25,722 nucleotides of DNA from a virus. Lineage: Duplodnaviria; Caudoviricetes. The DNA is taken from the IMG/VR virus record IMGVR_UViG_3300047308_000027, positions 1 to 25,722 of that record. One strand, 5' to 3'. The position numbers were made by a program, and so were the translations under genes. Below the pieces are notes generated by a model. That model made no database searches, had not been told where the DNA came from, and worked only from the letters and a program-made list of their open reading frames with translations. Shown here piece by piece: positions 1 to 25,722 of the stretch (its first letter is position 1; each line of letters begins with the position of its first letter).

Positions 1-2
1 GG

Positions 3-161
3 ACACCATCTGCTCAGCGGCTTGACGTTGGCGGTTGGTATGACTCCTTTGTCGGACTTGAAACCCACAGCCTGACCTTGCGGCAGTTCTTTGATGAGCT
101 TGGCATCACCGAAAAGGATTGCGCCAAGGCGTTTAAGCAAACTTCTGGAGGCATTGCCTAA
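3..161 (+). CDS. 3' end of a hypothetical protein (5'-truncated by window)
   Basis: Frame is open from nt 3 (TPSAQRLDVGGWYDSF...KQTSGGIA*). Its TAA overlaps the next ATG (TAATG at 159-163). Confidence 0.6.
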   Translation, partial: TPSAQRLDVGGWYDSFVGLETHSLTLRQFFDELGITEKDCAKAFKQTSGGIA

Positions 162-309
162 TGACTGACAGAAACCTCACATACGAACTTTATTATACAA
201 ATTATATTGATATGGAGAATGGTGATGATGTAGAAAGTATTGATTATCGTTCTCTTATCCACATTCTCACAGAACTGATGAGCAGAATTGAGAAACTGGA
301 GGCATTGCC
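145..309 (+). repeat. 14-bp direct repeat CTGGAGGCATTGCC (145-158 and 296-309), each copy containing the SD of the next gene
   Basis: Exact repeat seen in the sequence. Confidence 0.85.
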
Positions 310-316
310 CGAGTGA
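161..316 (+). CDS. Small hypothetical protein, 51 aa (MTDRNLTYELYY...IEKLEALPE); not in the ORF track
   Basis: Read by hand. GGAGG SD at 147-151, TAATG coupling upstream, and GTGA overlap with the polymerase start downstream. Confidence 0.7.
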   Translation: MTDRNLTYELYYTNYIDMENGDDVESIDYRSLIHILTELMSRIEKLEALPE

Positions 317-882
317 ACCTAATCTTTGACTTAGAAACAGACGGTCTTTACGATGATGTTACCTGTATCCACTGTATCTGCATCCATGACCTCGTTGCTA
401 AACAAACCTTTGTCTTTAACGATACGGGTAGTGAGCAGCCTGTGGTTAAGGGTATTCAGATGCTTGAAGATGCCAATCATTTGATTGGTCATAACATTAT
501 CAGTTACGACATACCTGTAGTACGTAAACTCTTTCCTTGGTTCAATACAGAGGCAACTCTTCTAGACACTTTAGTCTTGTCACGCATCTATCACGCTGAC
601 CGAACTAATGAAGACTACGAGAACAGGAAACCCAAATGGTCGCACATGCCCCTTCAGTTAATTGGCAGACATTCTCTTGAATCCTATGGCTACCGCCTTG
701 GGGAATACAAGGGTTCCTTTGGTAAGACTACCGATTGGAAAGAATGGAGCCAGGAGATGGAGGATTACTGCTTGCAAGATGTGCAGGTTACAACAAAGTT
801 ATGGCACCACTTTCTTACGAAGATAAACTTAGAAAATCAAAAGAGCGAAACAAGAAAAACTTTGACGCCAACAAATTGTTAG
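313..882 (+). CDS. gp5: DNA polymerase (family A, T7 gp5-like), N-terminal 3'-5' exonuclease part of a split gene
   Basis: ExoI FDLETDG, ExoII GHNIISYD, HSLESYGYRLG and ExoIII YCLQDV are present. GTG start with GGAGG SD. Polymerase-like sequence ends near ...TKLWHHF (~813) and the frame then runs into the insert. Confidence 0.92.
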   Translation: MNLIFDLETDGLYDDVTCIHCICIHDLVAKQTFVFNDTGSEQPVVKGIQMLEDANHLIGHNIISYDIPVVRKLFPWFNTEATLLDTLVLSRIYHADRTNEDYENRKPKWSHMPLQLIGRHSLESYGYRLGEYKGSFGKTTDWKEWSQEMEDYCLQDVQVTTKLWHHFLTKINLENQKSETRKTLTPTNC

Positions 883-1124
883 TAGACGCGTTTAAGCTTG
901 AGAAAGGTTGCGCCAAATGTGGGTATAAGGGTCACCCATCGGCATTAGATTTTAACCATTTAAATCCTGAGGATAAGTCAGCTGATGTTTCCACTCGTCT
1001 CCAACAGTGGTGCTGGGCTCGCTTAAGGCAGGAAATTGATAAATGTGAAATCTTGTGTGCTAACTGCCACCGAATCTACAGCTATGAAAATCACTATACC
1101 CGATTGGGTACAACTGGAACATGA
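801..1124 (+). CDS. HNH homing endonuclease inserted in the DNA polymerase gene
   Basis: CxxC (CAKC), ALDFNH..P..K and EIDKCEILCANCHR form a Zn-binding HNH pattern. The likely start is ATG 801; the ORF track extends it to 735. Confidence 0.85.
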   Translation: MAPLSYEDKLRKSKERNKKNFDANKLLVDAFKLEKGCAKCGYKGHPSALDFNHLNPEDKSADVSTRLQQWCWARLRQEIDKCEILCANCHRIYSYENHYTRLGTTGT

Positions 1125-2346
1125 TGTTGCAACTATCCTCACCGAACAAGAATTATCCGGCTGGGCATTTGATGAAAGAGCTGCATGGGAACTTGAATCA
1201 ACTCTCCGACGAGAGCTTGAAACACTTACTCAATTACTTCGCGGAAGGCATCCTTACGTTGCAGGGTCATCGTTTAATCCAAAACGACCTAACAAGACAC
1301 AGGGGTACTTCACAGGGTGTGAGTCAACGAGGCTAAAGGAATTAAATCCATCATCCCGTGATCACATTGCTTGGATCTTTCAAACTTTTTATGACTGGAC
1401 ACCCACTGAATTCACAGACAAAGGTAAAGCATCAATTGACGAAACAGTCCTCAAGGAAATTGGAACCCCAATTGCCCTTCAGTTCTTCAGGGTACTTGAA
1501 CTCACGAAACAGCTTGGACTCCTCAGTGAAGGTATCAATGGTTGGCTCAAACTCGTACGCAATGGTCGGATCCACCACAACTGTAGTGTCGCCACTGCCA
1601 CTCACAGATGTGCCCACCGTAAGCCCAACCTTGCCCAAGTTCCAGCAGAAGAAGAGTTTAGAAAATTATTCATTGCCACGCCAGGATTACAAATGGTCGG
1701 GGCTGACTTGGCTGGGATTGAGCTGCGGATGCTTGCTCACTACTTGGCTCGTTTTGATGGGGGTCGTTATGCCGACATCCTCCTCAACGACGACATCCAC
1801 CAAGTCAATGCAGACAAGATTGGCATCTCCCGTAGGGCCGTAAAGACTGTTACTTATGCATTTCTGTATGGAGCTGGTGATGAAAAGATTGGGCTATCCT
1901 TCGATCCCTTGCTTCCCAAGAACAAGGCAAGAAAGAGGGGTAAGGAAATTCGTCAAGCATTTATGGATGCTATCGACGGTCTGGAGACCCTAGTTACCAA
2001 GGTAAAAGAGAAGGCAGCTGGTGGGTACATCAATGCTATTGATGGTCGAAAGATCAGCGTAGACGGTACTCATAAGGCTCTTAATTACTTACTGCAATCT
2101 AGTGCTGGTGTTATTGCCAAACGCTGGATGGTAACGGCACACGAGACTATTAACTCAGCAAATATAAATGCACGACAACTAGCTTTTGTGCATGACGAAC
2201 TGCAGTTTGAAACTAAACCCCAATATGTAGATGACCTTAAGTTCGCACTCCTTCATGCAGCTAAGTCTGCTGGAGAGTATTACCAATGTAGGATCCCAAT
2301 CGAAGCAGACGCTAAGTCTGGGATCAATTGGGCAGAAGTGCATTAA
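1084..2346 (+). CDS. gp5: DNA polymerase (family A, T7 gp5-like), polymerase-domain part of a split gene
   Basis: LEHDVA, NPSSRDHI, PNLAQVP, motif A GADLAGIELRMLAHY, motif B RRAVKTVTYAFLYGAG and motif C FVHDELQ are present. The frame is open from 1027 and the first ATG is at 1084, so the start is uncertain. Confidence 0.93.
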   Translation: MKITIPDWVQLEHDVATILTEQELSGWAFDERAAWELESTLRRELETLTQLLRGRHPYVAGSSFNPKRPNKTQGYFTGCESTRLKELNPSSRDHIAWIFQTFYDWTPTEFTDKGKASIDETVLKEIGTPIALQFFRVLELTKQLGLLSEGINGWLKLVRNGRIHHNCSVATATHRCAHRKPNLAQVPAEEEFRKLFIATPGLQMVGADLAGIELRMLAHYLARFDGGRYADILLNDDIHQVNADKIGISRRAVKTVTYAFLYGAGDEKIGLSFDPLLPKNKARKRGKEIRQAFMDAIDGLETLVTKVKEKAAGGYINAIDGRKISVDGTHKALNYLLQSSAGVIAKRWMVTAHETINSANINARQLAFVHDELQFETKPQYVDDLKFALLHAAKSAGEYYQCRIPIEADAKSGINWAEVH

Positions 2347-2659
2347 GTGTTCAGAGGTCAAGCCTATCACTTGTTTTGATCTATATCAAACAGGAGGGGG
2401 TTTAAGAAACACATGTCGAACATGTCGTTCAGACATGAGTAGGTTACGCCATAAGCTACGTAAACTTAACCCACCACCACCTTCTAGTGCTTGTCCAATT
2501 TGCCAAAAACATACTGAGGTCTGGATCTTGGATCACTGCCATACAACGGATTCTTTTCGTGGTTACATCTGCGATAGATGCAACCGTGGCTTGGGATGTT
2601 TTGGTGATGATTACGGAACACTTCAAAAAGCACTATACTATCTATCCACTAAACACTAA
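2231..2659 (+). CDS. Endonuclease VII-like (His-Me finger) free-standing nuclease with N-terminal Zn finger
   Basis: CIKC...CRTC, CPIC, LDHCH...RGYICDRCNRGLG.F.DD...L.KA..YL. The start is uncertain because the ORF overlaps the polymerase 3' end. Confidence 0.85.
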   Translation: MTLSSHSFMQLSLLESITNVGSQSKQTLSLGSIGQKCIKCSEVKPITCFDLYQTGGGLRNTCRTCRSDMSRLRHKLRKLNPPPPSSACPICQKHTEVWILDHCHTTDSFRGYICDRCNRGLGCFGDDYGTLQKALYYLSTKH

Positions 2660-2793
2660 TGGCGTCTAAGTCCAAAACAACTCTAAGCCGAAAACCATTC
2701 GAGTCAAGGGCCAAATACAAAACAACTAAACAGGGTAACGGTCTCCGTTCTAAACCCTCACATGGTCGCAAACTAAAGCGGGGTCAAGGATGA
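2659..2793 (+). CDS. Small basic protein, 44 aa (MASKSKTTLSRKPF...GRKLKRGQG); not in the ORF track
   Basis: Read by hand. TAATG and ATGA overlaps couple it to both neighbours, and it is very K/R-rich. Confidence 0.75.
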   Translation: MASKSKTTLSRKPFESRAKYKTTKQGNGLRSKPSHGRKLKRGQG

Positions 2794-3575
2794 GCTTGCT
2801 AATAGATGCAGACTTTATTGTCTACAAATGCTGCGCTTCAACTGAAACAGAGATTGACTATGGAGAAGATTTAATTGTTGTCACTTCAAACTTCTCAGAT
2901 GCCTACGACTTTGTGCAACGAGAGTTGTTCAAGATCGCACGTGACGTTGGAGTTTACGACGATACTATTCTTTTCTTTAGCGATAGCGTTAACTTCCGTA
3001 AGGGTATTGACCCTGATTACAAAGGCCATAGGAATCGTAAGAAACCTTGCGGTTATAAAAGGGTCATCAATGCGTTGAAGCTGGACTACCAAGTTGTTCA
3101 GTTGCCTACGCTTGAGGCTGATGATGCTATGGGTATCTGGGCTACTAAAGAGCCTGGCCATATCATCTGCTCCCCTGATAAGGATATGAGACAGATCCCT
3201 GGAGACTTGTATGACATGTCTACTGGAGTTGTCACAATCACCATAAAGGAAGGCTTCAACTGGCACTTGATTCAAACCATGGCTGGTGACCAGACCGATG
3301 GTTATGCAGGAGTTCCTGGCATTGGTATTAAGAGGGCTGTAGCTCTACTTGATTCAGATGGCTACACATGGGACACCGTATTACAAGCCTTTATTGATAA
3401 GGGTCTAACTGAAGATGATGCTCTTCGGAATGCCCGACTAGCAAAAATTCTTCAGAACGATGACTATGACCACAAACTCCAGCAACCAATCTTTTGGACC
3501 CCCACCTCCTCCAGTGATGGAGTTGACAGTGGAACAGAGCTTCAAATTGAGGAGACTACAGGATCTGCTGCCTAG
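2790..3575 (+). CDS. gp6: 5'-3' exonuclease (T7 gp6-like, PIN/FEN fold)
   Basis: LLIDAD, NFRK...YKGHR, LEADD, SPDKD and GDQTDGYAGVPGIG (H3TH) motifs. Confidence 0.93.
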   Translation: MSLLIDADFIVYKCCASTETEIDYGEDLIVVTSNFSDAYDFVQRELFKIARDVGVYDDTILFFSDSVNFRKGIDPDYKGHRNRKKPCGYKRVINALKLDYQVVQLPTLEADDAMGIWATKEPGHIICSPDKDMRQIPGDLYDMSTGVVTITIKEGFNWHLIQTMAGDQTDGYAGVPGIGIKRAVALLDSDGYTWDTVLQAFIDKGLTEDDALRNARLAKILQNDDYDHKLQQPIFWTPTSSSDGVDSGTELQIEETTGSAA

Positions 3576-3750
3576 TGCTGACAAGAAGGACATCATCACA
3601 GTCCTTATGGCTTTACAGCATCAAAACTTTGTACTCTCTAATTCAATCTCTAACCTAGTTAAAAAATGGCCATTACCAACATCACAGGCCCCAGCTACTA
3701 CAAACGTGGGCAAATCCAAGTTTGGGATTTCATCAGAGACCAAGAGCTGA
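3517..3750 (+). CDS. nblA: NblA-like phycobilisome degradation protein (possible N-terminally extended form from 3460)
   Basis: ELTVEQSFKLR...LQHQNFVL...LVKKW matches the NblA L(S/T)xEQxF two-helix pattern, and the size fits. It overlaps the exonuclease 3' end. Confidence 0.7.
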   Translation: MELTVEQSFKLRRLQDLLPSADKKDIITVLMALQHQNFVLSNSISNLVKKWPLPTSQAPATTNVGKSKFGISSETKS

Positions 3751-3983
3751 ACTTTCACCTTGGTAATGCCATCAAGTATATCTGCCGTGCTGGCTACAAA
3801 GAAGATCGAATTGCTGATCTAACCAAAGCAATCCATTACCTACAGAATGAACTTGAACATGAAATCCTCTTCAAAAAACAAGTCGAAGCTGAGCGAACAA
3901 GCCCAGGAGTTCAGGACCGCTTTCCGGGTGAGCAACAGTACAACTCCAGCTTCACGGACTACGCAACGGACCTTGATCGTTGA
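3666..3983 (+). CDS. DUF3310 family protein (T7 gp1.7-like putative nucleotide kinase)
   Basis: PSYY..G.I...DFI, FHLGNAIKYICRAG.K and DL.KAIHYL motifs. Confidence 0.8.
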   Translation: MAITNITGPSYYKRGQIQVWDFIRDQELNFHLGNAIKYICRAGYKEDRIADLTKAIHYLQNELEHEILFKKQVEAERTSPGVQDRFPGEQQYNSSFTDYATDLDR

Positions 3984-4254
3984 GGAGTTCAAAGAGTTTC
4001 TAGAGGCTGAAAACTTTCTATTTCGGAATGGAAAGGTCTTCCACGAAGAAGCCTTGAAAGAGTTAGCGGACCTTGTATATGTCTGCTACCAATACGCTAC
4101 CAATCTTGGTTGGGATTTGGATGAAGCACTAGACCGTGTCCATACATCTAATATGTCCAAACTTGATGTAGATGGTAAGCCTATCTATCGGTCTGATGGG
4201 AAAGTCTTAAAAGGACCAAATTATAAACCACCTACACTTACTGACCTCGTTTAA
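3859..4254 (+). CDS. MazG-like / all-alpha NTP pyrophosphohydrolase
   Basis: LIVEEFKEF, KELADLVYVCY, VHTSNMSKL and DGKVLKGPNY motifs. Start is 3847 or 3859. Confidence 0.85.
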   Translation: MKSSSKNKSKLSEQAQEFRTAFRVSNSTTPASRTTQRTLIVEEFKEFLEAENFLFRNGKVFHEEALKELADLVYVCYQYATNLGWDLDEALDRVHTSNMSKLDVDGKPIYRSDGKVLKGPNYKPPTLTDLV

Positions 4255-5645
4255 TGTCTGTACCACAAAAACAACTTATCGCTCGTACTGGACGGGTTCA
4301 ATCTTGGATTGATGATCCAACCAGCCGTCTTCCTGTCTCCTGTACTGTCTTCGTTGTGGAAGATGAGATGGAGGGGCCTAATGGTATTGAAGCTAGCTGG
4401 CGTTTTGCTAGCCATGCTCTTCGCTTTGGAGCTGGGTGTGCCATTCACTTAACCAAGCTTCGTGCTAAGGGGCGTGAGAATGGTAAGGGAATGGTTTCTT
4501 CTGGTCCTGTCTCCTTTGCCAAGATCTACTCAACACTAAATGAGATCCTCCGTCGTGGAGGACACTATAAGAATGGAGCTATTGTATGTCATCTTGATAT
4601 TAGTCACCCTGATATCATTGAGTTTGTCAACGCTAGCCGCGCTGATCTGCCTTGGGTCAAGCGTTGCGTCAACCTTACTACTCATAAGTGGGGTGAAGCA
4701 ACCAACCAAGTAAAAACGGCAGTGCTTGCCGCAATTGCAAGGGGTGACGTATGGCTAAACAAATCTAGAGTAGACAAAGATGGAAATAGAATCTACGGAA
4801 ATGTCTGTCTTGAAGTTTACCTGCCCTCACGAGGCACTTGCTTGCTTCAGCACGTCAATCTGGGTGCCTGTGACATCGAAGACATCGAACCAGCTTTTGT
4901 TGCTGGTATGTCCGAGTTGTGTGCACTCCATTCGAAAACAGGTGTCGGTGAATCGGGGGAGTACCTAAGCCCTGAGGTTGACCGTCAGGTTGGTCTTGGG
5001 ATGCTTGGTCTTGCCAACCTTCTTGGTCGCTATGGAGTGACCTATGAAGCCTTCGGAGAAGCCCTTGAGGATCTCCGTGGCAATGAACCATATGAGCGGA
5101 CTGGGGCACATGTACTCGCTACTAAACTACAACGTGGAATTGAAGCTGCTGCAGAGGTGGCTCGTTATAGCGGGATGGTACGTGCATTTGCAATCGCACC
5201 TACCGCTTCATGTTCGTACCGCTACACCGACGCACTGGGCTTCACAACAACACCGGAAATTGCTCCCCCGATCTCTAGGCAAGTGGACCGCGATAGCGCC
5301 ACTTTTGGGGTTCAGTCTTTCAACTACGGCAATGTGGAGATTGCCAGTGAGGTAGGTTGGCAAAATTACAAGCGAGTAGCTGATGGTGTTATCCGCCTGT
5401 TGGATAAGACCGGGCTGTTCCATGGCTATTCTTTCAACTCTTGGTCTGACGTAGTTACTTACGATGAAGCCTTTGTTGAAGATTGGTTAGCTTCACCGCA
5501 GACCAGCCTTTACTATAGCCTCCAAGTTATGAGTGATACGCAAGACAAGACCAGTGCTTATGCCGGTCTTGAGGAAGCCGATATTGATTCGTACTTGGAG
5601 GACATTTTGAATGAATCTCCAATTACTTGTGATTGCGGCGAATGA
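4254..5645 (+). CDS. nrdA: Ribonucleotide reductase large subunit (compact cyanopodovirus class I type)
   Basis: PVSC, NVCLE finger loop (NxCxE), IAPTASCS, SLYY tyrosine dyad typical of class I, and C-terminal CDC. There is no room for an ATP cone. Confidence 0.9.
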   Translation: MSVPQKQLIARTGRVQSWIDDPTSRLPVSCTVFVVEDEMEGPNGIEASWRFASHALRFGAGCAIHLTKLRAKGRENGKGMVSSGPVSFAKIYSTLNEILRRGGHYKNGAIVCHLDISHPDIIEFVNASRADLPWVKRCVNLTTHKWGEATNQVKTAVLAAIARGDVWLNKSRVDKDGNRIYGNVCLEVYLPSRGTCLLQHVNLGACDIEDIEPAFVAGMSELCALHSKTGVGESGEYLSPEVDRQVGLGMLGLANLLGRYGVTYEAFGEALEDLRGNEPYERTGAHVLATKLQRGIEAAAEVARYSGMVRAFAIAPTASCSYRYTDALGFTTTPEIAPPISRQVDRDSATFGVQSFNYGNVEIASEVGWQNYKRVADGVIRLLDKTGLFHGYSFNSWSDVVTYDEAFVEDWLASPQTSLYYSLQVMSDTQDKTSAYAGLEEADIDSYLEDILNESPITCDCGE

Positions 5646-6079
5646 ACCCCATCAAGAAAATACTTAATGCCTTAAAGATTGAAAAGAAACCAAAGCCTCT
5701 TGATTATTTTGGTCCTGGCTATTCCAGTGAACCTCAACCTTCTTTGCCTGGCTACCCAGCTGGGCTTCAACCAGTTGTACCTGGCAATCTAAAGCTGATT
5801 GGTAGGCCAAGGGTTAAAGATGGAAACAAAACAGCTACTGTCCGTTCAGCTGGTCAGCTAGATGAAAGAGATGGGTTGGAGACAGTTTACCCAACTGTCG
5901 TAAATGGAAAGCTTGTAAGTCCTGAAGAAGGATGGAAGCATTACCTAAAGACTGGAGAACATATGGGTAAGTACGCTAATTGGCAAATTGGTGAGGAGGC
6001 CGGAATCTCCATACACAATGAAGAGCAACGGCGTTTAAATGCTGACCTTAAAAAGAAACTCAAGTCAACAGGAAAATGA
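5642..6079 (+). CDS. Hypothetical protein inserted between the RNR subunit genes
   Basis: ATGA overlaps at both ends (5642-5645 and 6076-6079). It has a Pro-rich N-terminus and a globular-looking C-terminal part (GNLKL..RP.V...TVRS...YPTV..G...HY.KTGEHMG). Confidence 0.8.
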   Translation: MNPIKKILNALKIEKKPKPLDYFGPGYSSEPQPSLPGYPAGLQPVVPGNLKLIGRPRVKDGNKTATVRSAGQLDERDGLETVYPTVVNGKLVSPEEGWKHYLKTGEHMGKYANWQIGEEAGISIHNEEQRRLNADLKKKLKSTGK

Positions 6080-6786
6080 ACCCTTATCAGAAACTACAAA
6101 ATAGAAAGCGTAAGTGGACTCCTGTACAAACCACTGCAGGAACCTTGGTGGAGGGTGCTGAAGAAACAATCTTCCGTGCCTTGGCCATGCGTCATATGGA
6201 ACTACCTGTTGGAGACTTTATACAAGATGCCCTTGGTGAAATTCCAGAGCTATCGCGGGACCTACTGCGATCCAATATCAAAGACGAAGAAAACCACGAT
6301 GTGGCTTTGTCTTACATCGCCAACGCTCTTGGCGTGGATGCAAAGGCTGAGGCCGAAGCGTTGCGACTTAGGAATGCTTGGACGGCGCATCACGATCACA
6401 CTGTCCTCAAAGCCATGGTGGCTGAAAGGTCAATCTTCTTTGTTCTACTCCCCTTCTTCCGCTTTAATGGTGACGCTGGTCTTAGAACAGTAAGTGCAGA
6501 TATTAGTCGTGATGAACAAATCCACGTTGCCGCTAATTCTTTGGTCTGCCGTGAGTTGGGCCTTATGGTCTCTCCAAGTCTTGACAAACTAAGGAAAGCA
6601 ACAATCAACTGGGTGATGCAACCATTGGGTAAGTCATCCAATAAATATCTTGATAAAAAATTTTGGCTAGATGCTAGTGATCGTCTGATGTACGAAGGTA
6701 AAGCACCTGAGTTGTCTGAGACTAAACGCGCACGTATGCCAGCATTCTTTGAACATGCAAACCCCAATCTCCCGCAATACGCTTAA
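6076..6786 (+). CDS. nrdB: Ribonucleotide reductase small subunit-like ferritin-fold protein
   Basis: Di-metal ligand pattern E(LPV)...DEENH...E...DEQIH, a C-terminal Tyr, and position downstream of nrdA. Confidence 0.8.
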   Translation: MNPYQKLQNRKRKWTPVQTTAGTLVEGAEETIFRALAMRHMELPVGDFIQDALGEIPELSRDLLRSNIKDEENHDVALSYIANALGVDAKAEAEALRLRNAWTAHHDHTVLKAMVAERSIFFVLLPFFRFNGDAGLRTVSADISRDEQIHVAANSLVCRELGLMVSPSLDKLRKATINWVMQPLGKSSNKYLDKKFWLDASDRLMYEGKAPELSETKRARMPAFFEHANPNLPQYA

Positions 6787-6943
6787 CCTTTTTGGTGAGC
6801 GTATTCAAAATGTAGTTGATGAGCTTGAGGATCTATTCCCAGCTTATAACCCTACACCACACGACGCCTATGAAACAATCATGTTTCGTGCGGGTCAACG
6901 CTCCGTAGTGGAGTGGATCAAACAACGTATCAGTGAAGACTAA
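6755..6943 (+). CDS. Small hypothetical protein at the start of the late region
   Basis: 62-64 aa ORF (…IMFRAGQRSVVEWIK…) coupled by TAATG to the next gene. Its position resembles T7 gp6.5. Confidence 0.7.
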   Translation: MQTPISRNTLNLFGERIQNVVDELEDLFPAYNPTPHDAYETIMFRAGQRSVVEWIKQRISED

Positions 6944-7182
6944 TGTGTTTCAATAGCCCCAAAGCTCCACCACCGCCTCCTCCCCTTACGCCTGCACCTC
7001 CTGCACCTCCTAAGCCTGACGCTCCTGCACCGGCACCTGCACCATTGCAACCAGCTGGAGCTGAGCCCACACTTAAGACTAAGCAGAGCAAGCGTGAGCA
7101 ACAAGGCAGCCTCAGTAAAGGTGCATCACAATTGAAGATTGGACTTAATACAGGAACTTCCGGTGGAGGTATGAACCTGTGA
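6943..7182 (+). CDS. Small Pro-rich virion protein (T7 gp6.7/gp7.3-like position)
   Basis: MCF start, Pro-rich tract, G.SQLKI motif, and location immediately upstream of the portal. Confidence 0.65.
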   Translation: MCFNSPKAPPPPPPLTPAPPAPPKPDAPAPAPAPLQPAGAEPTLKTKQSKREQQGSLSKGASQLKIGLNTGTSGGGMNL

Positions 7183-8780
7183 CAGCTAAGAGCAGATACG
7201 ACGCCCTATCGGCAACTCGTAATCAGTTCTTGAATACCGCTGTTGAATGTAGTCGGTTAACTCTTCCATATCTTATTACGTTAGAGAAGCACCCAACACC
7301 ACACTCCATGTTGTTTACACCATGGCAAAGTGTTGGTGCCAAGGGGGTTGTGACGCTTGCATCTAAGTTGATGCTTGCGTTGCTTCCTCCTCAGACTACA
7401 TTCTTCAAGCTTCAAGTTCGTGATGACAAACTAGGAACTGAGATTCCTGCAGAAGTTAGGTCTGAACTAGATCTAAGTTTTTCAAAGCTAGAACGTATGG
7501 TGATGGATTCCATCTCTGCTTCTAGTGATCGAGTGACTGTCCATCAAGCTATCAAACACTTGGTAGTTGGTGGTAATGCTTTGATCTTTATGGGACGGGA
7601 TGGTCTTAAGCATTTCCCTCTTAACCGTTACGTTATTAATCGTGATGGCAATGGGAATATCCTTGAGATTGTTACCAAAGAATTGATTGACCGGGATCAA
7701 CTTGATATCCCAGACATCATTCCTAATGTACCAGGGGATGATGGGGTTAAGAATGGTATGTCGGACAATGATGTTGAGGTGTACACCCACGTCAAGCTGG
7801 AGAATGGTCGTTGGGTTTGGTATCAAGAAGTGTTTGGGAAGATCATTCCTAACACTCGTTCTACCGCCCCTAAGACTAACTCCCCCTGGCTTGTCCTGAG
7901 ATTTAACACCGTAGACGGTGAGGATTATGGTCGTGGAAGGGTTGAGGAGTTCCTTGGTGATCTCCGTGCCCTTGAGTCACTGTCACAAGCCCTCGTAGAG
8001 GGTACAGCAGCCGCTGCAAAGGTTATCTTCACAGTGTCTCCTAGCTCTACTACCAAACCTCAGACTATTGCCAATGCTGGTAATGGAGCAATTGTTCAGG
8101 GTCGCCCCGATGACATTGCTGTGATCCAGGTTGGTAAGACAGCTGACTTCCGTACAGCACAAGAGATGGTAGTGATGCTGACCCAACGGATCAGTGAAGC
8201 TTTCCTTGTCTTGAATGTAAGGCAGAGCGAACGTACTACTGCTGAAGAAGTACGTATGACTCAGATGGAATTGGAACAGCAATTGGGTGGACTCTTCAGT
8301 CTGCTTACTGTTGAGTTCCTGGTTCCTTATCTGAATCGTAAGTTAATGGTTCTTCAACGTGACGGTGAACTACCCAAGATCCCCAAAGACTTGGTTAAGC
8401 CAACCATCGTTGCTGGTATCAACGCCCTTGGTCGTGGTCAGGATCGTGAGTCATTGACCACCTTCATCACCACCATTGCCCAGACAATGGGTCCACAGGC
8501 TTTGGCTCAGTACATCAACCCAGAGGAAGCCATCAAACGTTTGGCTGCAGCTCAAGGTATAGATATCCTGAACCTAGTTAAATCTATGGATCAGCTGCAA
8601 CAGGATAAGCAACAACAGCAACAACAAGCTGTTAGTCAGTCTTTGGTTGATCAAGCTGGCCAACTAGCTGGGACACCAATGATGGATCCAACTAAAAACC
8701 CTAACGCAATGGAGATGATGACCGGTGGAAACGCACAAGCCAATCCGACCCCCCAAGAGCAAGCTCCCCCAGGTCAGTAA
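7179..8780 (+). CDS. gp8: Portal / head-to-tail connector
   Basis: QSVGAKGV..LASKLMLALLPP, GEDYGRG.VEE, ERTTAEEVR and ALGRGQD motifs; 533 aa. Confidence 0.96.
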   Translation: MTAKSRYDALSATRNQFLNTAVECSRLTLPYLITLEKHPTPHSMLFTPWQSVGAKGVVTLASKLMLALLPPQTTFFKLQVRDDKLGTEIPAEVRSELDLSFSKLERMVMDSISASSDRVTVHQAIKHLVVGGNALIFMGRDGLKHFPLNRYVINRDGNGNILEIVTKELIDRDQLDIPDIIPNVPGDDGVKNGMSDNDVEVYTHVKLENGRWVWYQEVFGKIIPNTRSTAPKTNSPWLVLRFNTVDGEDYGRGRVEEFLGDLRALESLSQALVEGTAAAAKVIFTVSPSSTTKPQTIANAGNGAIVQGRPDDIAVIQVGKTADFRTAQEMVVMLTQRISEAFLVLNVRQSERTTAEEVRMTQMELEQQLGGLFSLLTVEFLVPYLNRKLMVLQRDGELPKIPKDLVKPTIVAGINALGRGQDRESLTTFITTIAQTMGPQALAQYINPEEAIKRLAAAQGIDILNLVKSMDQLQQDKQQQQQQAVSQSLVDQAGQLAGTPMMDPTKNPNAMEMMTGGNAQANPTPQEQAPPGQ

Positions 8781-8928
8781 ACCTGACGTATCTGGAGCGG
8801 AAGAAGTTAAAAACAAATACGCCCGTAAGCGTCTAATTGGTCCCCCTAAAACAAAGAACGTTATAGACACCATTGGACTGGGTAACCTAAAAGTAGAAAC
8901 AATGTATGGCAAACCAACTGACGTATGA
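8725..8928 (+). CDS. Small basic hypothetical protein between portal and scaffold
   Basis: 67-aa ORF that fills the gap and overlaps both neighbours. Confidence 0.55.
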   Translation: METHKPIRPPKSKLPQVSKPDVSGAEEVKNKYARKRLIGPPKTKNVIDTIGLGNLKVETMYGKPTDV

Positions 8929-9700
8929 TCCAACCGAATATGACGAACAGGAATTCTCTGAAGAAGAACTGGATTCGTTGAGGGTTGGTGAGGAACTTGT
9001 AGCAGAACAGGATGACCTGTTGGCTGGTAAGTACCGTGATGCACAGGAACTAGAGCAGGCGTACCTTGAGCTTCAACGTAAGCTTGGTGAACGCAACGCT
9101 GATGATCCTGAAGAATATCCTGAAGAGACCGATGATCAGGAAGAAGAGGAGTATGAAGTATCCCCTGGTGTCAACCTTATTCAAGAGGCTTCGGCGGAAT
9201 ACTATGAGAACGGTGGCCAACTTACTGAAGAGACTCTAGCCAGGTTTGGTGAGATGTCTAGTCAGGACTTAGTTGCTGCATACCTTGAGATTCAAGCAAA
9301 CGCACCACAACAAGAACAGTATGAAGCATCTCCTGATCTCACAGATAGGGAGGTCAACTTTATCCAAAACAGTGTTGGTGGTGAGCAAGCGTACTCCAAT
9401 CTCATTGGTTGGGCATCCGAGAATCTTAACCCCGAATATGTTCAGGCCTTCGATAACGTGGTGGAGTCTGGCAATGTTCAGGCTATCCAGCTTGCTGTCG
9501 CTGGTCTCAGGAGTGAGTATGAACAAGCTGTTGGATATGAAGGAAGGATGCTTTCAGGTAAAGCAGCAACTACTTCATACGACGCGTTCCGTTCTCAGGC
9601 TGAAGTGGTTCGAGCCATGAGTGATCCACGCTATGAGAATGATCCTGCATACCGTCAGGACATCTTTGACAAGCTAGATCGTTCTAATATCGAATTCTAA
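8906..9700 (+). CDS. gp9: Capsid assembly scaffolding protein
   Basis: Very acidic, with LLAGKY..A.ELE.AY.EL, VGGE..Y..L..WA and AMSDPRY..DPAYR motifs. Confidence 0.93.
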   Translation: MANQLTYDPTEYDEQEFSEEELDSLRVGEELVAEQDDLLAGKYRDAQELEQAYLELQRKLGERNADDPEEYPEETDDQEEEEYEVSPGVNLIQEASAEYYENGGQLTEETLARFGEMSSQDLVAAYLEIQANAPQQEQYEASPDLTDREVNFIQNSVGGEQAYSNLIGWASENLNPEYVQAFDNVVESGNVQAIQLAVAGLRSEYEQAVGYEGRMLSGKAATTSYDAFRSQAEVVRAMSDPRYENDPAYRQDIFDKLDRSNIEF

Positions 9701-9707
9701 GGAATAT

Positions 9708-9738
9708 AGCTCTGCATCTTGCGAGTAGTTGTAGAGCT
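9708..9738 (+). promoter_or_regulatory. Intergenic stem-loop after the scaffold gene
   Basis: AGCTCTGCA (9708-9716) pairs with TGTAGAGCT (9730-9738). There is no U-tract. Confidence 0.5.
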
Positions 9739-9776
9739 GACGTGTGAGCCATATGAAAGTTCTTTGCAATTTTACT

Positions 9777-10073
9777 ATGCTACCTCTGCTAACTACTCTG
9801 TCCGTCATTAGTTCTTGGTACGGCCCTGGCTTTAATGGCCTACGTACTGCTAATGGTGAACGATTTAATCAACACGCTCTAACTGCAGCACACAAGACAC
9901 TACCGTTTGGAACACGACTTAAGGTTTGTTTCCAGCGATGTGCCGTGGTGCGTGTCAATGATCGAGGACCTTACATTCCTGGGAGGTCAATTGATCTCAG
10001 TAAAGGCGCGGCTGAAGCTATCGGTCTTGCTGGCTCTGGAGTTGGCCGAGTCAATATCACACGACTCAGTTAA
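9777..10073 (+). CDS. rlpA: RlpA-like double-psi beta-barrel lytic transglycosylase
   Basis: SWYGPGFNG..TANGERF....LTAAHKTLPFGT, VRVNDRGPY, R.IDLS..AA motifs. Likely start is ATG 9777; the track begins at 9744. Confidence 0.92.
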   Translation: MLPLLTTLSVISSWYGPGFNGLRTANGERFNQHALTAAHKTLPFGTRLKVCFQRCAVVRVNDRGPYIPGRSIDLSKGAAEAIGLAGSGVGRVNITRLS

Positions 10074-10090
10074 CATACACTTTTTTTATT

Positions 10091-10261
10091 ATGGCACACG
10101 AAGGTTTTAACCCGAAGACTTCTTCGGTAATTCCTCAGTATCTTGTTAAGACTACTGGTGATCGTTTCTTTATTCCTGCTTACCCTGATCCTCATGTGAA
10201 TGCAGGTGACCTGGCTTCATGTCAGTCACTGTCTCCTAAGGGTATTCAAAAGGTAGCTTGA
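10091..10261 (+). CDS. Small hypothetical protein, 56 aa (MAHEGFNPKTSS...KGIQKVA); not in the ORF track
   Basis: Read by hand. ATG follows a T-rich leader and codons are T-ending like those of other late genes. Confidence 0.65.
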   Translation: MAHEGFNPKTSSVIPQYLVKTTGDRFFIPAYPDPHVNAGDLASCQSLSPKGIQKVA

Positions 10262-10608
10262 TAACAGATTGGAGGCACCTCAGAGTAGGACCTCCTTTCT
10301 CTTGCCCGCGTCCGTGGCTTAGTAACGGTGAAACTGTAAACCCCTCCCAAAGGGTAACAGGTATGGATCTTTGTTTTACACCTTGCTGCTGTTAGCGCAG
10401 GGTTATCTGCCAACTTGGTCTTAAGTATGACGCTGGGCCCATAGCCCAGAAATGATGGTCCGATCCCATCAGTTGGTGTTGGCTTAGGCCCGCTAAGGCG
10501 GACACCCTTTGCCATTGACAGTTCGGAGAGACGAACACTTGATATTTTAACGCGCAAAATTTTCCAACGTTGGAGAGAAACTTTTAACCATTCTCTCTTT
10601 TACTTCCA
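10262..10608 (+). ncRNA. Highly structured non-coding region / capsid mRNA leader
   Basis: Tandem hairpins at 10271-10295, 10312-10328, 10334-10360, 10381-10402, 10480-10514, 10521-10536 and 10570-10609, plus the cloverleaf at 10409-10478. Confidence 0.65.
10409..10478 (+). tRNA. Atypical tRNA-Met(CAU)-like cloverleaf (initiator-like; possibly a pseudo-tRNA or tRNA mimic)
   Basis: Acceptor GCCAACT/AGTTGGT; D arm GTC-TTAAGTAT-GAC; anticodon arm CTGGG-CCCATAG-CCCAG with CAT at 10440-10442; variable AAAT; T arm GATGG-TCCGATC-CCATC. No CCA is encoded. Confidence 0.72.
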
Positions 10609-11628
10609 ATGGCCACTGCACCTAATGCAACCCAATCACCGCTTGGTGTAATTAATAAGGCGGTAGCTGATACCGACAAGTCCCGTGCTTATAATACTAA
10701 GTACGGCACCTATCTGAAACTGTTCAGTGGTGAATTGTTCAAGGCTTATGAAGCTGCTTGTATCGCTAAAGGCACGGTTCAGAACCGTACCCTGAAGAAC
10801 GGCAAGAGCCTTCAGTTTATCTTCACTGGTCGCATGACCGCTGATTACCATTCCGTGGGTACTCCTATCCTTGGTTCTGGTGATCCCCCGGTGGCAGAGA
10901 AGACCATCGTCTGTGACGACCTGCTGATCTCCAGCGCGTTTGTCTATGACCTTGATGAAACTCTGGCTCACTACAGCCTCCGCTCTGAGATTGCCGCCAA
11001 GATCGGCTACGCTCTGGCTGAAGCTTATGACAAAAAGATCTTCCGCACCATTGCCAAAGCTGCACGTGAGGCTCACCCCATCACTGCTGCTCCTGGTCCT
11101 GAGCCCGGCGGTTCGATCATCAAAGTTGGTGCTGGTAATGAGTACAACGCTCAAAGCATCGTTGATGCCTTCTTTGAAGCTGCTTCCATCCTTGATGAAA
11201 AGAACCTTCCTAAGACTGGCCGTACCGCTGTCCTCAGCCCTCGTCAGTACTACGCTCTGATCTCTCAAGTTGATACCAACATTCTCTACCGGGAATTTGG
11301 TAACACCCAAGGTTCTATGAACTCTGGCGAAGGTCTGATGCAGATTGCTGGCATCGACATCCGTCGTTCCAACAACCTCCCCTTCAAAGCTGGCACTGTT
11401 GCCGCTGTGTCTGGTGAGAACAATGACTACTCTGGTGACTTCTCCGCTCACTGCGGTTTGATCTACCAGAAAGATGCTGCTGGCGTTGTGGAAGCTATTG
11501 GTCCTCAAGTGCAAACCACCTCTGGTGATGTGTCTGTCCTGTACCAGGGCGACATCATCGTTGGTCGTCTTGCCATGGGCTGTGGCACCCTGAACCCTGC
11601 TGCTGCTATCGAACTGCAGGCAGTCTGA
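10609..11628 (+). CDS. gp10: Major capsid protein
   Basis: YLKLFSGE.F.A, RTLKNGKSLQFIFTG, EK.I..DDLLISS and LSPRQYYAL motifs, with strong codon bias. Confidence 0.97.
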   Translation: MATAPNATQSPLGVINKAVADTDKSRAYNTKYGTYLKLFSGELFKAYEAACIAKGTVQNRTLKNGKSLQFIFTGRMTADYHSVGTPILGSGDPPVAEKTIVCDDLLISSAFVYDLDETLAHYSLRSEIAAKIGYALAEAYDKKIFRTIAKAAREAHPITAAPGPEPGGSIIKVGAGNEYNAQSIVDAFFEAASILDEKNLPKTGRTAVLSPRQYYALISQVDTNILYREFGNTQGSMNSGEGLMQIAGIDIRRSNNLPFKAGTVAAVSGENNDYSGDFSAHCGLIYQKDAAGVVEAIGPQVQTTSGDVSVLYQGDIIVGRLAMGCGTLNPAAAIELQAV

Positions 11629-11630
11629 TC

Positions 11631-11780
11631 ATGGCTGTAACCGTACTTAGCGCCGCTAATGGCGCCAAAGAAGTTATTGTTCCCAAGCGGAACACTATCT
11701 CTGGTAAAGGCTCTTACACAATTGCTAGCGAGACCTATAACCCTCGCAAGCCTGTAGAGATCGGTCGTACTACAACTTAA
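11631..11780 (+). CDS. Small protein, 49 aa (MAVTVLSAANGAKEV...PVEIGRTTT), candidate minor head protein; not in the ORF track
   Basis: Read by hand. ATG lies 2 nt after the capsid stop and upstream of the terminator. Confidence 0.6.
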   Translation: MAVTVLSAANGAKEVIVPKRNTISGKGSYTIASETYNPRKPVEIGRTTT

Positions 11781-11791
11781 GGTAATTAATT

Positions 11792-11989
11792 ATGGCTGCT
11801 AACCTTTCAACTGAAAAGGGTACTACCGCTGCACTCTCGGGTGTATGCGCTACTGCTATCCGTGCTTCTGTTGCACGTACTCGCCGTGCATGGGGCGGCA
11901 CTGCTGTTGCTGCTAGCACTGTTACTTCTACCACCTCTGGTGTTCGTAACTATGCTGGTGGTGTTGAGTGTAACCTCCCTACTATCTAG
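11792..11989 (+). CDS. Small Ala/Thr-rich protein, candidate minor head protein
   Basis: 65 aa, AAGGT SD-like element, capsid-like codon usage, and location before the terminator. Confidence 0.65.
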   Translation: MAANLSTEKGTTAALSGVCATAIRASVARTRRAWGGTAVAASTVTSTTSGVRNYAGGVECNLPTI

Positions 11990-12003
11990 TTTAATACTTA
12001 CTT

Positions 12004-12033
12004 GGGAGTCCTTTCGGGGGGCTCCCTTTTTTT
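12004..12033 (+). terminator. Intrinsic terminator (T-phi equivalent) after the capsid cluster
   Basis: GGGAGTCC...GGGCTCCC stem followed by T7. Confidence 0.9.
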
Positions 12034-12044
12034 ATACATATACC

Positions 12045-12653
12045 ATGTCCTCCATTTCCTTTGATACTGAGACAGAACTCCACGCAATCAATATGATCTT
12101 GGGGGCCATTGGTCAATCTGCCGTCACTACTGTCAATTATGAAAACCCTGAAGTAGAGCTGATCGCTAGGACTCTACAGGATGTAAGCGTTCAAACTCAA
12201 GCCGAAGGTTGGGTATTTAATACTGAATATCGCTACCCATTCTCACCTGATGAAGACGGCAATATCTTTTATCCACTGAATGTACTGCAGTTGGATTTAA
12301 GTGATACTGAAGACCCTAGTATTGATATTGTACGTAGAGACGGAAGAGTCTATGATAAATTTAATCATACCTTTACATTCACCAAGCCACTCTATTGTGA
12401 TGTAGTTTGGAACTTTGATTTCGTAGACCTTCCCACGCCTTTCAAGCAATACATCACCTATAGAGCAGCTCGTATTGTTGCTAGTAAGTTGATTGGTGAT
12501 AAGGAGATCTATTTACTTCTCCAAGATCAGGAGACTGTAGCCCGTGTGATCTGCATGGAGTATGAGTGCAATCAAGGTGACTATAACTTCCTTGGTTATC
12601 CACGTGGGTCACAAGGTTATAACTACCGTCCATACCAGGCACTGATCCGCTAA
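12045..12653 (+). CDS. gp11: Tail tubular protein A (adaptor)
   Basis: TELHAIN.ILGAIGQ, QAEGWVFNTE and F.DLP..F..YITYRAAR motifs. The real start is ATG 12045, because the track's 11841 start crosses the terminator. Confidence 0.92.
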   Translation: MSSISFDTETELHAINMILGAIGQSAVTTVNYENPEVELIARTLQDVSVQTQAEGWVFNTEYRYPFSPDEDGNIFYPLNVLQLDLSDTEDPSIDIVRRDGRVYDKFNHTFTFTKPLYCDVVWNFDFVDLPTPFKQYITYRAARIVASKLIGDKEIYLLLQDQETVARVICMEYECNQGDYNFLGYPRGSQGYNYRPYQALIR

Positions 12654-15600
12654 TGCCAAATATCACCCAGAAAATTTCAAGCTATGTTCATGGTATCTCC
12701 CAGCAACCTGATCACCTAAAGAAGCAAGGTCAGGTTAGGGATGCTTTGAATGTAATACCAGATCCAACCATTGGCCTTGTAAAGCGGCCAGGATCTGAAT
12801 TAATTAATAAACTGAACACAACGAAGGAAGGTAAGTGGTTTACGATCTTTCGTGATACTACTGAAAAGTATATTGGTCAGTACCTTAATGGAAGCCTTCG
12901 CATCTGGTCTCTCCTAGACGGTACTCCAAGAGTCATACGTTACAATAGCACACCTGACCTTGTACATCCTGATGATGGTGGTGTTGGTCTACCTGCTGAC
13001 TTTGGTTCTAGTCTGAATCCAGCAGCTACTTTATCAGTAACACCAGTCCGTCCAACAGGCTGTGATCCAGCACTGATGAAGACACGGCTGGATACTTACC
13101 TTGCTAAGAAGAGTGAGTATGATGCACAGGAAGCTGTAGTTTCCTCTGCTAATGCTGACTACGAGAATAAAAAAGCTAATATCCTTTCTTATGTTTTGTA
13201 CAGTAGCCCAGTATGGAATAATGCTAGGGGACCTGTTGGAACTGGAGGTTTCTGGGTTAGACATGGTGTGACACCTGTTGCTCCATCTGGCTATGCTATT
13301 GGACCTAAAAGATATGACAATATAGCTGTTCCAAACTCTAGGTATACGGTTGCATGGGATGGCTATGATCTTCTTAAGGTAACTGGTATTTATACTCAAG
13401 CTGAGGTTGATGCTGCTAAAGCAACAGCTGATGCAGCTCAAGCACTCTTACCTGCACTTGCTTCTGCAACCTTAGCACTCAAGAAGCTTTATGAGATTGA
13501 AGCCATTAAATGTGGTGTAGCTGAAGATGGTAGTGTCTCAACAGGTACTGGTACAACAACTGTAACACCTGTACAAACAGTGCCTTACCTTCTTGCTGCA
13601 ACACCTGATGACATAGAGATCCTCACTGTAAATGATTACACCTTCTTTACCAATAAGAAGCGAATCATCAGCATGGGTAACACCACTGCTAACTCACGTC
13701 CCTATGAAGCCTTCATTAACCTGAAGACCCTGGAGTACAACACCGAGTATTCGATCTCCTTTTCCAAGCCTGGTAGTACTGCGGATGTCCTTGTACCTTA
13801 TGCCACAGCACTGACCATTGATCCTGGTGACTGGGAAGAAAGCGATGGTACCTGCCCCTTCACGCAAACTGCTACGTTTAATAAAACCAGTGGTAGCAAA
13901 ATCAACATGCGCTACCAGATCGAAACACGTGGGCAGGCAGCTCCTGTTAATAATGCTGACCCATACTCTGGTTACAAGTGTAAGTACAAGACTTATGTCA
14001 CGCTTGTAAATGGTGGTCAGGGTTGGGTAACTGGCGATAGCTGGACAGAAACAATGTCTGGTAAGACGTACACTATTCGTGTCTCGTCTCATGAGTATAG
14101 GTCAACCTATCCAACCCTTATTAACACTACCCCCAAGCTACTTCCTAAGGATGCTGCTACTGGGACCATAACTTACGAATCAATCCTGTCTTATTTCAAG
14201 ACACAGATTGATGCTAACTTTGGATGGTTTGCAACAGTTGTTGGGACTGGTTTGTATGTGACTGGACCTTCTGAATTCCAAGTGAATGCTAAGGGTGGTC
14301 GTACAGATGATGCCATTGTATCGATGACCAATAAGGTCAACAACATTAGTCGGCTTCCTCTCCAGTGTAAGGACGGTTATGTAGTCAAGATTCTCAATAC
14401 TGGTGATGACAAGGATGATTACTATGTCAAGTTTGTCGGTACTACTCCTGGTGTGGATGGACCTGGAGCATGGGAGGAGACCATCAAGCCTGGGATCCTA
14501 GTCAACTTCAACTATGCAACCATGCCCCACCAACTGGTACGTATGCCAGATGGTACGTTCATGTTCAGCCCTGTGGATTGGGAAGACCGTTTAGTTGGTG
14601 ATGACGATACCAATCTTCAACCATCCTTTGTAGGAAGCACCATCAATAAGATGTTCTTCTATAGGAATAGGTTGGGGATGCTCAGTGGAGAGAATATCAT
14701 CCTTAGTCGGTCTGGTGACTTTTTTAACTTCTGGAGTAAGACAGCTATTGCCATATCTGATGCTGATCCAATTGACCTAGCAACCAGTTCCACTACTCCC
14801 TGTATTTTGTACAGTGCGGTTGGTATGAAGGTAGGACTGTTGGTCTTTAGTAAGGACAAGCAATTCTTATTTGGTACATCGCAAGATCTTCTGACACCAC
14901 AGACTGCCAAAATTGAAACCCTTAGTACATATACCTATAACGTTAACTCTCAGTTAATTGATATGGGTACTACGATTGGATTCTTATCTGAGAGTGGTAA
15001 ATGGTCTAGATTCTTTGAGATGACAGGTATCAGCTCAAGCAACACACCAGAAATCATTGAGCAGTCAAAGATCATCTCTGAATTGATTCCAGTCAATGCT
15101 AAAGAGATTGCACAATCAAAAGAGAATACGTTCATTGCCTTTGCTGAGCGTGATACTCCTGACTTGTTTGTGTATAAATTCTTTAACAATGGTCAGGAAA
15201 GGATTGTTACCTCTTGGGTTCGCTGGCAACTTGATGGTAACTTGATCCACCATGCTGTTGATAAAGATGTTTATTATGCTGTCACTAGCAATGGATCTGA
15301 TGTCAATCTTGTTAGCATTAACCTTACCATTAATTCAGATGAATTGATTGTTAACAAGGGCGATGTGTCTTATTCTCCTAGGCTGGATAACAGAATTGTT
15401 ATTCCTAGTAGTGCGTTAACTTTCAACGCTACGCTCTATGAAACATCGTTTGTATCCAACACTGTGTACCGTATTGCAGATGCTGTTGCATTTGGTATAG
15501 GTAGTTCACGGTTCCAAGGTAAGGTTGATGTCTTTAAATCAATCAGTACTAATGCTACGACTGGTATCACCACGTACAAGTTGTCTGGCAATTGGACTGA

Positions 15601-15994
15601 TACAACCATTGCAGTTGGTTACCCATATGAAATGTCTGTTGATATTCCAACTGTTCGTTATACAAGTGTTTCGACTGTTGCTACTAAAACTGACACTAGG
15701 TCTTACCTAACCGTCCACCGCTGTAAGTTCCAATTTGGCGATATTGGTATGTTCAATACTACCGTTACTCACCTAGGGAAGAATGATTACAGTGATACAT
15801 GGGAACAGAGTCCAGCTGACAATTACAGGGCTGATACTCACGAAGTAATACCTACTGCTTATCATACCCTACCTGTCTATGATAAGAATACAAATGCTAC
15901 GATCAAGCTTTATAGCAAGCATCCAACTCCTACTGTTCTATTGAGCATGGAGTGGGAAGGCAAGCTATCAACCAAACAATATACGAGTGTCTAA
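12653..15994 (+). CDS. gp12: Tail tubular protein B (nozzle), enlarged (1113 aa)
   Basis: GISQQPD, GLVKRPG, TVNDYTFF.N, WEET, TMPHQLVR, R.VGDD.TN..PSFVG and FFYRNRLG.LS motifs. Confidence 0.93.
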   Translation: MPNITQKISSYVHGISQQPDHLKKQGQVRDALNVIPDPTIGLVKRPGSELINKLNTTKEGKWFTIFRDTTEKYIGQYLNGSLRIWSLLDGTPRVIRYNSTPDLVHPDDGGVGLPADFGSSLNPAATLSVTPVRPTGCDPALMKTRLDTYLAKKSEYDAQEAVVSSANADYENKKANILSYVLYSSPVWNNARGPVGTGGFWVRHGVTPVAPSGYAIGPKRYDNIAVPNSRYTVAWDGYDLLKVTGIYTQAEVDAAKATADAAQALLPALASATLALKKLYEIEAIKCGVAEDGSVSTGTGTTTVTPVQTVPYLLAATPDDIEILTVNDYTFFTNKKRIISMGNTTANSRPYEAFINLKTLEYNTEYSISFSKPGSTADVLVPYATALTIDPGDWEESDGTCPFTQTATFNKTSGSKINMRYQIETRGQAAPVNNADPYSGYKCKYKTYVTLVNGGQGWVTGDSWTETMSGKTYTIRVSSHEYRSTYPTLINTTPKLLPKDAATGTITYESILSYFKTQIDANFGWFATVVGTGLYVTGPSEFQVNAKGGRTDDAIVSMTNKVNNISRLPLQCKDGYVVKILNTGDDKDDYYVKFVGTTPGVDGPGAWEETIKPGILVNFNYATMPHQLVRMPDGTFMFSPVDWEDRLVGDDDTNLQPSFVGSTINKMFFYRNRLGMLSGENIILSRSGDFFNFWSKTAIAISDADPIDLATSSTTPCILYSAVGMKVGLLVFSKDKQFLFGTSQDLLTPQTAKIETLSTYTYNVNSQLIDMGTTIGFLSESGKWSRFFEMTGISSSNTPEIIEQSKIISELIPVNAKEIAQSKENTFIAFAERDTPDLFVYKFFNNGQERIVTSWVRWQLDGNLIHHAVDKDVYYAVTSNGSDVNLVSINLTINSDELIVNKGDVSYSPRLDNRIVIPSSALTFNATLYETSFVSNTVYRIADAVAFGIGSSRFQGKVDVFKSISTNATTGITTYKLSGNWTDTTIAVGYPYEMSVDIPTVRYTSVSTVATKTDTRSYLTVHRCKFQFGDIGMFNTTVTHLGKNDYSDTWEQSPADNYRADTHEVIPTAYHTLPVYDKNTNATIKLYSKHPTPTVLLSMEWEGKLSTKQYTSV

Positions 15995-16448
15995 ATACAT
16001 TAAACATTGTACGTTGGAGGCTGCTTTTGAAGTGGCCTCTAACTTACGCGAGGATGACCGACGAGAAGTAGTTGAAGGGCATGGTCACGATCCCAGAGTT
16101 TCCATTCCCATCAACTCACTCCAAGGTTATTGCGTGTCATTCACAGTGCCTAACGGCAAGACTGCCGGAGTGGCAGGAATAGTAGGAGATAACTGCATAT
16201 GGATGCTAACCACTCCTGCTATTCATGAATACCCTATTACATTTGCAAGGGAGGCTAAACGATTTATTGAAAGCCGCCCTGAACCCTACCTATGGAACAT
16301 CGTTGATAAGCGGAACACTGTTCACTTAAAGCTTCTCCAGTTCCTTGGATTTAAGTTTCTCCGTGAGGTTACTTACGGTCCTAATAACCTAACCTTTATC
16401 GAGTTTATCCGTGTGCGACGCAACAGCCGCTATTGGTGGAGGTCTTAG
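15987..16448 (+). CDS. T7 gp13-like protein (internal virion protein A / acetyltransferase-like fold)
   Basis: Synteny, LREDDRREV, and LWNIVDKRN.VH.KLL.FLGF motif. Confidence 0.75.
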   Translation: MSKYIKHCTLEAAFEVASNLREDDRREVVEGHGHDPRVSIPINSLQGYCVSFTVPNGKTAGVAGIVGDNCIWMLTTPAIHEYPITFAREAKRFIESRPEPYLWNIVDKRNTVHLKLLQFLGFKFLREVTYGPNNLTFIEFIRVRRNSRYWWRS

Positions 16449-17091
16449 TGCAATCAGCAGTATCGCTGGTGGTGCTTCCTCAACCGCTGCTCAAAACAAA
16501 GCAGCAATGGCCGATTACAAATATGGTGTAGCCAAACGTGATGCTGATTGGAAACAGGTATTAAGTTCCTGGGGTAACCAGCGCGTTGACTACCAAAATA
16601 CTATTGATTCTAATAATGAAGCTGCAGGTCGAGCCTATACAGCTGAACAGAACCGTATGAATGAAACGTTCATGCAGGCAGCTTTCCAAAAACAAGATCA
16701 ATTACAACAACTTATTGGGGCACAAGGTCAGCTTGGTGCAAGTGAATCGTATGGCAATTCTGCACGAAAGATGAACCAATCACTGCTGTCTGCCTTTGGA
16801 AGGAACAATGCCATCATGTCTGAAAATCTAGCCAGTAACCGCTCTGCTTCTATGCAGAGGAATTACGACACTTGGCGTGAACTTGCCAGTGCTAATAACC
16901 AATCTTGGTCTCAGGTTGCACAGGCTCCTACAGAGACGTTTGCTCCACAGAGGCCACAGATGCAGAAATTTGATCCTACTGCGGCGTTGTTGGGTGCAGC
17001 AGGTTCTGCTGTTGGTAGTATCAGCAAAACACCTAAATCAGGTGATATTAAATTTAATCCAAACAATGATTTTAAGCTTGGCCAACGATAA
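16411..17091 (+). CDS. Internal core (ejectosome) protein, gp14-like
   Basis: MC start with Gly/Ala-rich hydrophobic ends and a Q/A/N-rich helical middle, plus synteny. Confidence 0.7.
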   Translation: MCDATAAIGGGLSAISSIAGGASSTAAQNKAAMADYKYGVAKRDADWKQVLSSWGNQRVDYQNTIDSNNEAAGRAYTAEQNRMNETFMQAAFQKQDQLQQLIGAQGQLGASESYGNSARKMNQSLLSAFGRNNAIMSENLASNRSASMQRNYDTWRELASANNQSWSQVAQAPTETFAPQRPQMQKFDPTAALLGAAGSAVGSISKTPKSGDIKFNPNNDFKLGQR

Positions 17092-19925
17092 TGAATCTAC
17101 CTGATCAAATTCAATTCCAAGGTTCTGCTGAGTCGAAAGGGTTTAACCCAATCACACCGGCTTCACCTACGCGGGCCTTAGAAGCTGATGCTAATCGGCT
17201 TTCTCAAAGCTGGCAGGAGGTGGCAGGGCAGCAGCTTGAGCAACAGAAACGTACGATCAACTTCAACGATCAGCAGACTCAGTATAATGTTCAAGCTTTA
17301 GCTGGCTTTTCGCAGACGCTAGGTAAGCATCTTGAGGAACAGAAAGACGCTAAAAACGAAGCAGAACGTGCCGAAGCTGAAAACCTTGCCTATGAGCTTG
17401 ACCTAACTCCAGAACGGATGGCAAAGTTTAATGCCATGGAGGAGCAGTTAAAGGCCACAGACAGTGGAATACAAACCTTTGCTGACTCAGTCCAAGCTGG
17501 TGGAGCTGACTACTTAGCAATTCAAAAGATTCGCAATCTTAGTGGTTGGGGAAAGTATGGCCTTGCAATGGGTATGGCTAAGAAGCTCGGTAGTGAATGG
17601 GGTGGATGGGTTGAGAATGCTATGTCATCTGACCGTTCAACTGAGATCACAGTTGATGGTCGTAAATTCTTTCCTGCTGATGCTCAGACAGCACCTGAGC
17701 GAGCGGCTGCATTAGCAGCTCTACGTGCTAAATATCTTAAGGATACTGGCCTTAGTAGTCTCAGTCAAGAACTCCAGAACAAGTATGCATGGTCTCAGAT
17801 GCGTGAGTCTGATGCACAGATGCTCAATAATTGGCGTCAAGAGGATGTACGTAAGGCGCAGGACGCATCAGTTGATGAAACCCTTGCCACCTTTGAGGCT
17901 AGTAAGGTTCAAGGGTTTAATATTGCAATGGACAACCTTGTAAGATCTGGCAAGTATACACGCCTACAAGCCCGCAAGGAATTGCTTTCCCGTGTAGCAA
18001 ATGCAGATGATATTGACTCTATTGGTAATTCTGAATCTTGGCAAAAAGGTAAGACTTGGAATCAACTGTATGAGTCAGAATTTAGACTGGCTAAGCAAGC
18101 AGCTATTGCTGGTGAAAATCAGGAATATAATGCAAATAAATCTGCACTAGAACTTGATGGTAAGAAATGGTTTGAGCAGGTTCAAGAGGAGTGGGAAAAG
18201 AATCCTCCATCTGCTGAAGCTATTGAACAAGCCAAGATTAAGATGCAGGATGACTTTGATTTTATTGATCCGCGCCTAGAACGTTGGACAAATAGAAGTA
18301 CAAATGCAACTCTTGCTAAAGAACTAAGCGATAAGTTTGATCGTCTTGATAGGGCAGGTTTACTGACTAAAGGGATGCTCGATGATCCTAGCGTACCGGG
18401 TACTGTTAGAAAAGAGTTTTTAAATAGAGCTGAGGCATATGATAAAGCTCGTAACGATACTCCTGAATTTAAGAAGTACACTAAACAGCTAGAAGGCGAT
18501 GTTGAACGCTTAGTTGGTGAAAACGTTGCAGGTAATCCTAAGAACGTTCCTGGCTTAGAACTAGCCAAGTCTGATGCTACTGCAAGGTTTCAGGCACTAT
18601 ATTTACGTAGTCTTCAAGGTGGAGCAGTTTTACCAGCTCAGGCTGCTGCCAATGCCTATGCAGCTATTAAACAAGAAATTGATTTAGGGGCAACTAAAAA
18701 AGGACGGTATGCAGTTGATGATTTCAGTGGGTTTACCAATTCTGCTATAGTACCAAAAGGTACAAGTACTGCTTGGGAAAAACATAAAATAGCTATTGAC
18801 GAAAAAACTAAAATTGGTGATACAGCGTTAGATCGGTTTGCTTTAATACCTGCAGCCATTTTACAAGAAGCTATACGTGATTCCAACAGCCCGAATTACC
18901 AAACACCTGCTATTGCTACTTACATTTCTCAGCGTCTAGGCGGTAGGATTTCACCATGGGAAGTTCTTAATCGTCAAGCACAGGCACAAAAATTAGGGTC
19001 TTTAGAAGTACCTCCTGCTTTAAAGGTTGCTCAGGGTACTATGTCCCCTAACTTCCTGCGACTCCTTACTTACAAACCTTCCGCAAGACGTGTCAATCGC
19101 GCCTATGCATCTATCGGTACATTTAACACAAGTTTAATTCCCAACGGCTATGGCACTCTTGTTCAACAAGCAGCTTCAGCTAACCGCATTGATCCTGCAA
19201 TTTTAGCTGGTCTACTAGAAACCGAATCCAATTGGAGAACGGATAGTGTTAGCACAAAAGGCGCCCAGGGCATCGCTCAATTCGTTCCAGCTACAGCTAG
19301 AGAATGGGGCGTTGATGTCACTAATGCTGGTTCTAGTATCCAAGGTGCAGCTAAGTATCTTGCTTATCTTAGAGATTACTTTAATGGTGATCTGAATAAA
19401 GCTATTTATGCCTACAACGGCGGCATGGGTAATATTGCCAAGTATGGGGGACCTATTCCACATAGCGCCGAAAACAAAGGATACCTAAATAAAGTATTGC
19501 TAAATGCGGCCAAATATGGTTATGGCTCTCCTGGTGGTCAGCCTTGGTCTAATGCAGCAATCCTCAATCCGAAGGTTGCCTATGTTACTGGAAATATTGG
19601 CCCCACTTCTACTGGTCCTCACCTTGATGTGAAACAAACTGACGGTGGTTTATTTGACTATAAAGCACTTGATAATTACGTGGAAGTTGAAGACAAGGGG
19701 CGTCGTGTTCCTTTGAGTTCAGTTCCAGTGACTGAAACACAAGCTGGACATAGGGCTAGGGGATCTCACGGGATTGACTATGGCACTTATTCCGGGTCTA
19801 AAGTCTACCTGAAGGGTGGTGTTCGTATTGTAAAACCAGCTCAACGTACAGAGCACGGTGATCTACTAACTATTCAACTACCTAACGGGAAGCAATATAC
19901 ATTCTTACATGGTAAATCAGTGTAA
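17091..19925 (+). CDS. Internal core protein, gp15-like, with C-terminal SLT transglycosylase and M23-like domains
   Basis: Synteny. SLT motifs ETESNW, GAQGIAQFVPATA, GAAKYL and AYNGG. STGPHL and HGID motifs at the C-terminus. Confidence 0.8.
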   Translation: MNLPDQIQFQGSAESKGFNPITPASPTRALEADANRLSQSWQEVAGQQLEQQKRTINFNDQQTQYNVQALAGFSQTLGKHLEEQKDAKNEAERAEAENLAYELDLTPERMAKFNAMEEQLKATDSGIQTFADSVQAGGADYLAIQKIRNLSGWGKYGLAMGMAKKLGSEWGGWVENAMSSDRSTEITVDGRKFFPADAQTAPERAAALAALRAKYLKDTGLSSLSQELQNKYAWSQMRESDAQMLNNWRQEDVRKAQDASVDETLATFEASKVQGFNIAMDNLVRSGKYTRLQARKELLSRVANADDIDSIGNSESWQKGKTWNQLYESEFRLAKQAAIAGENQEYNANKSALELDGKKWFEQVQEEWEKNPPSAEAIEQAKIKMQDDFDFIDPRLERWTNRSTNATLAKELSDKFDRLDRAGLLTKGMLDDPSVPGTVRKEFLNRAEAYDKARNDTPEFKKYTKQLEGDVERLVGENVAGNPKNVPGLELAKSDATARFQALYLRSLQGGAVLPAQAAANAYAAIKQEIDLGATKKGRYAVDDFSGFTNSAIVPKGTSTAWEKHKIAIDEKTKIGDTALDRFALIPAAILQEAIRDSNSPNYQTPAIATYISQRLGGRISPWEVLNRQAQAQKLGSLEVPPALKVAQGTMSPNFLRLLTYKPSARRVNRAYASIGTFNTSLIPNGYGTLVQQAASANRIDPAILAGLLETESNWRTDSVSTKGAQGIAQFVPATAREWGVDVTNAGSSIQGAAKYLAYLRDYFNGDLNKAIYAYNGGMGNIAKYGGPIPHSAENKGYLNKVLLNAAKYGYGSPGGQPWSNAAILNPKVAYVTGNIGPTSTGPHLDVKQTDGGLFDYKALDNYVEVEDKGRRVPLSSVPVTETQAGHRARGSHGIDYGTYSGSKVYLKGGVRIVKPAQRTEHGDLLTIQLPNGKQYTFLHGKSV

Positions 19926-22900
19926 TGGATTACGATCCGCTTAATAGCATGTTAGACGGTACTACTAAAGCTACCGTTGACCCAGTTATGGCTAGACAGT
20001 CTGCTAACGAAGCAGCTCTGTTTCAAAAAGAACAGGAAGAAAAGAAACGCCTGGCCGCAGAGGCAGCAGCTCAAGAGCAGCAACAGGTAAAACAAACTGC
20101 ACAACAAAAAGAAGCTGAATCTAGAAATAACATTCCTGGGGTTGCTCAGGAGTTAGTTACTGCCAATATTGGTGCTGGTCTTGATTTCGTGGAGGACGTT
20201 GGTCGTAAGTTCAACCAGCCTTGGATGGAGATTCCTGATGAATGGGAACCTGCTAACAAGACTGAATGGGGAAAAGCGGCACGTCAGATCATGGGATCTA
20301 TCGGCCCTGCTGTTGGGGCAGCCCTTCTTACTAGACGTGGTCTCAGTGCAGTTGGTGCTCGCACCGCTTTAGGTAGTGCCCCAAAATGGGTAAAGGCTAT
20401 AGGTTTTGCCGGTGCTGACGCTGGTGCTGGTGTTGCTGTAGATAGTGTTACTCGATATGCAGAGGACGATAACTTAGGCGGAGTATTGAAAGAGAACTTT
20501 CCTAAAGTGTTTGGCTGGATTCCTGATGATCTGGCAACACTTGATTCTGATTCACCTGATATTAAACGCAGGAAGAATGTCCTCGAAGGTGCTGGCCTGG
20601 GTCTTTTGGTTGATGTATTTCAGGGTGGTGTAGATCTTGCACGGGCTATCAAAGGAAAGATGATTCGTACTGAGTTTATTCCTAAAGATACTCAGGCTGC
20701 TAAAAATCTGCAAGAGCTTGGGAACAAGGTAGGTACTAACTTCTCTAGTCACCCCACTATTGACCGAATTATTCGTAATGGCGAGTTGCGTGAAAAGGAC
20801 GTAGAGCAGATGGCTGTCAAGCGCTTTGAGGCTAAAGGGCTCAATGAACCAGATCCTTTCATCCATTCTCCTATCTATGACGATGCTGAGAAGCTCCCTA
20901 AGGCAGTAGAGCCTAGTGGTGTGATGAATGCCATGGTTGATACGGTCAGGATCCAACAGAATGTTGGCACTACTAATGGCCGTATTGCCAGCTTTGTAAC
21001 CAACCCAGCATTAGACGGACTTGGGATGTCCGATGTGACTAGTCGGAAGTTAGTTACTGAGGTAGAGCAGCGTATTAAAAAGGCAGGTAACTTTGAGGCT
21101 AAATTGCCCAATGGGCGCATGATGTCACATGCTGAACTTAAGCAAGGGGGTGAAAAACTTCTTGCTCAACTCCTTGATCCTTCAATGAGTGGTTCAGACA
21201 TTGCTAAAATGTTTGATGACTTTAATCTCCGTGACGTTAAAAACCTTGGTGGTGATATCAACGTTAACCCTATCAATGAAACTGCATACAAGCAGGCATT
21301 TAATGCTGTTAAGGAGCTTAAGTCGTTCTACTTAAACATCGATACAGCTCGTGCATCTGCTTATCTTCAAGCCTCACTGGGTGGCGAGGTGTCAGACACT
21401 GCTACTGCAATTCGCATCATGGGCGACGAGCAGGACATTACCCGTGCTCAGGAAATGATCATGGATAAGCTCACCACACTGTGGTATGAGAATGATCTAT
21501 CCAGTTCCATTGCTGGTTGGGCTCTAAACAATAAAAAGGTATGGGAAAGTGTTTCCAAATCTAATGATGCAGCTGCCATCAAACGTTACGCTAAAGAAGC
21601 ACAAGTTCAGATCACTTCTAAAGCTAAGCAGAAGGCCGCTGAGTCAAGTGCTTTCGTCCAGCAGCTAAAGACTATCAATCAAGAGAATCCAGAATATCTT
21701 AAACCTCTGATGTATGCCTACGAGCTTTCGGATGGCAACGTTCGTAGTATTAATGCACTCAATAAGTATATGGCTAATGTCCAGGGTACTTGGACTAAAG
21801 CCTTCATTGATCGTCAGCCTGAGATTCCTTCAATTGTAACTCAAGGTTTAATGGGTGTCTTCTATAACCTGAAGCTTTCAGCTCTTATGACCCCCATTAA
21901 AGCTATTGCTAACAATACTGCGCTACTTCTTATGAAGCCAGCAAACGTGATGTTAGGTGCAGCTGTGCGTGGTGACATGAAAACTCTCCATCGTGGATGG
22001 GTGCAATATGCAACTCATATGGATACTACTCTTAAGGCTGGTGGTCAATATATGAGTGATATGTTTAAACGTGTTGCTGCTGATCCTAGTCTTACTCAAC
22101 GTGCTGATTTTGTTACTAGGAATAAAGATTACCTCATGTTATCCGAATCTTATGCAGTAGCCGAAGCTGCTAAGGGAAATCATGGTCCAATGATGAAGCA
22201 TAATTTTGTTGACATGATTAACAAGATTAATGATCATCCCTGGTTTCGTAATTCTATGAACATGATGGAAGCTGGCGATGGCTTTGTTAAGGCAACTATT
22301 GCCCTTGCTGAAGCACGTGGTCAAGCCTTTGATCAGCTGCTTGCCGAAGGTAAGAAGATTACTGGCGAAGATGTTCAGCGGGTCTCTAAGGAAATCTATC
22401 AAAAAATGTTTGATGCTGATGGGCTAATAACTGACGAAGCTGTATCTCACGCATCACGTGAAATATCTATGAACTTGGATAGTTCGTTTGTCACTTCCTT
22501 GAATGGTTGGCTTAACCGGGCTCCAATTCTTAAGACTGTCATTATGTTCCCTCGAACTTCTACTAACATTCTTGAGTTTATTCATAAGCACAGCCCACTG
22601 TCTTATTTTATTGGTGACCTTGAAAAGGTTCGTACATTAAAAGACGTAGATGAGATTACGCAATATCTTGCTGGCAAAGGTATACCTTTCTCTGAGCAAG
22701 CTTGGAATACTCATAAATCAGAGGTACTAGGTCGTGTTGCTATGGGGACCGCAACAATGACTTATGGCTCAATGATGTTTCTTAGCGGCAACCTTACTGG
22801 TAATGGAAATTTTGACAAACAGACCAGCAAGTTTTCTCAAAACGTAGGTGAACGTCCATTGCGGTCATGGAAAGGGCCTGATGGTAAATGGAGAAGTTAT

Positions 22901-23773
22901 GACGGCATTGAGCCTTTAGCTTCTATTCTTGCTCTTACAGCAGATGTTCTAGAAAACCATGACACGCTTGGTTCTGGTAATGCAGAACAGCTACTATCTA
23001 AGGCAATGTATGCCGTATCAATGAATTTGACTAACAAGTCTTTCTTGACTGGTATTCAACCAATTATGGATATGTCTGCAGGTAATGAAGTTGCTCTCAG
23101 TCGCTACCTTTCTAACTTGTCAAGTGTTGGTGCTCTTGGTCAGTTTGCTCGTCTTGTTAACCCAGGTTTGCGGGAAGTTGATCTTGATCTGGCAAACATG
23201 CTACGTAACAAGTGGAATGTGCTAGATACAATTAATGTAGGCGAGCCCCTACCTTACATGATTGATCATATTGATGGCGGAATTGTAGGACGTGAAAACT
23301 GGTTTGATAATGCCCTAAACGCTTTACTTCCTTTTAAAACTAGTTCTAATCCCTCACCCGAAAAGCAATTTCTTATAGATTCGGAGTACGATGCTATGCC
23401 ACAGCTTAAAGCATCACTCGGTAATGTACCTTATACGGCACGTCAACGCAGTCGTTTAGCTGAGCTTATGGCTCAGAGCGGTATTGTCAAGAAGGGTATT
23501 AGGGAAATGATGAAAGATCCAAAATACAAAAAAGATCTTCAAATGATGGAACAAGCCAGATCCCAAGGGCTTGACAGTAAAGAACTTGACCTAAGCAATA
23601 GCATGACACATATGAGGCTTCGATCTTTATACAATCAAGCTACCGTTCTGGCCAAAAAACAGCTTGCTGCTGAGACACCAGATATTAGCAAATCTGAAGT
23701 TAAGGTCAAGAAAATTAAGGGTGCTCAAGCCCGTGGAGATTGGGAGTCGATTTTATCCAACAAGAACAAGTAA
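19925..23773 (+). CDS. Large internal core protein, gp16-like
   Basis: 1282-aa helical protein between the gp15-like gene and the tail fibre. The assignment rests mainly on size and synteny. Confidence 0.75.
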   Translation: MDYDPLNSMLDGTTKATVDPVMARQSANEAALFQKEQEEKKRLAAEAAAQEQQQVKQTAQQKEAESRNNIPGVAQELVTANIGAGLDFVEDVGRKFNQPWMEIPDEWEPANKTEWGKAARQIMGSIGPAVGAALLTRRGLSAVGARTALGSAPKWVKAIGFAGADAGAGVAVDSVTRYAEDDNLGGVLKENFPKVFGWIPDDLATLDSDSPDIKRRKNVLEGAGLGLLVDVFQGGVDLARAIKGKMIRTEFIPKDTQAAKNLQELGNKVGTNFSSHPTIDRIIRNGELREKDVEQMAVKRFEAKGLNEPDPFIHSPIYDDAEKLPKAVEPSGVMNAMVDTVRIQQNVGTTNGRIASFVTNPALDGLGMSDVTSRKLVTEVEQRIKKAGNFEAKLPNGRMMSHAELKQGGEKLLAQLLDPSMSGSDIAKMFDDFNLRDVKNLGGDINVNPINETAYKQAFNAVKELKSFYLNIDTARASAYLQASLGGEVSDTATAIRIMGDEQDITRAQEMIMDKLTTLWYENDLSSSIAGWALNNKKVWESVSKSNDAAAIKRYAKEAQVQITSKAKQKAAESSAFVQQLKTINQENPEYLKPLMYAYELSDGNVRSINALNKYMANVQGTWTKAFIDRQPEIPSIVTQGLMGVFYNLKLSALMTPIKAIANNTALLLMKPANVMLGAAVRGDMKTLHRGWVQYATHMDTTLKAGGQYMSDMFKRVAADPSLTQRADFVTRNKDYLMLSESYAVAEAAKGNHGPMMKHNFVDMINKINDHPWFRNSMNMMEAGDGFVKATIALAEARGQAFDQLLAEGKKITGEDVQRVSKEIYQKMFDADGLITDEAVSHASREISMNLDSSFVTSLNGWLNRAPILKTVIMFPRTSTNILEFIHKHSPLSYFIGDLEKVRTLKDVDEITQYLAGKGIPFSEQAWNTHKSEVLGRVAMGTATMTYGSMMFLSGNLTGNGNFDKQTSKFSQNVGERPLRSWKGPDGKWRSYDGIEPLASILALTADVLENHDTLGSGNAEQLLSKAMYAVSMNLTNKSFLTGIQPIMDMSAGNEVALSRYLSNLSSVGALGQFARLVNPGLREVDLDLANMLRNKWNVLDTINVGEPLPYMIDHIDGGIVGRENWFDNALNALLPFKTSSNPSPEKQFLIDSEYDAMPQLKASLGNVPYTARQRSRLAELMAQSGIVKKGIREMMKDPKYKKDLQMMEQARSQGLDSKELDLSNSMTHMRLRSLYNQATVLAKKQLAAETPDISKSEVKVKKIKGAQARGDWESILSNKNK

Positions 23774-25722
23774 ATGGCAATCACTACAATTAGCTACGAA
23801 ATTACTTCTGCCAATTATGGCGTTAGGAATTTCAGTTTTCCATTCCCATATCTTATCGAGACTGACATTAAGGTTACCCTTAACAAAGTCCTTACAACCG
23901 AATATACGTTTGCCAATGCTACGGAGATCCGTCTCAATACTGTTCCACCGGTTGGTACTAAGATCAGGATTTTTAGGCTTACATCCTATGAAAACCTTCC
24001 TGCTACATTTTATCCAGGATCTGCCATTAGGGCGCAGGATCTTAACTTTAACTATACCCAGGGTATCTATGTAGACCAGGACATTCAGAACACTTATGTT
24101 CCGCTTTATGATCCTGTTATGCCTGACGACTTGTCGTTAGACGGTAACCAGATCAATAATGTAAAGGATCCTACTAGTGCTCAAGATGCTGCAACTAAGA
24201 ACTACGTAGACACAACTACTGTCGCATCTGCTGGCGATACAATGACCGGTAACCTAGCAATGGGTACCAATAAGGTCACTGGTCTAGGTGAGCCTACCGC
24301 TAACCAAGATGCAGCAACTAAGAATTACGTAGATACCACTACGTGGAATGTCACCAGTGAAACCCTTGACTCAACTGAAACATGGGCTTCTAATGATAGT
24401 GTAATTGCCACTACTGGTGCCACTACTAAGGAAACTGATGGTCGTTATGACACGTTAGTTCAAACAGCTACTCCTACTGGTACAAGTTGGAGAACAGGCA
24501 AGACCTGGCTCCAAAACGACGCCAATAAGACCCTGTCGGTCTGGAACGGATCCGGCTGGCTTGGTGTTGCATCCGGTGGCACGTTCACCACGCAGAACAC
24601 CGTCATCTATGTAGACGCAGCCACAGGTTCTGACAGCAACGACGGTCACCGGATCATCAACCCGATGCGGACCATCAAGGCTGCTGTCGCCAGCGCCTCT
24701 GCTGGATGGACGATCAAGGTGGCACCTGGGGTCTACACCGAGTCACTGCCCATTGACATCACCGTTGCCAACCTCTCCATTGTTGGCGAAGCCCAACGGT
24801 CTTGCTTCATCCATCCAACGGTCGCGACTGAGACCCAGATCATGTTCCGCTGCAACAGCGGCACGTACATCGACGGGTTCACCTTTGCGGGCCTCAAGGC
24901 ATCAGGAACACGGGGTGGGCACCCAATTGACTCCGGTACTGGCACTGATGCTCAGTATGCCTTGCCAACCAATCAGGGCTGGGTGGCCGGATTTCTGCCT
25001 AATTGCACGATTCGCAAAAGCCCCTACATCAACAACTGCACCAACTTTTCCGACAGCGGCATTGACAACAGCGACTTCAATCCAAACAGCACTACTAACT
25101 TCTCCAGCAATGGTGGTGACACGGACTCTGCTCCTACTGGTGGCGGTGTCATCGTTGACGGAAACCTGCCTAGCCCTAGCAGCCCACTGCGGAGCTTTGT
25201 TCTCAACGAGTTCACCCAGGTGTGTCTCAATGGCCCTGGCTTACTGGTGTGCAACAACGGCTATGCCCAAGCGGTGTCGTTCTTTGGTCTCTTCTGTCAC
25301 TACCACGCCAAGGCGTTGAGTGGTGGTCAGATCAACATGGAGGTCGGCACGACTGACTTTGGCACATATGGCTTGATTGCTGACGGCAAGAGCACAACAC
25401 CGATCTTCACCGCTGCATCAACAAGCAGCACAACTGCTTGGACCCTTGTTGGTGGAGTTTATACACCAGGCACCACTACCTTTTCCATTGGTGTTCCTTC
25501 TGCTGGATCCGGTTGGTTTGGTGACGTTAATCGTCCAGCAATCAATATGCTGGCTGAAGTTACGATTGGCGGAACTGTTCAAGGACTATACCCAATTCTT
25601 ACGTCATCACCTATTTACAATGGGTCTGGCGTTCTTACTGGATACAACGTCACCATCAGCAATCCACAGCCAAGCAATCGTTCCGTCAATCTTGGCCTAA
25701 CTGTTGGCTACACATCTGGAGC
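23774..25722 (+). CDS. gp17: Tail fibre/spike protein (T7 gp17-like N-terminus; 3'-truncated by window); not in the ORF track
   Basis: ATG 23774 gives MAITTISYEIT...FSFPFPYLIETDIKV...F.PGSAIRAQDLN (T7-type anchor), followed by DAATKNYVD repeats and a beta-helix-like start (IYVDAATGSDSNDG...PMRTIKAAV...IKVAPGVYTE). Confidence 0.9.
   Translation, partial: MAITTISYEITSANYGVRNFSFPFPYLIETDIKVTLNKVLTTEYTFANATEIRLNTVPPVGTKIRIFRLTSYENLPATFYPGSAIRAQDLNFNYTQGIYVDQDIQNTYVPLYDPVMPDDLSLDGNQINNVKDPTSAQDAATKNYVDTTTVASAGDTMTGNLAMGTNKVTGLGEPTANQDAATKNYVDTTTWNVTSETLDSTETWASNDSVIATTGATTKETDGRYDTLVQTATPTGTSWRTGKTWLQNDANKTLSVWNGSGWLGVASGGTFTTQNTVIYVDAATGSDSNDGHRIINPMRTIKAAVASASAGWTIKVAPGVYTESLPIDITVANLSIVGEAQRSCFIHPTVATETQIMFRCNSGTYIDGFTFAGLKASGTRGGHPIDSGTGTDAQYALPTNQGWVAGFLPNCTIRKSPYINNCTNFSDSGIDNSDFNPNSTTNFSSNGGDTDSAPTGGGVIVDGNLPSPSSPLRSFVLNEFTQVCLNGPGLLVCNNGYAQAVSFFGLFCHYHAKALSGGQINMEVGTTDFGTYGLIADGKSTTPIFTAASTSSTTAWTLVGGVYTPGTTTFSIGVPSAGSGWFGDVNRPAINMLAEVTIGGTVQGLYPILTSSPIYNGSGVLTGYNVTISNPQPSNRSVNLGLTVGYTSG
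24167..24338 (+). repeat. Two coding repeats in the tail fibre (DPTSAQDAATKNYVDT / EPTANQDAATKNYVDT)
   Basis: CAAGATGCTGCAACTAAGAACTACGTAGACAC (24182) versus CAAGATGCAGCAACTAAGAATTACGTAGATAC (24305). Confidence 0.85.

Follow-up and report, generated by a model that had tools for sequence, protein, structure and literature searches.

Family A DNA polymerases encoded by split genes are already known from cyanophages. For PolAs like that of S-SBP1, gene fission has been described, frameshifting has been argued against, and a heterodimer has been modelled (Czernecki et al. 2023, PMC10201439), and a split PolA is a character of the clade-B cyanopodoviruses (PMC12695635). Whether such polymerases reflect a frameshift or a split is left undecided in PMC3350473, as is the choice between a frameshift and two chains in the notes of the P-SSP7 and S-TIP37 records in GenBank, where the split is annotated. 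Also already known is an endonuclease gene between the halves of a split polymerase: in Aeromonas phage 25 the free-standing gene seg43(25), which possibly invaded a gene that was already split, lies between 43A and 43B, whose products co-purify and are active (PMC2988022). Intronless HNH genes (mobE in nrdA of Aeh1, mobA in gene 39/60 of T4) lie between polypeptides that reassemble (PMC2988022), fractured genes with split inteins carry an endonuclease gene between the halves of a DNA-metabolism gene (Dassa et al. 2009, PMC2677866), and the HNH enzyme I-PfoP3I of Pf-WMP3 is encoded within the polymerase gene of a T7-like cyanophage (PMC3428280).

We compared with these systems a locus at positions 313–2346 of a 25,722-nucleotide stretch of IMG/VR record IMGVR_UViG_3300047308_000027 (the window, meaning the whole of that stretch). 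It resembles the split PolA of S-SBP1, P-SSP7, and S-TIP37 (PMC10201439) in polymerase family, break point, and separate exonuclease and polymerase open reading frames (ORFs), and it shares with them a polymerase start position lacking a Shine–Dalgarno (SD) sequence and a predicted heterodimer; whereas their two genes share about 40 nt, read in different frames, in the window an HNH gene fills the overlap and takes the old start. Like seg43(25), the endonuclease gene is free-standing between polymerase halves, but the polymerase of phage 25 belongs to family B and its enzyme to the seg type, whereas ours are family A and HNH; a relative of phage 25 has an untranslated spacer, whereas here the allele without an insert (the empty allele) has no spacer, its two genes meeting in a dual-coding overlap; and the independence of split and insert is much clearer here than for seg43(25) (PMC2988022). 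The genes interrupted by mobE and mobA, which likewise are intronless HNH genes, are continuous in relatives (PMC2988022), whereas the relatives of the window are already split, and the window's family shows no conserved matched-codon signal for bypassing of the gene 60 type. In contrast to the fractured intein genes (PMC2677866), no intein halves are present, the polymerase having five residues before its conserved proline and the exonuclease an unconserved tail; and I-PfoP3I is intron-borne and spliced (PMC3428280), whereas no intron was found in the window. What appears to be undescribed, judging from the texts and sequences compared, is a family of HNH genes within the overlap of an already split PolA that has taken one start codon and most likely supplied another. 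The term HNH is absent (0 occurrences) from the text of PMC10201439 that was examined, the portions of PMC4646655, 10.1101/325100, and PMC8557907 available to us hold no description of an HNH element at the junction, and we found no description of an HNH gene at this exonuclease/polymerase junction in the literature, in which subscription papers and supplements may mention one.

An HNH Gene between the Exonuclease and Polymerase Genes

By gene content and best matches (S-CBP1, S-CBP3, S-CBP4, and DSL-LC07), the phage of the window is a T7-like clade-B cyanopodovirus. The locus very probably encodes a family A polymerase of two chains (exonuclease, 313–882; polymerase, likely 1084–2346) and an intronless, likely homing, HNH endonuclease occupying what was formerly the overlap between the two genes. 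All three genes lie on the plus strand. The gene for the 3′-5′ exonuclease subunit (313–882; 189 amino acids) begins with GTG, ends with TGT-TAG, and was assigned to RNase_H_2 in Pfam and PHROG scans; its conserved part ends at about I171 and is followed by an unconserved tail of 18 residues that is read through the HNH gene. The polymerase frame is open from 1027 to 2346, in the same frame as the exonuclease, and the subunit gene proper (1084–2346; 420 amino acids) is of the family A, clade-B cyanopodovirus type (Pfam DNA_pol_A, E 3e-39). Residues D6, E8, D66, Y152, and D156 of the exonuclease are invariant among 38 homologues and D208, K254, Y258, D371, and E372 of the polymerase among 37; we take them to correspond to the named exonuclease and polymerase motifs. 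All are present in the window, which bears out the view of an earlier, sequence-only reading of this DNA that both halves keep their catalytic motifs. The HNH gene (801–1124; 107 amino acids) runs from ATG to TGA and overlaps the exonuclease gene by 82 nt and the polymerase gene by 41 nt. Its product matches the PHROG HNH family (E 7.5e-28), falls just below the Pfam HNH cut-off (20.3 versus 21.4 bits), and has seven residues, the metal ligands of the HNH domain among them, that are invariant in four carriers of the insert (C37, C40, H53, C86, N88, C89, and H90); a search of PDB sequences with it returned 0 matches. The coordinates given in the sequence-only reading were correct throughout, namely those of the three ORFs, of two matched ATA codons (823–825 and 1096–1098), of a pair of TGT codons (877–879, just before TAG, and 1054–1056), and of ATG 1084. 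A scan of 150–1300 for promoters and terminators gave chance-level results (2 found versus 2.5 expected; 2 versus 1.0).

The Split Is Found without the Insert

The same reading had pointed to a frame break at this junction in related cyanopodoviruses, had proposed an alignment with insert-free relatives, and had suggested that the HNH gene made the split. On the frame break it was right: of 85 related loci, drawn from 5 cultured phages and the best 80 of 476 IMG/VR matches, 80 show the split here and lack an insert, the split is annotated in P-SSP7 and S-TIP37, and it has been published (PMC10201439). In the alignment the insert-free loci proved to be split, with the polymerase in the −1 frame; the Phe and Pro codons stand 8 nt apart in 79 of these 80 loci and 11 nt apart in the other. 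The remaining five loci carry an HNH gene. Since so many loci are split without an insert, the HNH gene as the cause of the split is unsupported; moreover, the five clade-A records examined, from phages whose polymerase is a single ORF that runs on through a 7-codon linker, yielded no HNH carrier. By this comparison the split predates the insert or is independent of it, the order of events lying beyond the reach of the tree.

That tree was built from the polymerase sequences of 79 loci (14 carriers, 60 empty, and 5 clade A) with the first 20 residues removed, in a quick LG+G4 analysis. The polymerase of the window is nested among empty split alleles, as sister to the empty locus L006 (100*) and apart from the single-ORF clade A.

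Among 52 distinct empty junctions, every one has a start codon 13 nt upstream of the point where the Phe codon ends (ATG in 26, TTG in 25, and GTG in 1), and the exonuclease and polymerase genes overlap by 40 nt in 45. The annotated polymerase starts of DSL-LC07, S-TIP37, P-SSP7, S-SRP01, and S-SBP1 are at this position, that of the L-W/C codons. Its counterpart in the window is the ATG at 801–803 (plus strand), now the first codon of the HNH ORF. As in the clade-B split genes, the exonuclease and polymerase domains of the window are in separate, adjacent ORFs broken at HF/PxW; but because ATG 801 is kept as the opening codon of the HNH gene and the exonuclease/polymerase overlap is gone, the locus represents a variant of the clade-B split PolA.

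A Family of Carriers with a Duplicated Overlap

HNH searches and motif scans gathered 14 distinct carrier junctions, including that of the window, and a fifteenth at the end of a contig (L148), with gaps of 273–414 nt between the halves. The HNH gene begins at the ancestral polymerase ATG in every carrier having the exonuclease side, with the exception of L144, which uses an HNH start of its own. The exonuclease retains an F-x-x-x-hydrophobic motif in carriers and stops 6–22 codons past the Phe; the residue four beyond that Phe is leucine in 51 of 52 empty alleles and hydrophobic in all carriers having the exonuclease side, and in the window the motif is the end of a helix, F167-x-x-x-I171 (811–825, plus strand). 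The polymerase, for its part, retains a short x-x-hydrophobic-P-x-W start. These two retained ends indicate that the old dual-coding overlap was duplicated, leaving one copy to each gene; the stretch at 811–825 is the copy of the exonuclease. The duplication is clearest in L092, in which the exonuclease tail HKYL and the polymerase start IPQIPEW both resemble empty alleles.

The carrier HNH proteins have a conserved nuclease core and an N-terminal part that varies between Cys-rich and basic helical. The frame is open in 13 of 14 full-length alleles, the other being frameshifted at an A-run in one contig (L077, possibly an error). Purifying selection is evident in all three genes, with dN/dS of 0.09–0.18 for the exonuclease, 0.08–0.12 for the polymerase, and 0.09–0.10 for the HNH core (this and the tests of codon matches, SD sequences, and folding used 12 alleles, omitting L086, a near copy, and L157, which has no exonuclease side). 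Away from the junction, HNH homologues also occur as free-standing neighbours of genes for primase and other polymerases, and the HNH search gave 24 loci, 20 of them outside any clade-B polymerase. The pattern scans, which demanded CxNCH plus PxWV and so were blind to other insert families, gave 26 metagenome matches, namely 10 carriers, one HNH gene without a polymerase, and 15 unrelated sequences. The loci L121 and L162 were likewise unrelated. As to cultured phages, a search of 50,697 phage records with the insert by blastn returned four short, unrelated matches, and no cyanopodovirus with an HNH gene at the junction was among the best 30 of 547 and the best 40 of 643 tblastn matches.

The HNH Gene Supplies a Likely Replacement Start Codon

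With its ancestral start opening the HNH gene, the polymerase subunit likely starts at the ATG at 1084–1086 (plus strand), which is formed out of frame from the Tyr-Glu codons (TAT-GAA) of the HNH gene. All 14 carrier alleles examined (13 alleles and L148, leaving out L145, which nearly duplicates L030) have an in-frame start codon no more than 13 codons from PxW with no intervening stop: ATG in 12, TTG in L050, and GTG in L144. A usable ATG is found in 190 of 961 same-frame windows of 13 codons (0.20); the start position was picked after inspection of 4 of the 14 carriers, and because the carriers are related the 14 alleles stand for fewer independent events, not 14 independent trials. In 10 alleles the start is formed by the same pair of HNH codons, four residues past CANCH (Y-E, Y-D, H-E, or F-E), and the four carriers that have lost this pair (N-E, Y-A, H-A, and R-V) have an alternative start nearby. 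The first codon of the pair, whether for Tyr, His, or Phe, ends in T in all 10 alleles that keep it. By comparison, TAT makes up 88 of the 175 Tyr codons of the polymerase and 11 of the 25 of the HNH gene, and both free-standing HNH homologues with Y-E use TAC (2/2); this contrast is weakened by the free-standing homologues with F-E, 5 of 6 of which also have T as the last letter of the Phe codon.

The sequence-only reading had noted ATG 1084 as lacking a clear SD sequence, and it does lack one (anti-SD pairing, +0.1 kcal/mol), but the reading had overlooked that this codon is a conserved and likely replacement start, and also that the ATG of the HNH gene is the ancestral start of the polymerase subunit. 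No SD match was found at either the ancestral or the new polymerase starts in the 12-allele test. In 10 of the 12 alleles there is less structure at the new start than in 77–99% of local windows (37–39% in the other two), and the context of ATG 1084 is unstructured, at the 98th percentile. The HNH stop codon lies 20–50 nt past the new start in carriers (41 nt in the window), as compared with the 40-nt overlap of empty alleles, a similarity that would permit re-initiation.

The Two Halves Are Predicted to Assemble

A predicted complex of the products of 1084–2343 and 313–879 scored 0.82, against 0.00 for the best control. The mark used for such scores, a level attained by 116 of 157 solved pairs and by 2 of 215 mismatched ones, is roughly applicable here, as custom alignments were used. 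Because two parts of one divided gene can pass through their resemblance to single-chain polymerases of solved structure, the score speaks for compatibility only. The model runs agreed in at least 84% of contacts, with partner pLDDT of at least 82. The modelled interface consists of polymerase residues 1–24 and exonuclease I171, with I5 of the polymerase in contact with I171, so that the two matched ATA codons encode two distinct residues of the model and not one. Of the two products that the sequence-only reading had entertained, a two-subunit enzyme and a recoded one, it is the former that gains support, from the split relatives, the new starts in carriers, and the modelled heterodimer.

The Insert Has Probably Moved among Polymerase Genes

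Being a carrier or empty changes at least eight times on the polymerase tree, on which monophyly of carriers is rejected (p-AU 4.5e-68). Gains and losses of the insert are indistinguishable on this tree. Carriers pair closely with empty alleles (the window with L006, L138 with DSL-LC07, and L157 with L054), and sister HNH genes are found on distant polymerases (L122 and L138, 95/86; the window and the L030 group, 97/95). A single origin of the HNH genes within polymerase genes is not rejected (p-AU 0.165).

Between the window and L006, the number of identical letters per 30 nt falls toward the insert (30, 28, 27, 23, and 17) and rises beyond it (19, 20, 26, 30, and 30). Probable co-conversion tracts on the plus strand would extend approximately over 754–813 on the exonuclease side, where identity drops from 27–30 of 30 to 23 and 17 of 30, and 1099–1170 on the polymerase side, where 19 and 20 of 30 beside the insert give way to 26–30 of 30 farther out. 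Such dips at the junction are seen in four close carrier/empty pairs, yet also in at least 3 of 11 empty/empty controls (L001/L029, 19|20; L020/L001, 20|23; and L046/L055, 22|30), so that co-conversion of the flanks is suggestive only.

The HNH protein is likely a free-standing homing endonuclease that spreads by homing. It would nick or cut empty alleles near the junction, recombinational repair would then copy the HNH gene in together with 50–70 nt of flank, and its own allele would be protected because the insert interrupts the site. The exonuclease and polymerase halves would be translated separately and then assemble, with ribosomes initiating the polymerase at 1084 in the same SD-independent manner as at the ancestral start, perhaps by re-initiation after the HNH stop codon downstream.

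Alternative Explanations

Might the two halves be joined after all? In ribosomal bypassing of the T4 gene 60 type, the ribosome would leave the message within the exonuclease tail and resume at a matched codon upstream of PxW, making one polypeptide; in its favour, 12 of the 14 carriers that have both sides keep the exonuclease and polymerase in a common frame. The matched ATA codons cited for such recoding are indeed present in the window, and L030, L050, and L077 also match the codon before the Pro within the first six tail codons; but the match is not conserved, being found in 4 of 12 alleles versus 17 of 132 cross-allele pairs, slightly above chance at two positions that are both constrained to be hydrophobic, and L092, L122, and L138 match none of the last six codons. 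No stop follows ATA directly, there being 18 further sense codons, and for the codon that immediately precedes the stop a match no more than six codons from the Pro is found in 0 of 12 alleles. The TGT before the stop recurs 15 codons upstream of the Pro in the window and L086, but a join at this pair, which is not conserved, would bring in 36 residues; farther matches in general would add 14–44 foreign residues and are missing in 6 of 13 alleles. Joining at ATA would leave 4 linker codons versus 7 in single-ORF relatives, and would merge the two Ile residues that touch as distinct residues in the model. The gap to be bypassed is 273–414 nt, versus 50 nt in gene 60 (PMC5009743), and bypassing leaves the conserved new start codon unexplained. 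We consider it very improbable. Still more improbable is a very compact self-splicing intron, its core overlapping the HNH ORF, that removes the insert from the mRNA. HNH-bearing group I introns do occur in polymerase genes of T7-like cyanophages (Pf-WMP3, PMC3428280), and in 2 of the 12 alleles the whole insert folds with a z under −2, but the value for the window is −0.28; a scan of 600–1400 with Rfam models to E 10 gave three chance matches, none to an intron, and the locus has, as argued earlier, no spare, non-coding sequence for one. Synonymous sites of the HNH core are as diverged as those of the polymerase (pS 0.73 versus 0.71), and precise excision would merely restore an allele that is itself split. 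An intein had been discounted because of in-frame stops, and Pfam and PHROG scans of either half agree in finding no intein family; a split intein was also considered and rejected, there being no intein halves and no room before PxW. Inserts of 273–414 nt, stops in the exonuclease frame, and a new start in every allele together fit poorly with a frameshift and favour genuine fission. The carriers are a natural experiment on the clade-B polymerase, bearing on the question of a frameshift or two chains that the notes of the P-SSP7 and S-TIP37 records in GenBank pose.

Nor is there much to be said for the polymerase being a pseudogene or the insert an assembly artefact, a prospect we regard as negligible and one already largely refuted. 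Polymerase is absent altogether from some cyanopodovirus clades (PMC12695635), and the record, in which a single PolA was found, is 57% complete, leaving room for a second copy. Independent contigs nevertheless show the identical arrangement: a single contig of run X3 covers 314–2499 with the insert and 144 letters differing from the window, and one of run X2 covers 714–1197. In the IMG/VR locus L086 an HNH gene 96% identical to the window's is at the identical site. Together with 15 distinct carrier junctions, intact catalytic residues, and dN/dS of 0.08–0.18 across both halves, these speak against both prospects, the independent contigs excluding the misassembly that the sequence-only reading had allowed for. 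An explanation that keeps the two-chain polymerase is that the HNH protein is not a site-specific homing enzyme, and either arrived once by illegitimate recombination and moves passively along with the polymerase junction or serves a phage function. The single origin permitted by the HNH tree, the mosaicism of these phages, the dips among empty alleles, and the homologues that stand free next to primase and other polymerase genes would all suit it. It is unlikely, however, given that carrier/empty pairs recur on nearly identical polymerases, that short flank exchanges are centred on the insert in four close pairs, that variable N-terminal domains are attached to a conserved nuclease core, and that purifying selection acts on a gene missing from 75 of the best 80 relatives.

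Possible Consequences for the Phage and for the Endonuclease

A two-chain polymerase with a homing HNH gene at its junction would exemplify a splicing-free route for a selfish endonuclease into a conserved site of an essential gene: the element would unzip a dual-coding overlap, seize the downstream start, and supply a replacement from its own codons. A tentative and rather doubtful extension is translational addiction, in which the HNH gene, having taken the old polymerase start and housing the replacement in its own 3′ end, would make the polymerase depend on complete HNH translation. Were the polymerase made only by such coupling, decay of the HNH gene by nonsense or frameshift mutations would be selected against even without homing. 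That 13 of the 14 full-length alleles keep the HNH frame open fits this idea, as does the dN/dS near 0.09, whereas the frameshift in L077 and the separate HNH start of L144 speak against it. On the practical side, carriers would lengthen, or escape, amplicons of DNA polymerase markers that span the junction, and their polymerase genes are easily annotated as pseudogenes.

Related HNH Genes and Unusual Junctions

The HNH gene that lies at the exo/pol junction of the window has homologs at other sites. In locus L099 (2270-4710), a homologous HNH gene abuts or overlaps the 5' end of another family A-like polymerase gene, and homologs in two further loci, L090 and L102, occupy the same position relative to primase-like genes (all gene names by inspection). 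Because of these positions, the HNH family may favor the starts of replication genes. The cultured clade-B Synechococcus phage S-RIP1 has an empty junction, lacking the insert, and carries a related HNH gene at positions 34978-35274 of its record, about 2 kb downstream of the start of pol. It is possible that this gene was the source of the junction HNH, or that it could serve as an experimental stand-in.

One carrier, L144 (1230-1560), has an architecture unlike that of the others. Its exo tail is complete, its HNH gene has its own ATG close to the exo stop codon, and the old pol start remains, opening a dead-end ORF of 14 codons. The pol start in L144 is probably a GTG, and its HNH gene is possibly an independent insertion. 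In another carrier, L077, the HNH gene has a frameshift in an A-run (approximately 3085-3095), seen in a single contig only, which reflects either decay or an assembly error.

Other Features in and around the Polymerase Genes

Within exo, a short stretch (window 595-660) is strongly divergent from L086, a carrier of the junction HNH, and from runs X3 and X5. Its identity to L086 is 33/60, as against approximately 93% in its surroundings, a sharp divergence that suggests a recombined segment.

A second nuclease gene, of the endonuclease VII family (window 2333-2659, + strand), overlaps the 3' end of pol. As it is found in L086 yet has no match in L030 or L088, it is, judging from this distribution, possibly another mobile endonuclease. 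Farther downstream, an NblA-like ORF (window 3460-3750, + strand; Pfam NblA, E = 2e-5) overlaps the gene for the 5'-3' exonuclease at its 3' end; the same arrangement has been described in clade-B cyanophages (PMC12695635). Between the genes for the alpha and beta subunits of ribonucleotide reductase is a 148-aa ORF (window 5633-6079, + strand) that had no match in Pfam and PHROG scans. Finally, the polymerase of S-CBP42 (L125), which is without annotation and is otherwise a single ORF, shows a frame change within the exo domain (approximately 1190-1200), near residue 72-74.

Follow-up and report, generated by a model that had tools for sequence, protein, structure and literature searches.

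A tRNA-like cloverleaf upstream of a cyanopodovirus capsid gene as a candidate processing mark for the capsid mRNA

What is a tRNA-like cloverleaf with a CAU anticodon doing 130 nt 5′ of the major capsid gene of a phage? The element lies in a virus record of 25.7 kb (hereafter the window, meaning the whole stretch of 25,722 nucleotides that was analysed), which is 57% complete, has a T7-like gene order and encodes portal, scaffold and major capsid proteins all backed by Pfam. The source is a T7-like cyanopodovirus and its host is presumably a picocyanobacterium. Feature coordinates are collected in Table 1.

The cloverleaf and the leader that follows it

Table 1. Features of the window around the cloverleaf, in 5′ to 3′ order.
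Feature	Coordinates	Strand	Remarks
Scaffold (capsid assembly) gene	8906..9700	+	PF05396; upstream of capsid, same strand
DPBB_1 ORF (lytic transglycolase-like)	9744..10073	+	Pfam; in the scaffold-capsid interval
56-aa ORF	10091..10261	+	Ends just 5′ of hairpin A; no Pfam match
Hairpin A	10266..10301	+	10+2 pairs, near-invariant 15-nt apical motif, one unpaired 3′ base; commonest slot occupant in relatives
Motif B	10302..10408	+	Conserved unannotated segment from hairpin A to cloverleaf; starts TTG like the leader; z −0.18, no established fold
tRNA-like cloverleaf	10409..10478	+	Trp-type phage tRNA body with CANAYAG-family anticodon arm (C33); from Rfam, fold, arm identity and orthologues
Acceptor stem	10409-10415/10471-10477		Includes the G1-U72 pair
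D stem	10418-10420/10429-10431
Anticodon stem	10433-10437/10445-10449		Loop CCCATAG, CAT at 10440-10442
T stem	10454-10458/10466-10470		T-loop TCCGATC
Discriminator	10478		G; CCA absent
Structured capsid leader	10479..10608	+	P1 10480-10483/10511-10514 around an internal loop and a variable hairpin; GAGAGA-loop hairpin 10521-10536
Perfect 12-nt palindrome in leader	10563..10574	+	34 nt 5′ of the ATG
Major capsid protein gene (T7 gp10A-like)	10609..11628	+	82% identity to S-CBP1/S-CBP3/S-SRP01 (Synechococcus podoviruses)

An earlier note, made from the sequence alone, had described the geometry and coordinates of the cloverleaf, its loop deviations and its 130-nt spacing to the capsid ATG at 10609. 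The sequence matches that description, and two results agree with it: an Rfam match to RF00005 covers precisely 10409-10478, with 44.5 bits (gathering threshold 29, E 1.3e-6), and the cloverleaf is the MFE fold at −26.7 kcal/mol (z −3.38; 1 of 200 shuffles equally good), persisting when the capsid leader is attached. ARAGORN, which the same note had proposed running, called 0 genes across the window and left the cloverleaf uncalled; the program under-calls such elements, with 3 calls in 60 of 80 capsid loci. The cloverleaf is the sole T-arm-plus-acceptor match in the window, where a mononucleotide shuffle would give 0.3 on average, and blastn against GenBank phages returned no homologue of the cloverleaf itself. 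A tRNA fragment of the attP type would have a 3′ half identical to a host tRNA and an integrase gene beside it; in this window, which is 57% complete, the element is whole, self-paired and 5′ of the capsid gene.

Functional bacterial tRNAs carry U33, a D-loop GG and a T-loop UUC; the cloverleaf has C33, no GG and UCC. The lack of CCA, previously listed among its departures from bacterial tRNAs, is true of this copy but equally true of the annotated tRNA-Gly that occupies the same place in NATL1A-7. Also as claimed, the capsid gene is SD-less, no SD-like word being found within 20 nt of its ATG.

The 130 nt that follow fold as a structured leader (z −3.21) to which no Rfam family matches. Of 63 distinct leaders, 58 parse alike, with a stem from base 2 or 3, an inner hairpin that shows heavy two-sided change, and a second hairpin. 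Most distinct leaders (65 of 70, as against 32 of 1400 shuffles) carry a perfect palindrome, 12-18 nt long, whose 3′ end lies about 30 nt from the capsid ATG; its core takes 11 different self-complementary forms, which suggests pairing between mRNA copies. The GAGAGA loop and a second GAGAG run can each pair with the CTCTCT tract directly 5′ of the capsid ATG (10521-10536 and 10575-10600), a possible switch.

Theta (HDV-like) ribozymes are structured RNAs found directly 3′ of a phage tRNA discriminator. The leader resembles them in being a structured RNA right after a discriminator, but has neither the HDV layout nor an Rfam ribozyme match: its parsed fold consists of two hairpins, and the nested double pseudoknot is absent by inspection. 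A ribozyme reading of either the leader or motif B was likewise rejected, Rfam giving no ribozyme support and only a sub-threshold abiF match at three distant loci. These loci, in more distant podoviruses (L422, L428 and L438), have the abiF RNA motif at 30.6-33.9 bits (gathering 37) beside tRNA-like elements.

Occupants of the slot before the capsid leader

The position directly 5′ of the leader, here called the slot, was compared among relatives. The best 80 capsid loci were fetched and the leader start was anchored in 74, 6 being short of upstream DNA; 8 were duplicates. Adding the window and 8 isolates brought the set to 75 anchored loci and 64 distinct slot sequences. All 64 are occupied, 22 by T-arm elements and 42 by hairpin A: the occupants are tRNAs, decayed tRNAs, mini-tRNAs made of acceptor plus T arm, or 12-pair hairpins, and each ends one unpaired base (in a few cases two) 5′ of the leader.

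The register was measured from loops and not from fold ends, because RNAfold in 80-nt windows blurred the latter (34 of 64 at one base and 18 at two, with terminal G-U and U-U pairs unscored). From the T-loop end to the leader there are 13 nt in 18 of the 22 T-arm elements and 14 in 2, and the 2 unparsed cases (L014, L017) give 13 in a separate parse; these 13 nt comprise the T stem, the acceptor strand and a single discriminator base. In 41 of 42 cases, hairpin A ends 11 nt past its motif. The discriminator of the 22 T-arm elements varies (A 10, T 6, G 5, C 1); U follows it, a base partly set by the choice of anchor.

The tRNA-Gly series loses the D and anticodon arms stepwise. A pattern search that imposes the T-arm and the leader returned 120 loci (78 distinct, part of them checked for a capsid gene), with forms ranging over whole tRNA-Gly, a collapsed D arm, anticodon loops of 5 to 8 nt and acceptor-plus-T-arm mini-tRNAs. 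The automatic arm parser misassigns some acceptors and gives spurious ORFs; overlaps with stop codons were taken from annotated cases only. Among these, P60 and S-CBP2 have the stop codon of the scaffold gene within the mini-tRNA, and S-TIP37 has that of the upstream ORF there.

A slot element is present in 17 of 17 cyanopodovirus isolates examined: a mini-tRNA in 10 (Syn5, P-SSP7, S-TIP37, S-CBP3, S-SBP1, P60, S-CBP2, S-CBP42, P-SSP2 and P-GSP1), hairpin A in 6 (S-SRP01, S-CBP4, S-B28, P-SSP10, S-RIP2 and DSL-LC07) and a tRNA-Gly in NATL1A-7 (GU071102, CYIG_01001), the sole annotated element among the 17. To judge from these sequences, the conserved feature is position, with D arm, anticodon and discriminator free. 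The leader can exist without the mark, because two roseophages, CRP-114 (L447) and CRP-125 (L448), keep its inner core, by eye, and show neither a T-loop element nor hairpin A (0 of 2).

The stem of hairpin A covaries, with two-sided changes at 9 of 12 pairs (0 of 500 shuffles), and U occupies the fifth position of its loop in 16 of 42. These two-sided stem changes, together with a lack of Syn5 promoter matches, led us to reject hairpin A as a phage promoter. Every non-T-arm slot element has the apical motif; in contrast, where hairpin A lies 5′ of tRNA-Gly-derived elements the motif is kept in 1 of 39 distinct segments, 35 being stem remnants and 3 unclassified. The 39 segments stand for fewer than 39 independent events, as ancestry is shared; the remnants nonetheless differ.

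The window itself retains an intact hairpin A, and motif B comes next in the same register; motif B opens the capsid leader in L420, L427 and L441. Each element thus precedes UUG and a conserved segment. Motif B has no Rfam match and recurs in 27 viral loci (L420-L446), mostly in the scaffold-capsid interval. Bracketed in the window by two predicted cut marks, it could leave as a small RNA, and a pseudoknot at its 5′ side is possible by eye.

Other features accompany the slot. ORFs resembling the 56-aa ORF sit 5′ of it in L001, L002 and L005, and a recurring two-hairpin motif with a CTGAAAT linker, unmatched in Rfam at gathering, lies directly 5′ of it in L014, L017, L033, L034, L063 and L074. 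Glutamine-II riboswitches (RF01704) occur in the scaffold-capsid interval of L018, L021, L043, L063 and L068, several of them 5′ of short DUF4278-like ORFs.

A predicted RNase Z cut and its alternatives

The cloverleaf folds, its 3′ register is fixed, and tRNAs, mini-tRNAs and hairpin A replace one another in its place. Because these occupants are interchangeable, the cloverleaf is likely a mark for a processing cut and not a methionine tRNA. A processing signal for RNase P or RNase Z in the late mRNA had been the second option of the earlier note, and the slot survey makes it the best reading: we lean, with some reserve, towards a tRNA-punctuation signal that gives the capsid mRNA a defined, hairpin-protected 5′ end. 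A cut by host RNase Z at 10478/10479 is suggested because the pattern of kept and free parts fits the rules of this enzyme, the stop-codon overlaps favour a 3′ cut and no Syn5-type promoter lies nearby.

In the mechanism we propose, the slot would be transcribed within a long late RNA, and host RNase Z would bind the acceptor-T-arm stack and cut after the unpaired discriminator, with a possible RNase P cut before 10409. The capsid mRNA would then begin with UUG, its first stem one or two bases from the 5′ end. A paired 5′ end affects mRNA decay, and here it would shield the capsid mRNA from 5′-dependent decay. The upstream RNA would retain a tRNA-like 3′ end, and capsid output would be uncoupled from the scaffold and psbA genes.

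The kept and free parts of the slot element match the RNase Z substrate rules given in passages of PMC7479834 and PMC3161902: the acceptor and T-arm stack is kept and the D and anticodon arms are dispensable, a single discriminator is unpaired, no C or CCA follows, and the distance to the predicted mature end is fixed, with the trailer base partly anchor-set. The parts of PMC7479834 that concern two archaeal RNase Zs report that these required a mature 5′ end, a need that fits badly because the mini-tRNAs sit embedded in the upstream gene. Synechocystis slr0050 is named as RNase Z in a passage of PMC3161902; TIGR02651 was matched in all 14 control genomes, S. elongatus included, and over the cut-off in 9, a count given without names. 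Near the capsid gene of Syn5, a Syn5-type promoter had 0 matches in 1601 nt at 3 mismatches, and none was found near the window capsid gene, where a single chance-level match lies far off. Hairpin A, two thirds of the occupants, has no canonical T-loop and is a putative RNase Z substrate; its near-invariant motif may bind something else. In the window copy, the lost D-loop GG and C55 may weaken the elbow.

Could RNase P be the selected cutter instead, cutting 5′ of the element, so that the tRNA-like shape stays on the capsid mRNA as a cap that protects it? We consider this unlikely. The acceptor-T-arm geometry would suit RNase P equally, the window has U at −1, and passages of PMC4919922 and PMC11143913 give mRNA and phage RNA substrates for the bacterial enzyme; but the register to the leader is held on the 3′ side and not on the 5′, CCA is absent after the element, and the 5′ strand of the element is within the annotated upstream gene in P60, S-CBP2 and S-TIP37. 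With the scaffold stop inside the mini-tRNA, as in P60 and S-CBP2, a 5′ cut by RNase P would clip an essential gene and a 3′ cut would not.

Similarly low odds go to an element that is left uncut and protects the upstream transcript at its 3′ end, pauses or weakly terminates it, or insulates the leader so that it can fold. U-rich runs do sometimes trail hairpin A, and the upstream stop codon is often overlapped. However, a passive hairpin requires no T-loop and no 12-pair length, the window has no U tract 3′ of the acceptor stem, and hairpin A, once a tRNA occupies the slot, mostly keeps its stem (35 of 39) yet loses its motif.

A broader form of the RNase Z reading we advance tentatively, at a little less than even chances: the capsid gene would have no phage promoter and T7-like cyanophages would punctuate their late RNA by tRNA mimics at which host RNase Z creates the capsid mRNA 5′ end. 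The mark would have been rebuilt repeatedly (from captured Gly, Trp and other tRNAs, from mini-tRNAs overlapping upstream genes and from a non-tRNA hairpin), and in this phage the CANAYAG loop of the excised piece would be a portable unit with a separate role.

Comparable systems are known. Phage T7 has host RNase III cut its polycistronic RNA into stable mRNAs; the predicted mark would likewise have a host RNase cut polycistronic RNA, but its signal is a tRNA-like shape and not a long RNase III hairpin. Another likeness is to the tRNA punctuation model of mitochondria. In plant and animal mitochondria, as set out in part of PMC4919922, t-elements and tRNAs act as a tRNA shape in a long transcript that marks the cut for mRNA ends, the anticodon being dispensable; here, by contrast, the setting is a bacteriophage with host enzymes, the site is a single fixed one 5′ of the capsid leader, and the cutting is predicted. 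The same source also covers the mascRNA and menRNA of MALAT1 and MEN-beta, non-decoding tRNA-like structures excised by RNase P and RNase Z; there the mature product is the 3′ end of the upstream lncRNA, whereas the predicted phage product is the 5′ end of the downstream mRNA. The tRNA-Gly of NATL1A-7 shares slot, register, leader and lack of CCA with the window copy, but is canonical and annotated as a plain tRNA gene, the window copy having a Trp-type body and non-canonical loops.

We found no account in the literature of the slot or of cyanophage tRNA punctuation; Lindell 2007 with its supplement, and Labrie 2013, may be relevant here, and the accessible part of PMC4646655 has no mention of 'tRNA'. 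If the RNase Z reading is true, mitochondrial-style tRNA punctuation extends to bacteriophage mRNA, in a very abundant marine and freshwater phage group; raised capsid output from a long late transcript is explained; lone tRNA genes 5′ of capsid genes, such as that of NATL1A-7, are cut marks and not codon supply; and slot elements provide minimal RNase Z substrates from nature. The predicted site is a single nucleotide in the cultured P-SSP7, Syn5 and S-TIP37, which makes the reading directly testable.

Ancestry of the cloverleaf and its anticodon loop

The nearest relative of the cloverleaf, in L083 (same as L223, L401 and L426), has 4 differences in 70 bases, none at a paired position (loops or discriminator), and carries A33, a canonical T-loop and U73. 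Locus L420 has the same cassette of hairpin A, motif B and cloverleaf as the window; its cloverleaf retains the D-loop GG and reads CCA. The closest homologues share the body of the cloverleaf, yet read CAU with A33, CCA (Trp), or nothing. Compared with the canonical tRNA-Trp that fills the L063 slot, the cloverleaf is identical at 7 of 7 D-stem and 15 of 17 T-arm positions, and compared with an actinobacterial tRNA-fMet (L267) at 10 of 10 positions in the anticodon stem, 3 of 14 in the acceptor and 3 of 7 in the D stem. Between the window copy and the Trp orthologue in L420, 7 of 9 bases at 31-39 differ, the pattern of an arm swap.

From these homologue and arm-by-arm comparisons, the window copy has a body of the tRNA-Trp type, in which a CANAYAG arm probably replaced the original anticodon arm; C33, G73 and CAU are unconserved. 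C33, G73 and the odd T-loop are changes private to this copy, and we infer that its CAU is not under decoding selection. Selection on shape, which had been proposed from the intact stems, gains weight here: across five related bodies, pairing holds in 99 of 100 pair cells, and 5 of the 20 pairs show two-sided changes (4 of 500 shuffles, for n=5 related sequences).

The anticodon stem of the cloverleaf is common in prokaryotes, with 133 matches at 125 loci in 1 of 64 parts of the genome collection; base 33 of these is U in 132, C in 1 and A in 0. With the loop left free in the query, CANAYAG was found in 13 of 22 distinct viral elements (29 loci), and 8 of the 9 others have U33. The anticodons of the 13 are AAU (5), CAU (3), GAU (3), AAC (1) and GAC (1). 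Five precede a capsid gene, five belong to a group between a ribonucleotide-reductase-like gene and a phosphoesterase (best named match S-CBS4), and three resemble L231, near a DUF4278-like ORF. The family appears to be a cyanophage loop grafted onto unrelated bodies; the loop varies too much for decoding yet is more uniform than plain drift would leave it, and its conservation is not explained by cleavage.

That the released 70-nt RNA acts through this loop, say by serving a host nuclease or tRNA-binding protein as ligand or decoy, with processing secondary, is nevertheless improbable as an account of the slot. In its favour are the sharing of the loop by 13 of 22 distinct elements, 8 of the 13 away from capsid genes, the lack of A33 in all 133 cellular matches, and the 7 differences in 9 bases from the Trp orthologue. 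Against it, the window copy departs from the consensus (C33), the flanking stem was imposed by the query, recent exchange among cyanophages could spread one arm without selection, and most phages of the group have no such loop.

A decaying passenger tRNA-Trp with no present function would account for the four loop or discriminator differences from L083 and for the loss of GG and U55; it is very improbable, since 20 of 20 pairs are intact, with two-sided changes, and decay across the group always spares the acceptor, the T arm and the register.

Bacterial tRNA-fMet has an unpaired 1-72 (C1), purine 11-pyrimidine 24 and A73. The cloverleaf shares with the actinobacterial type an identical anticodon stem with three G-C pairs and a centred CAU, but has no 1-72 mismatch (G1-U72), U11-A24, G73, C33, G38 and unrelated acceptor and D stems. 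The three G-C pairs, held up in the earlier note as an initiator hallmark, are indeed present here with CAU but vary among relatives, with U31-A39 in L420 and L063 and A29-U41 in L221, L215 and L216. An initiator-tRNA mimic (the headline of that note), whether a VapC-type decoy, a nuclease-resistant tRNA-fMet or a ribosome recruiter for the SD-less capsid gene, is hardly credible, as its CAU, G-C pairs, fMet-like anticodon stem and lack of SD are set against that dissimilar body, against orthologues that read CCA (Trp) in L420 or have A33, a canonical T-loop and U73 in L083, and against relatives whose leader has the same SD-less end but whose slot holds no anticodon arm, as is the case for most. 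In a comparison with prokaryotic tRNAs and viral relatives, a eukaryotic tRNAi-Met or mitochondrial tRNA-Met origin was rejected: the supposedly eukaryote-like stem is found in bacterial tRNA-fMet and in the 133 prokaryotic matches, and L083 has A33.

In S-CBS4 itself, two intergenic stretches that were folded held no CANAYAG element. S-CBS4-like phages (L220, L224, L255 and L263, at about 670-742) carry tRNA-like elements with the CANAYAG loop, the D arm being shrunken in several; these are possibly cut marks of the same kind.
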